From positions 62,001-126,000 of the IMG/VR virus record IMGVR_UViG_3300025319_000005: a stretch of DNA of 64,000 nucleotides. One strand, written 5' to 3'. Shown one piece after another: positions 1-64,000 of this stretch. How positions within the stretch are numbered: the first letter of the stretch is position 1; every line of letters starts with the position of its first letter. Made by a program: the position numbers and the translations under genes. A model generated the notes under the pieces. That model did not search any database. It saw only the letters and a program-made list of their open reading frames with translations, and was not told where the DNA came from.

Positions 1-413
1 TCATTTATTTGATTAATTACTTTTTTAGGAACAAGCTCATACAATTTGCCTTTTAATTCACTTTTTTCTACTTCTGCAATTTCTCCTGAAATTTCTGCAA
101 ATATATCACCCTGAAATATACGCTCACTCATATCGGTAACATCTTTAAATGCTTCACGACCTTTTAAAAGTTTAACTACATCATCCAGTAAAACATTTTC
201 CGGCATGGTCATAATTGACATTTTGTGCATTGATTTTAATATATTATGCTTAACAAGTTCTATTTCCCCGCCAAATGCTCTTGCTTTTTTAATAGCTTCT
301 CCCCTTGTGTATTCTTGTATTACTCCATAAGATGCTAAATATCCATTTCGTTTTTGGTCAGCTCTTGCATGGTTGTTTTCTTTTAAAACAACTCTGTATA
401 ATTTCTTTTCCAT
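1..413 (-). CDS. hypothetical protein (runs off window edge)
   Basis: MEKKLYRVVLKE... open to position 1; motif upstream at 437-472. Confidence 0.75.
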   Translation of the reverse strand, partial: MEKKLYRVVLKENNHARADQKRNGYLASYGVIQEYTRGEAIKKARAFGGEIELVKHNILKSMHKMSIMTMPENVLLDDVVKLLKGREAFKDVTDMSERIFQGDIFAEISGEIAEVEKSELKGKLYELVPKKVINQIN

Positions 414-467
414 GAGATATTTTGTTTTTTGGTTATGATGTACTATACAATATTTAATTCTTTGGTG

Positions 468-704
468 TTACAAGGCAGTTATTAAAAATTTAGCTATGGC
501 TTCCAATTCTTCTGCATGAATTAAAATCGAGCCATTACCTTCTGCTTTATCTACTTCCAAGCCAGTAGAACTTAAATGTCCTATTCGACTTCGTTGTCCA
601 TCAATTGTTCTGAATATCCAGAAGTTTCCAACACCATCATCAATAAATTCAAGTTTATGATTTTTGAATACAGGGTTTTCTATTATTTTGGTTATTGTTT
701 TCAT
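468..704 (-). CDS. hypothetical protein
   Basis: Array orientation; stop lies in TGTAAC box. Confidence 0.75.
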   Translation of the reverse strand: MKTITKIIENPVFKNHKLEFIDDGVGNFWIFRTIDGQRSRIGHLSSTGLEVDKAEGNGSILIHAEELEAIAKFLITAL

Positions 705-707
705 GGC

Positions 708-893
708 TTATTTTCTTTCGTTGATTACCTGATAAATTAAATCCTCAACCACAAGACTCCAATTTGCTGTTTCATCCTGGTTTTGAGCTGCCGGATACCT
801 TTTTAATACTTCTTGAATTTCCGCGTCAGTCAGTTCTTTTTTTAATGAATCGGCGATTGTTTCGACATCTAAGTCAATTATTTCGTTTTCCAT
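708..893 (-). CDS. small acidic hypothetical protein
   Basis: Tightly packed operon. Confidence 0.7.
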   Translation of the reverse strand: MENEIIDLDVETIADSLKKELTDAEIQEVLKRYPAAQNQDETANWSLVVEDLIYQVINERK

Positions 894-897
894 GTTG

Positions 898-1116
898 TTA
901 AGGTATTGAAATTATAACTTTTGCTTCAGGGAGAAACTGAGGCGTTACTTCAACTTTGGTTGTGTAAAATTCAGCATCATCAGGAGCAAGTCCTTGATGG
1001 TCAGCAACATCCTGCAACCCTCCTGCAATGTTGTTAGTAATTGTTTTTATATCTTCATCAGATGTGATTTTATCTGAAAAGGTAAGTGTTACTAAAAATG
1101 TGTGTGTCTTACTCAT
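898..1116 (-). CDS. hypothetical protein
   Basis: Motif upstream. Confidence 0.75.
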   Translation of the reverse strand: MSKTHTFLVTLTFSDKITSDEDIKTITNNIAGGLQDVADHQGLAPDDAEFYTTKVEVTPQFLPEAKVIISIP

Positions 1117-1175
1117 GGCGTTATGTTTTGTTTACAATGTACTATACAAGAAATAATTGAATGGTGTTACAAATA

Positions 1176-1373
1176 TTATTCGACTTGTAAAATCCTATCA
1201 AGAATCATTCTCTCAACATTCCCATTCTTTATTTTGTTCGCCCACATACCGGCAATTGCTATAAACTCATCCAATGTATCGGCTTCATCAATTTCTTCTG
1301 TTATTTGTTCTAAATCATCTCCCTCTAAGGTGATGGATTTTTTGTATTCTGATTTCAATTTGTCTAATGTCAT
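1176..1373 (-). CDS. small acidic hypothetical protein
   Basis: Array orientation. Confidence 0.7.
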   Translation of the reverse strand: MTLDKLKSEYKKSITLEGDDLEQITEEIDEADTLDEFIAIAGMWANKIKNGNVERMILDRILQVE

Positions 1374-1378
1374 AGCGT

Positions 1379-1555
1379 TTAGTTTTTTACGTTAATTTCA
1401 GTCATTAATATAAAGTCTTCAAGTTCAGCTCCGTCAAGTGATTTACCACCGTCAGCATAAAATGAAGCAAGCATCATTTCACTTAACTCTTTGAGTTTTG
1501 TTGCAATTTCAACGGCTGTTCCACTTCCTGTTATTTTAATTTCTAATTCTTCCAT
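1379..1555 (-). CDS. hypothetical protein (58 aa, not in ORF track)
   Basis: MEELEIKITGSG...; motif upstream at 1576. Confidence 0.7.
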   Translation of the reverse strand: MEELEIKITGSGTAVEIATKLKELSEMMLASFYADGGKSLDGAELEDFILMTEINVKN

Positions 1556-1629
1556 GATATTTTGTTTTTGTTTACAATGTACTATACAAGAAATAATTGA
1601 ATGGTGTTACAGATACGTGAATATATTTG

Positions 1630-2442
1630 TTACGCTTCCACCGCAATTTTACTGTTTTCTATTCGGGCGTTTTTCATTTCCTCCCTGTTTTGTGGGAAAA
1701 TATCCCCAAGTTCCTCAACAGTTAAAGTTTTAAATCCTTTAAAACGTTCAAGAAATTTTTTATTGATTGAAATGTTTTGTTCAAATTCAATTGGTTTTTT
1801 ATCTTCTTTTGCACTCTTCAATTCATCTTTTGAACAATCGTTTTTGCTTTCAGGATAGTATGCTTTCAAATAAGTAGAAGCATCAACAGGTGTCATACGT
1901 TTTAGTTTTTCAACTGTGCTATCTCCACCGATATTAACAAAGCAGTATTTTGGATTTTTAAGTGTAAAATCCATAATTAACACGCCATCATTATTATCTC
2001 CCTTATCAAAAGAACTACTATATATCAATTCGTTCTCGTCTATATGTTCTTCATTTAAAAGACTTAAATGGTCAATGCCAATACGACAATATTTACCCAA
2101 CTCAAAATCAAACATATTTTGCATATAATTTTTAAACCATTCGATTACATCATTTGGATTTTTTATGCTATCACATTTTTTGTGTAGTAAATTATTATAA
2201 CCATAGGTATCTTCGTGAAAATCTTTAACGGCGAATAAGACTTGAGAAGCCACTAAAGCAAAAGAGCGACCGTATAACCATTGGTGATGAAAAGCAACTA
2301 TAATGGTATTTTCTTCACCATACATTTGTTTCCATTTTTTGTATATTTCCTGGTTTGCTACATAACCGGTAATATCCTCTCTCCATTCCTTTTTGGAATC
2401 AATTTTTATTCTTTTTGCCCATGTTTTGCCAATATTTGGCAT
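1630..2442 (-). CDS. hypothetical protein
   Basis: 270-aa ORF, motif upstream. Confidence 0.75.
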   Translation of the reverse strand: MPNIGKTWAKRIKIDSKKEWREDITGYVANQEIYKKWKQMYGEENTIIVAFHHQWLYGRSFALVASQVLFAVKDFHEDTYGYNNLLHKKCDSIKNPNDVIEWFKNYMQNMFDFELGKYCRIGIDHLSLLNEEHIDENELIYSSSFDKGDNNDGVLIMDFTLKNPKYCFVNIGGDSTVEKLKRMTPVDASTYLKAYYPESKNDCSKDELKSAKEDKKPIEFEQNISINKKFLERFKGFKTLTVEELGDIFPQNREEMKNARIENSKIAVEA

Positions 2443-2592
2443 CTGGATATAAATTTGGCTGCGTTGTCCGATAATTTTAACGACCTTTTGGGTTCGCCCT
2501 CGTTTTAATTAATACTTATTTATAATGTACTATACAAGAAATAATTTGATTGTGTTACAACTTCGTTGGGTTACACCACAAATAATATGTTT

Positions 2593-2892
2593 TTATTTCA
2601 CCAGTTCTCCCTCGCCGTGTTTTCCGGTTAATATTTCTGTGTGGATTTTACTGCAGAATGCAAGAATATCTCCCTGTGGATAATCTCCGCTACTATAAGG
2701 GCAAGTTATTCTAAGAAACAATTTTGACTCCAGCCGGCTGATGAATTTATGTATTGTTCCGGATTTTACAATATTGATTTGATTATCTAAGAAAAACTTA
2801 AAGTGTGTTGAATACTCAACATCTTCGTTTATCCTGTACCACTGTTTTTCTTTTGATTTTTCTCCCATGATTTTTATTTTTAAATATGACAA
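2593..2892 (-). CDS. hypothetical protein
   Basis: Array orientation; start uncertain. Confidence 0.6.
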   Translation of the reverse strand: MSYLKIKIMGEKSKEKQWYRINEDVEYSTHFKFFLDNQINIVKSGTIHKFISRLESKLFLRITCPYSSGDYPQGDILAFCSKIHTEILTGKHGEGELVK

Positions 2893-3641
2893 TCTAAAAT
2901 TGTTATTTGAAAATTCCTATCTTCTGTTTTGTTTAAGTTTAAAAAATAGTTATACTTTTCGATAAGAAATTTCTCATTAATGTTTTCATCTCCCTCATAA
3001 TATGTTTCTTCATCTCCGTTTTCATCTTCAATGATAATATTACAAATCATTCTTTTTACAGCATCTTCTTTCGACATATTTTCATTCCAACTCTTTTGTA
3101 TTGCCTTGAATTTGTTTATTATATCTTGTGCTGAAATATCTTCAGAAATTAGCATTTCACTTTGTCCATCTAATTCCAAATGCGAACACGCTTCTATTAA
3201 TTCCATTTCGCTTATTTTAACGTATTCTTGTACGTTATCTCGATATTTTTCTGCTACCTTTTCATCTTTTAAGTTAAGAGCTTTTTTCAAAAGAGCCTTT
3301 AATTCTTCTTCGCTTTTACAGGTTGGCAATATATTTTTCCAACGACCACCTACCTCACACCAATCATACATCGAATCGCTGTTATAGCTATTTCCATATT
3401 CTCCATATTTTAAATCGAGATGTGAGTATTCTCCCTCCATAAACTCGGCTAATGTTGGATATGTTTTTTCTATTTCAGGAACTTCTTTTATTGTGTTCTT
3501 ATATAGCTTTTTTGCTTGTTTTGCAGTATATTCAACTTCAAATGTTATTTCTGCTCCATCGTCTTCGGTTGCATCGCAATTATGTTTTGCCATTATGGAA
3601 GATTCTTCGCTTTCGTGGATTAATAAAACTGAGAAGTGCAT
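2880..3641 (-). CDS. phage hypothetical protein (MHFSVL...YDWCEVGGRW...ILDCHI)
   Basis: DW-x-x-GGRW and C-terminal DCH pattern typical of a recurrent phage family. Confidence 0.75.
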   Translation of the reverse strand: MHFSVLLIHESEESSIMAKHNCDATEDDGAEITFEVEYTAKQAKKLYKNTIKEVPEIEKTYPTLAEFMEGEYSHLDLKYGEYGNSYNSDSMYDWCEVGGRWKNILPTCKSEEELKALLKKALNLKDEKVAEKYRDNVQEYVKISEMELIEACSHLELDGQSEMLISEDISAQDIINKFKAIQKSWNENMSKEDAVKRMICNIIIEDENGDEETYYEGDENINEKFLIEKYNYFLNLNKTEDRNFQITILDCHI

Positions 3642-3705
3642 AGGATATAATTTTAGTTTGTGTTATAATGTACTATACCAAGAAAAATTGAGCTACGTTA
3701 CAAAA

Positions 3706-4038
3706 TCAATCATCATTTTCAACTTCTTCTTCACCTGTTTCCCATTCTTTTTCTGTGATGATATATCCAAAACGATTAACATAATGAAATCCTGCAGAAA
3801 TAATAAGTTTGCCATCTACATCTAAAATAGTCCAAACACGTTTTTTGGTTTTTTCATCTTGTGCCATTTTAAGGATATATGCTTCTTCCTCTCTATAAGT
3901 TTCATACATTGTTCCACCAAAAGAACAAACATCTTCATCTTTAATTAAAATGTTGGTTTCAGCTCTAATAATATGATTTATTTGAGGCTTATACTCTTTG
4001 TAAAAAACTTCGTCTTTTATTTTCTTTATCTTTTTCAT
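3706..4038 (-). CDS. hypothetical protein
   Basis: Start reassigned downstream of motif at 4058. Confidence 0.7.
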   Translation of the reverse strand: MKKIKKIKDEVFYKEYKPQINHIIRAETNILIKDEDVCSFGGTMYETYREEEAYILKMAQDEKTKKRVWTILDVDGKLIISAGFHYVNRFGYIITEKEWETGEEEVENDD

Positions 4039-4103
4039 GATTTTGTAATTTTTTATTATTGCACTATACAAAAAATTAAATTCCTGTGTTACAAAAAGAA
4101 ACT

Positions 4104-4439
4104 TCACACTCTATCTTGCAGATTTTGGATTAGTTCTTCTAAAATAAACTGCTCCTTATATGGCATTTCAGAATCAACGTTCTTAGCTTCTTTTTTGATT
4201 TCTTTACAAACTTGAGATGCAATTTTTGCTACAACTTCCTTAAATTCGGGATACCTTTCAAGACCAATTAAGGGTTTGACTTTATAGTAGTTATCATTAA
4301 CATATTTAAGGTCATCTTCATAACTGATAGAAACAATCGCTTTCATGTAGGGACTATATGCTAAATTGCCGACTTTGATTTTTGAATAATCATCTTTTTC
4401 AATCTTGTATTTGACGTTATTATAAGTTGCTGTTTCCAT
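4104..4439 (-). CDS. hypothetical protein
   Basis: Motif upstream. Confidence 0.75.
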   Translation of the reverse strand: METATYNNVKYKIEKDDYSKIKVGNLAYSPYMKAIVSISYEDDLKYVNDNYYKVKPLIGLERYPEFKEVVAKIASQVCKEIKKEAKNVDSEMPYKEQFILEELIQNLQDRV

Positions 4440-4494
4440 TTTGTTTTTGGTTTATAATGTACTATACCAATTTTAATTTAATCGCGTTACACTT

Positions 4495-4689
4495 TTAAAT
4501 ATGTTTCTCCGCATTTTCTCTATTCTTGAAATAAACAGTATCCATTGTTCCTGCAAAAGGGTTTTGTTCTTTTATAGTAAATGCTTTATCTCCAGCTTCA
4601 ATTGAAATTCCTGTGTCTTTAAATAAAAACAAGCCTGCTTCATCTTTCCCGATGGTTACTTCCTTAACTTTTTCTCCTGTGATTTTCAT
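4495..4689 (-). CDS. hypothetical protein
   Basis: Motif upstream. Confidence 0.65.
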   Translation of the reverse strand: MKITGEKVKEVTIGKDEAGLFLFKDTGISIEAGDKAFTIKEQNPFAGTMDTVYFKNRENAEKHI

Positions 4690-4857
4690 ACTGTTTAATT
4701 AAATTATGTTTATATTTTTTCATGTTATATTGGTTGTTGGTTTGTGATGTGATATTTTGTTTGTTATAATGTACTATACAAATTTTAATTCTTTTGTGTT
4801 ACAAAGAAGGCGGATGTGGCGTCACAGGCTGGTTTCAGGCGATTTTTTGATTTATTA

Positions 4858-4939
4858 GATATACGTAAAATCCAATTCAATTTTTGTCACAAACTTAATT
4901 CTTTTTGTGACAGAATTTCAGATTTATGTTTCGTATATC
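4858..4939. repeat. Nested palindromic element copy 1
   Basis: GATATACG..TGTCAC-N16-GTGACA..CGTATATC. Confidence 0.95.
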
Positions 4940-5071
4940 CAAATAAAAATTAAATCCTACTTTAGGAGCCCTGGGAAATTCTGAAGCTCCGGTGCTTCAG
5001 AATCAGGATTTTACGCAAACAAAAAGCCCAGGAATTTTCCCGGGCTTCGTGTGAAATGTAAAAATATATCT

Positions 5072-5458
5072 TTAATCAATGCACAAATATCCTTTAAGAT
5101 TTACTGCTGGACAAAACATTAGCAACTCATCAATTGCTGTAACATCGCCACTTGCACATTGCTCTTTAATGAGTTCTAAACATTCGTCAATTAATAACTG
5201 CTTGCGTTTCTTTTGCTCTTCCTGTACTTCTGCGATTGCGTTTTTCACAAGGATACAATCGAAATCAGAGGATTTTACTTCTGGATTTGTTTTTCCTATA
5301 TTTGAAATAATTTCACCGTCAATAGTAATTGTAGCAATTACTCTTGCATTTTCAGAGTTCGGGTTGGTATCGGGATAACAGTCAATTGAAATTTCTCCTG
5401 TTTCTTCATTAGTATAATCTGTTATTACCTCTGCAAAAATTTGGATTTTGTTTTTCAT
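5072..5458 (-). CDS. hypothetical protein
   Basis: ATG overlaps upstream stop. Confidence 0.7.
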   Translation of the reverse strand: MKNKIQIFAEVITDYTNEETGEISIDCYPDTNPNSENARVIATITIDGEIISNIGKTNPEVKSSDFDCILVKNAIAEVQEEQKKRKQLLIDECLELIKEQCASGDVTAIDELLMFCPAVNLKGYLCID

Positions 5459-5778
5459 TATATTTGTTTTGGGTTTATAGTAAATTTCCAATGCAACAAT
5501 TGTTTCTTTCCAACCTCATAGTAAATTTCCAGTATAGCAATTGCTTCTTTCCAACCTCCTTTATATTTGTGTTGTTTTATACCTTGCTCAACAAATTTTT
5601 CAAGTATATTTGATGACTGTTCTAAAAGAAGTGGTGTTTCTGCAACAATAACTTCCCACGTAAATGCTTTTTTCCCTGCTCTAAAACTAAACTTCTCCCC
5701 ATTAAGCGTTTCATAAACATGAATTTCTTTTGGACCGGGGTTTAATACTTCTTTAAGTGTGAGAGTTAGTTTTGCCAT
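5458..5778 (-). CDS. hypothetical protein
   Basis: Motif upstream. Confidence 0.75.
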   Translation of the reverse strand: MAKLTLTLKEVLNPGPKEIHVYETLNGEKFSFRAGKKAFTWEVIVAETPLLLEQSSNILEKFVEQGIKQHKYKGGWKEAIAILEIYYEVGKKQLLHWKFTINPKQI

Positions 5779-5828
5779 GATGTTTCGTTTTGGTTATAAT
5801 GTACTATACAAGAAATAATTGGATTGCG

Positions 5829-6029
5829 TTACACCTCTTCGTTTTCTTGTATATTTATATCATCTGCATCAATGCCAGAGCTTAAAATTTGTGCGCCTAA
5901 ACAACTCGGTTCATTCTGCAGAGCTAAATTAATTAGGTCAATTGCAGTTAGAGCATCTGCTACCATGTTTCCATGAATTCTAGGTATGTCTACTTGTATT
6001 GTCAGGTTTTTGATTGTGATTGTTTTCAT
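5829..6029 (-). CDS. hypothetical protein
   Basis: Motif upstream; stop in TGTAAC. Confidence 0.7.
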   Translation of the reverse strand: MKTITIKNLTIQVDIPRIHGNMVADALTAIDLINLALQNEPSCLGAQILSSGIDADDINIQENEEV

Positions 6030-6089
6030 AAGCTATGTTTTTTTGGTTTATAATGCACTATACAAGATTTAATTTAATGGCGTTACAAC

Positions 6090-6530
6090 TTATTGAGAAA
6101 TCAAAGTTTGTCTGTAAGAGTTTGATATTTCATTACTCCAATGATAGGGTTCTACACATTCCTTAAAGTATTGTTCTGGAGTTAAATCTCTTGTATAAAC
6201 ATATTTAAAGAAATTTTCTTTTATAAGTTCTTTATAGCGAACATCTCTACTCTCTTTAGTTGGAAAATTTTGATAAATTCTACCGACTTTAGGAGAAATA
6301 TAACTTAACTCAAATGGAGTTTCAAAGTTTTTAATATTCATTACAAAATCAATTCCATAAGACCATTCATCTTTGGTATCAATAACGGTAAAATCCCTTT
6401 TCAACCCTTTTAAATCATTCCTGGATTTTCCTTCTATAAACAAATGCACAATAGAAATACACTCCATTCTTTTAGCTGAAAGCTCCATCGCATATTTCTC
6501 AGCATCAAGATATTTTTTAAAAGTTTTCAT
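6090..6530 (-). CDS. hypothetical protein
   Basis: Motif upstream. Confidence 0.75.
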   Translation of the reverse strand: MKTFKKYLDAEKYAMELSAKRMECISIVHLFIEGKSRNDLKGLKRDFTVIDTKDEWSYGIDFVMNIKNFETPFELSYISPKVGRIYQNFPTKESRDVRYKELIKENFFKYVYTRDLTPEQYFKECVEPYHWSNEISNSYRQTLISQ

Positions 6531-6590
6531 TTGTTTGTGTTTTGGTTATAATGTACTATACAAATTTTAATTTAAGGGCGTTACAATTTT

Positions 6591-7208
6591 TCAGTTTTTT
6601 TCTATCTCTTTCAACATTTCAACTTCTTCTGTTTCAAGTTGAGCGTATTCGTTTAATTTATTTGTGTGTTCAGTTGCAAGTTTTTCGATTACCTTTTCTT
6701 TATCAATTTTCAATTTTTTTATACAAGTGAGTACTTCTATTTGAACTTCACGTTTGTTTTTGGAAATATTTACTTTATCACCATGAACAGCACCCCAAAC
6801 ATTTTTACCAACTTCTTCTTGAATTGATATTTCACAACATACTATTCCCAATATGTTTAAGTCAAACAAATTAATTTTATATACCCCTATTTTAGAATTA
6901 TGCTTTTCAAAGTAAGCAAATCTAGGTGTAATCTTTGTAATTACGTCCGACCATACTTTATGAGAATAAACACTGGAGAACCAAAACACATCACCAACTT
7001 TAACATCAGATTTTATTCGTGTATCAACAAAATAGGATTTGTCAGCTTGAATGTAAATTCCCATTAGTTTGGGATGTTTAACTGTATAAACATTTTCAAA
7101 AGTGTGAATTTCTACTTCTACCTCCGTTCCTTTCTCAATTGGACAGACAGCGTGCGACCATTTAGGACATTTTAGGCTCTTTGCTAATATTAGTTTCTTC
7201 GTTTCCAT
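6591..7208 (-). CDS. hypothetical protein
   Basis: Motif upstream. Confidence 0.75.
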   Translation of the reverse strand: METKKLILAKSLKCPKWSHAVCPIEKGTEVEVEIHTFENVYTVKHPKLMGIYIQADKSYFVDTRIKSDVKVGDVFWFSSVYSHKVWSDVITKITPRFAYFEKHNSKIGVYKINLFDLNILGIVCCEISIQEEVGKNVWGAVHGDKVNISKNKREVQIEVLTCIKKLKIDKEKVIEKLATEHTNKLNEYAQLETEEVEMLKEIEKN

Positions 7209-7509
7209 AGAAAATTCTGTTTTTATTGGTTTGTAATGTACTATACCAAAAATTAAATTGCCGTGTTACACTTTTAAATTGATATTCTCAGCTATTAAAA
7301 ATAGGCTTTCGTCTATTAAAAATCAGTTTTTAACTATTTTATTAAATTGTTAATAATATCCAGCCTACTTTTACAGTGAATGTCAAATATGATACAGATC
7401 ACCAAAATTAGTGATAAACATCACTTAGTTTTAAGAAACAGATAAATAACTCTATCGTTTAATTTTATATAAACTGAACCGTCAGAAACGGCAACTTAAA
7501 AAACAGATT

Positions 7510-7827
7510 ATGGAAACAAATTATGTCAACGTTGAAAATTTGGATTTAAAAAACTTAACATCAAAAGAGCTTTTTCTATACACTTTAAATAAAATTGGCA
7601 GACCTTCACTAGCAAGGGATATGGCTGAATATTTGGAAAGAAATAAATTAATTTCAATGAAAAAAGAGGAAATATTAATCAGATTATATACTGGTGCGAC
7701 ACAATTAAACAAATCAAAAGTAGTTAGTAGGATGCCCTATGATGGCAGAATGTATATGTATGCTATCATAAAACAACAACAATTTGTTAATTTGACAGCT
7801 CAGAATAAATTTAAAATGGTTGCATAA
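7510..7827 (+). CDS. putative winged-helix DNA-binding protein, paralog 1
   Basis: Shares DL-x-x-LT-x-x-E-x-FL...IG-x-P...RDM...Y with next two ORFs; basic; fold is inference. Confidence 0.6.
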   Translation: METNYVNVENLDLKNLTSKELFLYTLNKIGRPSLARDMAEYLERNKLISMKKEEILIRLYTGATQLNKSKVVSRMPYDGRMYMYAIIKQQQFVNLTAQNKFKMVA

Positions 7828-7975
7828 CAAATAAATGTGTGAATTATATAACACAAAAATAAAATTGTGTAATAGCTACATGTTCATAAATTGCAACCTT
7901 TGTTGCGTTAAAAAGTATAAACAATAAAGATTTTAACTGTACCGACAGAATCGGCAATTTAAAAACAAAAACAAA

Positions 7976-8377
7976 ATGAATACAATTAGCAAAAAAAAGG
8001 TTAAGGTTAAAGTTCCAACTCCTTCGGCAAAAGCCGTAAAGTCAAAAACTAAAGAAGAAAAAACAACGAAAAAAGCGATAGAAGAAAAAACAAAAGATGT
8101 TGATTTGAATAATTTAACAGCAGATGAAATCTTTTTACAGACCCTAAAAGAGATAGGCGCACCTTCTCGCGTTAGAGATATGGTTGCTTTACTTAAAAAG
8201 AATAAACGAGTTTCAATAGCAAAGAAAAAATTGTTGATAAAATTTTATGCCAGTGCATCACACTTAAATCGAGATGGTGTAGTAAAAAGAACCCCGGTAA
8301 ATGGAAGTATGTATGCTTACAGTCTTTTGGGCTGGAAGAAAAATAAAACCAAAGCTAAACTATCTGTGGCTGCATAA
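7976..8377 (+). CDS. putative winged-helix DNA-binding protein, paralog 2, Lys-rich N-tail
   Basis: As above. Confidence 0.6.
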   Translation: MNTISKKKVKVKVPTPSAKAVKSKTKEEKTTKKAIEEKTKDVDLNNLTADEIFLQTLKEIGAPSRVRDMVALLKKNKRVSIAKKKLLIKFYASASHLNRDGVVKRTPVNGSMYAYSLLGWKKNKTKAKLSVAA

Positions 8378-8398
8378 CACACGTTTATTTTTGTATTA

Positions 8399-8445
8399 AA
8401 GGGAGAGAATATAGACCAAAAATCCTATTCTCTCCCTTATTTTTT
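8399..8445. terminator. Bidirectional terminator between convergent paralogs
   Basis: aagggagagaata...tattctctccctt. Confidence 0.75.
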
Positions 8446-8452
8446 GGGAATA

Positions 8453-8803
8453 TTATGCAACCTTTTTCTCTTTTGCTTTACCAAATTTCCAACCAGACAT
8501 ACCATAAACAAACATACTTTTATTTACTGGCTCTCTTTTTACGAATCCTACCTTATTCAAAAGAGAAGCACTGGCATAGAGTTTTATCAAAAGTTTAGCT
8601 TCTTCTGTTTTTAGTGATTCATCCTTTTTGAGCTCCTTAACCATATCCCTCACAATAGCCGGTTTTCCAATTTGCTTTAAAGCGTGTAAAAACAATTCGT
8701 CTGCCGTTAATGTGTTTAAATCAATAGCCTTTGCTTTCCTTGCTTGTGCTTTTAAAGCTGAAGTATTTAATACTTTAACTTTACCAATGCTTTGAGTTTC
8801 CAT
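8453..8803 (-). CDS. putative winged-helix DNA-binding protein, paralog 3
   Basis: As above; array motif upstream. Confidence 0.6.
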   Translation of the reverse strand: METQSIGKVKVLNTSALKAQARKAKAIDLNTLTADELFLHALKQIGKPAIVRDMVKELKKDESLKTEEAKLLIKLYASASLLNKVGFVKREPVNKSMFVYGMSGWKFGKAKEKKVA

Positions 8804-8880
8804 TTTGTTTGATTTTTTAGATTAATTTATAATGCACTATACAAAAAATACTGGAGAGGTGTTACAAAAAGGGAGAATTA

Positions 8881-9201
8881 TTACCATTTCTTTTTTCCAT
8901 TGCGACCTTTAGGGGATGGCCAGGGATTATTCTCCCTTAATAAATCAACATTTATAAGTTCATTAAGACGATAATTTCTTATTGGTATTGGCTCTCTATC
9001 AAATACTGTGGATTTTATCTTTACTTCTTCCGGCAAATCCTTTATATCAATGCCAGTCTTTTTTGACAATTCTTCTATTGAGTCAATAATGATTATCTCC
9101 CCAGCTTCTATCAATTTTTCTGCAATCCTTTGAGCTTCTTCTCCAACCAGACCCATTCCAATTACAATTATCTTTGCTTTATTTTTCTTTTTAGAGTTCA
9201 T
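8881..9201 (-). CDS. hypothetical protein
   Basis: Operon with 9198-9416. Confidence 0.65.
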   Translation of the reverse strand: MNSKKKNKAKIIVIGMGLVGEEAQRIAEKLIEAGEIIIIDSIEELSKKTGIDIKDLPEEVKIKSTVFDREPIPIRNYRLNELINVDLLRENNPWPSPKGRNGKKKW

Positions 9202-9416
9202 GTTGTTTTATTTTCTATTAATTTATATGCTCCAGAATCTAATCCATGTTGAAATTGTTTAACCGAAGTCCAAGCCATACTCATTGTGTTTCTCCCTAAA
9301 TTATGTGTAGGAACGTTCCAGCTAATCCTTTTTTCAGTTACTTTTACAACTTCAAACTCTTTTCCGGTTGGAGTGAATAAAAATATTGTTCCAATCTTTA
9401 CATCTGTTGCTTTCAT
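9198..9416 (-). CDS. hypothetical protein (likely leaderless)
   Basis: ATG directly follows motif. Confidence 0.7.
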   Translation of the reverse strand: MKATDVKIGTIFLFTPTGKEFEVVKVTEKRISWNVPTHNLGRNTMSMAWTSVKQFQHGLDSGAYKLIENKTT

Positions 9417-9454
9417 ATTGTACTATACAATAAACAATTGAATTATGTTACAAA

Positions 9455-10003
9455 TTATGAGGGGAGAACATCAGGAAAAACAACTGTATGACTTGCTATA
9501 TAAATTCCTTTTGTAATATCAGATAGTTTATCAGCCACTCTTTCTTTTCCTTCTGCTGTTAATAAGTCAGTAAAAAGTATGCCGTTTAAATGATCAATCT
9601 CATGAGAGAAAACCACTGCATCAAATCCTCTTAATCTAAGTTTCTGTTTATTGAAATCAATATCATAAAATTCGACATCAATTATCTCGTTTCTAACAAA
9701 CACATCTTCATAGACACCAGCAATACTTAAACAGCCCTCGTGTGATTTTTGAATTCCTCTTTGTTTTTTTATAATTGGATTAACAACAACAATCTCTTTA
9801 TTGCCCATTTTCATTACAAACACACGACTATTAACATTTAGTTGTGGACTTGCTAATCCTACTGCTGTACCTATACTTTTCATTGTAAAAAGCATATCAT
9901 TAGCCAAAGTTTTAATCTCTGGAGTATTTTCAGCTTCAATACATACTTCCCGAAGCATTTTAGAGCCGTAGCCAATGATGGGTAGGATTTTATTTTCTTC
10001 CAT
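9455..10003 (-). CDS. def: peptide deformylase
   Basis: VGLASPQ, EGCLS and HEIDH motifs. Confidence 0.95.
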   Translation of the reverse strand: MEENKILPIIGYGSKMLREVCIEAENTPEIKTLANDMLFTMKSIGTAVGLASPQLNVNSRVFVMKMGNKEIVVVNPIIKKQRGIQKSHEGCLSIAGVYEDVFVRNEIIDVEFYDIDFNKQKLRLRGFDAVVFSHEIDHLNGILFTDLLTAEGKERVADKLSDITKGIYIASHTVVFPDVLPS

Positions 10004-10178
10004 ATTTTAACATATTTGTTAATTGAGCCATTTCATCTTCTGATAGAAAATTATAATCAGTAATCCCGTTAAGTTCTCTATCTAAATAGATTTTGCGTTT
10101 CAAGTTATCAACAAACCACTTAAAGCCATTTATATTTACCTCTATAAGTCTTTTCTTTATTTGTTCTTTTTCTGTCAT
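9990..10178 (-). CDS. hypothetical protein (likely leaderless)
   Basis: ATG directly follows motif. Confidence 0.7.
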   Translation of the reverse strand: MTEKEQIKKRLIEVNINGFKWFVDNLKRKIYLDRELNGITDYNFLSEDEMAQLTNMLKYGRK

Positions 10179-10291
10179 ATTGTACTATACAATAAATTAA
10201 AACACTACGTTACAATTTTTAAACTTGAGGCCACCGGGATTAAATCCGGGCCAGCCAGGAGGCTCCCAATACCCATTTTTTTAATTTTTTA

Positions 10292-10372
10292 GATATACGA
10301 TTAATCAAAGTCAATTTATGTCACAAAGATAAATAATTTGTGACAGAAATACAGTTTTATATTTCATATATC
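10292..10372. repeat. Nested palindromic element copy 2
   Basis: Same architecture, CATATATC variant. Confidence 0.9.
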
Positions 10373-10638
10373 TACAAGTCAAAAAAACAGGCTTTTTCTT
10401 GCTGCTGGTTAGCCGCCATTCTGCTGCTTTTTTCTGGTTTTTTAACCAGTTGAAATTCTAATTTATCAATGTTTATAGCACTTACAGAGCTTTGTTTAGC
10501 CGCTGGTTCCTGGAAATCCTGAAGTTGGCGAGTTCTAAAAAAGAAAACCCCGGAGAATGTCCGAGGTTATTAGTGTTGATGTTAAAAAATAAAATCCACC
10601 AAACGGAAGAGCCGAAGGTGGATTTTACTTTATAATCG

Positions 10639-10735
10639 TGGAAACAAAAGGACTCGAACCTATACATCTACTTTTTCAGGGTAGCACTCTACCGAACTTT
10701 TGACAGCTCTCCTTTCGGAGTTGAGTTACATTTCC
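10639..10735 (-). tRNA. tRNA-Phe(GAA)-like gene with enlarged D-loop (possibly pseudo)
   Basis: Acceptor GGAAATG/TGTTTCC, D stem ACTC/GAGT enclosing extra CTCC-GAAA-GGAG hairpin, loop CTGAAAA, T loop TTCGAGT; mismatches in anticodon and T stems. Confidence 0.6.
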
Positions 10736-10789
10736 TTGTTACATTATAAAACGAATATGTTTTATAATTGTTTCACAAAACTAAAAAAA

Positions 10790-11023
10790 TTATTCTACTA
10801 TTCCAAGTTTATTTAAAAAATTATTTGCGTATTCTACTGCATTTTTAATAGATGCTTGATGGTCATCCTTGAAATCATAAGCAACGGCATCAATAGCAGA
10901 ATGTATTTCATTCATTAATTCACACATCGCTTTTAAATTCTCTAATCTTTTAGCATCCACTTCTGATTTCCCAACTGGTCTAATTTCACCAATTAGCTTT
11001 TTTACTACATCGTAATTTGTCAT
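10790..11023 (-). CDS. hypothetical protein between two tRNA-like genes
   Basis: ORF track. Confidence 0.7.
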   Translation of the reverse strand: MTNYDVVKKLIGEIRPVGKSEVDAKRLENLKAMCELMNEIHSAIDAVAYDFKDDHQASIKNAVEYANNFLNKLGIVE

Positions 11024-11045
11024 CGTTTTATGTTTTGAGTTTTAG

Positions 11046-11119
11046 TGGAAGAAATTGGATTTGAACCAATGGCACAAACGTTTTCGGCGTTTTGCTCTAC
11101 CAGACTGAGCTACCCTTCC
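11046..11119 (-). tRNA. tRNA-Phe(GAA), non-canonical C33
   Basis: GGAAGGG TA GCTC AGTCTGGTA GAGC A AAACG CCGAAAA CGTTT GTGCC ATTGG TTCAAAT CCAAT TTCTTCC A; starts just after a promoter motif. Confidence 0.85.
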
Positions 11120-11156
11120 AGTTATAATGTACTATACAAAAAGAATTATTGCTACG

Positions 11157-11411
11157 TTACAAAAGTGCGATTTTTATGCTTGTTTGTAGGTCTTTAAGGA
11201 ATTTTGTTTCATCTTCCATTTCAGCGCCACCAAATTCAATATTACGTTGAATGGCTCTTTCTGTGAATTTGCCCATTTGGAACGCTTCTAATGGAGTTAA
11301 ATCTTTTGGTGATGTTTCTGCTTTAGTACAGACTTTTTGCCAAGTTTGTGTTTGAAGTGTATTTAATTCACCGCTGAAGGTAAATAATGGTCTTATGATT
11401 TCAAATAGCAT
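11157..11411 (-). CDS. hypothetical protein
   Basis: Motif upstream; stop in TGTAAC. Confidence 0.7.
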   Translation of the reverse strand: MLFEIIRPLFTFSGELNTLQTQTWQKVCTKAETSPKDLTPLEAFQMGKFTERAIQRNIEFGGAEMEDETKFLKDLQTSIKIALL

Positions 11412-11476
11412 GAGATATGTTTTTTAGTTATAATGTACTATACAAATTAAAATCGAGTTGCGTTACAAAAAATGTT

Positions 11477-11749
11477 TTATCTAATTTCTTCAGAAATACG
11501 TTCTGCTTCTGCAAGTGTCCAAATGTTATCTTCCATTGCTTTCTCCCTTTTAAATAAAGTAAAACCCCAGACTCCATTTGTATTGTATTTAATCTCGATA
11601 CCATTCTTAGTAGAAATATGACGATAGGATATTTTCCCTTCTTTTACTTTAAATGGTTCATTAGAGCCAATTTGTTGAAACAATCTCCCTTTAGCATCAG
11701 CAAGGAATGTTACATCACCTTTTTTCTCTATAAAATTAAGTCCTTCCAT
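11477..11749 (-). CDS. hypothetical protein
   Basis: Operon. Confidence 0.7.
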   Translation of the reverse strand: MEGLNFIEKKGDVTFLADAKGRLFQQIGSNEPFKVKEGKISYRHISTKNGIEIKYNTNGVWGFTLFKREKAMEDNIWTLAEAERISEEIR

Positions 11750-11755
11750 TTTGTT

Positions 11756-12298
11756 TTATTTTAAATCATTTCTAAATACCAATACATTCGCTTGAAGTAC
11801 AGAACTATACACTAAAGCCTTTTTAGCATATTTCTTTGGCTCTTCGATTAATTCAACACAATCAACAATCCGAGTTCCTTCATGTTGACTAACTCTGTAA
11901 GTATCAATAGCGTATTCTTGCTTTACGTTTTTCAAAAACTCTTTAACTTTTTCGTCTATTTCTTTTTCATTTAATTCACTTATTTTCAAGTAAGTTAAAT
12001 TTTCAAAAAATTCTCCCTCTCTGCCTGCTATTAACCAATCAGCCATTTCTTGTAAGTGAGAAGGCAAAATATCATCTTCATTTTCAAAATCAAACAGGGA
12101 AGAATTTGAGCTATCATTAACCATTTTCTCAAAGGCATAAGCATAATCCTTTTTTAAAAATCTTCCATTTAAGCGTTCCCTGTAACATTGTCCAACCAGA
12201 TGCTCCCCATTATGCCAAATAATTGCTACACCGCCATCTTCTGCTAATAAAGTGCCATCGCTTCCACCTTCGTTTATATATAAGAATTTGTTTTCCAT
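11756..12298 (-). CDS. hypothetical protein (likely leaderless)
   Basis: ATG directly follows motif. Confidence 0.75.
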   Translation of the reverse strand: MENKFLYINEGGSDGTLLAEDGGVAIIWHNGEHLVGQCYRERLNGRFLKKDYAYAFEKMVNDSSNSSLFDFENEDDILPSHLQEMADWLIAGREGEFFENLTYLKISELNEKEIDEKVKEFLKNVKQEYAIDTYRVSQHEGTRIVDCVELIEEPKKYAKKALVYSSVLQANVLVFRNDLK

Positions 12299-12329
12299 AA
12301 TGCACTATACAAGTTTTAATTTAACTGCG

Positions 12330-12644
12330 TTACAAAAAAGAACAATTGGATAGAAATTCTTTTTGCTTATCAGTAAGTTCTCCAACAAATTCATATTCAA
12401 TTTCATCGCAAGTAAAAACCTTGCCTTCTATTACTGTTGTAGTTGTTTTTACAATAATAAGTTCAGCTCCAAGTAGCCGTTCAAATCCCATTCCCGAATC
12501 CAAAGAACCGTCAAGTCCTTTTGTTGCCTGTTTGATTATTTCATCTTTGGTTTTTCCAGTTAATTTTGTTGCTGGATATGCTCCAGTACCTCCACCCCAA
12601 AGATTTCCTAATACTGTTCCTGTCGATTTAAATGAAGTTTTCAT
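12330..12644 (-). CDS. Gly-rich hypothetical protein
   Basis: Start reassigned downstream of motif; stop in TGTAAC. Confidence 0.7.
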   Translation of the reverse strand: MKTSFKSTGTVLGNLWGGGTGAYPATKLTGKTKDEIIKQATKGLDGSLDSGMGFERLLGAELIIVKTTTTVIEGKVFTCDEIEYEFVGELTDKQKEFLSNCSFL

Positions 12645-12710
12645 GGTGTTTGTTTTTGGTTTATAACGCACTATACAAAAAAGAATTTAATTGCGTTACA
12701 TTAACTAATA

Positions 12711-12962
12711 TTATTCAAGTTCTTTACCGTTTTCGTCCATTTGAAAAAAGTCTATTGAACTACCTTGTTTTTGAACAAGTTTAACAGCTTTTAACCCTTT
12801 TACTTTTTGATTTCTAATTTTAAAATCATGTACTCCCGAAAATGAGCCAGTGTTACATTCTTCTTCAATATCATCAATACTCATATTTCTATCAATCGGT
12901 TCTTCTGACAGAACTTCAACTTGATATACTGTTCTGTAAAGTGTTTTTGTTTTAGGCTTCAT
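12711..12962 (-). CDS. hypothetical protein
   Basis: Motif upstream. Confidence 0.7.
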   Translation of the reverse strand: MKPKTKTLYRTVYQVEVLSEEPIDRNMSIDDIEEECNTGSFSGVHDFKIRNQKVKGLKAVKLVQKQGSSIDFFQMDENGKELE

Positions 12963-13020
12963 GGCTGTTTTTATTTAAGTTATAATGTACTATACAAATT
13001 TTAATTTGATTGTGTTACAA

Positions 13021-13230
13021 CTATTTTACATCAGAATAAACACATTCGTAAGAACACCCAAGTGAACTTCCACCTTCTAACATAAAACTAACTGTTAAAT
13101 CTTTGTCATTATGCTTAAGAACAATAAAGTTTTCGCCGATTGTATTACCACCATATTCAATAACTTCGTAATCATTATCATTAGCAAAATTACTAATTTC
13201 TTCATAGTTGCAAATTTGTCCTTTTTTCAT
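13021..13230 (-). CDS. hypothetical protein
   Basis: Motif upstream. Confidence 0.7.
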   Translation of the reverse strand: MKKGQICNYEEISNFANDNDYEVIEYGGNTIGENFIVLKHNDKDLTVSFMLEGGSSLGCSYECVYSDVK

Positions 13231-13362
13231 AACGTTTGTTTTTGGTTGTAATGTACTATACGAATTTAAAACATATCGCGTTACAAAAACATAAAATAAC
13301 AGGCGGATGTTTCTGGAGAAGCCCGTCGCCGGCGAGTTCTGGAGCTATTTTTGATTTTAAAA

Positions 13363-13444
13363 GATATACGTAAAATCCAACTCAATTTTTGTCACAAACT
13401 TAATTCTTTTCGTGACACAATTTCAGATTTATATTTCGTATATC
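13363..13444. repeat. Nested palindromic element copy 3
   Basis: Same architecture. Confidence 0.95.
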
Positions 13445-13534
13445 CAAATCAAAGAAAATTCTACTCCAGGAGCCTCCAGGGATTCTGAAGCACCGGAGGC
13501 TTCATATATTTATCTTCAGGATTTTACAAAAAAC

Positions 13535-13565
13535 AAAAGCCCCAACATTTCTGCCGGGGCTTTTC
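13535..13565 (-). terminator. Conserved intrinsic terminator family ending each array block
   Basis: AAAGCCCCGGCAGAAATGTTGGGGCTTTTGTTTT on minus strand; related copies near 5022, 10543, 16060, 18360, 21505, 23370, 25207, 25960, 27405, 29420. Confidence 0.85.
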
Positions 13566-13583
13566 TTTAAATTTGAAACTTTA

Positions 13584-13865
13584 CTATTCTTCACCGAATA
13601 CATGACAAGCAAACGTATCAATGAACTCTTGATCGTTATAGTCGCTGAATTTATCTCCTATGATGGTATCATCGCCTTCAAATTTGAACTGGTAATGAAA
13701 TCCATTCCTCACAGTTCTTATATAGAAGTATTCTTCTCCCTTTTTGTGTTCTATGCCGTTATTTGCTTCTTTAATGGTGTAAATTCTTTCTTCACCATAT
13801 TTGGTAATCTTTAAGGATTTTCCTGATAGGATAACTTTAAATCCGTTGTGGGTTATTTTGTTCAT
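13584..13865 (-). CDS. hypothetical protein
   Basis: Operon; terminator downstream. Confidence 0.7.
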   Translation of the reverse strand: MNKITHNGFKVILSGKSLKITKYGEERIYTIKEANNGIEHKKGEEYFYIRTVRNGFHYQFKFEGDDTIIGDKFSDYNDQEFIDTFACHVFGEE

Positions 13866-13880
13866 GGGAATAGGTTTTGG

Positions 13881-14105
13881 TTAGTTTAATTTAATACCTG
13901 ATTTTTCAATTACTTCTTTTACGTTTCCGCAGGGGAACATCAAACCATTAATATTACCGTTTCTTAAAAACCTATCTAAATAATGAACTATCATTTCTAA
14001 ATCGGCTCTACTGCAAGTAATACCAAGAACTTTCACTCCCCTGTATTCACTGTTGTCAATTATGTTTTGAACTTTTGCTTTTAAAGCTGTTGCCTTGTTT
14101 TTCAT
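13881..14105 (-). CDS. hypothetical protein
   Basis: Motif upstream. Confidence 0.7.
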   Translation of the reverse strand: MKNKATALKAKVQNIIDNSEYRGVKVLGITCSRADLEMIVHYLDRFLRNGNINGLMFPCGNVKEVIEKSGIKLN

Positions 14106-14291
14106 GGTGTTTTGTTTTGGTTATAATGTACTATACCAAAAATTAAAACACGGTGTTACAAATAAAGGGAGAATAAACGAAGAAAGTCCGAAAAGGGTTT
14201 TGTTATTCCCTGTCGGACTTTCTATATGTTGAGCCTTAGCTCTTGTGGCTTATAGCCTATGTTTTGTTTTTTTCTTTCCGGGGCAGTTAAT

Positions 14292-14678
14292 TTAACAATA
14301 AAATGATTGCGATAAACCAAATTTGTTTGGTAAAACGTGCCGGGTAATTGTTTCAATAGTTTCATTATATAAGTAATTCGGGATTACGCTGCATAAATCC
14401 ACGTCACGCTCTCTCCGTATTCCTTTACATATAACCATTTCATTTCTTTTTTCCGAGTTTCTCGCTACGATTCCAAGATTTTCTTCGTTGAATACTTCCG
14501 AAGCAACTATTGAAATTCCTAAAATATTCGCAGGTAATTCAATATTAACAATAGAAGTTTCAAAAATTAGAGGTTGTCCTCTTGCTGATTTTCCATGCTC
14601 TGTAATTCTCGGAGCAGTTACCGCCGACAATGTAAAAATAATTTGCGTCAGCATAAAAATTAAGCCAATTCGTTTCAT
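14292..14678 (-). CDS. hypothetical protein with signal-peptide-like N-terminus
   Basis: MKRIGLIFMLTQIIFTLSA; AAGGAGG upstream. Confidence 0.55.
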   Translation of the reverse strand: MKRIGLIFMLTQIIFTLSAVTAPRITEHGKSARGQPLIFETSIVNIELPANILGISIVASEVFNEENLGIVARNSEKRNEMVICKGIRRERDVDLCSVIPNYLYNETIETITRHVLPNKFGLSQSFYC

Positions 14679-14877
14679 GTGTTTTAGTCCTCCTTTGTTT
14701 TAATGGTTAATACTACTTTACTACTTGCCTGAGCTTGCGCCTCAAGTTCCTTTGCGTGGAAATGATACATTTCACATTCGCGATTCATAATCTCTTTTTG
14801 CTCCTTCATGCTTTTTTGATTATTTTAAGTTTATTTATAATGTACTATACCAAAATTAAAAGACAGGTGTTACACTT

Positions 14878-15162
14878 TTAAAACAATTTATTGTACTTAT
14901 TTTCGTAGGTAACAGGGAGAACTATCTCTCTTTCAAAAACATCAAACCACGTAGTATCAGATAATTCATGAAAATCGCCATCTCCAGTAATTTCGTCAAT
15001 CACTTTTAAATCTTCTTCAAGCACTTCTGCGTTTTTAGTACCTTCGTGTATTATATCAACAACGGATTTTACTTCGGCTTTAACTTCTTCAATACTATTA
15101 TGAACAGTTAAGCCGTGTTCGCCTGATTTGTGGCTCATAAAAAGAATAAATACCTTTTTCAT
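14878..15162 (-). CDS. hypothetical protein
   Basis: Operon. Confidence 0.7.
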   Translation of the reverse strand: MKKVFILFMSHKSGEHGLTVHNSIEEVKAEVKSVVDIIHEGTKNAEVLEEDLKVIDEITGDGDFHELSDTTWFDVFEREIVLPVTYENKYNKLF

Positions 15163-15173
15163 TTTGTTTGGTT

Positions 15174-15425
15174 TTAGTTATAAGCAAAATTTCTGTTTTT
15201 ATTGATAGCGATGGTCATCAGAACAATTTTTTCAGTAAAGTGCATTTTATATTTTTGTTCTAATAATGTACCTTCTGAATCAATCACTTCCAATTCTTTT
15301 TTATCATTCAAATTTTCAGCAGTTGCATATCTTTCGTTTATTTTTTTAAACTCTTCTAATAGTTTCGCTTCTTTTTCAACAATTTTAACTATTTTTGCTT
15401 CTAAATTTTGTCCGTTGAGTAGCAT
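15174..15425 (-). CDS. hypothetical coiled-coil protein
   Basis: Motif upstream. Confidence 0.7.
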   Translation of the reverse strand: MLLNGQNLEAKIVKIVEKEAKLLEEFKKINERYATAENLNDKKELEVIDSEGTLLEQKYKMHFTEKIVLMTIAINKNRNFAYN

Positions 15426-15524
15426 GATGTTTTAGATTTAGTTGGTTTATAATGTGATACTTTGTTGTTTGCAATGTACTATACCAAAAGAAATTGTATT
15501 GCGTTACAACTTTATTGAACTATG

Positions 15525-15734
15525 TTACACAAATACAATATTATGTTTCTTTGCCCAAGACTTAGCACGTTGTTCTGCCTTATCTATTTCAGAAGTAAAG
15601 CATTTAATAAATCCCCAAGCCTGTCCTACTGGAACAATTCTTGACCGTTGAACATTCCACATTCCACCTCTCCAATGAATATAATCAGTAAGAAGGTAAT
15701 ACTTTTGAACTTTGATTTCTGTTTTCGTTTCCAT
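15525..15734 (-). CDS. hypothetical protein (likely leaderless)
   Basis: ATG directly follows motif. Confidence 0.7.
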   Translation of the reverse strand: METKTEIKVQKYYLLTDYIHWRGGMWNVQRSRIVPVGQAWGFIKCFTSEIDKAEQRAKSWAKKHNIVFV

Positions 15735-15839
15735 AATGTACTATACAAAAAAGAATTTAATCGCGTTACAGAAATATTAGAATAGTTGGCGGATGTTTCT
15801 GGAGGAGAAGCCCGTCCAGTAAGGATTTAAACAGATTTT

Positions 15840-15921
15840 GATATACGTAAAATCCAATTAAATTCCTGTCACGAAAAGAATTTAATTAGTGACAGGATTT
15901 CGGATTTATATTTCGTATATC
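15840..15921. repeat. Nested palindromic element copy 4
   Basis: Same architecture; central spacer in reverse orientation. Confidence 0.95.
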
Positions 15922-15960
15922 TATTTTAAAATAAAATTCATCAGCTGGTCGCCGGCTCCT

Positions 15961-16050
15961 GGGATTTTTCGGGATTTTTCGGGATTTGTCAGGATTCGTC
16001 GGGATTTTTCGGGATTCGTCGGGATTTTACGGGATTCATCAGGATTTTAC
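15961..16050. repeat. Tandem 10-bp repeat x9 (consensus GGGATTTTTC)
   Basis: gggatttttc gggatttttc gggatttgtc aggattcgtc gggatttttc gggattcgtc gggattttac gggattcatc aggattttac. Confidence 0.95.
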
Positions 16051-16287
16051 CAAAAACAAAAAAGCCACACATTTCTGCATGGCTCTTTAAATAAAATTTG
16101 CTCAACTTATAACTACGCTTGATTCCCCTTAATTGTTGTGACTCGTTCGGGTATTGTATCTGGTTTCAATGCGTTTATATTTATTTGTGTATCTGTTGCT
16201 TGGATAAATTCTTTTTTAAGGTCAGCCCAAAATCCAATTCTTTCAATTTCTAACATAATATGTTTTTTTAAATAAATATGATTGATT

Positions 16288-16503
16288 TTAACGTGTATAA
16301 ATTAAACCATCATTTTTTGCCTTAAGACGTTCTTTCATGCTTCCATCTTTCTTTAGACATTCTTCAACTGGAAAATCCCGATAATGTGTTGCGCCTTCTC
16401 CAAACTTAATTTCCAATGCCGTTGGCTTTCTATGGTACGTTAATTCTTTTATATTCCTTTCTGCAAAAATTTCTTTGTCGGTAGGAAGTGCTTTCTTTTT
16501 CAT
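16288..16503 (-). CDS. hypothetical protein
   Basis: ATGA overlap with upstream ORF. Confidence 0.7.
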   Translation of the reverse strand: MKKKALPTDKEIFAERNIKELTYHRKPTALEIKFGEGATHYRDFPVEECLKKDGSMKERLKAKNDGLIYTR

Positions 16504-16730
16504 TTGCTTTGGTTTTTTAAATCGTCAGGAAGTCCAACACCATCAAAATTATAATTTCCTTTTTTACATTCTGCAAGTTCAGCATCACACGCTTCTCTGT
16601 ATTTCGGATGCAGTTTTTCTTTATCTATACAAGAGATACATAAAATTTCTCTGTTGAACATAGACATTTTTGTAATGTTATTGGTGGGTTCATTACACCT
16701 ATCGCAGATACCTTTTACTTTCTCGTCCAT
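16500..16730 (-). CDS. small putative Zn-binding protein
   Basis: CDRC...CISC. Confidence 0.7.
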   Translation of the reverse strand: MDEKVKGICDRCNEPTNNITKMSMFNREILCISCIDKEKLHPKYREACDAELAECKKGNYNFDGVGLPDDLKNQSK

Positions 16731-16811
16731 GACATTTTATTTTGGTTATAATGTACTATACAAAAAATTAAATTGTTGCGTTACAACTTCGTTGGGTTTC
16801 ACCACAGATTT

Positions 16812-17222
16812 TTACCCTACCTGTTTTACTTTACCACACTCTTTGCAAATCCAATGATGTTTATCGCACACTTCTGATACACCATCATCAACGTATATAG
16901 CCTTAGTATCACACTCACATTTACACCAAAAATCATCGCTTTCTTCATTTATCTCTTCGATTTGTTCTTTAGCATCGCGTTCCTTTTGTAAATTTTTAAT
17001 AACTTTCCCATCACGAACTTCAAGCGGCCATCCGTATTTAATAAAATCTTTCCCTTTAATGTTTGTTTCATTGGTTCTACGAACTCCTTTTTTGTGAGTT
17101 ATGTTATCTCTTGTCCGAGAATGTGAGCCGGAAGTTTCGCCAAAGTGTTTTTTGTCTTTATGCTTTTTGCGGTCTTTAGCAGTGTACTCTTCTCCCTTAT
17201 ATTTTTTTTTTGTCTTGCTCAT
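16812..17222 (-). CDS. basic protein with C-terminal Cys/His cluster
   Basis: WCKCEC...CDKHHWICKECG. Confidence 0.7.
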   Translation of the reverse strand: MSKTKKKYKGEEYTAKDRKKHKDKKHFGETSGSHSRTRDNITHKKGVRRTNETNIKGKDFIKYGWPLEVRDGKVIKNLQKERDAKEQIEEINEESDDFWCKCECDTKAIYVDDGVSEVCDKHHWICKECGKVKQVG

Positions 17223-17313
17223 TTGATTTCAGTTTTACCATTAATGTTAATTACAATGTACTATACGAACTTTAATTCTTTTGCGTTACAACTTCGTTGA
17301 ACTTCGTTACAAG

Positions 17314-17577
17314 TTATACCATTTCTTCCACATTTGCACCTAATTCTGCTAATACATTTGAAACGCTAATCATTCTTACTGTGTCTGTTTCAGAAATACA
17401 CTCGGTGTCAATTTTGTGATAAGCAACTTCAAGAAGGGTTCCGATTTCATCTACATGGTCTTCTTCTACATACAAAGACGCTGATTCCTTCATTTGAATT
17501 CTTTCAGCTTCATTGCTCGTAAAGTAGTCAATAAAATTCTCAATTATCATTAACTTAAATTCATCTGTTTTTTTCAT
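17314..17577 (-). CDS. acidic hypothetical protein
   Basis: ORF track. Confidence 0.65.
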   Translation of the reverse strand: MKKTDEFKLMIIENFIDYFTSNEAERIQMKESASLYVEEDHVDEIGTLLEVAYHKIDTECISETDTVRMISVSNVLAELGANVEEMV

Positions 17578-17808
17578 GGCTTTATTGTTTGGTTGATTAA
17601 TTTTTACTTCTCCAGATTTTTATTGCATCTTTTATAGAGTAAAACAAAAATTTTTTCCCTTGAATGTTAACAACTCCATTACTGTATTTATAAGCATAAA
17701 CGCCATTTCTAACTTTTGTTTTACTGATTGGGGTTGCGAATAAGTCAGGTTGCATTTGCTTTTAAGTTTTGGTTTGTAATGTACTATACAAAATTAAATA
17801 ATATTACG

Positions 17809-18006
17809 TTACACTTTGCCACAATTCTTTAATTCAGTTTCAGTAGCTATTTTGAATAACTCCCAAAACTGTTTGCTTTCCAATAAACACAACTGAATAA
17901 CACCAAATAACTCCAACATGGTTTTCCGATTATCTCTTTCATTCCATTCTAAAAGATAATAATAACATCGTGCAGGAACTTCTATATCATCTAAGCATTT
18001 TTTCAT
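17809..18006 (-). CDS. hypothetical protein
   Basis: Stop in TGTAAC. Confidence 0.6.
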   Translation of the reverse strand: MKKCLDDIEVPARCYYYLLEWNERDNRKTMLELFGVIQLCLLESKQFWELFKIATETELKNCGKV

Positions 18007-18185
18007 AATGTACTGCCGTTAGGCGTATGTTATTTATAACGTACTATACGAAAAAGAATTGAGCCATGTTACACGTTACGGGTGCGTTTAGGATTTTACA
18101 ACAATTAATTGCATCTAACGGATGGCGGATATACGCAGTTTTGCAGCGTTTTGCAGCGAAAATTTAAGTGATTTTAAAACTAAAA

Positions 18186-18267
18186 GATATACGTAAAATC
18201 CAATTCAATTTGTGTCACGAATTTAATTCTTTTCGTGACATAATCTCATTTTTATATTTCGTATATC
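18186..18267. repeat. Nested palindromic element copy 5
   Basis: Same architecture. Confidence 0.95.
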
Positions 18268-18632
18268 AAAATCAAAGTAAAATTCCACTGCGGAGCCTCC
18301 AGGAAATCTAAAGTTCCGGTGCTTCAGAACTTTGGGCATCAGGATTTTACCACAAAACAAAAACCCCAACATTTCTGCCGGGGCTTTTTTATTAATCTTT
18401 TATCTAATATATAAGTAATCATTATTATAAATTACCTCTTGGGGGCATCTCTTGTCCGATTCATCTCGTCTGAGTTTAAGGGTTAATACTAATTAACGCG
18501 AATAATGTGTTTAGCTACCAATTCAGCTACAATTACGCTGTTTATTTTTTGTATTGCTTGGTCTATTGTAAGTCCTAAAAGCAACCATTGTTTTAAGTCC
18601 ATGTGATTTAATATTAAAGTTAACGTTTGAGT

Positions 18633-18785
18633 TTATAAATTGCGATTTCCACAAGTACAACAATATTTTGCTATCATTAACCTGTTAGTTTTGCAATGAT
18701 TACAGTAGTGGTTGATTTTTGCTACAACGTATTTTACTTCTGCATTGACAACTTTTGATTTGGATTTTATTTCTGTCGTTTCCAT
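18633..18785 (-). CDS. small Zn-ribbon protein
   Basis: METTEIK...CNHC...CCTCG; start reassigned. Confidence 0.6.
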   Translation of the reverse strand: METTEIKSKSKVVNAEVKYVVAKINHYCNHCKTNRLMIAKYCCTCGNRNL

Positions 18786-18876
18786 GACTTTAAGTTTTGG
18801 TTTGTAATGTACTGCCTTCGGCGGCGTTCTTAACGCACTATACCAAAAGAAATTGTATTGTGTTACAAAAACGGAG

Positions 18877-19122
18877 TTAATCCCAATCTTTTGCAAGTTC
18901 AATGTTTTCTATTAATGTTGAATTACTTTTTAACCATTGGATAGGTTCAGGACAGTTTGGAGTTTGATCGATTACTGCAACACCATAGTATTTATTGGAT
19001 TTCCAAATTTCTTTTGCTTGGTCAACTGCAGTCTTAAATGGAAGTCCAGTTGCAACTGGAACTGCTCCATGCACATCGCTTTTAAATGTGGCTATTTCAA
19101 ATTTTGTTGTGGCGTTTTTCAT
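18877..19122 (-). CDS. hypothetical protein
   Basis: Operon. Confidence 0.7.
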   Translation of the reverse strand: MKNATTKFEIATFKSDVHGAVPVATGLPFKTAVDQAKEIWKSNKYYGVAVIDQTPNCPEPIQWLKSNSTLIENIELAKDWD

Positions 19123-19139
19123 GGTTGGTTGTTTTTTGT

Positions 19140-19478
19140 TTAAAATTTATAGTCAGCAATCTTTTCAATTTTTTCATCCAATAGATTAAAAATTTCATCT
19201 ATATAAATTTCATTAAAAATCTGCTGTATTGTTCCTTGCGTAGAAGTTAAATAAATATCAAAGGCATCCATAAAATTAAGATAAATATAAACATGACCTT
19301 TGTGGTGATGCCCATTAACTTTGAAACGCAAAGCTGATTCAGTCATTTTAGTAAAGCCATGAGCTCCCCAAGACCAAAATTTTGCTTTATGGGCATAAAG
19401 AAAATCTACAATCTCTTTATGATCCATTATTCTCCCCTCCCTTAATCCTTCAATATTTATTTTTTCTCCGATTTTCAT
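19140..19478 (-). CDS. phage hypothetical protein
   Basis: FWSWGA...FKVNGHHHKGHVYI; motif upstream. Confidence 0.75.
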   Translation of the reverse strand: MKIGEKINIEGLREGRIMDHKEIVDFLYAHKAKFWSWGAHGFTKMTESALRFKVNGHHHKGHVYIYLNFMDAFDIYLTSTQGTIQQIFNEIYIDEIFNLLDEKIEKIADYKF

Positions 19479-19528
19479 GGTTGGTTATTTTGGTTATAAT
19501 GGACTATACGAATTTTAATTCTTTCGTG

Positions 19529-19933
19529 TTACAAATCTCCTTTAATTCCAAGTTTATCTTTCCGCTCCTTTGCCATTTCTTCCAGTTTTAATTGAAAACT
19601 ACTTTTTTTCTTGGGAAGCATCCAACCGTCTGTTTGTACTGGTGCAGAAGTAGCAGAATTTTCCTTTAAAAGACGCCTATTATCTTTGTATCTGCCACTT
19701 TTAGGGAGAATTATATTTAAAATTCCTAATGCAATAATAGATGCAAGCATAGTAAGTAAAATCACAATTCCACTTGTATAAACAATCATTACTATAACAA
19801 GTATGATTTTGATTAATCCAAGCCATTCAGTTTGTGGTATCGCGTTTATAATTAGGTCATACAACAGAGTATCTAAATATATGACAAACCAAGCGCAAAG
19901 ACCTACGATAATAATTTTTAATAATGTGTTCAT
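19529..19933 (-). CDS. membrane protein
   Basis: 2-3 hydrophobic segments; stop in TGTAAC. Confidence 0.75.
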   Translation of the reverse strand: MNTLLKIIIVGLCAWFVIYLDTLLYDLIINAIPQTEWLGLIKIILVIVMIVYTSGIVILLTMLASIIALGILNIILPKSGRYKDNRRLLKENSATSAPVQTDGWMLPKKKSSFQLKLEEMAKERKDKLGIKGDL

Positions 19934-19945
19934 GTTTTTTTGGTT

Positions 19946-20239
19946 TTAAGGTTTGATTTCTATTTGTTTTGTGTTTCCGTTCCAATCTCCAATTCTCCCC
20001 TCCCATACCCTTCCGTTATATGATACGTGAGCGATGATTTTATTGTTTTCATCGAGTATCTCCCCGCCACTCCAGTTACCACTCCCCAAATCATTATTAT
20101 CAATAAAATCTCGACAAACATCACTTGCTTCTTTGAAAGACGTTACGGTAACAACTTTATTCTTTTCAGAGCCGTATAATCTTTGATTTGGATTTTGACC
20201 GAAGTCGGGATTTCCTACTGAACTTAATTTGACTTTCAT
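19946..20239 (-). CDS. phage hypothetical protein
   Basis: GNPDFGQ...GNWSGG...VSYNGRVW; motif upstream. Confidence 0.75.
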   Translation of the reverse strand: MKVKLSSVGNPDFGQNPNQRLYGSEKNKVVTVTSFKEASDVCRDFIDNNDLGSGNWSGGEILDENNKIIAHVSYNGRVWEGRIGDWNGNTKQIEIKP

Positions 20240-20291
20240 GGAATATGGTTTTTGGTTTGTAGTGTACTATACCAATTTTAATTTAAGGGTG

Positions 20292-20561
20292 TTACAGATA
20301 TAATCCAATTTCTTTAATGTCCTTTTTCATTTGTTTTTCAAATGAAGTGCCCGAAACATCATATTGTTCAGACTCATCATTAAGAATTGCTACTACAATT
20401 GCTTTCGGAATAAGCATTGGATTGGAATTTGGACTCCAAGCATCAATGTCTATTGCTCCACAATTAAGAGCTTTATCAACTTTTTTCTTCGCTTGTTCAA
20501 AACTTTCTTTTAACATTTGAACTGCCAACTTTTTGATTTGAGATTTCTTTTTATTTGTCAT
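20292..20561 (-). CDS. hypothetical protein
   Basis: Stop in TGTAAC. Confidence 0.7.
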   Translation of the reverse strand: MTNKKKSQIKKLAVQMLKESFEQAKKKVDKALNCGAIDIDAWSPNSNPMLIPKAIVVAILNDESEQYDVSGTSFEKQMKKDIKEIGLYL

Positions 20562-20567
20562 GATTTT

Positions 20568-20924
20568 TTATTTAGTTTGATAAACAATTTGGTGTACTGT
20601 TCTAACTTTACCGCTTTCGAGGATTTTACTTGAACTTTCTTCTACGAAAAACACTTTGTTTTTGAACGCTTGTTTCATTAAGTTTGCTTTTTGTCTTGCT
20701 TTGCCGATTGGAACAATACCTTTTGTCCTATCACATTTATAAGTATCAATAGGTTCTCTTTGACCACTTACTTCGTTATTGTGAGTTGAAAATATTTTAT
20801 AATCTAAAGGAACAAGTATAAAATTTTCTTCTTCAACTACTTCAATGCTTTTTGTAATATTCAAATCACATATCACATCTAAGTTCAAACTATCTAAATC
20901 TCCAAATATGTCATCAATTTCCAT
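20568..20924 (-). CDS. hypothetical protein
   Basis: Motif upstream. Confidence 0.7.
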   Translation of the reverse strand: MEIDDIFGDLDSLNLDVICDLNITKSIEVVEEENFILVPLDYKIFSTHNNEVSGQREPIDTYKCDRTKGIVPIGKARQKANLMKQAFKNKVFFVEESSSKILESGKVRTVHQIVYQTK

Positions 20925-20975
20925 AGCTTTAAGTTGTTGGTTATAATGTACTATACCAAAAAAAATTGGATTGCG

Positions 20976-21212
20976 TTACATATCAGTTAAACATAAATGA
21001 GAATTTTTAGACAAAACGTCCTTATAAAACTCCTGCTTTTCAACAATTTCCTGTTCAACTGTTTTTTCAGCTTCCCATATATCTATTTTTTTTGTTTGAT
21101 AGTAAGAAAGTTTCCAACATTTGCGGATTCCTTTAATTGCTTCTTTTTTGTTATTAGCATTAATGCTATAACAATTTGCACTTTCTGATAAATAATACTT
21201 ATATCTTTTCAT
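20976..21212 (-). CDS. hypothetical protein filling exactly the space between two motifs
   Basis: ATG follows motif, TAA in next TGTAAC. Confidence 0.75.
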   Translation of the reverse strand: MKRYKYYLSESANCYSINANNKKEAIKGIRKCWKLSYYQTKKIDIWEAEKTVEQEIVEKQEFYKDVLSKNSHLCLTDM

Positions 21213-21336
21213 AATGTACTATACAAGAAAAAAACGAATTTCGTTACAACTTCGTTGGGTTACACCACAAATATCCGTGCATAAAAACTGGGACTCCAGC
21301 CGGCGTACATCTCTGGCGTAAAAATCCTAAATATTT

Positions 21337-21418
21337 GATATACGTAAAATCCAATTCAATTTCTGTCACGAATTAATTTATTTTTGTGACAGGATTTCAC
21401 TTTTATATTTCGTATATC
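21337..21418. repeat. Nested palindromic element copy 6
   Basis: Same architecture. Confidence 0.95.
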
Positions 21419-21603
21419 CTTATCCGGTAAAATCCTCTAGCTGGCCACCGCCTGGGGAATTTTTTTCAAGCTCTTACTTTGGGCATCAGGATTTTACACA
21501 AAACAAAAAGCCCCAACATTTCTGTTGAGGCCTTTGTCAATAAGTTCACTCCGTATTACTCCGCAGTGCCTATTCGAGGAAAATGGTGCGCCATATCCCT
21601 ATA

Positions 21604-21858
21604 TTAAAAAAACTTAATTTCTGATTTTGGAAAATTATATTTAATACCTTGAACAATAGTTAAGTGAATAACCGCATAATCTCCATTCATATACTCTATA
21701 AGCTGTCCTACTTTTATGGCTGGACAACCAATAGTATTAACACGAAATAAATCCCATCTGTTGTTTATTTGTCCGAAATTATCTTCTTGTGTAGTTGGTT
21801 TACTCGCACAATTAAATTCATTATTTTGTATTTTTACAACTTTTTTATCTGTGTTCAT
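21604..21858 (-). CDS. hypothetical protein
   Basis: Motif upstream. Confidence 0.7.
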   Translation of the reverse strand: MNTDKKVVKIQNNEFNCASKPTTQEDNFGQINNRWDLFRVNTIGCPAIKVGQLIEYMNGDYAVIHLTIVQGIKYNFPKSEIKFF

Positions 21859-21928
21859 GGCTTTGGGTTTTGTTATGTCGTACTATACAAAAGAAATTAA
21901 AACTACGTTACAACTCCGTTGAACTTTG

Positions 21929-22210
21929 TTACACATAAAACGCTTTAACACTCATATTAAAATATTTAATTTTTGATACAGGTTCAAACAAATCATTAAT
22001 GATTATTTTATCTACAATAGGAATAGATTTGATTTTCAGACTCGTACTTTCTCCATAGGCTTCGATTTCTACTTCTCTACGCATTATCTTTACATTTACA
22101 AACCCTGCTGAATACACTTTTTTAAAACCTTTAGCTACTTGTTTGTGAATTGTGTTTTCATTAAATAATATAGCACCGCTGTCAGTAATTATGTATTTGA
22201 ATATTGGCAT
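21929..22210 (-). CDS. phage hypothetical protein
   Basis: H...SAGF...YGESTSL pattern. Confidence 0.7.
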   Translation of the reverse strand: MPIFKYIITDSGAILFNENTIHKQVAKGFKKVYSAGFVNVKIMRREVEIEAYGESTSLKIKSIPIVDKIIINDLFEPVSKIKYFNMSVKAFYV

Positions 22211-22220
22211 AGATACACTC

Positions 22221-22415
22221 TTAATTCATTGAATATTTTATATGGGTTTCTGGATATAGATTTTTATCACCTAACCACACATACAAAACTATCCACGAAG
22301 GGAATTTCTTTAATTCATAATTTAAAATAGGTTGAAAGCATTTCAAATTAGCCCTCATGTCTAACCATTCATTTTCAATATAACCTCTGAATTTTATGTT
22401 TTTATTTTCCATCAC
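22221..22415 (-). CDS. hypothetical protein
   Basis: Motif upstream. Confidence 0.65.
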   Translation of the reverse strand: MMENKNIKFRGYIENEWLDMRANLKCFQPILNYELKKFPSWIVLYVWLGDKNLYPETHIKYSMN

Positions 22416-22461
22416 TTAAATGTTGGTTGTAATGTACTATACGAAAAAGAATAGAGCTATG

Positions 22462-22647
22462 TTACAACTCATCATCTTTAGATTTGTGTTTTGTTTTTCT
22501 ACTATGTTTAGTTCCGCTACACATATAACAGCTACAAGGCTTACCCTGCTCTTTATATTCATAGTGTTCTTTAGGATTTAAGCCTAATTCGTTACACCTC
22601 TTCTTCTGTTTTAGTTTAGATATCTCTTGTCGTCTTGCCTTATTCAT
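22462..22647 (-). CDS. small basic Cys-cluster protein
   Basis: PCSCYMC; stop in TGTAAC; start reassigned. Confidence 0.65.
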   Translation of the reverse strand: MNKARRQEISKLKQKKRCNELGLNPKEHYEYKEQGKPCSCYMCSGTKHSRKTKHKSKDDEL

Positions 22648-22795
22648 TATCGTTTTTAGATTTTTTACGGTTGTACTTTGTTTTGTCTTTAAAAGTTTTA
22701 GGCATAAACCTACCATCGTATGCACCAGCTTCTTTCATAGCTTCACGCTTACGTTCTAATATTAAGGATTTTACGGTACGTTTTTTCTTTGCCAT
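22640..22795 (-). CDS. small basic protein
   Basis: GAYDGRF...KDKTKYNRK; start reassigned. Confidence 0.6.
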   Translation of the reverse strand: MAKKKRTVKSLILERKREAMKEAGAYDGRFMPKTFKDKTKYNRKKSKNDNE

Positions 22796-22805
22796 TATGA
22801 TTTGA

Positions 22806-23042
22806 TTAATTTGCACAAAGTTTATCTTGGTCTTTAACACTTATTTTTATTCCAGTACTCAACATTTGCTTATAAGAGTTAATAATATCTCTTTGATTTT
22901 CTATCGTTTGTCTTTGAAATTCTGATGAACTTTCTTTAAGGTAGTACGCTTTTCTCCAATTAATAACATTTTTAATCAAACGAACAATAAGAAGCATTGC
23001 CATTCCTAATAAAATTGCGAGTATCATTGTGGTTGTTGTCAT
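22806..23042 (-). CDS. single-pass membrane protein
   Basis: Hydrophobic N-terminus; motif upstream. Confidence 0.7.
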   Translation of the reverse strand: MTTTTMILAILLGMAMLLIVRLIKNVINWRKAYYLKESSSEFQRQTIENQRDIINSYKQMLSTGIKISVKDQDKLCAN

Positions 23043-23173
23043 AGTTTTAAATTATTGGTTATTGTACTATACAAATATAAATAGTATTACGTTACGAAAA
23101 ATCAGAATAACATGGCGGATGTTTCTGGAGAAGCCCGTCGCCGGCGAGTTCTGGAGCTATTTTTGATTTATTA

Positions 23174-23255
23174 GATATACGTTTAATCAAAGCCAATTTG
23201 TGTCACGAAAAGAATTTAATTAGTGACAGGATTTCGGGTTTAAATTTCGTATATC
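23174..23255. repeat. Nested palindromic element copy 7
   Basis: Same architecture; alternative left arm, reversed central spacer. Confidence 0.95.
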
Positions 23256-23424
23256 TAAATTAAAAGAAAAATCCTGTTCTGGAGCCTCCTGGCCGGATTT
23301 CCTTCAGCTTCAGTTTCTTGCGGTGAATGGGTTAGTTTAACTCCGCAAAAGTGCGTCGAACAGAAAACAAAAAACCCCCGCATTTCTGCAAAGGGCTTTC
23401 TGAACCAACCAATAAATTAAAAAG

Positions 23425-23497
23425 TGGAAAGGGTAGGAATTGAACCCACGACACGAGTGCTTTCGACACCCTGCTCTACCAACTGAGCTACCTCACC
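23425..23497 (-). tRNA. tRNA-Phe(GAA), non-canonical C33
   Basis: GGTGAGG TA GCTC AGTTGGTA GAGC A GGGTG TCGAAAG CACTC GTGTC GTGGG TTCAATT CCTAC CCTTTCC A. Confidence 0.85.
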
Positions 23498-23664
23498 ATA
23501 GTTTCGTTCTTCCTGATGTTAGGCATTTATACTCAAGCATCTTCCCCGAACGACAAAGGCTTGAGATTTTCTTTAATGGCGCATGATTTCTAAGTTTTAG
23601 TGAGTCGTTATCTCGTTAATAATGTTGCTTTAGAATGTACTATACGAATTTTAATTCTTTGGTG

Positions 23665-23901
23665 TTACAATTTTATTTCTTTTTCAGTTCCGCAAATAGC
23701 ACAGGTGCTTCTTTTTGGATCAGAAATAGTTGGAGTTTCAGCATCGCATAGAATACATTTATGATAAGCCAATTTAACTTTATTAGCATAATCATAAACT
23801 GCTGTTGCTCCAGTTGCAGTATATAACTTTTCACATATCTCTCTTGTTACATTAGCTAAACTCTCTCTAAGAAATTTCGGTTTTTGTGGTTTCCTTGCCA
23901 T
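23665..23901 (-). CDS. Zn-ribbon protein
   Basis: CILC...CAICG; stop in TGTAAC. Confidence 0.7.
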   Translation of the reverse strand: MARKPQKPKFLRESLANVTREICEKLYTATGATAVYDYANKVKLAYHKCILCDAETPTISDPKRSTCAICGTEKEIKL

Positions 23902-24059
23902 AGCGTTATAATTTGTTTTTAATCAGCCTACCACTTGTTGTCTTTAGTGCCTCGACATCTTTTGACCAATTTTATTGGCTCGATTTCTCTGCTGATAATG
24001 TACTATACAAAATTAAATCGGATTGCGTTACAAAAAGAATATAATAGGGAGAGTTTATT

Positions 24060-24881
24060 TTAGATAAGTGTTTTAAGATACAAAACAAAAGCGTTCATAT
24101 CTACCTCATTTGCGTTTTCAAATTTATCATTTATTGAATGGCAAAGACTCCATGTATAACAAAAACCTCTTGTTATTACATTGTTCATACACACATCATT
24201 TAAAGAACCAATACAAATGCTTGGAAGTCCATTTTTTTCAAAAGTATTTGAATCACTTGGCGGTATTCTAACCCTACGGATTTCGGGCTTATCAATCATA
24301 TTTGACATTCTATAACCCATCCAATAATTTTGCCCATTTGCCGTGAGTTCTAACACAAATATTTTATTCACATTTCCATATTTGTTTTCTAATATTTGTT
24401 TAGCTATTTTTGTTGCACCCGATGTTGTTAAACTCACTCTTTCTTCCGAATCGTTAAAACATATTACTACATTGTTTGCTGGTTTTTCTTTTGATAATTG
24501 AATACATAAATCCAAGAGATTACATACACTCGCACTGTTATCTTGACATGATTCACTATTTATATTTGCAACGTCATGGTGTGCCGTAAATATAGTAGTT
24601 ATTTCTTTATTATGTCCTTCAATCTCAACTACAATATTAACTTCGGCAGGCAATCCTTCAACAAAGTCAGGAACGTCCAAAATCGGTTGATACATACTAA
24701 CAATAAATTTTATATCATTAATTTCAAGTTGGTGCATAATATACTGCACTCTATTTGTAATTGGGTTTAAGTTATTTGTGAAAGCATTAAAGTCTGCATT
24801 GAACGCACATAACTCACGGAGCATTTCATACCCATTCTTAATTTTTATCGGCTTTTCTATTTTCTCTGTATCTGTGTCCAT
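24060..24881 (-). CDS. M28-family Zn metallopeptidase-like protein
   Basis: TAHHD, QDNSASV, DSEE, SDS and late CHS-x-x-D motifs. Confidence 0.85.
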   Translation of the reverse strand: MDTDTEKIEKPIKIKNGYEMLRELCAFNADFNAFTNNLNPITNRVQYIMHQLEINDIKFIVSMYQPILDVPDFVEGLPAEVNIVVEIEGHNKEITTIFTAHHDVANINSESCQDNSASVCNLLDLCIQLSKEKPANNVVICFNDSEERVSLTTSGATKIAKQILENKYGNVNKIFVLELTANGQNYWMGYRMSNMIDKPEIRRVRIPPSDSNTFEKNGLPSICIGSLNDVCMNNVITRGFCYTWSLCHSINDKFENANEVDMNAFVLYLKTLI

Positions 24882-25011
24882 AATGTACTATACGAAATAT
24901 AATTTATATTTGTTACAAAGTTAATATTAAATAATTGCAAATGAAACAGTTAAAACAAAACGAGAACTACTGGAGAAGCTCCGTCGAGCTGGTTCTAAAT
25001 TATTTATTCGA

Positions 25012-25093
25012 GATATACGTAAAATCCAACTCAATTTGTGTCACGAATTAAATTATTTTCGTGACAGGATTTCGCTTTTATATTTCGTATATC
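25012..25093. repeat. Nested palindromic element copy 8
   Basis: Same architecture. Confidence 0.95.
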
Positions 25094-25257
25094 CTTATCT
25101 GGTAAAAATCCACGAGCTGGACGCCTGGCCAGGAATTTCCTTCAGCTCCTCCGGGGTAAACTATATTTTGGCACCAGTTTCAATCTGCTGTCGAATTATA
25201 GAAAACAAAAAACCCCTGCATTTCTGCAAGGGCTTCTCGTACCAACCAACCAATAAT

Positions 25258-25488
25258 TTACATTTTCGCCTTCTCAATGGCTTTTACAATATCTTTTATT
25301 CCAATGTTTTGAGTTTTGCTTGCATATAAATAACTTTGAATGTATGCTTCCGAGTAACCTGTTTTTACCATTGCTTTAGCTTTTAATTCTAAAGGTGGTA
25401 TTTCATACATTTGGGCACGTTGCTTATCTCTTAAAATTTGCAAGTTGCGTTCAGCTTCTTTGATTTCACTTTTTAATGGATTTTTCAT
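25258..25488 (-). CDS. hypothetical protein
   Basis: ORF track. Confidence 0.65.
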   Translation of the reverse strand: MKNPLKSEIKEAERNLQILRDKQRAQMYEIPPLELKAKAMVKTGYSEAYIQSYLYASKTQNIGIKDIVKAIEKAKM

Positions 25489-25757
25489 AGTTACATTTGT
25501 TTTTCAGTACTTACAATAACGGAATTTCCATCTTCTTTACAAAGTAGTGTTCCTTCAATTTGAACATTAACACAACCTTTTTCAGATAGTTGTTCTAATT
25601 CAAAAATTAGTTTGTTTATGTTTATCGTTTCCATTGTGTTTAATTGTTGGTTATAATGTACTATACCAAAAATAAAATTACTGCGTTACAATAATATATC
25701 CCGTGCATAAAACTGGGACTCCAGCCGGCGAGCTCTGGTGTAAAATCCTAAATTTAT

Positions 25758-25839
25758 AATATACACTTAATCAAACTCAATTTGTGTCACAAAATAAATT
25801 CTTTTCGTGACAAACTATCACTTTTAGTTTGCGTATATC
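25758..25839. repeat. Nested palindromic element copy 9
   Basis: Same architecture, AATATACA variant. Confidence 0.9.
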
Positions 25840-26009
25840 TCCCTAAGGTAAAATACACCACCGGCCAGCCTGCTGAGCCCAGGAATTTTTCAGGAATAGG
25901 CATCAGGATTTCATTTTGGCTTTAAGTGGGTCAAAAACATGAGTTATGGCCAAAAACAAAAAACCCCTGCATTTCTGCAAGGGCTTTCTGAACCGAACCA
26001 ACCAATGTA

Positions 26010-26369
26010 TTATATTTCTCTTCGTATTTCTCTGCGTGATTCTAATATTTTTGAATTGGGATACCAAAAACTTTGCTTGTGTATTTGAGAGTACCCTTTC
26101 TCCCCCGTGAAATAATCAACCCAAAATGCGAACAGTTCTATTTCGCCATTCTTGTCCTCTGTCAGCAACAATGTCCTTGATAACTCTTTTAACTGTGCAA
26201 ATCTTTTCATTGCCCAATCTCCATAACTGAATCGGTCTTTCCAAAAATGATATGCGACCTCTCTCCCTCATTGTTCATCAACAGCACGATGTAGGATTTT
26301 ACGTTCATTTTCCTCATTTTTGAAAACATAGGGAAAGTTAGCTAATATGTAGGGAGTGCTTAGTATCAT
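26010..26369 (-). pseudogene. hypothetical gene interrupted by one in-frame TGA (26268-26270)
   Basis: MILSTPY...DEQ*GREVAYHFW...MKRFAQ in one frame. Confidence 0.5.
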
Positions 26370-26519
26370 TATATTTTTTGAGATTTCGGGTGTTTTATTT
26401 TTTTGTTTTTCAACAAAGTCTGATAAGCCTTACCATACTTATCGTTTGAATACTTACCACGACTAACTTTTTCTTTTTCTGCTTTCATAATGTACTATAC
26501 AAGTTTTAATTCTTCTGCG

Positions 26520-27104
26520 TTACATTTGTAAAACACTTCTAATTTCAGCTTCTTTTGTTTTTGGAAAAATCCAACCTGCACCACAAGTTAAACGAAAATT
26601 GAAACGACCGCCCAATGCTTTTAAAGTATCTTTGATAGGTTTAGTATCTCCAATTATTGCAATTGCCTTTTCTGAATAATCAACTACTTTAATTTTACCA
26701 TCATTTTCAATTGGTTCAACTTTTACATTTGTTGGTTTTTTCGGTAACTCTGTTTTAGGAATGTATTTAAAAGGTTTATCCCATTCTCCAATACTTAAAC
26801 TTGTGTAAAACTTTGGAATAGCACCATAATCTCCATCAATAGAAACTATTTCATTGTTTCCTTCCATTATATCAACAATCTTTTGCAATGCTTCTGCTAC
26901 TTCAGTATTGTCTTTATAGTGGTCTTTGATGTAGTAATGATTAACCCCTTCATAATCTTTTTCTGTCAGCTTAATATCAGTTTCCAAAATAACAACGTTA
27001 ATACTCGAATAGTGTCGTCTTGTAATACTGAATTTCCAATTAGGAAATGCTAATTTAATTGCTTTCCTTTTTTCTGCGATTTGTTCCGTTGAAATATATG
27101 GCAT
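26520..27104 (-). CDS. LPD29-like domain protein with C-terminal DYSEKA...GGRFN...GWIF domain
   Basis: AFPNWKFSI..YSSINV N-terminus resembles polyvalent-protein-associated domain; recalled, not searched. Confidence 0.55.
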   Translation of the reverse strand: MPYISTEQIAEKRKAIKLAFPNWKFSITRRHYSSINVVILETDIKLTEKDYEGVNHYYIKDHYKDNTEVAEALQKIVDIMEGNNEIVSIDGDYGAIPKFYTSLSIGEWDKPFKYIPKTELPKKPTNVKVEPIENDGKIKVVDYSEKAIAIIGDTKPIKDTLKALGGRFNFRLTCGAGWIFPKTKEAEIRSVLQM

Positions 27105-27248
27105 AACGATTGGTTTATTTGGTTAATGTACTATACGATATTAAATCATATCGCGTTACAACTTCGTTGACTATACCACAAATATTCTATGCAGGAAAAC
27201 TGGGACTCCAGCCGGCGTGAGGCTCTGGCGTAAAATCCTGAAGTATTT

Positions 27249-27331
27249 GATATACGATTAATCAAAGTCAATTTGTGTCACAAATTTAAATTCTTTTTGT
27301 GACAGGAAATCAATTGGATTTTACGTATATC
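27249..27331. repeat. Nested palindromic element copy 10
   Basis: Right arm is reverse complement of the usual left arm. Confidence 0.95.
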
Positions 27332-27554
27332 TTTTCAAAGTAAAATCCACCGCCGGCCAGCCGCTGAGCCCAGGGATTTTTCCTCCGGGGGAGAGAATCC
27401 CAAAAACAAAAACCCTCACATTTCTGCGAGGGCTTTCCAAACCAACCAATTGGTATAGGGCAATACATTACTGCAAGACTACAAACCCCTATCTTTGAGT
27501 GAAAACATCTACACGTAGCTATGCAAATTCATGTTTTCATACTATCTTAAATAT

Positions 27555-27737
27555 CTATTTGTGCTTTTTCTTTTCACGCTGTTCTTTTTCATACTTTTGA
27601 ACTCTTATTTTTTCTTCACGAGTTAGCGGAATTTTACCTGCCGTTTGTTTATATAATAAATCACTCAAGTAAGGAAAATCAGCTTGTCTTTGCAGTTTAC
27701 TTTTGCCGTCATGTATTCTATAACTGTATTCTCTCAT
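27555..27737 (-). CDS. hypothetical protein
   Basis: Operon. Confidence 0.6.
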   Translation of the reverse strand: MREYSYRIHDGKSKLQRQADFPYLSDLLYKQTAGKIPLTREEKIRVQKYEKEQREKKKHK

Positions 27738-27741
27738 TATT

Positions 27742-27945
27742 TTAAATTTTATTTATTAAATCAAAAATGTGAACTAAATTTCCTTTGTGCTTTCCACTTA
27801 CGATTTCATAAAACGCATCGTTGTACCTTTTAGCTTTTTCGGTTAGGATTTTACCCTCACTCCAAAATTTGATTTCTTTTGCTTCTGCTAATGTCTGAAT
27901 TTCAGATTTCACATAAGGATTTTTACCGCAGTGGATACAACTCAT
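27742..27945 (-). CDS. hypothetical protein
   Basis: Motif upstream. Confidence 0.65.
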   Translation of the reverse strand: MSCIHCGKNPYVKSEIQTLAEAKEIKFWSEGKILTEKAKRYNDAFYEIVSGKHKGNLVHIFDLINKI

Positions 27946-28333
27946 AGTTTTAAATTTAATTGGTTATATTGTACTATACAAGTTTTAATCCTCTTGCGTT
28001 ACAGATTTATGCTCTTTATATCTTTTATTTGCTTCTAATACCTCAATAATAGTTTCTTCTACATCAGCGTAAGTGAGTTTTGTTATTTTAGCGTAAAATT
28101 CAAAAGGTGTCCGTAAGTAAGCCAATGCAGTTACCAATCTCGTAGCCGAACCGAAGCAACCAATATTTATGTGTTACAAATTCGCTTTCTGATAGGATTT
28201 TACTTCAAAGTCAGTAGCAACACGAATGTCATCATCGTCATTTATTAAATGTGATATCGAACCGTATTGACAAATAACACCTTGCCAAACTATAATGGCG
28301 AACGAATAAAAAGAGTTTTTGTTGTTCATAGTT

Positions 28334-28567
28334 TTAATTTTTAGAATCAATGTAAATTACTATTGCCATATAAGGAATAAGTATTCCAAACATTAAGTAC
28401 CAATTCGGCTTAGATAAAATTCCAATCAACATAGGAATGAAATAATAAATAGCAAGTCTGAATATCGTTTTTAATACCATAATATGTGATAGATTGGGAT
28501 ACCATAATCGTATCCGATTATTATTATAATTTTTTTTCATGTTTTTGATTGTTTTAGTTATTACCAA
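28334..28567 (-). CDS. small membrane protein
   Basis: Two hydrophobic segments; start uncertain. Confidence 0.55.
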   Translation of the reverse strand: MVITKTIKNMKKNYNNNRIRLWYPNLSHIMVLKTIFRLAIYYFIPMLIGILSKPNWYLMFGILIPYMAIVIYIDSKN

Positions 28568-28798
28568 TACTTTACTACAAAATGCGTTATAACATAAGTG
28601 ACTGAAATAATACCAAGTAATCCAATTGCCATAACAATAACTATTGGTAAATATATTTGGATTTTACAGACAATTCTCACTATTCTCATTTGAATGTTTG
28701 TAAGTTTCTTTCCTGATTTGTAATTAAATAAATTCATGGAGTTGGTTGTTGGTTACAATGTACTATACGAAATATTAAATTCCTATGTTACAACTATT

Positions 28799-29149
28799 CT
28801 ATTTTGCAGTACCTTCATATTCATAAATTCTTGTTTCTCCTTCTATCTTCACAAGTCGAAATATACAAATAGCAGAGTCAAAATTTTCTTTTTCGCAGTC
28901 AATCATTACACAAGCATTGGTATTATCCCCATCTTTTTCAACGTGAGTTATAACACCCTTTCTTCCTTGTGTTGATTGTGGCTGTTCCCTTTTATCATTC
29001 AAATCTAAGAAACTATTTGCGACAAACAAATCATTACAAATTTCAATTGCTGTTTTATAATTTTTGCCAATTGGAGTAGTTAGTCCAAATTGTTCTTTAA
29101 CTACTTTCCAATTGCTGATTTTTGGTCTTACTGATGTTATTGATTGCAT
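28799..29149 (-). CDS. hypothetical protein
   Basis: Motif upstream. Confidence 0.7.
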   Translation of the reverse strand: MQSITSVRPKISNWKVVKEQFGLTTPIGKNYKTAIEICNDLFVANSFLDLNDKREQPQSTQGRKGVITHVEKDGDNTNACVMIDCEKENFDSAICIFRLVKIEGETRIYEYEGTAK

Positions 29150-29269
29150 ATCTTTATAGTTGTTGGTTATTGTACTATACGAAAAAGAATTGAATCATGT
29201 TACAAGGGAGAACACACCGTGCGAGAAAACTGGAGTACCAGATCGCCGAGGGTGAGCCTGAGAATTTAA

Positions 29270-29351
29270 GATATACGCTTAATCAATACCAATTTGTGTC
29301 ACTAATTAAATTATTTTCGTGACAGGATTTTAGGTTTAAATTTCGTATATT
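29270..29351. repeat. Nested palindromic element copy 11
   Basis: Same architecture. Confidence 0.9.
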
Positions 29352-29475
29352 AATATGCGATGCACTCCGGGGAGAGTCGCCTCTGAGGTGGAGCTATTTT
29401 TTTCGGATTTGTAGAAAACAAAAAAGGCAACCCGATTTTCGGATTGCCTTTTGTTTTGCATAAGGGAGAGAGTGA

Positions 29476-30063
29476 TTAATCGCGGTATTCAATTTCGATC
29501 ACAATTTCTTCTCTATCCTCGCCATCAATGTTTATTACTTGTTTGTTCACTTTTACCGTTCCTGCTAAGTTCTTCAATAAAAACGAACGAAACTGTGAAG
29601 ATTTTAAGGATTTTTCAATTACCTTTTTTGCAATGGTCTTTGCTCTTGACTTAACAACTTTGTAAGTACACGCTTCCAACACTTCTTTTTTCTCACTTTT
29701 AGCGAACAAGTAAAGTTCTTCTGTATTCATGTTGTATTTCACACTTCCGTTGTCCTCATTTAAAACAACATAAGCATTAGTTTGACCTAAAGAACGATTT
29801 TCGTCAGGTTTAATAAGTGATTGCTTTTTTTCAGCCATAGCCAAATCCCAATCAATTTTTGTGTATTTTTCAGATGCAACATAAGGAATACCATCGGCAA
29901 TCAACTCCAAATCTGATTTTTTGGCATTTTCAATTTTTGCACCAACATTCAACAGTCGTCTGCTCAATTCGCCCTCTTTGCTACGATATTTTAGTGAAAC
30001 AAATCCACAGCCTCTGTATTTCATGAAGGCATCTAACAATTCATTAAAAATTCCATTTTCCAT
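29476..30063 (-). CDS. hypothetical protein, first gene of leftward array
   Basis: Own promoter and terminator, between palindrome copies 11 and 12. Confidence 0.8.
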   Translation of the reverse strand: MENGIFNELLDAFMKYRGCGFVSLKYRSKEGELSRRLLNVGAKIENAKKSDLELIADGIPYVASEKYTKIDWDLAMAEKKQSLIKPDENRSLGQTNAYVVLNEDNGSVKYNMNTEELYLFAKSEKKEVLEACTYKVVKSRAKTIAKKVIEKSLKSSQFRSFLLKNLAGTVKVNKQVINIDGEDREEIVIEIEYRD

Positions 30064-30181
30064 GTTTTCTAAGTTTAGTTGGTTTCTATATTGTACTATA
30101 CGAAAAAAAATATATCCATGTTACAAAACTGAAAAAGTTTTTATCGACCGAAAAATCCTGGAAATCTGTGCTTTTCTTTAT

Positions 30182-30264
30182 AATATACGTAAAATCCAAC
30201 TCATTTCCTGTCACTAATTTTAATTATTTTCGTGACAGAATATTAGATTTATGTTTCGTATATC
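30182..30264. repeat. Nested palindromic element copy 12 (at divergence point)
   Basis: Same architecture, between divergent promoters. Confidence 0.9.
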
Positions 30265-30492
30265 TACAAGTCAAAAAAAACGTGATCTGGGACTCTGTGG
30301 ACCCCTGAAAAAACTCCTGAGCCGACATCTAAAATCCTTTGAAACGCTTGCTATCATTGAGAATTTTCTTCCAGTCAGGACCTGGATGCCTTCCGTATAA
30401 ATTTTGACTCAAGAACTCAAAACAAGTGGTAAAATCCTCCATTTGTATCCCGAAAATAATTTATTTTTATTTGTTGTATAACTCACTGAAAG

Positions 30493-30528
30493 TGTAACGC
30501 AGTAGTTTATCATTTCGTATAGTACATT
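30493..30528 (+). promoter_or_regulatory. Plus-strand copy of the TGTAAC-N17-CGTATAG motif
   Basis: tgtaac gcagtagtttatcattt cgtatagtacatt upstream of ORF 30546; further + copies at 30916-30951 and 31323-31358. Confidence 0.85.
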
Positions 30529-30545
30529 AACCAATAACAAGTACC

Positions 30546-30872
30546 ATGAATTTATTGAATGTAATTTATTCAAAAAACACCTACAAAAAAGCAATCTGTA
30601 AAGGTTGTAGCAATAAACTAATTGAAGGCAGTACAATTCTTTCGATAGTACGTACACAAGGTCGTTTTACATCGGTCAGCAACTATTGTCAAAAATGTGC
30701 AGAAAAAGAACTGCAGGATGCTTTGAATGAAGTTTTACCATTGGCACAACGAATAATAAAAATCCAAGAAACATTGGATAATGACTTAATAATGGCAAAA
30801 AAGATTGAAGGGATAGCAAAGGAAGCTATGGAAAAATATGATACCACTATGAAAAAATTGGGTAACGAGTAA
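30546..30872 (+). CDS. Zn-finger/coiled-coil protein
   Basis: CKGC...CQKC; + strand motif upstream. Confidence 0.75.
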   Translation: MNLLNVIYSKNTYKKAICKGCSNKLIEGSTILSIVRTQGRFTSVSNYCQKCAEKELQDALNEVLPLAQRIIKIQETLDNDLIMAKKIEGIAKEAMEKYDTTMKKLGNE

Positions 30873-30951
30873 TCAACATACGAAAGTTCATAACTTTAAT
30901 GAAATTTTATAAATCTGTAACATAGTTCTTTTTAAATTTGTATAGCACAAT

Positions 30952-31314
30952 ATGGAAACAAAGACATTAGATAACCTAAAAGACTTACATTCAAAATTGG
31001 AAGTTGTTTTTAAAGCCGAAAATGAAGCTATAAAGACAAAACAAAAAGATGTGTTAAGTGAACAACTTAAATTACAAGTCAATTTAATATATGACTTTGT
31101 AAAAGAAAACAACTTAATACTTGTTGAATTAAACACTGCTTGGGTGGAAAAAAATGAAGCTCGTAGAACTATATATAACCCAAAAACTTTAGAACATAAA
31201 AGTTTTAAAAATTTATCCGATAAAGACTTTGTAAACAAATTCAATAAAGGAAAAAATAATTGTTTATTTGTACATAGCACATTTTGGGGTATGGATTATA
31301 TGTTAATAATGTAG
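30952..31314 (+). CDS. hypothetical protein (likely leaderless)
   Basis: ATG directly follows + strand motif. Confidence 0.75.
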   Translation: METKTLDNLKDLHSKLEVVFKAENEAIKTKQKDVLSEQLKLQVNLIYDFVKENNLILVELNTAWVEKNEARRTIYNPKTLEHKSFKNLSDKDFVNKFNKGKNNCLFVHSTFWGMDYMLIM

Positions 31315-31576
31315 CTGTATTTTGTAACACCGGAATTTTATATTTTGTATAGTATATTAGAAACAAAAACTTAAAGCCATGATAATTTTATACTACTACT
31401 TTAATCCAAATCAAATAGAATTTCTTAACCTCAAAAACCTAAACACCATGAAACAACAACTCGCAGTAATCGCAAACAATCTTACCAAAATGGAACGTTA
31501 CGAACAAATGGAACGCATCGCGCAGAATCTACTTGATATGGAAATCGAGTAGAATAGTTTTAAACATTGTTAGAGG

Positions 31577-31606
31577 AAAAGCACGGACATCATCCGTGCT
31601 TTTTTC
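31577..31606 (+). terminator. Intrinsic terminator of plus-strand block
   Basis: aaaagcacgga-catca-tccgtgctttttt. Confidence 0.85.
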
Positions 31607-31680
31607 GTATGCAATAAATCGAGATGGCGTAATGGCACATCCGGTCGCCGGGGCTGGAAAAGTTTTATACATTATCTTTT

Positions 31681-31764
31681 GATATACGAAAGATAAAACT
31701 AAAATCCTGTCACTAATTTTAATTATATTTCGTGACAGGAAATGAATTGGATTTTACGTATATC
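31681..31764. repeat. Nested palindromic element copy 13 (arms inverted)
   Basis: Arms reverse-complemented relative to the other copies. Confidence 0.9.
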
Positions 31765-32318
31765 TATAAGGTGAGAAAAATCGGAAAAGTGGCTCCGGAT
31801 TTTTCATACCCGGTGGCGTTAGACTTAGGATTTTACATCCAAAGAAATTCATCAATATCTCCACCCTTAATCAACGTCTTATTTAAGTAGGCAATCCACA
31901 AGTTCCTTAATTAAGGTCTTAATCGGTATATAACGCCTTAATTGACTATTTAAGGGCTTATTTAGCCCGTATCGATATTTAGCTCTAAAAACCCCTATTC
32001 TGGGCGTGGAAAGGGAGGCTCAAAAATTATGGAGCCAACTTTTAAAAATGGATTTATCAAACCATCCGAATTAGCACCGGAGTAAAATCCTACAATCCTG
32101 CTTCCATATATATAATACCTGTTGCTCGATTATATGCAAGAACATATAATAATGCCTAAAATACACCATTTTTAACTTTTTATATGCATTGGCATATACA
32201 CATTAAATTTTCGAACTGGCAATTTCCAAAAAAATAACCAATTTCGCCCTTTCAAAAAATTTCCAGCCAAAAAATTTTTTCAAAATATTAAGACCTATTT
32301 ATATCAAAACTTATTTCC

Positions 32319-32852
32319 ATGAAAACAAAGATGACCATCACCGAATTAAAACAATATGTAAATTCAGAAGCAAAAAGGATTATAAAGGAGCAAAAGCTTA
32401 ACAAAGAAAAATCCAGGATAATTAGTGAAATATCCAAATTAGATGAGACAGAAGAAACCTTTAAGTCCTATAAATTTAAAGTAAAACACGATAAAGGATT
32501 TACAACAATAAGCACGACTGGTTCAAGTGAAGAAGTTGCAAAGAAAAAAATAGCAAAATCAGAAGGTTGTCCGGAAAGTGCAATTACTTTAATGAATAAA
32601 AAATTGAATGAAATGAGCACATCTTCTGAATTAGATGGAACTTTCAATAAAAGTGCAGACTCAGTAAGAAGAAAAGATAAAACTTGGTCAGATGGAAATT
32701 TAACTTATGATTTTAATGAAAGCAATGAATTTGACAGATTAAAATGTAGGAACTGTGGTGGAACAACTTTTGAAGTATTACACACTGACGATTGGCAAAC
32801 ATCAGCAAAATGTAATAATTGCGGTATGTATTACATAGTTCACAGTGGATAA
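32319..32852 (+). CDS. hypothetical protein with C-terminal Zn ribbon
   Basis: CRNC...CNNC; TATTTATA upstream. Confidence 0.75.
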   Translation: MKTKMTITELKQYVNSEAKRIIKEQKLNKEKSRIISEISKLDETEETFKSYKFKVKHDKGFTTISTTGSSEEVAKKKIAKSEGCPESAITLMNKKLNEMSTSSELDGTFNKSADSVRRKDKTWSDGNLTYDFNESNEFDRLKCRNCGGTTFEVLHTDDWQTSAKCNNCGMYYIVHSG

Positions 32853-32861
32853 TCAAAGCAA

Positions 32862-33701
32862 ATGAATTCCCTTTCAGAAAATATTATCCGGACCCAAATC
32901 CGTAAAATCCTGTTAAAAGAAGAATTTTTAAAAGAAGTTTTTTTAAAAGAGCTTACCGGTAAATTCAAGGACGAAGTAGAAATCATCTATCGTGATAAAA
33001 ACATTGTGTGTTTGATTCCAAAAAGTCAAATGACTTCTTACATATATGGAAACAAAGCTAATTGGTGTCAAAAAGAGAAGAATGGATTTGAGGGGTGGTC
33101 AAAAGCCGGTTTACTAATTAGGTTTTTATTTAAAGAAGGAGGAAGGAAAATCAGGTTTACGTATTTTACGGGTCAAAATGAATCGAGAGGATTTTACTGG
33201 GCAAATGAATCTGGCCATCATATTTTATCAGAAGAAGGAAAAGGTAAAAATCCATTTGAGGCATCTTCCAAGAATAAAACTCTATGGCCAAACGAAATAG
33301 ACACATTAAATTTAATAAATCAAATACCAGAAGAATGTAAACAAAAAGTTTTAGAGTTTATAGAAAAGCATAAAGAAGCGTATGAATATTGTTATAAAGA
33401 TACTGAGTACAAGCCTGTAGGTTTAAAAGCAAAAATGGATGAGTTTGAAAGTATATATAATTATTACATAGATGCGTTTCATGCCATACATGAGCATAAT
33501 CAAAACATTATTATTTCAATACACTTTGATAAATCGACAAAAGAATTTACTATAAATCATTCAAACGAATATGGAATAAAAATTAATTACCTTGTACAAA
33601 ACGAACGTTTTAAAGACTCTAAATCTTTTGAGAAAAGGATTAAAGAATTGATAGTCATGTATCGAAAACAATTCAACATTTTTTCTTCTCCGGAAAAATA
33701 A
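32862..33701 (+). CDS. phage protein, distant paralog of 61213-62778
   Basis: IPKS...S-x-x-YG-x-x-A-x-WC motif. Confidence 0.65.
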   Translation: MNSLSENIIRTQIRKILLKEEFLKEVFLKELTGKFKDEVEIIYRDKNIVCLIPKSQMTSYIYGNKANWCQKEKNGFEGWSKAGLLIRFLFKEGGRKIRFTYFTGQNESRGFYWANESGHHILSEEGKGKNPFEASSKNKTLWPNEIDTLNLINQIPEECKQKVLEFIEKHKEAYEYCYKDTEYKPVGLKAKMDEFESIYNYYIDAFHAIHEHNQNIIISIHFDKSTKEFTINHSNEYGIKINYLVQNERFKDSKSFEKRIKELIVMYRKQFNIFSSPEK

Positions 33702-33872
33702 ACATCATCATCATTTTATTACAACATTTTTCGTATCTTCGCCTCATGAAACAAATACAAATTTCATGACCCATACAAATCTTATAACTGAAAATACAGA
33801 TTTTATGACCGGAGATATAATTTCTGTTTTTCGTATGGAAGAAAATTTCAAAGAAAAAGGAGAAAACTACTA

Positions 33873-34142
33873 ATGGAAAGCTTTTCAATAGGAGATACGG
33901 TTAGTATGAGAAGGAATGGGAATTCTATAGGAGCTGGTTATTATATAAAACCAATTTGTATTGATGGATTTATTACAAATAATAGAGTGTTTCATAGAAA
34001 TCAAGTTATTTACCAGATATTAGTAAATAAAGGCGAAACTCATCACATTGATACAAGATACAAATATGAAGCAGAATTATATACTTGCCGGTTAGTTTTG
34101 ACTGAAAAGATTAAATTTAAGATTAAAGAAGAAATGAGATGA
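33873..34142 (+). CDS. GDT...TCRxVLxEK family paralog
   Basis: FSIGDTV...YTCRLVLTEK. Confidence 0.8.
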   Translation: MESFSIGDTVSMRRNGNSIGAGYYIKPICIDGFITNNRVFHRNQVIYQILVNKGETHHIDTRYKYEAELYTCRLVLTEKIKFKIKEEMR

Positions 34143-34402
34143 AAGAGATTCTTGAAAATACATTCACGGAAAACATTGGGAACCAGGAATATCATTTTTT
34201 TGATACAGTACGTTGCGTTTCCATAACGGGTCATGTATTCGACGGATTATTATTTGAAGTTGGAAACTCTTGTTTTATTAAAGTACTTTACAATGAGTGG
34301 TTATATGAATTTAGATACAAAACTGTTAACCCATTAAGAAAAGTCCTAATAGAAAAGGTGGAAAAGATGATTTATTTAAATTTTGAATTCTCAAATAAAT
34401 GA
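34139..34402 (+). CDS. RxVLxEK-motif protein
   Basis: FFDTV...LRKVLIEK. Confidence 0.7.
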   Translation: MKEILENTFTENIGNQEYHFFDTVRCVSITGHVFDGLLFEVGNSCFIKVLYNEWLYEFRYKTVNPLRKVLIEKVEKMIYLNFEFSNK

Positions 34403-34749
34403 TAGATTGGATAAATATAAATTGTGATAAACTAATCGAAAAACCAAGTTCAGAAGAACTCAAGCGTTATATTAGAAGATTTCGATTTATTAACTTTATG
34501 CGAGGTGATACTGTTCATATTTATTCTTTAGATTCCAATCGCGAAAGTCTTGTTAAGGGTTTTTATCGAAATAGAGAAGATTATGGTGTTGCGGATTATT
34601 CTCCAAATTCTATTTTTGAGATAATTAAAAACAATGGTCAAATAATAGTTGGTACGATTGGTATTGACAATATAAACAGGAAAATAAATACCTGCAGGCT
34701 CGTATTAACTGAAAAAATAATTGAGTCAGATAAAACGATTTGGTATTAA
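34399..34749 (+). CDS. GDT...TCRxVLxEK family paralog
   Basis: FMRGDTV...NTCRLVLTEK. Confidence 0.8.
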   Translation: MIDWININCDKLIEKPSSEELKRYIRRFRFINFMRGDTVHIYSLDSNRESLVKGFYRNREDYGVADYSPNSIFEIIKNNGQIIVGTIGIDNINRKINTCRLVLTEKIIESDKTIWY

Positions 34750-34790
34750 ATTCCTCAAAAAACAATTAAACTCAAATAAAATATAAAACA

Positions 34791-35240
34791 ATGTTAGAAT
34801 TAGAAAAAATAACAGAAGCAATTATTAACATAGAAGATGGTGTTATTAATATTACAATTGGAAATATAAACAAGACTCATGATGACTTTCATGACAGAGT
34901 TCGTATTAATATAGTAGAAAACGAGATATTAATTTCGGGACATAAACTTGAATGTAAAAAGATTTATGGTCACGTTACTGAATTAAATAAAGAATTTGAA
35001 ATATATAGAAAAAAACTTATTGGATTTGAAGAAGATATAATAGAAAGTAAATTTTTATCTTGGTATGAATGTTTAACTATATCAGAATTTAAAAAAATCT
35101 TCTCTTGGAAAAAATTACGTTTTAATAAATTCAAAATGATTAAAAACGGTTATTACACAACAAAATACATCTATAAACCAGAATTTTGGACACAGAAAGA
35201 ATATAGGGCAAACAATTGGGTTATTACAGAATATAAATAA
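34791..35240 (+). CDS. hypothetical protein
   Basis: ORF track. Confidence 0.7.
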   Translation: MLELEKITEAIINIEDGVINITIGNINKTHDDFHDRVRINIVENEILISGHKLECKKIYGHVTELNKEFEIYRKKLIGFEEDIIESKFLSWYECLTISEFKKIFSWKKLRFNKFKMIKNGYYTTKYIYKPEFWTQKEYRANNWVITEYK

Positions 35241-35245
35241 TACTA

Positions 35246-35506
35246 ATGACTGAAAAAACAATATTTCACAAAGGAGACACAATAGAAATGCGTTCTGAGG
35301 GATATAGAGTCAGGTACAAATCAATTATCTCTTCTGAGCTCGATTTTAAATTCGTTAGCGCATTTTGCACTAGGATGGTTTTGACTGAAAACATGTTTAT
35401 TTCAATTAAGCTATATTTGTACACAAAAGATAAGATAATATGGAAGATTTTTTACGCGAACAGAAAGAAGAATATAAACAAGGTGATACGGTTAGTTACT
35501 ATTTGA
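35246..35506 (+). CDS. GDT family paralog (3' end possibly frameshifted)
   Basis: FHKGDTI...CTRMVLTEN; overlaps next ORF by 67 bp. Confidence 0.6.
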   Translation: MTEKTIFHKGDTIEMRSEGYRVRYKSIISSELDFKFVSAFCTRMVLTENMFISIKLYLYTKDKIIWKIFYANRKKNINKVIRLVTI

Positions 35507-35703
35507 AAGACGTTAATAGACATGTAAAACTATTTTTTAAAAGCGTAGAAACAAAGGTTAAATACGACATCATAGAGACTCTTTCGATGAAGAAAAAGAG
35601 ATTTTCATTTCCAATAAGAAATTACTCTTTAGTTTTGTGCACCTGCAGGACTGTTTTAACTGAAAAAACTATAAACTGGGATATTGAAATTGAATCAAAT
35701 TAA
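35440..35703 (+). CDS. GDT...TCRxVLxEK family paralog
   Basis: YKQGDTV...CTCRTVLTEK. Confidence 0.8.
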   Translation: MEDFLREQKEEYKQGDTVSYYLKDVNRHVKLFFKSVETKVKYDIIETLSMKKKRFSFPIRNYSLVLCTCRTVLTEKTINWDIEIESN

Positions 35704-35705
35704 GT

Positions 35706-35981
35706 ATGGAAGAATTTTTAAAAGGTGATACGATTGAATTGATAAATCCTTACTGGCGCTCAAAGCGTTTTATAGTTTCTACTGAAGTATATCACACTTT
35801 GACAAAAGACATGAAAACAATTAAAGAAACGAAATATACTATTGTATCACTAAATCTCTATAACCAAATAAGAACTAATTACGTTTCAAACCTTTATAAC
35901 ACTTTAAAAATCTTAACTTGCCGGATGGTATTAACTGAAAAAAGAAATAAAAAATTAAATTTATACTTTGACTTTGAATGA
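35706..35981 (+). CDS. GDT...TCRxVLxEK family paralog
   Basis: FLKGDTI...LTCRMVLTEK. Confidence 0.8.
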   Translation: MEEFLKGDTIELINPYWRSKRFIVSTEVYHTLTKDMKTIKETKYTIVSLNLYNQIRTNYVSNLYNTLKILTCRMVLTEKRNKKLNLYFDFE

Positions 35982-36250
35982 AAGATTTTAAATTAGGTGA
36001 TACAGTTGATATAATTAATTTTGGTACAAATAAAACTGAAGAACGAAGTTTGAAAACTTTTTTATGTGGATGCGACAAATATAAGAGTATTAATTCAAAA
36101 GGTACTGTGCATGAAAATTATTATTTTTACGCATTTGATAATCAAAATGTATTGCGTGAGTATTATGCTGGAGATTCTTATCCATATATGAGGATTTATA
36201 CCTGTAGGATGGTTCTATTTGAAAAACAAAATAAATATTTAATTTTATAA
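35978..36250 (+). CDS. GDT...TCRxVLxEK family paralog
   Basis: FKLGDTV...YTCRMVLFEK. Confidence 0.8.
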   Translation: MKDFKLGDTVDIINFGTNKTEERSLKTFLCGCDKYKSINSKGTVHENYYFYAFDNQNVLREYYAGDSYPYMRIYTCRMVLFEKQNKYLIL

Positions 36251-36504
36251 TGGAAGAGATAGAGTTTGAATTAGGAGATACGATTGCTTTTATTTCCCAG
36301 CATGGATATAACAAAAAAGGGTTTATAATATTTAAAAATTCATGGTTTTATAACAAAGATTGTTTCACCTATAGATTAATTGAATATAGCGGCAGAAGAT
36401 ATCAAGTAGATAGAGGTTGTGGATTTGAAAGCACAATGCGTACTTGCCGGATGGTTTTGTTTGAAAAGACGCATAAATGTTTGAGGAAACGCATAATTAT
36501 ATAA
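36250..36504 (+). CDS. GDT...TCRxVLxEK family paralog
   Basis: FELGDTI...RTCRMVLFEK. Confidence 0.8.
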   Translation: MEEIEFELGDTIAFISQHGYNKKGFIIFKNSWFYNKDCFTYRLIEYSGRRYQVDRGCGFESTMRTCRMVLFEKTHKCLRKRIII

Positions 36505-36514
36505 AGAAATTACA

Positions 36515-36751
36515 ATGGAAGAAATTTTATTTTTAGAAGGAGATACTATTAATTTAAAAAATAGTGATGTAAAAGGGTTTTTGTTTAAGATTCTTGATTG
36601 GATTCTTATTAATTCATATGATGATGAAACACCTTACAAAACAATAATAATTGAAAATTGTAAAGAAGAAAGAGGATTTTACATTGTGAAAAAAAAAGAT
36701 TTAAGTTTATATACCTGCAGGATGGTTTTGATTGAGAAAAATAAACTGTGA
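36515..36751 (+). CDS. GDT...TCRxVLxEK family paralog
   Basis: FLEGDTI...YTCRMVLIEK. Confidence 0.8.
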   Translation: MEEILFLEGDTINLKNSDVKGFLFKILDWILINSYDDETPYKTIIIENCKEERGFYIVKKKDLSLYTCRMVLIEKNKL

Positions 36752-36764
36752 TTAAATGAAAACA

Positions 36765-36796
36765 AAAGGCAAGTGATAATTTACCACTTGCCTTCC
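36765..36796. terminator. Terminator hairpin between convergent operons
   Basis: aaggcaagtg...cacttgcctt. Confidence 0.7.
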
Positions 36797-36815
36797 GGTT
36801 TAATAAAAAATAAAT

Positions 36816-36995
36816 TTATTGGTCATTTTCTGAATTAGAATCTTTGCTCCATTGCAATAAAAATCCTATTCCGAAGAACAATACGGTAATCCAACTAAGT
36901 ACAGTACAAAAAAATGATGCATTATCATCAGTATTTTTCCTGGTTATTACATAAGCTATTATAGCTCCTATCAAATATATTATAAAAATCGTCAT
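36816..36995 (-). CDS. small membrane protein
   Basis: Two hydrophobic helices; start reassigned. Confidence 0.65.
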   Translation of the reverse strand: MTIFIIYLIGAIIAYVITRKNTDDNASFFCTVLSWITVLFFGIGFLLQWSKDSNSENDQ

Positions 36996-37008
36996 TATAT
37001 TTATTGTT

Positions 37009-37752
37009 TTAAATTTTTTCTTTTTCTTCTCCGTTGTCAGATAGTAAAGTATCACTAAAATTAGAATCCATTGTTGCAAATGATGCACTTCTCATACGTT
37101 TTACTGAGCTACTCATATTCATATAAGCCACATTAACTCCTCTTAAAGTATTAGAATAAGACATTGTATTTCCTGCAGAAACACCCATTCCTCCACCGGC
37201 TTGCATTGTATCTATATTGGCTCCAATGAATAAAAACGCCCATTTGTCATCATCTTTTCTTTTTTGAATTAAATCAAAAACAGATTTTTGGGTATATTCC
37301 TTACTGGAATTTTCCTGACCATCGGTCATGATAAGGAAAATCACTTTATCAGATTTATCTTTAGAATCTTTCCATTTAGTATAAACAGAGTCAATAGTTG
37401 CGCCAATGGCATCAAACATGGCGGTCATTCCTCTTGGAACAAATGTATCTTTATTTAATTCCGGAACATCTTTAATGTCGAGTCTTTCATGAATGATTTC
37501 ATATGTCTTACCATCAACAGCTCCATAACTGGAACCGCCATCAAATAAGCATAATGTTAATTTTGCTTTACCGGTAGATTTTTTTTGATCTGCAAGGAAA
37601 GAGTTAAATCCTTCGATTGTTTTTTCTGTTAGTCCGGAAGTTCTAATAGAAGTTGAGCGGTCAAGAACACAAATAATGTCTGTAGTTTCGTCTGTTGCTT
37701 TTGTGGTTTTCTTCTTACTTGTTTTTTCTTTTTTTGCTTTAGTTTTTGCCAT
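37009..37752 (-). CDS. von Willebrand factor A domain protein
   Basis: MIDAS VLDRSTS, T-A-M-F-DAIG, IMTDGQENSS, FLFIGAN. Confidence 0.9.
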   Translation of the reverse strand: MAKTKAKKEKTSKKKTTKATDETTDIICVLDRSTSIRTSGLTEKTIEGFNSFLADQKKSTGKAKLTLCLFDGGSSYGAVDGKTYEIIHERLDIKDVPELNKDTFVPRGMTAMFDAIGATIDSVYTKWKDSKDKSDKVIFLIMTDGQENSSKEYTQKSVFDLIQKRKDDDKWAFLFIGANIDTMQAGGGMGVSAGNTMSYSNTLRGVNVAYMNMSSSVKRMRSASFATMDSNFSDTLLSDNGEEKEKI

Positions 37753-37826
37753 TGTTATTTTGTTTTTAATTGGTTAATTGCAAATATAATATATTTTCTT
37801 AAAAAATGAAATAGTTATTGTTTCAT

Positions 37827-38093
37827 TTAAAAATGTTTGTTTAAAAGTTGAAATAAATTTTCTTTTTCTTGAGAATTGTCTAAGCGATTAACTTCTGAAA
37901 ATATTTCATTTCTTACGGTTTTTTCCTTTATTTTATTGTTCAGTTCCAATAAAGAAGTCTCATCTATAATAGAATTTGAAATGGTTGATAAATCGCTTAA
38001 ATATTTATCAAAAGAAACATTTTCATATCCACTAGGTTCCATTTTAGCGATAAGTTCATTTACTAATTTTAGTGTTGTTGTCATATTTTTCAC
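37827..38093 (-). CDS. hypothetical protein
   Basis: Operon. Confidence 0.6.
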   Translation of the reverse strand: MKNMTTTLKLVNELIAKMEPSGYENVSFDKYLSDLSTISNSIIDETSLLELNNKIKEKTVRNEIFSEVNRLDNSQEKENLFQLLNKHF

Positions 38094-38323
38094 ATTTTTC
38101 TTTTTCCTCTGTTTGGTCCGCTTGCGTAATAATCATCTTCGTCATCGTCATATGTAGCTATTTTTTTAACTTCATATAAACAAGTAATAAATAAAAATGG
38201 AGCCAATATCCACCACCATGCACTTGAATAGATTGCGTCATTTATACAGACTCCGGTAGCTAAACCAGTTATGATAGCCCAAATAATATTCCAGAGCATA
38301 GAGCGTTTATTGATTGTTGTCAT
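38090..38323 (-). CDS. membrane protein
   Basis: Two hydrophobic segments. Confidence 0.7.
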   Translation of the reverse strand: MTTINKRSMLWNIIWAIITGLATGVCINDAIYSSAWWWILAPFLFITCLYEVKKIATYDDDEDDYYASGPNRGKRKM

Positions 38324-38326
38324 TGT

Positions 38327-38590
38327 CTAATCTATTAATTTATCTTGTTTAGTTTTTCTCACTCTTACAGAACTCGGAATATTAACATCAGTTTGAACGC
38401 CACATTCACAGCATTCGAATGTAGTATATATTTCACGTCCTCCACCATAATCTTCGTTATATGTATTATAAAAATCTCCTTCTTCAACCAACAAAATAGA
38501 ACCACATCCGCCTTCTCCATTTCCTTTACCGGTACATTCAATTTCTTTAACCCAACCTTTTTGTGCTCTTCCTTTTTTTATTGTTTTCAT
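38327..38590 (-). CDS. Zn-ribbon protein
   Basis: CTGKGNGEGGCG...CCECG. Confidence 0.7.
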   Translation of the reverse strand: MKTIKKGRAQKGWVKEIECTGKGNGEGGCGSILLVEEGDFYNTYNEDYGGGREIYTTFECCECGVQTDVNIPSSVRVRKTKQDKLID

Positions 38591-38931
38591 TGTTGTTTTT
38601 TTTGAGTTGAAATTATCTGGGATAATATATTTCTACTTACTTCTGCTTTAAATTCAAGATGCACAACATAAGCAGTAATTCTATCTAACAAATAAGCGTT
38701 GAGCAATTTATCTTGCAATATGTTAGAATCAGATACTGGATAAGCGTCATGAATTGTAAATTCCTCTTTATGAATATAATAAAACTGTTTAATATTTTTA
38801 CTATCAGGTTTATTTGTCCTAAGAACTTTGGTACCGCCATCTCTTACAATGTCAATTAATTCGATGTGAAATAATTCTCCGGATGATTTTATATATTCTA
38901 AAATTAGAGCTTCTGAAGTTTCTTTGTTCAT
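38587..38931 (-). CDS. hypothetical protein
   Basis: TACATTTG promoter upstream. Confidence 0.7.
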   Translation of the reverse strand: MNKETSEALILEYIKSSGELFHIELIDIVRDGGTKVLRTNKPDSKNIKQFYYIHKEEFTIHDAYPVSDSNILQDKLLNAYLLDRITAYVVHLEFKAEVSRNILSQIISTQKKQQ

Positions 38932-39032
38932 TTATTATTTTACGTTAGATGACTACAAATGTAAAACATGTTTTTTATATATTCAAGAAATCTGGATATT
39001 ATTTTGAAAAAAAATTTTAATTTCTCACATCC

Positions 39033-39270
39033 ATTGAGTAATTTGTTTTTTAAAGTTTCTTCGTCATCATTGTGTAATTAATTTTTTTGAGCTTCTTTAC
39101 AGGGTATTGTGTAACTTTTTTAAATTTTATATTTTTCATTCTTTGCTAGGATTGTGTAACTTTATAATTTTGAGATTCTTCCATCATTGTGTAACTTTTT
39201 TAAATTTGTTATATTCATGTTGTGTAAAATCCATTTAAATTTACTTCTTCTAACCCATTGTATAACTTTT
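39033..39270. repeat. Seven spaced direct repeats ATTGTGTAAC(TTTT) in AT-rich intergenic gap
   Basis: Copies at ~39033, 39069, 39106, 39151, 39186, 39219, 39257 (spacing 33-45 bp). Confidence 0.8.
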
Positions 39271-39620
39271 ATAAAAGTAGTTATTTTTTGTTACTTTTAT
39301 GTCTATATTTATAGTGCTCATTTTAAGGTGGTTATGTGTTAAATAACAAAAAAGTTATGCAATGATATGAGAAGCTATTTAATTATGACAAATGTAATTA
39401 TTTTTTCGGTGATATACTTATGATATTGTAAAATAACATATGATACTATTTTTTGCTGTGACATAAAAAATTAAGGTTAAAAAAACAATTGATATTTATT
39501 ATTACGGAACAAAACAAGTTTAAAAAATAAAAATACCGGCTAAAAATACCGGCGGTGCGGCTTCGCCAAAATATTAGTTATTTATAAAATAATGCAGTAT
39601 TTATTATTAAACACAAAACA

Positions 39621-39959
39621 ATGAAAAAAGACTTATTAAAAGAGGAGCTTGGCAGAATGAGAAAGCTGGCTGGTATAATTAATGAAAATTCATTTTTAGA
39701 AGATGTTAACATTACAGAAGCTCAAGACGTAATGGTAGCAGACATGAAAGAAGAGGCTCAAGGACTTATGATTGAAGTGAAAGATTCATTGGATTTTGCA
39801 AGTGCAAAGCTCTATGAACTACAAAAAATGGCGAGTGCTATAATAATGGATTATCCTGAACTTTCAATTTATATATCCGGAACGGTAGAACCAATGATGG
39901 AAGCATTTGAAAAAACATATCCCACTCAATTAAAAGAACTATTAAAAAAGTTTCATTAA
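39621..39959 (+). CDS. hypothetical (putative late/virion) protein
   Basis: LLKEELGRMRKLAGI N-terminus; TATTTATT upstream. Confidence 0.7.
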   Translation: MKKDLLKEELGRMRKLAGIINENSFLEDVNITEAQDVMVADMKEEAQGLMIEVKDSLDFASAKLYELQKMASAIIMDYPELSIYISGTVEPMMEAFEKTYPTQLKELLKKFH

Positions 39960-40073
39960 TATAACCATAATTTTATTTATCTTTGACGGTAGCAACTTTT
40001 GGTTGCTATTTTCGTTTAATGTGATATAAGAAACATTAAAGTGTTATAATTAGTTCACCAAATAAATAAAACA

Positions 40074-40352
40074 ATGGATAGTAGCCAAATATACAGAATG
40101 ATGATTTATTTTGCTCATAGCACAATAATAATTTACGGCAAAACAATAATTGACAAAAAGGAAATGACAATTAAAGAGTTTAGAGAACAAAACAAGGAAG
40201 TTGTTCAACGTATTTTTGATGAAGGATTATCGATTTTTAACTATGAACTATCTTACGACCAAGTAAGTAAAGCTATTGCTGTGTATTTGAAATCAAAATA
40301 CGACCCTTCGTCTGTTTTTGAAAGAAAAATCTATCAAACAAAATCCGTTTAA
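40074..40352 (+). CDS. hypothetical protein
   Basis: ORF track; start uncertain. Confidence 0.55.
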   Translation: MDSSQIYRMMIYFAHSTIIIYGKTIIDKKEMTIKEFREQNKEVVQRIFDEGLSIFNYELSYDQVSKAIAVYLKSKYDPSSVFERKIYQTKSV

Positions 40353-40355
40353 ATT

Positions 40356-40541
40356 ATGGAAAAACAGGAAACTTTCACCAAAGAAAACTTTGAAAACTTA
40401 AAAAATGTATGCGAAAAGATAATTGCTCTTTCCGATGAAAACATTGATGGAAAGCTTATGTTCTCTCAACTCCAGTGTTTGGGTGAAAGAATAAAAGATT
40501 TTAAACAAAATCCAATTATAAATAATTCCGGATTAATATGA
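40356..40541 (+). CDS. hypothetical protein
   Basis: Operon. Confidence 0.6.
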   Translation: MEKQETFTKENFENLKNVCEKIIALSDENIDGKLMFSQLQCLGERIKDFKQNPIINNSGLI

Positions 40542-41017
40542 AAGAATTCTTAAAAGAAGCACAATCTTATTTATCGGTATTTAGTTCATTGTTGATGATT
40601 GGGTTGATTTATCAACTATATACTCTTCCGGATAAAATAAGTAATGTATTTGGAATTAAAGACATTACACACGACACTGTAACTATAACGAAAACAGTTA
40701 CTGCTACTTTGCAGACATCTGGTAATTTTGTTTATTTTGAAGGCACATTGACTTCGGAAAAATTCAGATTTAGAGATAAATTTGAATACGATACAAGATA
40801 TCCGACCGAAATTTATCAAGGCTGGCTGATACTTGCCGAATCAAAGGCAAAAGGAAAATTTTTTCTTTGGAATAGAAATGAGCCTCCTAATTTAAGTATT
40901 CCTATTCAAGGATGGTTTTTTGGTGATAATTTAAGTGTATTTGGAACTAATGAAAATAAAGAATTTTGTCAGGTATTATATCCGATAGTGGAAAAACAAT
41001 GGAAAGATAATAACTAA
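40538..41017 (+). CDS. membrane-anchored hypothetical protein
   Basis: N-terminal TM segment. Confidence 0.7.
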   Translation: MKEFLKEAQSYLSVFSSLLMIGLIYQLYTLPDKISNVFGIKDITHDTVTITKTVTATLQTSGNFVYFEGTLTSEKFRFRDKFEYDTRYPTEIYQGWLILAESKAKGKFFLWNRNEPPNLSIPIQGWFFGDNLSVFGTNENKEFCQVLYPIVEKQWKDNN

Positions 41018-41031
41018 TTTAAAAAAATAAA

Positions 41032-41214
41032 ATGGGCATAATAGATGGGCAAGCTTGGGAACATACATATCCTGATGACGTTAGAAAAGTAAAAGAAGAA
41101 GAAAAAATTTCAGAAGAAGATTTTAGAAACTTTATTCGAGCCAATCACTTGACGGACTTATGGGAAACTTGGATTAAAAACAACATTCAAAATAGCAAGG
41201 AAAGAAGTAAATGA
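41032..41214 (+). CDS. hypothetical protein
   Basis: Operon. Confidence 0.6.
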   Translation: MGIIDGQAWEHTYPDDVRKVKEEEKISEEDFRNFIRANHLTDLWETWIKNNIQNSKERSK

Positions 41215-41399
41215 AAACAGTATTAACATTTTTATTCGGAACATTAATGGTGATTGGATTAATCATTGGAATAATATTCGTATTTGTATTTATTTTCAAT
41301 CCTTCTGTTATATATTTTAAAATTTTAATATCAGGATGGGCAGCATATTTAATTTTTGGAAGGTTGGTTCCAGATTAATTTAAAATAATCAATCATAAA

Positions 41400-41723
41400 A
41401 TGAAAAAAGTATTATTAGTTATTGTTGCATTTTCGTTGTCGAATTGCGACATAAGCGTTAGAAAAACAAACGCACAATCAGAAATATTTTATCAGACTTA
41501 CACAAGAGAAATAGTAGAATTCGATGGAATGAAATATTTACTTTTATATGTTGTTAATAAATCATCGCAAACCGGATATTCAATAACGACAATTAACCTA
41601 ACAAAAGACAAGTTAGAAGTTGAATTATTACGGCACCAATTGACAGTCGTTAATTGTATATTCAATATCCAATTTGTTTTTTACCAACTTATTACTATAA
41701 ACGGTTCTGACCACATAAGATAA
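41400..41723 (+). CDS. putative lipoprotein
   Basis: MKKVLLVIVAFSLSNC; 3' end overlaps convergent cytolysin-like gene. Confidence 0.6.
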   Translation: MKKVLLVIVAFSLSNCDISVRKTNAQSEIFYQTYTREIVEFDGMKYLLLYVVNKSSQTGYSITTINLTKDKLEVELLRHQLTVVNCIFNIQFVFYQLITINGSDHIR

Positions 41724-42749
41724 TGGAACCCCTGTTTTAAGGTCAGATGATTGACCTAATAAAGTAGTTAAAGAGCTTAAAGAATTGCTGTTAATTGCTG
41801 AAAAAGTACTGGTAGTACTACCTCCAAGTGCAATTACTTTAATTGACAAATTTTCTAATGTAGATAAATAATTCGCATCAATATTTCCAGATACCGGTAT
41901 ACCATCAAAAGAAACATTAATTGCAGCTGTTATTTCTTCTTTTGAAGAAGTAGATTCAATGAGTAGATAAAATACACGTCCATAAGTTACATCTGATACA
42001 TAACATGCCGGATTATCTTTGCCAACATACTTAGCAAGATCCATAGGTTTAACGGTTGGGTCAAAGAAATCATCATATGATGGTGGTATATCATAACTCA
42101 TAGTAAAAAATGTTTGTTTTAATTCTACCAAATAATGATTTGCTGTTGAATTATTTAAAAAAGACAAATTAGCAACTATAGTTACCGGTGAAATTTCAAC
42201 ATTTAATCCAAGTGCTAATGATAATTCTTCATTCGTTTTAACTAACTCATGATTAAAAGTAAATCTTGCCGGCATAACTTTATTGTTACTAAAAATAATA
42301 TTATTTAATGCTTGTGTAACTACGCTTTTTTTAATTTCATTTAAATTCACATACACAGAGCCGGAACCATTAATAATATCAATAGACACTGTTCCTCCAC
42401 CACGTTTTACTGCAATAACATCTGGAGTTGCATTATTTAAAGAAGCTCCTTGTAATAAACTTCCAGGATAAACTACTGATACGTTAGGGTCATATAATGG
42501 ATAATACATATTTCCTTGCAAAACACTCCAAGTACTATTTGTACAATTCCAATTACCACTATCAACAGGTACTGAAGTTGTATTTACATCAATAAGATTT
42601 TTATAATCACTAAATGGAGCAAATTCACCTCCTGATTTTAAAACTTCTTCATATGATACATTTTCACTTGGTGATACGTCTTTTTTACAAGAGTTTAAAG
42701 TGATTAAAGTAATAAACATTAGACTGATAAAATAAAAGTGTTTTTTCAT
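41628..42749 (-). CDS. thiol-activated/cholesterol-dependent cytolysin-like (CDCL) lipoprotein lacking domain 4
   Basis: Lipobox LNSCKKD; VYPGSLLQG, YVSDVTYGRVFY, IALGG and GVPLSY motifs of CDC domains 1-3; no undecapeptide. Confidence 0.85.
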   Translation of the reverse strand: MKKHFYFISLMFITLITLNSCKKDVSPSENVSYEEVLKSGGEFAPFSDYKNLIDVNTTSVPVDSGNWNCTNSTWSVLQGNMYYPLYDPNVSVVYPGSLLQGASLNNATPDVIAVKRGGGTVSIDIINGSGSVYVNLNEIKKSVVTQALNNIIFSNNKVMPARFTFNHELVKTNEELSLALGLNVEISPVTIVANLSFLNNSTANHYLVELKQTFFTMSYDIPPSYDDFFDPTVKPMDLAKYVGKDNPACYVSDVTYGRVFYLLIESTSSKEEITAAINVSFDGIPVSGNIDANYLSTLENLSIKVIALGGSTTSTFSAINSNSLSSLTTLLGQSSDLKTGVPLSYVVRTVYSNKLVKNKLDIEYTINDCQLVP

Positions 42750-42885
42750 TTGTTTATGGATTAGGTGTGTATGTTCTATGTAAATATTTAGTTTTTTCCG
42801 TTTTACAAATATATATTTTTTATTTTAGATTGTCAATTATTGAGTTTATTTGATTTTAATTGTTTTTTTATTTAAATTTGTGGAA

Positions 42886-43188
42886 ATGAATGAATTTTCA
42901 AAATACGATACTGTTATGGCTATAAAAGGAGATAGACTTAGATTTGAAAAAGGATTATATCTAACTTCTTTTAAACGGCATGTTGAATTTGAGAGTGAAT
43001 ATAAAACAATTATTTTGTATAATACTGAAAGAAAAAGAATAATAAAATTTTATGGAAAGAGACATATAATCAGAATTTTTTCTACACGAATGGTTTTAAC
43101 TGAAAAAAGCATAGTTAAAAAAGTAACAATAGCTATTGAAAATAACGTAGGATTTAAAAATAGAATAAATAGTAATACTTTTTTTTAA
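42886..43188 (+). CDS. dispersed GDT...RMVLTEK family paralog
   Basis: FSKYDTV...STRMVLTEK; start reassigned. Confidence 0.7.
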   Translation: MNEFSKYDTVMAIKGDRLRFEKGLYLTSFKRHVEFESEYKTIILYNTERKRIIKFYGKRHIIRIFSTRMVLTEKSIVKKVTIAIENNVGFKNRINSNTFF

Positions 43189-43205
43189 AAATTCTCATTT
43201 TAAAA

Positions 43206-43236
43206 TTTGCTGGATAGAAATAAATTCCTACATTTG
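43206..43236 (+). promoter_or_regulatory. Bacteroidota primary-sigma promoter (-33 TTTG / -7 TAnnTTTG)
   Basis: TTTG-N19-TACATTTG; TAnnTTTG also upstream of genes near 37785(-), 38960(-), 39980(+), 42880(+), 49990(-), 63157(-). Confidence 0.75.
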
Positions 43237-43286
43237 CAATCTCAATTAATTAAAATCAAATTAAACATTATCAAATCTTAAACATC

Positions 43287-44084
43287 ATGAAATTAAAATT
43301 AAACACTCTATTAGCTAAGACAGACCACTTAGCTACGTCTTACAAAAACTCTATTAAAGATTACATTGGTTTCTTCAAAGATAAACAATCCGCTTTTAAA
43401 GGCGAGAAGAAAACTTATGATCCAAAATCAGGGACAATCGACATTCCTTCTGAAAGAGGAAATAAAATGGTTGTTACAACCGTAAAAGAAAAGCTTGACT
43501 GGTTAAAAGAAACCAATACCGAATATATTAATGCGTTATTTTCTCAGGAAGCTACAAACGCAAATGGATTAGCTAAAGCGAAACTTGCAATTGACGGAAT
43601 TGAATTCGGAGAATTTTCTTCTCTTGAGCTTTTGCGTTTGAAATCTCTTATTGAAAACGGTGAGCTTGAACAAATGTATGCCAACATTCCAGTTCGTGCT
43701 GACGATGAAGAATGGAATAAAACAGATGAAGACCAATACGTAGAAAGAGAAATCTTTGAAGGTAAGAAACAAGAAGGGATTAAAAAATCCATCACAAAAG
43801 AAAGTTATATACTTTCTGACCCCAACATCAAAGAATTAAAAGATTCTTCTTCTTATAAGCCACAAATGGCTTCTAAAGACACTATTATTGAACTTGGGGA
43901 TTATTCTTATCAAAAATTTTCCGGTGAATGGTCTCACAGAGAAAGAGCAGAATTGCTTCGCAGAAGAACAAAACTTTTGAGTGCTGTAATTGAAGCGTTG
44001 AAAATTGCAAATGAAGCAGAAGTAATTAATTCAAATATGACTGCAGATAAGTTGTTCAATTTTTTACATACCGGTAAAATTTAA
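43287..44084 (+). CDS. conserved-looking hypothetical protein upstream of ncRNA locus
   Basis: 265-aa helical/coiled-coil protein MKLKLNTLLAK...KFSGEW...ALKIANEAEV. Confidence 0.85.
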   Translation: MKLKLNTLLAKTDHLATSYKNSIKDYIGFFKDKQSAFKGEKKTYDPKSGTIDIPSERGNKMVVTTVKEKLDWLKETNTEYINALFSQEATNANGLAKAKLAIDGIEFGEFSSLELLRLKSLIENGELEQMYANIPVRADDEEWNKTDEDQYVEREIFEGKKQEGIKKSITKESYILSDPNIKELKDSSSYKPQMASKDTIIELGDYSYQKFSGEWSHRERAELLRRRTKLLSAVIEALKIANEAEVINSNMTADKLFNFLHTGKI

Positions 44085-44090
44085 AAACTA

Positions 44091-44270
44091 ATGGACAAAG
44101 ATAAACTTAATTGGGGATTGATTTCTTGGGTGTTGTATTCAATTAGTGCGTATGTTTTACTAATACCATTTTTTGAATATTCCTTAAAAACACTGAGTGG
44201 TTCCATAATATTAGGTTTTTTCGGAAGTTTATTAAACATCATAATACAGTTATTAAATAAAAAAAATTAA
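44091..44270 (+). CDS. small membrane protein (59 aa, not in ORF track)
   Basis: MDKDKLNWGLISWVLY... two hydrophobic segments. Confidence 0.6.
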   Translation: MDKDKLNWGLISWVLYSISAYVLLIPFFEYSLKTLSGSIILGFFGSLLNIIIQLLNKKN

Positions 44271-44384
44271 ACGTTCACTGCTGGAAGTTACAATATGTCG
44301 TACGTAACAGTTGCAAATTGAGTTAAATGGTTCCAGCGCCTCAAGGTGAACACTTATTAAAATCGTTCTTTAAAATATTTAAAA

Positions 44385-44665
44385 TACTGACGGAGCGTGA
44401 ACTTCATAATTAGCCTTACATTTAAAATTGCGGTTTTAATGTTGAGTCAGAAGCTTCATAATCATGTTAAAAACGAATAGAAAATCAAGTAAAAAAGCAA
44501 GAAACTGGTGGTTCGAATCCACTCCCATCCTCTTTAAAAACAAAAAACAAGGACGGGCAGTTTGAGCGGGGAAACGCTTGTTAAATAAACTATAAACTTG
44601 GTTAATTTCTATTCATACATTTTCAGTAATGTACAGCCCCGGAGCTAGGATATATGCTACGGGGC
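44385..44665 (+). ncRNA. structured ncRNA with circularly permuted tRNA-like domain (YrlA/Y-RNA-like topology)
   Basis: T arm GGTGG-TTCGAAT-CCACT and acceptor 3' strand CCCATCC precede acceptor 5' strand GGACGGG and D arm GTTT..AAAC; closed by GCAAG/CTTGT, ATCAAGT/ACTTGGT, GAATAGAAA/TTTCTATTC, TACTGA/TCAGTA. Confidence 0.75.
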
Positions 44666-44669
44666 ATTT

Positions 44670-44771
44670 GGGAAAATACGAGAATTGGTATATCGGCTAT
44701 GAAAAAGAAATCCGCAAAGCTTTTTTTAGTGACCGAAAGGTGTAGGGGTTCGATGCCCTTTTTTCCCACCA
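44670..44771 (+). tRNA. aberrant class-II tRNA-like gene with elongated anticodon arm, ends ACCA
   Basis: GGGAAAA/TTTTCCC acceptor, GAATTGGTATA D loop, ACC-GAAA-GGT variable arm, TTCGATG T loop; anticodon not assignable. Confidence 0.65.
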
Positions 44772-44775
44772 AATA

Positions 44776-45180
44776 ATGAACACAGAAGAACAAGAAATAA
44801 TAAAAGAATTCTCAATTCTTGAAGATTGGATGGAAAAATACGACCATCTTATCAAACTTGGAAAATCCATGAAAACCATGGATGAAAATAATAAAATCGA
44901 TGAAAATTTAATTAAAGGATGCCAGAGCCGAGTTTGGTTGCATTCTGAATTTTTGAATGACAAAGTTATTTTCACTGCGGATAGTGATACTACAATTACA
45001 AAAGGAATGGTTTCAATGCTGGTAAGAGTTTTTTCTAACCGGACCGCATTAGAAATTATAAATGGTAATCTTGATTTTATTTCCGAAATAGGATTAATGC
45101 AACACATTTCACCAACCAGGAGCAATGGTTTAGTTAGTATGTTCAAACAAATGAAGAACGACGCTCGTGAATTTATTTAA
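44776..45180 (+). CDS. sufE: SufE-family sulfur acceptor protein
   Basis: DWMEKYDHLI, IKGCQSRVWL, ADSD, HISPTRSNGL. Confidence 0.95.
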   Translation: MNTEEQEIIKEFSILEDWMEKYDHLIKLGKSMKTMDENNKIDENLIKGCQSRVWLHSEFLNDKVIFTADSDTTITKGMVSMLVRVFSNRTALEIINGNLDFISEIGLMQHISPTRSNGLVSMFKQMKNDAREFI

Positions 45181-45377
45181 TCTATTCTATTAGAGTGGTG
45201 ATGTGGATTTGATTTCCTTTTTTCTTTAACATCTTCTTTATAAGCCTTTTTTGCATCTTTCATGTGCTGAGATACATTCTGATTATTTATAGATATTGCA
45301 TCATTAGACATTGCATCCTCATAACCTTTCTTATATAAATAAGCTGCGATAAAATTCGTCTTATATTCTTTTTCCAT
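45177..45377 (-). CDS. hypothetical protein
   Basis: ORF track. Confidence 0.55.
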   Translation of the reverse strand: MEKEYKTNFIAAYLYKKGYEDAMSNDAISINNQNVSQHMKDAKKAYKEDVKEKRKSNPHHHSNRID

Positions 45378-45434
45378 TTTATCATGTTTTAGTTCCGGTG
45401 ATAAATAGAAGAAAATTGGAAATTCCGTGATTAT

Positions 45435-45755
45435 TTATTCGTTTTTTCTATTTTTTATAGAATTAAACAACTCAAGTTGCCCCTTCATAAGTTCTACATC
45501 TTTGCAATATTCGAACAATTCAAGGTCTATTAAAGTGTCGAGTGTTTTTTGTAAGAATTTCTCAGCATCTTTTTTGCTGGTATTAGAAACCCATTCAGTA
45601 AACCAACCTGGATTTTTCCATTCTTTAACTGTTCTAATAATGATTTGAGATAATATCTCAATAATACGCTCTTCAGATATGTTTCTATCATTAGCTTCGC
45701 GTTGCAACTCTTCTGTTGAAACGTTTTCATCTTTAGGGTTTAGTGCCATGTTCAT
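45435..45755 (-). CDS. hypothetical protein
   Basis: Operon. Confidence 0.65.
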   Translation of the reverse strand: MNMALNPKDENVSTEELQREANDRNISEERIIEILSQIIIRTVKEWKNPGWFTEWVSNTSKKDAEKFLQKTLDTLIDLELFEYCKDVELMKGQLELFNSIKNRKNE

Positions 45756-45767
45756 TTTAATAAATTA

Positions 45768-45968
45768 TTACTTACTTTCACAACCACATATATCACATTT
45801 ATAGTAATCATTATGTGAATCATGACCATCATATTTCATTGCATCCAAGCCACTTACATGCGCATGAGCACAAACTTCTCGAAATGCGTTTATTGCATTA
45901 TCAATTTTTTTAACTCGTTCAAGCAATGTTGACTTTTCGATTTCTAATTTTTTAATTTCTTCTTTCAT
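45768..45968 (-). CDS. small coiled-coil/Zn-binding protein
   Basis: CAH...CDICG. Confidence 0.65.
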   Translation of the reverse strand: MKEEIKKLEIEKSTLLERVKKIDNAINAFREVCAHAHVSGLDAMKYDGHDSHNDYYKCDICGCESK

Positions 45969-45969
45969 G

Positions 45970-46947
45970 TTATTGTAAATTTATTATGCTTTTTATTTTA
46001 GTATAATCAAAATCTATAATAAATAAAAAATTATATCCATTTTTTATTGTATTTCTTCTTTTTGAAAAGTTTTTCTTTAAATCATATCTTAAAGTATAAA
46101 GTGATTTTATTTCAATAATTAAATTATATTTTGGAAGTAAAAAATCTGAATAATAACATCTTTCTTTATTATCAAAAAAATATTTAATAGATTTTCCTTT
46201 TTCAACTTGTATTTTATTGTTAATGCAAAAATCTAAAAAATCTTTTTCATTTAAACCTTGATACTTTAATCCAGTACCAATATGTATTCTATTTCTAAAA
46301 GCGTTTTTTAAACTTTTTTGATGTATTTTATCATTGTGCATTGCGCTTTTAACGCCATACCTTTTTAAATTTGTTTCTTCTAATCTTGAAATCTGTAAAT
46401 CTCTTAAATATTGTGGTCTATCTTTTTTAGTTTTTGAAGTTCTTTTAATTATTTCATCTTTTTCTTCAAATGATTTATTGTTTACTGTAATTTTCGTTTT
46501 TTCTTTATTGTTGAAGTTTTTGTCACCATATTTTTTTTCTTTAATTATGCTGTGTTTTTCTCTTTCATTTTTATCTGAAAAATTGCTTACATAACCATAT
46601 TTCTTTAAATTTGTATTTTTTGCTTTTTCTATATTAACATAATTCTCATCACCATATTTTTCAAATAATGTGTTTTTATTCTTTCTTAAATTGTGTGCAC
46701 ATTGTTCAGAACAAGAATATAAATTATATTTTTTTATGTTTTTTAAATAATGTCTATATTGTATATTTTTTTTATTTCCACAACAATCACATTGTACATC
46801 AATTCGTGAATGACTGTTTGGTGAAAGGTCTTCAACTTTAACAGTTATATTAATACCAGCAGTTTCAAAATCATATCCTTTATTTTGATAATATTTTAAT
46901 AATGTATTGTTTGATATTCTTGTATTTGCTTTTGTGCTTAAAATCAT
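45970..46947 (-). CDS. putative free-standing endonuclease: Zn finger + (T)NLKKYG repeats + PD-(D/E)XK domain
   Basis: CDCCG...CSEQC; TLFEKYG/TNLKKYG/TNLKRYG repeats; YYSDF...IIEIKS. Confidence 0.75.
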   Translation of the reverse strand: MILSTKANTRISNNTLLKYYQNKGYDFETAGINITVKVEDLSPNSHSRIDVQCDCCGNKKNIQYRHYLKNIKKYNLYSCSEQCAHNLRKNKNTLFEKYGDENYVNIEKAKNTNLKKYGYVSNFSDKNEREKHSIIKEKKYGDKNFNNKEKTKITVNNKSFEEKDEIIKRTSKTKKDRPQYLRDLQISRLEETNLKRYGVKSAMHNDKIHQKSLKNAFRNRIHIGTGLKYQGLNEKDFLDFCINNKIQVEKGKSIKYFFDNKERCYYSDFLLPKYNLIIEIKSLYTLRYDLKKNFSKRRNTIKNGYNFLFIIDFDYTKIKSIINLQ

Positions 46948-46997
46948 AAAATATACTTTTTTATAAATAGTATATTTTATACATAACACACTAACAA

Positions 46998-47213
46998 TCA
47001 ATCATTTTTTATTCGTTTAAGTATTTGTTCATTTGTTTGTAAATCACTACTACTTACATCGTCTCCAATTATGTAATCTTGCCAACCTATTTCATAAGCT
47101 TTTTTTAATAAAGGACTTTCATTAAAAGATAAAATATTTGTATCATCACCAGAAAAGCAATCATCCCATCCTAATTTATATGCCTGTAATATTATTTCTT
47201 TTTCTTCATCCAT
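46998..47213 (-). CDS. hypothetical protein
   Basis: AY-x-x-GW-x-D duplicated. Confidence 0.65.
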   Translation of the reverse strand: MDEEKEIILQAYKLGWDDCFSGDDTNILSFNESPLLKKAYEIGWQDYIIGDDVSSSDLQTNEQILKRIKND

Positions 47214-47664
47214 TATTTTCTAATTTTTCAGTCAAAACTTTTCTTTCTAAAGAAACACCTCCCATATTTTCTATTTTCACAATAAGAGCATTTGCATTTA
47301 AAATAATTTCTTCCAACTCTTCAAGTTTTTTTATTATAGATTCACAATAAAGTTTATACGCCAAAAAAGGACTGTCATATTTTTCAACATTACTATTTGG
47401 AGCAGTCCAAAATAAGGGGCAAGATTTCTCGCCAGAAAAATCCATTGCAAAAAAACTATTATCAGCAGAGAAAAAAAGTATTTTATTATTGCTTGTTATA
47501 CGAAATTCTTTCAAACCTTTAACTTCTTCACATTTAGCTTCTTCAATTCCAAGCCTATTTAATGCATTAATTATTCTTGGATAAATTTGCTGAGCCATCA
47601 ATTCAGCTAAATATATATTTTTAGGGTCGCTTCTATATAATTTATTTTGTAAATCTGTAGCCAT
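47206..47664 (-). CDS. hypothetical protein with C-terminal RKVLTEK
   Basis: ORF track. Confidence 0.7.
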   Translation of the reverse strand: MATDLQNKLYRSDPKNIYLAELMAQQIYPRIINALNRLGIEEAKCEEVKGLKEFRITSNNKILFFSADNSFFAMDFSGEKSCPLFWTAPNSNVEKYDSPFLAYKLYCESIIKKLEELEEIILNANALIVKIENMGGVSLERKVLTEKLENNG

Positions 47665-48311
47665 TATTTAGAAAGTTCTTTTAACTTGTTTTCTAATTCA
47701 ATTTTAAATGTAAGATATTTTTCTCGGAAGTATTCCCATTCTGTTTCATCACATTCGTTTATTTCTTTATGAAGATAATTTGCAGCTGTAAAATCCACTA
47801 TTTTTCCATATTCCATAATTTGGATTGCAAAAATAAGCATTTTAAGTGAATGAAATATACTTTTTAATGCACGATATATATCCCCTTCATTAAGTTTATG
47901 TTTTCCACCTCTCCAGCTGTTAAATGATTGAGCTATAATATTTTTAGCAAGCTTCTTTTTGTTTAAAACAAATTTCAAACTTTCTTTTTCCTGGAACCTT
48001 GCCCATGTCGGAGAAAAGAAACACTCAAGGTTCATGATGTCATGATTTTCTAAATCACGTTTGAATTTATCCGGAGTAATAACATGAATATTGAGACGAC
48101 AATTATCTATTTCTGCTGTCATTTCGTTATGTTCTAATAGTGCAGCTCCAATAATTATAATATCGTAATCAGAATCTACTCTATTGTTAGAGTATACTCT
48201 TGATCCATATAAAAATATGTTTCTTATTTTAATAGGATGAATTCCGGCTTTTTCTATGATTTCTGCAACCGTAAATGGAATATCAAATATTGTACGTGTT
48301 GTTGTGTTCAT
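47664..48311 (-). CDS. pol-beta-superfamily nucleotidyltransferase domain protein
   Basis: FLYGSRVY...DSDYD followed by helical domain. Confidence 0.85.
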   Translation of the reverse strand: MNTTTRTIFDIPFTVAEIIEKAGIHPIKIRNIFLYGSRVYSNNRVDSDYDIIIIGAALLEHNEMTAEIDNCRLNIHVITPDKFKRDLENHDIMNLECFFSPTWARFQEKESLKFVLNKKKLAKNIIAQSFNSWRGGKHKLNEGDIYRALKSIFHSLKMLIFAIQIMEYGKIVDFTAANYLHKEINECDETEWEYFREKYLTFKIELENKLKELSK

Positions 48312-48690
48312 TTTTATATTTTTCGGTTAATACTTTTCTATCATTTAAAAATTGCAACGGAACCTTACTTAATGTGACGTAATAGATTTTCCACTTTTCA
48401 GTTTTATCATTAAAAAAGAATGAAATAGTTCCAATCTTATCATGAGAAATATATTTAGAATTATTTAAATTATTTTTATAATTAAAAGGCTCACTTATAA
48501 AAAAATAAATTTGTCTTCCATTTTTATCTCTTCTTATTGATTTATCTTTTTCAAAATATCCAATATTTTTATTGTTAAAATATACAAAATAAAGATTCCA
48601 AATTTTAGAAGGCCTTACTTCAAATTCTTTTAATTTGTGTTTTTTACATACAAAATACGGATAAACTTGTTTCATGATATTAATTATCAA
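48283..48690 (-). CDS. hypothetical protein with C-terminal RKVLTEK
   Basis: ORF track. Confidence 0.65.
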   Translation of the reverse strand: MIINIMKQVYPYFVCKKHKLKEFEVRPSKIWNLYFVYFNNKNIGYFEKDKSIRRDKNGRQIYFFISEPFNYKNNLNNSKYISHDKIGTISFFFNDKTEKWKIYYVTLSKVPLQFLNDRKVLTEKYKNEHNNTYNI

Positions 48691-49216
48691 ACCAAAAAAC
48701 TATCCTTACATCATCCAAATTTCCAAGTTCTGACAATTCTTCAATATGTTTACAAAAAGTACCATCCGGACCACCAATAATGTCATAATAAGTTTTGTCT
48801 TCCCAATCTTCATCATACTCTCGTGGAAATGATATTTTTTCGAATATAACATTCCTTGAATTTGTAGAAAATTCCTGTTCTGGTGTTCTTAAATCTTGAT
48901 TAAAATCAAATTCAACCAATTCTCTAAGCGTTACAAAAGAAATAGTATGACCATCACCTTCCCATCCTATCCAGTTGCTTTTAACTGCAATAGAAACATC
49001 AATCGGCAATTTATAAGAAGGCTCTTTTATTGGTTTTACGTTACTTCTAACACCAGCTAAAAAACCAAACATACTATAAGAGCGCCAATCAAAAGGTGAA
49101 CTGGATTTTTCCGTATCAAAACTATATGATGGAGTAAAATGTTTACCGGTAAATAATTCCCATTTACATTTACCGTTTTTTCTTGTTTCAACGTGAATAT
49201 GAATATCAGCTCCCAT
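48680..49216 (-). CDS. phage hypothetical protein (MGADIH...RIVFWFDN)
   Basis: Recurrent phage-family termini; internal RNVIFEK. Confidence 0.8.
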   Translation of the reverse strand: MGADIHIHVETRKNGKCKWELFTGKHFTPSYSFDTEKSSSPFDWRSYSMFGFLAGVRSNVKPIKEPSYKLPIDVSIAVKSNWIGWEGDGHTISFVTLRELVEFDFNQDLRTPEQEFSTNSRNVIFEKISFPREYDEDWEDKTYYDIIGGPDGTFCKHIEELSELGNLDDVRIVFWFDN

Positions 49217-49902
49217 TATTTTAAAATATTTACTTTTTCAATTAAAACATTTCTTGAATATGTATTTGCTTTTAAAATATAATAGTTTAACATATCTTCA
49301 TATTTATCATGCTTTCTATCTAAATATACACTCGCATCTTTATATAACCAATTTAAAATACTCATAATTTGTTGATTACCTTTTTTATAAACTCTATATA
49401 TCATTTTCATTTTTCCATATCCAAGGACAATATTTGTTTCTTTCAAAAATATATCATAAATTTTTTTCATAAGCTGTTCAGTTCCAACAATACTAAATTG
49501 ATAACGTCTATAATTTTTATCCATCGTATAACAAATAGAACCATCTCCATCAAACAAACCTCTAATAAAATGCCTATATAAATGCTCTTTTATAATAGGA
49601 AATTTAGCTATTTTACTTTTTCTTGGAACGACTCCATAGTTGTTTAAATTGTTTATTATTTCTTTTTTTGTACAACTGAAATAATATATAGGCCCAAATC
49701 CATGGTCTGTAATTGAAATTGGTTTTTCATCTATATAAATTAATTTAGATAACTTTTCTAAGTGTCCCTTATCTTTAATATTAACTCTTAAATTCTTATT
49801 TCCAATATTACAACCATCAGCAAGAATAAATCCTAACCAATATGCTTCTTCTTCTGTATTTATATTTTTAAATACATTTTTGTTATATTCATATTTTTTC
49901 AT
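49216..49902 (-). CDS. LAGLIDADG homing endonuclease
   Basis: AYWLGFILADG and HFIRGLFDGDG; YLDRK; extra C-terminal RNVLIEK. Confidence 0.9.
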   Translation of the reverse strand: MKKYEYNKNVFKNINTEEEAYWLGFILADGCNIGNKNLRVNIKDKGHLEKLSKLIYIDEKPISITDHGFGPIYYFSCTKKEIINNLNNYGVVPRKSKIAKFPIIKEHLYRHFIRGLFDGDGSICYTMDKNYRRYQFSIVGTEQLMKKIYDIFLKETNIVLGYGKMKMIYRVYKKGNQQIMSILNWLYKDASVYLDRKHDKYEDMLNYYILKANTYSRNVLIEKVNILK

Positions 49903-50085
49903 GTTAATAAATATGGAAAAAATAATTAGTTACAACCCATCACAACCCACAATAACAATTAAACATAATTTGTGTTTTTTTTTCTTGCAAATGTAAAAAA
50001 AAAATTTGATAATATTTATTAAAAGCTAATAAAAATAGCAAAGATATTTAAGATACGACTTAGGAGTTCCAAAAAACATAGAGAC

Positions 50086-51642
50086 TTATAGAAAGAGCAT
50101 AGTTTTCACTTTGCTTTTTTCTGTTTTATTCTGTGCGTTTTGCTGAAACAAATAATTGTTCTTATTTGCCCTACGAACACTCTTCTTCGTAAGTTGGAGG
50201 CGTTTACACATTTCTTTCCAAGAACTTATGTTCTGTAATTCGTTATAATCCATCTGTGTGATATTACTCACGTTGGTTATAACTCCTTCATGGAAAGAAG
50301 GCATAAACTTTCCTCCTTTAATATATTTTATCATCCCTCTCCTACAAATCTCAATGCTTGCTGCGATTGGATCAAATGTATTATAATTTATATTTCCGAT
50401 AAAACTCGAATAACATGGGTTTATCTCAATCTTCTTTATTCCATAAAATGAACACCACTTATCTGAAAGTTGAGCAATTAAATTTCGACACCAGATATTG
50501 TTTATCTGTCTATTTGAATTCTTATTTCCATTGTCTTTACCAGAAATGTTGGTTAGTTCCTCAATAACAAAATTACACGTATGATAATGTTCTAGTTCTG
50601 AAAAAAGATTTTTTATTGCAATTGACAATTCATGTTTTCTTTTGTCTGAAGACACTTCTTTTTCTGAGAGTTTTACGAAATCAATAAATCCTTTTTTTAT
50701 TATCTTAAAATCACCTTCCAATGAACTACTTAATTCATTTTTGTCACAAATTGAATAACCGATTCCTTTTGGATTTAAATCTATTCCACAATATCTATTT
50801 TGCATTTTTATACCAAACATGCGTTGTTCGTGATCTCTGTGTGCTTGTGAAATAAGTTGTTTTCGTTCGGTTTTATCTGTAACGTGTTTTATGTCTTTAT
50901 AGAGTTGTTTTTCGTTAAACCATTTTCCACTAATCCTACTTTCTTCATATGTGATACAAATGTATGTTGAAGTCAATTTAATTGTAACAGGTATTTCTTT
51001 TTGCTGACACAACAAAGCAATAATTTTTAATATTCCTTTTTGTTTTTGTGTTGCATAAAACGAAATGTTAACTTTTCTTTTTGAATTTTCATATTTAAAA
51101 ATAACATTTCCATTTCCGAGTTCTTTTAAATTAAAAAAACGGTTACCTTTGCTGGCTGAATCTCCATAAAAAGTAATTGGCAACAATCTATTTTCTTTAA
51201 ATTTCTGTTTGTTTTTTAAATATAATTCTGGATTAGAAATCTTTTGTTTTGTTATAACTTGCAATAATTTTCTCCCGCCAAAAACAACATTCAAATTTAA
51301 AGACTTGTTTAAAGAAGAAATTTTTCTTTGCAATTTTTTCTTTAAATTTGGTTTTGTTTCGTTTTTAAGTTTTTCATGCAATTTAATAATATTCTTGTTA
51401 ATCCTTTCTTTGTTGGATTTCTCTCGTTCTTTAAAAGCGATTACTTCTTTTATAAGATAACTATATGCTTTATTTGAGTGAATGTGTTTAGAAATAATTT
51501 CATCGATAAAATTCTTATCCTCAATTAACTCAATATTGCGATACATTTTTCTGAAGGCAATCGAATATTGTTTTTGTAAAGAAATGATAAACTCTTTGTC
51601 TTCTTGATTGATGTTTGTTATTTTGAGTTTAAGGGTTAACAT
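50086..51642 (-). CDS. tnpB: TnpB-like RNA-guided RuvC nuclease
   Basis: VVFGGR, GNRFF, GIDLNP, VIEEL, INPCYSSFIG, DPIAASIEICRRG; D/E/D intact; no C4 Zn finger. Confidence 0.85.
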   Translation of the reverse strand: MLTLKLKITNINQEDKEFIISLQKQYSIAFRKMYRNIELIEDKNFIDEIISKHIHSNKAYSYLIKEVIAFKEREKSNKERINKNIIKLHEKLKNETKPNLKKKLQRKISSLNKSLNLNVVFGGRKLLQVITKQKISNPELYLKNKQKFKENRLLPITFYGDSASKGNRFFNLKELGNGNVIFKYENSKRKVNISFYATQKQKGILKIIALLCQQKEIPVTIKLTSTYICITYEESRISGKWFNEKQLYKDIKHVTDKTERKQLISQAHRDHEQRMFGIKMQNRYCGIDLNPKGIGYSICDKNELSSSLEGDFKIIKKGFIDFVKLSEKEVSSDKRKHELSIAIKNLFSELEHYHTCNFVIEELTNISGKDNGNKNSNRQINNIWCRNLIAQLSDKWCSFYGIKKIEINPCYSSFIGNINYNTFDPIAASIEICRRGMIKYIKGGKFMPSFHEGVITNVSNITQMDYNELQNISSWKEMCKRLQLTKKSVRRANKNNYLFQQNAQNKTEKSKVKTMLFL

Positions 51643-51645
51643 AAC

Positions 51646-51801
51646 TTATTTGTTATTGTTTTTTAAATCATTTTCCATAAATTGTCTAATCCGTTCAGAC
51701 ATATTATATTCATTATTCATACAAAAAATTCTATAATTATTTTTGAGATTTTTGTTAACTCGAATGATTAGCAATTTATTTTCTTTCTCTTTTGTTTTCA
51801 T
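51646..51801 (-). CDS. ribbon-helix-helix-like protein upstream of tnpB
   Basis: LLIIRVNKNLK...NMSERIRQFM; start reassigned. Confidence 0.7.
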   Translation of the reverse strand: MKTKEKENKLLIIRVNKNLKNNYRIFCMNNEYNMSERIRQFMENDLKNNNK

Positions 51802-51946
51802 GTCTATAAATATAAACAAAAAAATTAAAATCGCAATAAATAAATATTTTAAAGATAAATAAAATTTTGTAATATTTATTAAAGCCGATAGAAATGGCAA
51901 AGACATTCAAAATACAGCTTAGGCCGTTATTGTTGCAAAACAATAA

Positions 51947-51980
51947 AAATCCCATCCAGTTCGCTGCCGGATGGGATTTT
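51947..51980. terminator. Intrinsic terminator
   Basis: aaaatcccatcc...ggatgggatttt. Confidence 0.8.
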
Positions 51981-52003
51981 GCTTTATGGATATGTTTTAA
52001 ATC

Positions 52004-52432
52004 TTAAGATCTAAGAATATATTTTGCTATTTTTGAAGTCCGGCCACTTTTGTTTACAAAAGAATGAACGGATGTCTCAATATTCATTCCTCCTTTTTTT
52101 AAATCAAAAACAAGAGCTCCAAGTCTCAAAACTCCATATAATTCAATGGCTTCTAACACATTGATAGAACCTTTCTTCATAAGATGTTTAAGAACCATAT
52201 CATATTGAGAACTTGGTTTTACATATTTTTTAATAATTGTTTTTTTTGCTACCGGTGTTTTTAATGCTGGTCTTACTTTTGATAACATTTTTTTTGCTAC
52301 AGGCGCTTTTTTTGTTGTTGTAACTGATTTAGTTAAGCGATTTGCACTTTTCTTTAGTGGAGATTTTGTTGCTGCTTTTTTTAAGCGAGCTGGCTTTGCA
52401 GTTTTCGCACTGCTTTTAGTTGTTTTTTTCAT
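52004..52432 (-). CDS. winged-HTH protein with histone-H1-like Lys/Ala/Thr N-tail
   Basis: AKK/KKT repeats then SQ..VL.HL...GSI..LEA...YG..RL.A.V.DL. Confidence 0.8.
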   Translation of the reverse strand: MKKTTKSSAKTAKPARLKKAATKSPLKKSANRLTKSVTTTKKAPVAKKMLSKVRPALKTPVAKKTIIKKYVKPSSQYDMVLKHLMKKGSINVLEAIELYGVLRLGALVFDLKKGGMNIETSVHSFVNKSGRTSKIAKYILRS

Positions 52433-52559
52433 TGTTTTTTAGATTTGATTATTGATTGATATTTTATTATTGGCAGCTAAGATAATAATTTATTTGTTAT
52501 TTCCAGCAATTATGGTTAAATTCTTAAAAATTTAGCATATTTATATTAAAACTGACTAA

Positions 52560-52772
52560 ATGAAAAACTTTTTGATTAATTTATGGAAAGAATTATTTGG
52601 AAAAACACCAAATACAACAATAATTATACCTGCAGAAACTATTTCCGAAAAAACTATTGAAGTACATAAGGTTGATTGTGCTTGTAAAGAAAAAAAAGAA
52701 GTTAAAAAGGTGAAGCCAGTTAAAAAGACACAACCTGCAAAAATAGCTCCAAAAACAAAGAAGAAAAAGTGA
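52560..52772 (+). CDS. small basic protein
   Basis: TATTTATA upstream; Lys/Pro-rich tail. Confidence 0.6.
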   Translation: MKNFLINLWKELFGKTPNTTIIIPAETISEKTIEVHKVDCACKEKKEVKKVKPVKKTQPAKIAPKTKKKK

Positions 52773-53043
52773 TGTTAATCCATGTCCATGAACATATGTT
52801 CAGTGACAACACTGTCTGATAGTTCTTTATTTGCTCTTTTTGGAAATTTAATAATTCTTTTTCTCTGTTTATTATAATTTCAGCAATTTCTTTTTTTGGA
52901 AATGAAAGAGCTTTTGTTGGGTCATTTGTCCATCCTCTCATCGGAGAGTCTACTGTGTGATTGTGATTTTCTAAATCTAAACTCATAAAATACCATAATC
53001 TGGTTATTGAATTTTCTATAAAATATATGCAATTCGTTTCCAC
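52720..53043 (-). CDS. hypothetical protein
   Basis: Operon; GTG start. Confidence 0.5.
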   Translation of the reverse strand: METNCIYFIENSITRLWYFMSLDLENHNHTVDSPMRGWTNDPTKALSFPKKEIAEIIINREKELLNFQKEQIKNYQTVLSLNICSWTWINITFSSLFLELFLQVVSF

Positions 53044-53274
53044 TTATTTTTTTAAAACTAAGTTATGGCTTATTTCTACTATTTTTTTACCACTAACTAT
53101 TATGGCGCCATTTTCTATAGCTTTTAACATAATGGTTTTGTTGGTTAAGTCGTAATGCGGATGTCCTTTTCTAACTCCTTCAAAAAAATGTCTCTTGAGT
53201 CCTATTTTTTCAGCGAAAGAATGTAGCTCTTTTAAACTATCTGCTACCATATGGACTCTATCCACATATACCAT
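53044..53274 (-). CDS. DUF4031-like protein
   Basis: MVYVD..HMVADS..ELH.FA..IGLKR..F...HPHYDL. Confidence 0.85.
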   Translation of the reverse strand: MVYVDRVHMVADSLKELHSFAEKIGLKRHFFEGVRKGHPHYDLTNKTIMLKAIENGAIIVSGKKIVEISHNLVLKK

Positions 53275-53925
53275 TTAAACAGTTTTATCTAAATTATATT
53301 TTTCATAATAAAACTTTCTGGTTTTATCAATATAAGATTTATCAACTCTTGAAACCTCTAAAAGATAAAGATAAGCGTCAAGTGCAATTTTAGCACGAGA
53401 ATTCATCGGAAAAATATCTGCATTTTTTACCAGAAAATACTTAACAATATCTTTTGCATGTGTTTTTGCGTCTTCTGGAATCATTTTAAAAATATAACCT
53501 TTACCAAGAAGTGGTTTTGACCTTTTCGACCTAAACAAACTATATAGTTCCAAAATTCCAGGAAACTCAGATACTCCATTGTTGAATAGATTATCATAAT
53601 GTTTTATAAAAGCTTCTTTTTCATTTTTAAGATTTTCTTCTACAAACTTAGGACTTTTCCCTTTAAGGTTCTTCCTTATTATTATAATACTTTTAATATC
53701 TTCATCAGAATGTATTCTGCCGGGAAATAAGTCTTCGCCAGAAAAATCATTATTAGTTTTTGGAACGTCAATATTTTTTATTTTCGAAACAGCTTTTTTT
53801 ACTATTCTTGGTGGAATTCCTAATGATTTTAACTTATTTGCAACTACTATTGGATTTCTTTTAGAATTATCGGCTTCTAAAAGCACATCTAATTGTTTTG
53901 AAATGTATTTTTTTAACTGGCTCAT
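53275..53925 (-). CDS. hypothetical (putative late/virion) protein
   Basis: LKKYISKQLDVLLEA N-terminus; TATTTATT upstream. Confidence 0.7.
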   Translation of the reverse strand: MSQLKKYISKQLDVLLEADNSKRNPIVVANKLKSLGIPPRIVKKAVSKIKNIDVPKTNNDFSGEDLFPGRIHSDEDIKSIIIIRKNLKGKSPKFVEENLKNEKEAFIKHYDNLFNNGVSEFPGILELYSLFRSKRSKPLLGKGYIFKMIPEDAKTHAKDIVKYFLVKNADIFPMNSRAKIALDAYLYLLEVSRVDKSYIDKTRKFYYEKYNLDKTV

Positions 53926-53959
53926 GACATTGTTTTATAATAAATAGGTCAACAAAACA

Positions 53960-54175
53960 TTAATTATCTGATTTTTCAAATAGCACTTTTCTTGTTTGAT
54001 TCTCTCTATATATTATATCTGTTCTAAAATTATCATTATTTGACCCAAATACCGTTGTGTTCATACTAATAAAGGCGTGTCCCTCTAAAGAAATAAATGC
54101 TAAAGCAGAACTTATCGCTTCTGAATCTATTTGTTCTTGACTACTATGAGATGTTATTTTTATATGTTTTAGCAT
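53960..54175 (-). CDS. hypothetical protein with C-terminal RKVLFEK
   Basis: ORF track. Confidence 0.7.
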   Translation of the reverse strand: MLKHIKITSHSSQEQIDSEAISSALAFISLEGHAFISMNTTVFGSNNDNFRTDIIYRENQTRKVLFEKSDN

Positions 54176-54178
54176 TAT

Positions 54179-54421
54179 TTAAGGTCTAAATCTTCCAAAG
54201 TCAATTATTTTTTCAGTCAATACTATTCTGGTTATTTTATTTTCTCCTTCAATTGTCGCTGAATAATGAGGGTAAATGTTAAATTTTATAGAAAATTTTT
54301 TAATTTTTTGTCCAGAATTTGCAAAAAAAGCAAAACACTCTTCTATTTCTGGCGTTATGAAATGTATTTGAAATCCGTCAATCGGATTAATTATTCCATT
54401 TATTATCATTTCTTTAGTCAT
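54179..54421 (-). CDS. hypothetical protein with C-terminal RIVLTEK
   Basis: ORF track. Confidence 0.7.
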   Translation of the reverse strand: MTKEMIINGIINPIDGFQIHFITPEIEECFAFFANSGQKIKKFSIKFNIYPHYSATIEGENKITRIVLTEKIIDFGRFRP

Positions 54422-54689
54422 GATTTTAATCTATTATCTTCCAGCAACAGCATATTTTGTTATTCCTATGAATTCTTTTTTTGCCCAATTATCAATTATT
54501 GATAATTCCTTGTCTGTTGGACGTTTATTATGTGGACCACGTATTTGCACTGCTCTACCATCTCTAACCTCTATAGTTACCATACTTATACCGAACAGTC
54601 TTAAAGAGAAAATTGAACATGACCATTTTAAACAAGAGCTTAAATAAGAATACACACAATGAGCCATACTTTTTCCCTCATCAGACACC

Positions 54690-56426
54690 TTAAACAATAG
54701 AAGATAGATATAAACATGATTCTTTTTGTTTTGTTTGTTTTGCATTCAAAACAAAAACATGTTTATCTATTTTGCTATGTCGAAGTTTCGCTGAACGAAG
54801 GTGAAAAAAAGTTGCCTCCTTTTCCTGTTCATCCAGCCACAAGTCTCGTAAAGACTTTCGGTATCTGAGTCCCGATAATTGGATTTTGTCGTGAAGTTCT
54901 TTCCAATTACAACACTCCTCCAATGCCTCAACATCTCGCAGAGAACCTGAGTTCATCCGTCTCATAGCGTGAAGACCAGTTTGTGATATACTTGGATAGA
55001 ATGTGCCTTTTGTGAATTTAAAAGCACCACGCCTACCAATTTCAATTGCCGCATTTACACAATCAACAAAGGAATTGTTTATGTTTCCTATAGTGGTTGA
55101 ATAAGCACAGTTTATTTCTAATTTTTTTATTCCAATTTTTGTGCAATAAGAATTAATTATCTCTTCGGAAAGAGTTCTGTGCCACACATTGTAAATCTGC
55201 CTGTTTGCTTCTTTTGGTTTATCATTTGAATCTTTTTTGTTGAAATTAAGTTCCTCACAAATGAAATATGCACACTTAAAGTATCTCGCTGTCTTAAACA
55301 CGTCTTTCCAAATGTGGCTTATTCCGTGTGTTCTTTTATTTGTTATGCAAGCTCGTTCTTCTTTTGTTGCTTCTTTTGGTGGGTTTGCATTAAGCTCTTT
55401 TAAGTCGTAATATGAGCCATGAACAAACGAAAAATCACCGGTATCGTTATTTTTATCTATTATTGCAACTCCAATATAATTGGGGTTTGAATCGTAAGCG
55501 ATATATCTGTTTTTATTTTTTCCAAACAACATTTTTTTATCCAACTCATTATAATGTTTTTTGTATATATTACTTATTAATTCTTTTGTTTGTTCTTTTG
55601 AAAGATTTTTCTTTTTTATATCTAAACATTCTTGCCTTCTTTTGGATTTATCGATATTAAATCCTTCCAAAATAGAGTCGTCATAAGCAATGGATATTGT
55701 TTTTGTTGACAAATAAACTGATAAAGATATTTCTTTTTTATCAGACATAGCCTGCAGTTCAGAAAGAAGATTTTTTCTTTTGTCAGAAAATTCTATTTTT
55801 ATTTTTTTGCCTTTTCCTGGTTTATAGATTATAATTCCATTGCATAAATCAAATGTAAAAAACCTATTTCCTTTTTGGTTTGATTCACCAAGAATGTATA
55901 AACTATTATTTCTTTGTTCTTGATATTCTTCTTTTGTTTTTGCTAATTTTCCTGCAAAATCTTGTTTTTTATCTTCTTCTTTTTCTGCTGAAACCATATT
56001 TGACAAATAAGAAATATACCTTAAATTTTCTTTGCCTCCGAAAGTGATGTCTTTTGGCATTAAAAAATTTAATTCCGAAAGTTTATTTTTGAGTTTGTAT
56101 AGTTTCTTTTTATTAAATTTATCTTGTTTTTTACCTTTTGCTTCTAATTTCTCAATTGATTTATTTATGTCAATAATTCGATTATTAACTTCTTCTTTGT
56201 TTGATAAAGTTTTTTTAAACAGGCTAATAACTTCTGAAGCAACGCTTCTGGATTCTATAAGATTTAATCCAAGATTATTTTTTGCAAAAGCAACAAGCTC
56301 TTCTTCTTTTGTATTTCCATTTGTCATTCGATATAGCACACGTTTCGCATGAGAATATTGCATTTGTTTTTCAGAAACAAATTCTTCATCAGAAAGCGAT
56401 TTTATATCTAATAGAATAGATTTCAT
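54690..56426 (-). CDS. tnpB: TnpB-like RuvC nuclease of IS607
   Basis: ITFGGK, GNRFF, AYDSNP, ICEEL, INCAYSTTIG, DCVNAAIEIGRRG. Confidence 0.85.
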   Translation of the reverse strand: MKSILLDIKSLSDEEFVSEKQMQYSHAKRVLYRMTNGNTKEEELVAFAKNNLGLNLIESRSVASEVISLFKKTLSNKEEVNNRIIDINKSIEKLEAKGKKQDKFNKKKLYKLKNKLSELNFLMPKDITFGGKENLRYISYLSNMVSAEKEEDKKQDFAGKLAKTKEEYQEQRNNSLYILGESNQKGNRFFTFDLCNGIIIYKPGKGKKIKIEFSDKRKNLLSELQAMSDKKEISLSVYLSTKTISIAYDDSILEGFNIDKSKRRQECLDIKKKNLSKEQTKELISNIYKKHYNELDKKMLFGKNKNRYIAYDSNPNYIGVAIIDKNNDTGDFSFVHGSYYDLKELNANPPKEATKEERACITNKRTHGISHIWKDVFKTARYFKCAYFICEELNFNKKDSNDKPKEANRQIYNVWHRTLSEEIINSYCTKIGIKKLEINCAYSTTIGNINNSFVDCVNAAIEIGRRGAFKFTKGTFYPSISQTGLHAMRRMNSGSLRDVEALEECCNWKELHDKIQLSGLRYRKSLRDLWLDEQEKEATFFHLRSAKLRHSKIDKHVFVLNAKQTKQKESCLYLSSIV

Positions 56427-57026
56427 TTATTTTTCTTGCAGTTCTTTTTTAAATTGATTTAATTTTCTTCTGTGTGAATAAGATTTCATAGAAAAATAAT
56501 GAATAATAGATACGAGGTCTTCCGTAAGTTCTTGTTCATAATTTTTTTCAACAGTTTGTGTTGCGACCACAATTTTTGTTCCAAAAAATCGACAGAAAGT
56601 CTCAAACAAATCAAAGCCAAACCTACAAAGCCTATCTTTGTGTTCTACTACAATATTGTCTATATTTCCTTTTATTACCTCTTCCAATAATTCGTTAAAA
56701 AATTTTCTATCAGAAAAATTCATTCCGGATTTAATATCCTGATATTGTTTATTAATAACAATTCCTTTACTTACGCAAAAATCCATTAATCTTTTTTCTT
56801 GAGAAATTAAATCATTTTTTTGTTTAGATAAGGAAACTCTTGAGTAAGTTACGTTTATTTTTTCTTTTTTTGTGTTTGACAAACCTATTAGTTTATATAC
56901 ATCTTCGTTGTCATACACATAATGATAAGGGTTAATAGCAACATATTTAATTATTCCTTTTTTAGAATAAGAATTTAATGTTTTTTGTGTAATTCCTAAG
57001 GTTTTTCTTACTTCTTTTGCTTTCAT
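56427..57026 (-). CDS. tnpA: IS607 serine transposase
   Basis: N-terminal HTH, YSRVS, QKNDL..Q, DIKSG, EHKDRLCRFGF, ELTEDL. Confidence 0.95.
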   Translation of the reverse strand: MKAKEVRKTLGITQKTLNSYSKKGIIKYVAINPYHYVYDNEDVYKLIGLSNTKKEKINVTYSRVSLSKQKNDLISQEKRLMDFCVSKGIVINKQYQDIKSGMNFSDRKFFNELLEEVIKGNIDNIVVEHKDRLCRFGFDLFETFCRFFGTKIVVATQTVEKNYEQELTEDLVSIIHYFSMKSYSHRRKLNQFKKELQEK

Positions 57027-58285
57027 GTTTTTGTATTAATAAGTATAATTAAAAATACTTTTCTTTTCACAATAGTAAATAGTAATAAAAAAAATTAATC
57101 TGTTTTTATTTGTTTTTATTTAAATCGAGTTCATATAAATCTGCAGCGTTGGATATTTCTGTAATTGTCCAAGTTTTTCTTTTATCATTTTTACCTTCTG
57201 AAAAAGTAAAAGGTCTAACAATAGAGCGATTCCATTTAGAAGTTAAATCCGGCTTATGATAAGAATAAACATTGTTATTTTCTGCTCTGGCTATTCTTCC
57301 TAATTGATTTATTTCTTTGTGCCAAGCGTGTGTATCTCTTATTAGAGCTACAATATTTCTGCCCTTCATATTGAAATTAGGACTTTCTGGTCTATATACA
57401 GCAACCCCATTATTAACCATTCGTTTTGAAACAAATTTCTTTTCATTTATATAATCCAAAACAGTACCAACCTCATCATAGTTTAACATTGGTATATTAA
57501 CAAAAAATTTTATTACAGCTGTCCAAAAATCATTATTTGTAAAATCATGTCTAAGTCTGGACATTAATATTGCGTCAGCCAATCTTGAATCTCCTCCCAA
57601 GCCTAAAACTTGAGAGCGCCTAACTGCATCATCTATTGAATATCCAGGGAATGGAGTTTCAATAAATTCATGAGCCATTTTTTTGGTAATTGGAATAGGA
57701 AATTTAAAAAGCTCTCTTGCACTTTTACCGGATGCTAAATGCAAAAACCATTCTTTATGTTTATCAGTGTTAAATGAACTTTTTTCTGTCCAAGATTGGA
57801 ACATAAATTCTGGAACTTCATATTCACAAAACAAATGTTCTAAAAGTGATTTTAATTACTTGTAAGTATTTTTGCTTTTGAATTCTAAAGTGGAAATATC
57901 TCGAATCCAAAAAATATTCATTTTTAAGACTTCATTAATTACCACATAGTACTCTTTAAGCATTCTAAATGCTTTTATTTTTACAAAAAACTCTAAAACC
58001 TCTTTAACTTTTTTTCTTTCATTTTCATCTTTCATATAGATGAATTGTCCATGAATATTCGTTAATAAAGGTTCAATGATTTTAATTAATTCTTTATTGC
58101 ATCTTCCGGTATTATCAGAAGAGCATTTTTCGGTAGATAATATTTTTAAAGCTTTAGGAAGAGATTTATGCAAATCTATATCAACTGGAAGTTTAGGAAT
58201 AGACTTAACATATTTTTTATGAGCTTCTATTTCTATGATTTCATTATGTATGTATTTTGCATTGGCCATTCCAGTTGTGTGACTA

Positions 58286-58735
58286 TTATTTCTTTATTTT
58301 AAATTTAACCTGTCCAATTCCATCTTTAAATCCAACACCGGTAATAAACATATGTTGGTTTGTTAAAACTTTTAGTTCAGTTTTTTGTTCTATAAATTTG
58401 GCAAGAACGAACCATTTTTTTCCGTCAGAAATACACCTAACTCCTTTATTTATATATGGAAGGACTTCTCCTTTATTTTCTGTTGTTACACTTCCATTAG
58501 TTACTTCTAAGACATGAACAAAAGAAACTATTTCGTCTTTTTCCAGTGCTTCTTTTATGGAGTTAATTATTATTCCAGCTCTTTTTAAGGATACTTTTTC
58601 ATTTTCTTTATAATTGGCAGTAATGATTTTTATGGTTCCTAGGACTTTACCATTCTCGAAAACATCTGCACATTGCATAAATTTGTTCATCTGTTTATTT
58701 CCAGAAATAACCATTAATTTTGCAATTGATTCCAT
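58286..58735 (-). CDS. hypothetical protein
   Basis: Start reassigned. Confidence 0.65.
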   Translation of the reverse strand: MESIAKLMVISGNKQMNKFMQCADVFENGKVLGTIKIITANYKENEKVSLKRAGIIINSIKEALEKDEIVSFVHVLEVTNGSVTTENKGEVLPYINKGVRCISDGKKWFVLAKFIEQKTELKVLTNQHMFITGVGFKDGIGQVKFKIKK

Positions 58736-58801
58736 GATAATACGTTTTAAAAAAGAAAATCCGGAACACAACACTCCGGATTCCTTTTTGTGTGAATGAT
58801 T

Positions 58802-59551
58802 TTATTTATTTGTAAAAACCAATCTATTTTTGCGTTGGAAATTGTAATTGTAAATTTCTTCAAACATCTGCAAATACATTTCGCCGTCAGCACAATGAAC
58901 AAACTTTCTTGGGTTTTTGTCTATTTGACTAATCATCCGGTTGTGATTGTAATCCTTTGTTTTAACAAGTCTTTTACAAGCAGTAACAGCTGAACGGTAA
59001 TCCATTTTCGGAAGATAAGTCCTAAAACTCTTCCAAATATTTAACACCTTTTGAGCTTCATTTATTTGGTTTTGAGTAATTTCAACTATTTCTCCTGCCA
59101 AAATTCCCTTACGAATATCCGAACTTCCCTCTCCTCTCAAAAACGAAACAGCTTGGCTCGGTTTTAATCCGTTTGACATAGAAAAACTTTCAATTGCCTG
59201 GAAAACTTTGTTTCCACTTTTTGCTCGTGCAACAATATGATCATCGGTACTCCAAGGCTTTTGTAAAGAATTTGTTTTTGCAACAGCATCTAAATTAAGA
59301 GTTTGTTCTGCGATGTGAAAATAAATAACAAGACCCAATTCTTTTCTGGCAGTAAGGCGGTGTTGACCATCTCTAACTACGCCATTTTTTGATATGATAA
59401 TTGGATACGATTTACCATAATCGGCAATTTCAATTTCTTTTTTTAATTTTTCAACTCTATTCCTGTCAACAGGACGATTTTGACTAAATTTGAAAGAATT
59501 ATAATTTTTACTATTATAAATCTTTCCCGGTTTGTAATTACTTAGACTCAT
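58802..59551 (-). CDS. ParB/Srx-like N-terminal domain protein
   Basis: QNRPV...YPIII...DGQHRLTA. Confidence 0.85.
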   Translation of the reverse strand: MSLSNYKPGKIYNSKNYNSFKFSQNRPVDRNRVEKLKKEIEIADYGKSYPIIISKNGVVRDGQHRLTARKELGLVIYFHIAEQTLNLDAVAKTNSLQKPWSTDDHIVARAKSGNKVFQAIESFSMSNGLKPSQAVSFLRGEGSSDIRKGILAGEIVEITQNQINEAQKVLNIWKSFRTYLPKMDYRSAVTACKRLVKTKDYNHNRMISQIDKNPRKFVHCADGEMYLQMFEEIYNYNFQRKNRLVFTNK

Positions 59552-59637
59552 GATTTTGTTTTTTTTGGTTTATACTAATTTATATTTGAACTTAAAATTT
59601 ATTAAACGAAAATTGATTTGATATGTTGCAAATTGAA

Positions 59638-60093
59638 TTATTTCGTTTTTTCCTCGCAAATATACGAAATTAAACTCTCAATTGTTTGAAATAATGGTAT
59701 TTTATGCATTTCACATCTTTTACCTATATAACGATTGTTTACTGATTCAGGAGGGAAACCTACAGCTATTTTGCCAGAATGCATAAATTCTCCAAATTCA
59801 ATATTTGTGGTAAATGCCGGCATTGTCTCAAGATTCCTTGGAATCCAATATATGATTAAGCTGGCTTTATTTAAACCTTTTACTTCCCATGCAATTTGTT
59901 TTTCGAAATCATATAAAGAACCTAATATTCTATTTTCGGGAGCAAATACAGAGCCTTTAAATCCTTTTAATTTTAAAGCTTTTATAAACTCAGGCCTCCA
60001 GGATTTAACTGATACATCTCTTGGAGTTGGTCCGGCTAAAAACACACTAAACTCAGGATTGTTAAACTCTTCTCCGGCGTATATGACTTTCAT
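59638..60093 (-). CDS. nucleoside 2-deoxyribosyltransferase-like protein
   Basis: VFLAGPTPR, SWR, QIAWE, TTNIEFG. Confidence 0.85.
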   Translation of the reverse strand: MKVIYAGEEFNNPEFSVFLAGPTPRDVSVKSWRPEFIKALKLKGFKGSVFAPENRILGSLYDFEKQIAWEVKGLNKASLIIYWIPRNLETMPAFTTNIEFGEFMHSGKIAVGFPPESVNNRYIGKRCEMHKIPLFQTIESLISYICEEKTK

Positions 60094-60231
60094 TGTGTTA
60101 TTTTGTTTTTCTTAATTTTAACCTTTTTTGTTTTTTGATTGGTGAATGTATATTTAGTCATGTTACCAATATAATTATTCAAACGCCAATTTATTCTATT
60201 AATTCGTTGCTCTTGTGTCAGTTCTACTTTA

Positions 60232-60504
60232 TCATTTTTTTTCATTTCTGTTATATTTAATTAAGGCAGCGATTATTGGAATAGCCAGACATGCTGAGCC
60301 TACTATTGTCCAAAAAATAACCATATTTTGGTTTTTGCCATCTCCGAGATAAAGAGCTAAGAAAAAAGCTACAAAAACGTCAATAATTATCATCCAAAAT
60401 ATATCACCAATTGTTAAAACCACAATTGGATGTACAAAATGAAAGACGGTAAATATTGCAAGAGATACTGCAATAACAATTCCTACTATAAATGCATTTT
60501 TCAT
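60232..60504 (-). CDS. membrane protein
   Basis: Three hydrophobic segments. Confidence 0.75.
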   Translation of the reverse strand: MKNAFIVGIVIAVSLAIFTVFHFVHPIVVLTIGDIFWMIIIDVFVAFFLALYLGDGKNQNMVIFWTIVGSACLAIPIIAALIKYNRNEKK

Positions 60505-60571
60505 ATTTGTTTTTTAAAATTATGTTGGAAACAAAATTAATAAAAAAAACATTAAAAACAAATTTTGTGGA

Positions 60572-60943
60572 TTAAAATTCTTTATTTGTTTTAGAAACAA
60601 AATCCTGAGCTAACCTAAAAAACACTTGCATATTTTTATCTTTAAGGTCGGTGGATGGGAGGGCAATTATTATTTCGGTTATACATTTTATCCACTCATT
60701 TAATATTTTCACCTCATTCAAAGAAATTTCTATTTTCTTTTCGCTCAAAGAAAGTTTTTCCATTAAGGATAAAAATTTAGGACTTTCTTGAATTATTTTT
60801 CCTTTTTCTATTGAGATTGATTCCATGTATTTAGAGTGGAAAGTAAAACTAACAGCCATTAAATGGGCAAATTTATCATTCTTTAATAATTTGAATGAAT
60901 TATTTATTCCTTTTCTAAATGATATTATATCTTTCTTTGCCAT
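60572..60943 (-). CDS. hypothetical protein
   Basis: Start reassigned to MAKKDI. Confidence 0.65.
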   Translation of the reverse strand: MAKKDIISFRKGINNSFKLLKNDKFAHLMAVSFTFHSKYMESISIEKGKIIQESPKFLSLMEKLSLSEKKIEISLNEVKILNEWIKCITEIIIALPSTDLKDKNMQVFFRLAQDFVSKTNKEF

Positions 60944-61212
60944 TATATTTGTAAATATAAATTTTAAAAGATAAAAAATAAATGGTAGTGATTTTAAAAA
61001 CAAAAAATGGTCAAATATTGACCAAATTAATTTATAAACGCAATTTGACAAAAAACTTTATATTTATAGAAATAAAACATTAGTCAATGGATAAGAAGCC
61101 CGAAAATACCGAAATGGAAATAAAGCCAGAAAATGAAATTTCAGAAAACTTAGCTATAGTTAGTTGCGAATATGATAATTGGCATTCAGAATAATTATTT
61201 AATAATAAAAAA

Positions 61213-62778
61213 ATGTCAATAATAAGCGAATCATATAAAAATAAATTAATGAGACTTGCTGGAGTAAATTTAAAAACACTTACAGAAGCGTCAAGAATTG
61301 ATTTTTTAAAAAATGACTTTATAGAAAGGGTCGGAAGAAAATATGATAAGTTCTTGAAATTTTATTCTACAGGAATCTGGAATCCAGAAAAAGAGCCGGA
61401 TAACTTTATAAAAAATATATTATGGAACGAAAAATTAGTTTTTACAAATACAAGGAATGTTAAAAATGTTTTAATACCAAGACAAAGATTTGTAGAAACA
61501 ATGACTAATGCATATTTTATACAATTAGAAAATGCAGACCCAACAGAAAATAATCAATATTTAACTTGGTTAATAAATATATTTCTTGCTGGAAATCTTC
61601 CTACAGAAGACATTTATAAAGTCAATGAAGCTCTTACTTTGTTTTATAAAAACAAAGAAAAATTACCGGTAGAGCAAAGAAACATAAACTCTTTTAAAGA
61701 TTTATCATCTCTTTTTTCAACAATTTCCAAATATAGTTCTGAGGATGAATTAAGTACTTCTGAAAAAGAACGAATAATTAAACTTGAAGGTGCAGAACAA
61801 ATTTATGATAGTCCAAATTGGAAAATAATTATCCCAAAAACAAAAGAAGCTGCATGTTTGTATGGAAAAAGTACTAAATGGTGTACAGCATCTGAAGATA
61901 ATAATAGATTTAAGTATTATAGTCAACAAAGTCCTCTCTATATTTTAATAGATAAAAGGATAAAAGATGATAGGGATATATTTAAAAAATTACAATTTCA
62001 TTTTTCATCCAATCAATTTATGGACACAACAGATAGACAAATAAGTGTTAATAAATTTTTTAATGAGAATAGAGAACTAAAAGATTTTTTTAAAAAAATA
62101 GGAGAAATAGATGCTTCTTTTGAGATAGAACATATATTAGTCTCAAAAGAAGAGGGGTTAAATCTTTTAAAAACAACAAAAAATAAAATCGCCTTAATTG
62201 AAAGAAAAAATTTTAATTTTCTTAAGGATTTTTTCCTTGGAATTGGGGCTAAAAAAGAATTTATACAAGCAATATTAACAGATAAAGAATTTATAAAGCA
62301 TTTATTTGAATACGGTTTATTCGATAATTTAATTGACTCTTATAAAGAAATGGATGTTCCCTTAGAAGGTCTTAATGTAATAAAATCATTACCATGGTTA
62401 AATTCATGGATTATGAATAAAGACACTAAGCCTGAAAGAATTCAAGATTTTATATTTAGTATTTCAAAAAATTTAGGAAACGAAGGACAAGAGTTCGTTA
62501 AACATTTACTAACAAAAGGAGGAATTATTTGGAATGCACTTCTTCAGCCTGGAAACATAAGAATAACACATTATTTTAATATGTTATCTTCAAGAAAATC
62601 TCTTGGAACTTCCGGAATGATCATGTCAAAAAAATTATTAAGAAACCCAAGTGTTATAGCTGAATTATTATCAAAAGGGGTGTCTAAAACATCTATTGAA
62701 ATGCTTAATAATTTTTACAATAGCGGAATAAAGGAATGTTATCAAGCACGTTTATATTTAAGAAACATACTTAGGTAA
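61213..62778 (+). CDS. large phage protein (ADPT..QYL.W / AAC.YG..TKWCTA type)
   Basis: 521 aa; KLMRLAGV N-terminal motif; function unknown. Confidence 0.8.
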   Translation: MSIISESYKNKLMRLAGVNLKTLTEASRIDFLKNDFIERVGRKYDKFLKFYSTGIWNPEKEPDNFIKNILWNEKLVFTNTRNVKNVLIPRQRFVETMTNAYFIQLENADPTENNQYLTWLINIFLAGNLPTEDIYKVNEALTLFYKNKEKLPVEQRNINSFKDLSSLFSTISKYSSEDELSTSEKERIIKLEGAEQIYDSPNWKIIIPKTKEAACLYGKSTKWCTASEDNNRFKYYSQQSPLYILIDKRIKDDRDIFKKLQFHFSSNQFMDTTDRQISVNKFFNENRELKDFFKKIGEIDASFEIEHILVSKEEGLNLLKTTKNKIALIERKNFNFLKDFFLGIGAKKEFIQAILTDKEFIKHLFEYGLFDNLIDSYKEMDVPLEGLNVIKSLPWLNSWIMNKDTKPERIQDFIFSISKNLGNEGQEFVKHLLTKGGIIWNALLQPGNIRITHYFNMLSSRKSLGTSGMIMSKKLLRNPSVIAELLSKGVSKTSIEMLNNFYNSGIKECYQARLYLRNILR

Positions 62779-62780
62779 TA

Positions 62781-63137
62781 TTAAAATGGCAAATCCTCTT
62801 TATCATCATAAACAATCCCTGAGTTTTCAGCTGGAGTTTCTACAAAATCAGGAGATTTTTTAATAATCTCTATTCTCCACACTTCTAAAGAATTAAAAAC
62901 TCTAACAATACTATTTTTATCAACAAATTCTTTTCCTTTTAAATCAAATAAAAGTTTCACTTCATCTCCTGGATTTAAACCATCAGCCAAAGAAACATTA
63001 TTTTGAATTAATGTAAATTCTGAAGTCTGTGGATAATTCGTACTTTTAGAATGTTCTACAATCAATCTTCTTTTCTTAAATTTTTCAGAAATCTGTTCCA
63101 GATTTTCTACTCTTATTATTTTTGCTATTATTTCCAT
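62781..63137 (-). CDS. DUF3127-like OB-fold (SSB-like) protein
   Basis: FKKR...YPQ...GDEV...F.LKG.E...FNSL..WRI, acidic tail DLPF. Confidence 0.85.
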   Translation of the reverse strand: MEIIAKIIRVENLEQISEKFKKRRLIVEHSKSTNYPQTSEFTLIQNNVSLADGLNPGDEVKLLFDLKGKEFVDKNSIVRVFNSLEVWRIEIIKKSPDFVETPAENSGIVYDDKEDLPF

Positions 63138-63244
63138 TTTATGTTGTTTTTAGCAAATGTAACTATTTAAAATAGAAAAACACATTATTATTGACTTTTT
63201 CATTAAAAAATGTTTTATTTGAATAATTTTAAAAAAACAAAAAT

Positions 63245-63502
63245 ATGAACGAACCGGATAATCAACAACAAAATAGTGACGAGACTATGCAATATGATTC
63301 TAAAATCAATAACGTAGTAGCTCTTACTCAACTCATAGGTACAATAGTCGATTATTATTCTTTCAAAAGCAAGATAATAGAAGATGAGGATGATGTGGAA
63401 AAATGGAAAAAAAATCCAGATGAGACTCCAATTATACCAACAAAAATAGACGGTGTTATAGAGAAATCCTTTCTATTCCAGCTTAAAAAATTCACCGAAT
63501 AA
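63245..63502 (+). CDS. hypothetical protein
   Basis: ORF track. Confidence 0.65.
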   Translation: MNEPDNQQQNSDETMQYDSKINNVVALTQLIGTIVDYYSFKSKIIEDEDDVEKWKKNPDETPIIPTKIDGVIEKSFLFQLKKFTE

Positions 63503-63504
63503 GG

Positions 63505-64000
63505 ATGGAATTTGATGAATTGATAAGTAATATTGATTTACATTCTCCGTTCCATAAAATGCTGGAAAAAAATAAATTAACAATTACACAAAATGAATTA
63601 TTAAAATATGTTGATGATAATCATTTTACAATAATACATAAAAGAAGGCAAGAAGGAGTTAGTACTGCGTTATCAGTTTATATTTTGTGGTTATTAATTA
63701 ATAATCCGGGACATTCAATTGCTTTGATATTTTCTCAGACAGAAGAGAGGGAAAAATTCAGACAAATTATCAACATGAATTTAACTTTACTTGAAAAAAT
63801 ATTTAAACTTCATGGCTATGATATGGTTTTAACAGCTAAAAACCATAACATAAATGAAACTATATTTCCAAATGGTTCGCGTATTCATTATTGGTCAAAA
63901 AACAATAAACATGCCGGCAGGGGTCATAGTTTAGATTTTGTTTATATATCAGAAGTAACTCACCAAGATAATTACATGGAACTAATTCAATGCCTTTATC
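63505..64000 (+). CDS. terminase large subunit-like ATPase domain (truncated by window, degenerate motifs)
   Basis: Hand translation: HKRRQEGVST, FPNGSRI, AGRGHSLDFVYISE resemble T4 gp17-type Walker A/B region. Confidence 0.7.
   Translation, partial: MEFDELISNIDLHSPFHKMLEKNKLTITQNELLKYVDDNHFTIIHKRRQEGVSTALSVYILWLLINNPGHSIALIFSQTEEREKFRQIINMNLTLLEKIFKLHGYDMVLTAKNHNINETIFPNGSRIHYWSKNNKHAGRGHSLDFVYISEVTHQDNYMELIQCLY

What the first reader, a model, noticed from the sequence alone, without database searches (positions are those of the whole stretch)
50011..51923. Transposase-less RHH-TnpB unit whose presumptive guide region resembles its own upstream DNA
Seen: a 54-bp sequence starting ~20 bp after the tnpB stop recurs (44/54; substitutions are all transitions) 70-120 bp upstream of the RHH gene; RuvC D/E/D are intact. 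Known: TnpB guides derive from the sequence just 3' of the element. Inference: the guide could imperfectly target the unit's own promoter region (autoregulation) or an allelic site in competing phages; alternatively an old duplication.
Basis: partly seen in the sequence, partly recalled or inferred. Interest (0 to 1): 0.6.

Follow-up and report, generated by a model that had tools for sequence, protein, structure and literature searches.

The report
RHH-TnpB unit flanked by duplicated promoter
A jumbo-phage gene pair (a small DNA-binding repressor-like protein plus an RNA-guided nuclease of the TnpB kind, without its transposase) really is bracketed by two ~68-base look-alike sequences. The downstream copy sits exactly where the nuclease's guide RNA is templated, but the repeat looks like a duplicated promoter/left-end module rather than a device for self-targeting.

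Summary
On the minus strand lie an RHH-like gene (51646-51801) and a 518-aa TnpB-like gene (50086-51642). No third copy exists in the 212-kb phage.

Seventeen related loci place the conserved right end 22-23 nt after the stop codon (...GGAACTCC). D therefore starts exactly in the canonical guide position. A covarying omegaRNA-like structure ends there.

The similarity is far longer than a ~16-20 nt guide. It resumes in the leader and start codon of the next gene, a LAGLIDADG endonuclease. U follows a strong terminator and carries a promoter-like site. The predicted guide differs from U at positions 5, 6, 11, 14 and 18.

Best reading: this is an IS607-derived, zinc-finger-less phage TnpB whose serine transposase was replaced by an Arc-like RHH repressor. 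It sits next to a paralogous left-end/promoter module. Shared RHH control of both promoters and ordinary homing are more likely than RNA-guided autoregulation. It is a new variant of a known kind, of moderate interest.

The parts
51946..51980 (-). Intrinsic terminator-like hairpin (14 pairs followed by a T run) after the HTH_39 gene. It isolates the unit from upstream transcription.
51857..51923 (-). Copy U, the promoter/left-end-like module upstream of the RHH gene. It contains TTGCCA-18-AATATT and the palindrome TAATA-AA-TATTA. It is preceded by ...AACGG and begins with CC, the same dinucleotide that ends the right end.
51902..51921 (-). Near-cognate 'protospacer' inside U (TAAGCTGTATTTTGAATGTC). 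It differs from the predicted guide at positions 5, 6, 11, 14 and 18.
   Evidence: read directly from the sequence
51802..51823 (-). Leader with the T-run/TATATTTAT motif directly before the RHH ATG. The motif is shared with relatives' units and with the LAGLIDADG leader.
51646..51801 (-). 51-aa RHH (Arc/CopG-like) protein gene, 3 nt upstream of tnpB.
50086..51642 (-). 518-aa TnpB-like RNA-guided nuclease. It has D288/E361/D424 and no C4 zinc finger. The AF2 model has pLDDT 95.9.
50063..50228 (-). omegaRNA-scaffold-like conserved structured region: the last ~143 nt of tnpB plus the 23-nt right-end tail. It ends ...GGAACTCC.
50043..50062 (-). Predicted guide template (TAAGTCGTATCTTAAATATC), which is the first 20 nt of the 3' flank and of copy D.
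   Evidence: The guide length is inferred from ISDra2 (PMC8612924).
49997..50064 (-). Copy D, the paralog of U. It lies immediately 3' of the right end and upstream of the LAGLIDADG operon. It carries TTGCTA-19-AATATT and the same palindrome.
49900..49924 (-). Leader motif TATTTTTTCCATATTTATTAACATG before the LAGLIDADG ATG. It is the only other good match to the RHH leader motif in the genome.
49216..49902 (-). LAGLIDADG homing-endonuclease-like gene. It is the first gene of a tightly packed minus-strand operon driven from D.

Best explanation
The unit is a non-autonomous derivative of an IS607-type TnpB element. It belongs to a TnpB lineage that lacks the zinc finger and is abundant in jumbo phages. 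In this sub-branch the serine transposase gene has been replaced by a small Arc-like ribbon-helix-helix (RHH) gene.

How it is read (inferred). Transcription starts in U, which lies just behind a terminator. It runs through RHH and tnpB and over the conserved right end into D. The 3' part of that transcript folds into an omegaRNA scaffold ending ...GGAACUCC. The next ~16-20 nt (UAAGUCGUAUCUUAAAUAUC) would be the guide.

What D is. D is not a sequence evolved to match U. U plus its leader and D plus its leader are two paralogous copies of a family-type left-end/promoter/leader module. The second copy now heads the LAGLIDADG operon. The likeliest origin is that the RHH-tnpB unit landed at the TAM-proximal edge of a sibling left end. 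Both junctions carry CC followed by TAAG, as in IS607 core-dinucleotide recombination.

Likely consequences (inferred). The RHH dimer represses both promoters through the identical TAATAAATATTA-containing core. The guide specifies homing or retention cleavage of genomes that have '...GGCC + TAAGTCG...' without the unit. U escapes cleavage because of TAM-proximal mismatches.
For: Nuclease identity:
- TIGR01766 (TnpB-related) matches at E 4.6e-6.
- The AF2 model has pLDDT 95.9, with Z 14-15 to Cas12k, Cas12f and ISDra2 TnpB over residues 1-450.
- D288, E361 and D424 are invariant in 115 sequences.

Lineage:
- 746 clusters at 50% identity match at E <= 0.001.
- 80 loci in viral contigs were kept, often several per 100-370-kb phage.
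- Relatives at 45-49% identity are preceded by serine recombinases.
- A complete IS607-like paralog lies 3 kb away.
- Every relative at >=69% identity with upstream sequence on record has a 48-56-aa ORF in that position. Four had DNA to inspect and are RHH-like; they fall into three sequence types.

Right end and omegaRNA:
- Homology to L004, L006 and L095 stops at 50063/50064.
- In 17 loci the conserved tail ...TTCTAT..AACTCY is followed by unrelated flanks.
- A covariance model finds a single site in the window and also finds untrained relatives.
- 92.6% of cells are paired against 83.5% in shuffles and 44-60% in slid controls. Eight pairs show changes on both sides.

Promoter reading:
- A terminator lies at 51980-51946 and a sigma70-like site lies in U.
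- D precedes an operon whose genes overlap.

Paralogy beyond guide length:
- The core repeat is 68 nt, with a further 33-40 nt around both ATGs.
- The strict leader motif occurs at 0-1 mismatch only at these two genes in 212 kb.
- The looser T5-N1-6-TATTTA motif lies upstream of the first gene in 10 of 18 family elements, against 12 of 329 ORF starts in this genome.

Junctions: CC plus TAAG occurs at both junctions here. L007 has CC plus TAAA with a right end ending CC. L102 has CT plus TAAGTC with a right end ending CT.

Precedents:
- Arc RHH proteins repress the promoters of IS605-family elements, including arc+tnpB-only units and neighbours of homing endonucleases (bioRxiv 10.64898/2026.09.24.754181).
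- In IS607, the TAM and the omegaRNA end share the core dinucleotide (PMC10690162).
Against: - No RNA data exist. No RNA run holds the locus, so the transcript, the omegaRNA ends and the guide length are inferred.
- The left-end boundary is not resolved. L006 and L007 carry the same unit and 3' flank but differ upstream of -37.
- U and D show no significant similarity to relatives' upstream regions by shuffle tests, except L004 at z about 4. The nhmmer profile finds none either. 'U is the element's left end' therefore rests on short motifs chosen after the fact.
- No TnpB' or right-end' remnant lies downstream of the LAGLIDADG gene. The 'sibling element' is seen only as a solo left-end-like module.
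- RHH assignment is sub-threshold in Pfam (E 0.02-0.13).
- No empty-site allele was found.
Confidence: 0.55

Rival explanations
1. RNA-guided self-regulation. The omegaRNA guide templated by D pairs imperfectly with U. TnpB then binds, or weakly cuts, its own promoter or left-end junction and tunes expression of RHH-tnpB.
For: - D is exactly in the guide position.
- U has 15 of 20 identities to the predicted guide and is preceded by ...GGCC. That ends in the same CC as the scaffold end, so a TAM-like context is conceivable.
- All differences in that stretch are transitions.
- Nuclease-dead TnpB relatives are known to act as RNA-guided repressors (cited).
Against: - The catalytic triad is intact, so stable binding would mean cutting the phage's own genome.
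- Mismatches at guide positions 5, 6 and 11 fall in the TAM-proximal region. From my own knowledge of TnpB/Cas12 R-loop formation (not tested here), single mismatches there are poorly tolerated. Only position 5 would be a wobble.
- The similarity extends about 50 nt beyond any guide and into the leader, which guide-target matching does not require.
- No other RHH-type unit shows a 3'/5' flank match.
- A 98%-identical population carries a frameshifted tnpB with U intact, so the phage can do without the nuclease.
Confidence: 0.1
2. A neutral relic. U and D are an old local duplication or recombination scar (for example a single-crossover or one-ended recombination when the cassette entered). It has no present function beyond each copy serving, or not serving, as a promoter. 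The exact abutment to the right end would then follow only from where the cassette ends.
For: - The copies are only about 80% identical, while the phage population is nearly clonal here. That implies an old event.
- The repeat is unique to this locus.
- In another family member (L042) a flank repeat turned out to be pre-existing tandem paralogs.
Against: - The best-conserved blocks are those expected for -35/-10 elements and an operator: TCTTTGC and an identical 14-nt TTTAATAAATATTA.
- Both copies sit at operon starts, and U lies directly behind a terminator.
- The leader motif is specific to this family.
Confidence: 0.22
3. A toxin-antitoxin-like module. The RHH protein is an antitoxin that directly restrains a TnpB nuclease toxin, as proposed for archaeal RHH/MazE-TnpB pairs. 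The flank repeat would be irrelevant to this.
For: - RHH proteins are common antitoxins, and the two genes are 3 nt apart.
- RHH/MazE-TnpB pairs have been proposed as toxin-antitoxin systems (PMC10691335).
- Feature-based Atlas hits include a HicB/Arc antitoxin-like cluster.
Against: - The archaeal clade has a D-to-H change in RuvC-III and is immobile. Here D424 is kept, and relatives sit in different contexts with a conserved omegaRNA end.
- The 51-aa protein has no extension beyond the RHH domain that could contact a toxin.
Confidence: 0.08

Closest known systems
Arc (RHH)-containing IS605-family elements, including arc+tnpB-only units (Moon, Zedaveinyte, Wiegand, Sternberg, bioRxiv 2026, 10.64898/2026.09.24.754181)
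   Same: A small RHH gene sits next to tnpB inside a compact mobile unit. A promoter lies in the adjacent intergenic DNA. The paper also notes association with homing-endonuclease genes. The expected role is repression of the element's own promoter.
   Different: - Here the TnpB lineage is IS607-type: relatives carry serine recombinases, not Y1 TnpA.
- The protein lacks the zinc finger and is phage-borne.
- RHH and tnpB are co-directional in one operon.
- The RHH proteins are not detectably homologous to curated families at threshold.
- A second copy of the promoter module lies in the guide position.
IS607-family TnpB elements / CboIStron (Zedaveinyte et al., PMC10690162)
   Same: - The omegaRNA overlaps the tnpB 3' end and stops at the right end, and the guide comes from the 3' flank.
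- The right end and the 5' flank end in the same dinucleotide (CC here, GG there), while the bases before it differ (ACTCC against CGGCC here, TCGG against TGGG there).
- Close relatives have a serine TnpA.
   Different: This unit has no TnpA_S and no group I intron (Rfam found nothing). The TnpB has no zinc finger and is about 100 aa longer. The TAM is unknown.
RHH/MazE-TnpB and the RIIIr-4 clade (Altae-Tran et al. 2023, PMC10691335)
   Same: A small RHH gene lies directly upstream of tnpB. The C4 zinc finger is absent. The paper notes that the clade is represented in viruses.
   Different: In that group the RuvC-III Asp is replaced by His, and the RHH/MazE-linked members are archaeal and immobile. 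Here D424 is invariant, and the units are in phages and sit in varied contexts.
ISDra2 TnpB-reRNA (Karvelis et al. 2021, PMC8612924; PDB 8EXA/8H1J)
   Same: The fold matches (Z 12-14). The RNA derives from the tnpB 3' end plus the right end, with about 16 nt of flank as guide.
   Different: No significant sequence similarity was found: a family profile search of the PDB gave no hit. The REC region is larger, there is no zinc finger, and the partner gene differs.

Membership tests
TnpB / OMEGA RNA-guided nucleases | Split RuvC domain with the catalytic D...E...D and a WED/REC/RuvC fold | tested here: met
   D288, E361 and D424 are invariant in 115 sequences. The AF2 model has pLDDT 95.9. Z is 14-15 to Cas12k/Cas12f and 14.1 to ISDra2 TnpB over residues 1-450.
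TnpB / OMEGA RNA-guided nucleases | Match to curated sequence models at their cut-off (Pfam OrfB_IS605/OrfB_Zn_ribbon, NCBIfam TIGR01766) | tested here: not met
   Pfam gives no TnpB family. TIGR01766 scores 27 bits against a cut-off of 32, at E 4.6e-6. A family profile finds no PDB chain by sequence.
TnpB / OMEGA RNA-guided nucleases | C4 zinc finger between RuvC-II and RuvC-III | tested here: not met
   No CxxC pairs are present. The segment reads INPCYSSFIGNINYNTFDPIAASIEICRRG. This loss is known in some large TnpB branches (PMC10691335).
TnpB / OMEGA RNA-guided nucleases | Conserved structured RNA (omegaRNA) overlapping the 3' end of the gene and ending at the element's right end, with unrelated flank beyond | tested here: met
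   The right-end tail is conserved in 17 loci with divergent flanks. Covariance-model hits and covariation counts support the structure. Expression was not testable, because no RNA run holds the locus.
TnpB / OMEGA RNA-guided nucleases | TAM-dependent, guide-dependent DNA cleavage | not testable with these tools
   This needs a TAM library and an interference assay.
IS607-family insertion sequence | Serine recombinase TnpA encoded in the element | tested here: not met
   An RHH gene occupies that position. TnpA_S is present in relatives at 45-49% identity and in the neighbouring paralog.
IS607-family insertion sequence | The same core dinucleotide at the left and right junctions | tested here: inconclusive
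   CC precedes TAAG at both 51923/51922 and 50064/50063. L007 (CC) and L102 (CT) fit as well. However, the left-end boundary is not independently defined.
IS607-family insertion sequence | Copies in different genomic contexts (mobility) | tested here: met
   The window, L004 and L006/L095 share about 75% nucleotide identity inside the unit but have unrelated 3' flanks and neighbours.
Arc/RHH-regulated TnpB elements | Adjacent small protein with the ribbon-helix-helix fold | tested here: inconclusive
   Pfam RHH_10, RHH_1 and RHH_9 give only E 0.02-0.13 for all four small ORFs. Nearly all named feature-based Atlas hits are RHH families, with scores 0.90-0.93. No structure was predicted.
Arc/RHH-regulated TnpB elements | RHH binds and represses the element's promoter | not testable with these tools
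   Only a candidate operator is seen: the palindrome TAATA-AA-TATTA, identical in U and D and overlapping the -10-like hexamer.
RHH/MazE-TnpB (RIIIr-4, archaeal TA-like) | RuvC-III Asp replaced by His; immobile archaeal loci | tested here: not met
   D424 is invariant. The loci are phage contigs in varied contexts.
TldR-type nuclease-dead TnpB repressors | Loss of RuvC catalytic residues | tested here: not met
   The triad is intact.

The most novel reading that the evidence does not exclude
The guide is not an accident of position. The unit is programmed against the TAM-plus-left-end junction of a sibling element. It would cut genomes that carry the sibling (LAGLIDADG-headed) module alone and so drive itself in front of it. 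Its own left end would be protected by transition mismatches at seed positions. That would be RNA-guided competition, or hitch-hiking, between related selfish elements in a jumbo phage, with one RHH protein controlling both promoters.
Probability: 0.12. Interest if true: 0.7.

Novelty: new variant of a known kind. Interest (0 to 1): 0.4.

Why it matters
The locus documents a phage-rich TnpB lineage that lacks the zinc finger and is invisible to Pfam. In one sub-branch the IS607 serine transposase has been replaced by Arc-like RHH genes. This extends the recently described Arc-TnpB partnership from IS605 to IS607-type, virus-borne elements.

The conserved right end and the covariance model give a ready definition of the scaffold and guide for a compact nuclease, which is 518 aa with a confident predicted model.

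The arrangement also offers a natural experiment in a single locus. It contains a perfect target (D, shielded by the right end) and a near-cognate target (U, behind a possible TAM). This could be used to measure mismatch tolerance and self/non-self discrimination, and to test whether one RHH repressor couples a TnpB unit to a neighbouring homing endonuclease operon.

Tried and rejected
- Rfam scan of 49000-53000 at E <= 1 found nothing: no known omegaRNA family and no group I intron.
- The single-protein scan of viral contigs found no relatives. The alignment-based scans worked.
- The homolog search with the 51-aa RHH returned only itself.
- The HTH_39 neighbour found only 38%-identical loci, so no syntenic phage or empty site was obtained.
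- Exact searches for the first 20-27 nt of D or U gave no match in viral contigs or genome contigs.
- No RNA runs hold the locus. The contigs laid from four DNA runs were low-depth fragments of the same arrangement and showed no informative joints.
- Complex prediction on TnpB plus two RHH copies gave no verdict (score 0.01). It counts neither for nor against binding.
- The idea that flank repeats are a general feature of the family was rejected. Among 38 distinct loci only L042 scored higher, and there the repeat comes from a tandem paralog array that the TnpB interrupted; a related phage, L155, lacks the TnpB.
- The idea that U/D is a common phage promoter was rejected. There is no third copy in 212 kb.
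- The hairpin just before the stop codon is consistent only in one subgroup.
- Stop-codon recoding, considered as an explanation for the short ORFs at 9-30 kb, was rejected.
- A right-end-like motif downstream of the LAGLIDADG gene (48928-48947, 3 mismatches) is within chance expectation.
- DNA of the 82%-identical relative P0002 could not be fetched.
Full report
CONTEXT. The window is bases 62001-126000 of a 212,632-bp viral contig, estimated about 81% complete, with 24-33% GC. Near-identical copies occur in sediment, soil and groundwater metagenomes, and the TnpB protein cluster is on record on contigs up to 503 kb. The standard genetic code applies. All genes discussed here are on the minus strand.

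OBSERVATION. A 51-aa ORF (51646-51801) is followed 3 nt later by a 518-aa ORF (50086-51642). Read in gene orientation, a sequence starting CCTAAG at 51923 (copy U) recurs starting CCTAAG at 50064 (copy D). Across the full ~68 nt there are 55 matches. The alignment scores 69 against 26-31 (sd about 5) for shuffles, and no shuffle reaches it. A profile of the two copies finds nothing else in the genome or in about 150 related loci. A second block of similarity covers the two leaders and start codons, RHH at 51788-51827 and LAGLIDADG at 49889-49928.

WHAT THE PROTEINS ARE. Pfam does not recognise the 518-aa protein. NCBIfam TIGR01766 (TnpB-related) matches below its cut-off, at 27 bits against 32, E 4.6e-6. 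Exhaustive HMMER search finds 746 clusters at 50% identity. The word-indexed search finds 255 proteins, several of which JGI names IS605 OrfB. An alignment of 115 members shows invariant D288 (IDLNP), E361 and D424 (DPIAASIEI.RRG), and no CxxC zinc finger. AlphaFold2 gives pLDDT 95.9. The best structural matches are Cas12k, Cas12f and ISDra2 TnpB, at Z 14-15 with about 300 aligned residues. A sequence profile finds no PDB chain. The protein is thus a divergent TnpB that lacks the zinc finger. The family is frequent in large phages, often with several copies per genome.

The small protein has only sub-threshold Pfam hits to RHH families. The same holds for the three other small proteins found in the same position in relatives. 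Feature-based Atlas neighbours with a named family are nearly all RHH families, including ParG, RepB-RCR_reg, RHH_1, Arc, RHH_5 and RHH_3. RHH is the reasonable call, but it is not proven.

LINEAGE AND ARCHITECTURE. Relatives at 45-49% identity (L098, L099, L100, L102, L144) are preceded by a MerR-HTH/resolvase serine recombinase, which is the IS607 organisation. A complete IS607-like paralog lies 3 kb away: TnpA at 56427-57026 and TnpB at 54690-56426, 35% identical. Every relative at >=69% identity with upstream sequence on record (P0002, P0003/L006/L007, L096, P0005/L004) has a 48-56-aa ORF instead. Those with DNA to inspect fall into three different RHH-like sequence types. RHH-like ORFs also precede distant members L106/L108 and L107. 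In this sub-branch, then, the transposase has been replaced by a small DNA-binding protein.

RIGHT END, omegaRNA AND GUIDE POSITION. Nucleotide homology (about 75%) between the window and L004, L006 and L095 stops at 50063/50064. In 17 loci the stop codon is followed by a conserved tail, WWTTCTATNTNTNTTNNAACTC[Y], after which the flanks are unrelated. RNAalifold predicts three helices in the last ~140 nt of the gene. A covariance model built from 15 loci finds one site in the window (50063-50228) and also finds untrained relatives L146, L144, L145, L115 and L106. On the resulting alignment 92.6% of cells pair, against 83.5% in shuffles and 44-60% when partners are slid. Eight pairs change on both sides. 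That alignment is fitted to the model, which inflates these figures somewhat.

This is the TnpB/omegaRNA anatomy described for ISDra2, where about 150 nt come from the gene's 3' end plus the right end, followed by about 16 nt of flank (PMC8612924). It also matches IS607 elements (PMC10690162). The first 16-20 nt of D (50062-50043, TAAGTCGTATCTTAAATATC) are therefore the predicted guide template.

WHY THE REPEAT IS PROBABLY NOT A GUIDE-TARGET DEVICE.
(i) The similarity spans about 68 nt and resumes at the leader and ATG. A guide needs only 16-20 nt.
(ii) The guide differs from U at positions 5, 6, 11, 14 and 18, and only position 5 would be an rU-dG wobble. From general knowledge of TnpB and Cas12, which was not tested here, TAM-proximal mismatches block R-loop formation.
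(iii) The nuclease is predicted to be active, so stable pairing would cut the phage's own DNA.
(iv) L004, L006 and L007 show no 5'/3' flank similarity. Among 38 distinct family loci only L042 scored higher. There the repeat is a tandem paralog array interrupted by the TnpB, as the TnpB-free relative L155 shows, and the repeat does not begin at the right end.
(v) A 98%-identical population (L097) has tnpB broken by a 91-nt frameshifting deletion while U is unchanged.

WHAT U AND D MOST LIKELY ARE. U lies between a strong terminator (51980-51946) and the RHH gene and contains TTGCCA-18-AATATT. D has the same hexamers with a 19-nt spacer. It precedes the LAGLIDADG gene, whose stop overlaps the start of the next gene in a packed operon. 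The best-conserved blocks are TCTTTGC and an identical 14-nt TTTAATAAATATTA that contains the palindrome TAATA-AA-TATTA.

The strict leader motif (TTTTTTNNNNATATTTATNRAYATG) matches at 0-1 mismatch only before the RHH and LAGLIDADG genes in the whole genome. A looser form (T5-N1-6-TATTTA) lies within 60 nt upstream of the first gene in 10 of 18 family elements, against 12 of 329 ORF starts in this genome. L004's upstream region resembles the U/D core at z about 4. D plus its leader therefore looks like the 5' module of a sibling unit, and that module now heads the LAGLIDADG operon.

Both junctions read CC followed by TAAG (...AACGGCC|TAAGCTG and ...GGAACTCC|TAAGTCG). L007 reads CC|TAAA with a right end ending in CC. 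L102 reads CT|TAAGTC with a right end ending in CT. In IS607 elements the core dinucleotide is likewise shared by the TAM side and the scaffold end, while the preceding bases differ, which prevents self-cleavage (PMC10690162). This fits insertion of the unit at the TAM-proximal edge of a sibling left end. However, the left-end boundary is not independently established, and profile and shuffle tests do not detect U/D in relatives. A target duplication at insertion remains possible.

MECHANISM PROPOSED. Shown: the anatomy, the right end, the covarying RNA, the intact triad, the repeat and its promoter-like setting. Inferred: U drives RHH-tnpB; the read-through transcript yields an omegaRNA with a D-derived guide; TnpB uses it for homing or retention at genomes that have the TAM directly joined to TAAGTCG...; and the RHH dimer represses U and also D through the shared core. 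The last point follows the precedent of Arc proteins of IS605-family elements. These bind and repress the element's promoter, occur in arc+tnpB-only units and are found next to homing endonucleases (bioRxiv 10.64898/2026.09.24.754181).

COMPARISON AND NOVELTY. RHH-TnpB pairs are already known: Arc in IS605 elements, and archaeal RHH/MazE-TnpB with a His in RuvC-III (PMC10691335). Loss of the zinc finger and enrichment in viruses are also described for some TnpB branches. Three things are new here. The pairing sits in an IS607-derived phage lineage with a canonical triad. RHH genes have repeatedly taken the place of the serine transposase. And a paralog of the unit's own promoter module occupies the guide slot, which is so far seen at this locus only. 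I rate it a new variant of a known kind, with interest 0.4.

Noticed in passing
window 54690-57026 (-): A complete IS607-like element lies here. It has a 199-aa MerR-HTH/serine recombinase TnpA (56427-57026) and a 578-aa TnpB (54690-56426) that is 35% identical to the 518-aa protein. It could supply transposase in trans. The omegaRNA model R1 does not hit its 3' end.
   Followed up: partly
window 54434-54745 (-): A 103-aa ORF, called PcfJ-like in a public gene call, overlaps the 3' end of the second tnpB. It may be a spurious call over that element's omegaRNA/right-end region.
   Followed up: no
L097 (98% identical contig); corresponds to window about 50534-50624 and a site in the WED region: A variant population carries a 27-nt in-frame deletion and a 91-nt frameshifting deletion between 18-nt direct repeats. 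These truncate TnpB before RuvC-II. The RHH gene and copy U are intact.
   Followed up: yes
L042 2459-2618 and 4723-4882; L155: In a group of ~200-kb phages a small ORF plus TnpB is flanked by a diverged 160-nt repeat. The related phage L155 has three tandem paralogs and no TnpB at that place. The repeat is therefore a pre-existing paralog array, and L155 serves as an empty-site-like comparison. It places that element's right end about 34 nt after the stop codon.
   Followed up: yes
L106/L108 1017-1190; L107 696-899: RHH-like small ORFs (57 and 67 aa) also precede TnpBs that are only 34-35% identical to the window's. The RHH-TnpB arrangement therefore recurs across this phage family.
   Followed up: partly
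window 52004-52432 (-): The HTH_39 winged-helix protein has a long Lys/Ala/Pro/Thr-rich basic N-terminal tail, encoded partly by 48-nt tandem DNA repeats (52240-52325). It may be a histone-H1-like phage DNA-binding protein.
   Followed up: no
window 49216-49902 (-): A free-standing LAGLIDADG homing-endonuclease-like gene (phrog_4645, E 1e-50) lies directly downstream of the TnpB unit. Two different selfish nuclease genes are thus adjacent. No homolog of it was seen in any related TnpB locus.
   Followed up: partly
window 51830-51889: An imperfect 24-nt inverted repeat (75% complementary) brackets the junction between U's -10 region and the RHH leader. D lacks the second arm. It could be an extended operator or a 5' RNA hairpin, but it could also be chance in AT-rich DNA.
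   Followed up: no
window 9000-30000: There are very few ORFs longer than 150 aa. Reading TAG or TGA as sense does not lengthen them, so this is a region of many small genes rather than of recoded stop codons.
   Followed up: yes
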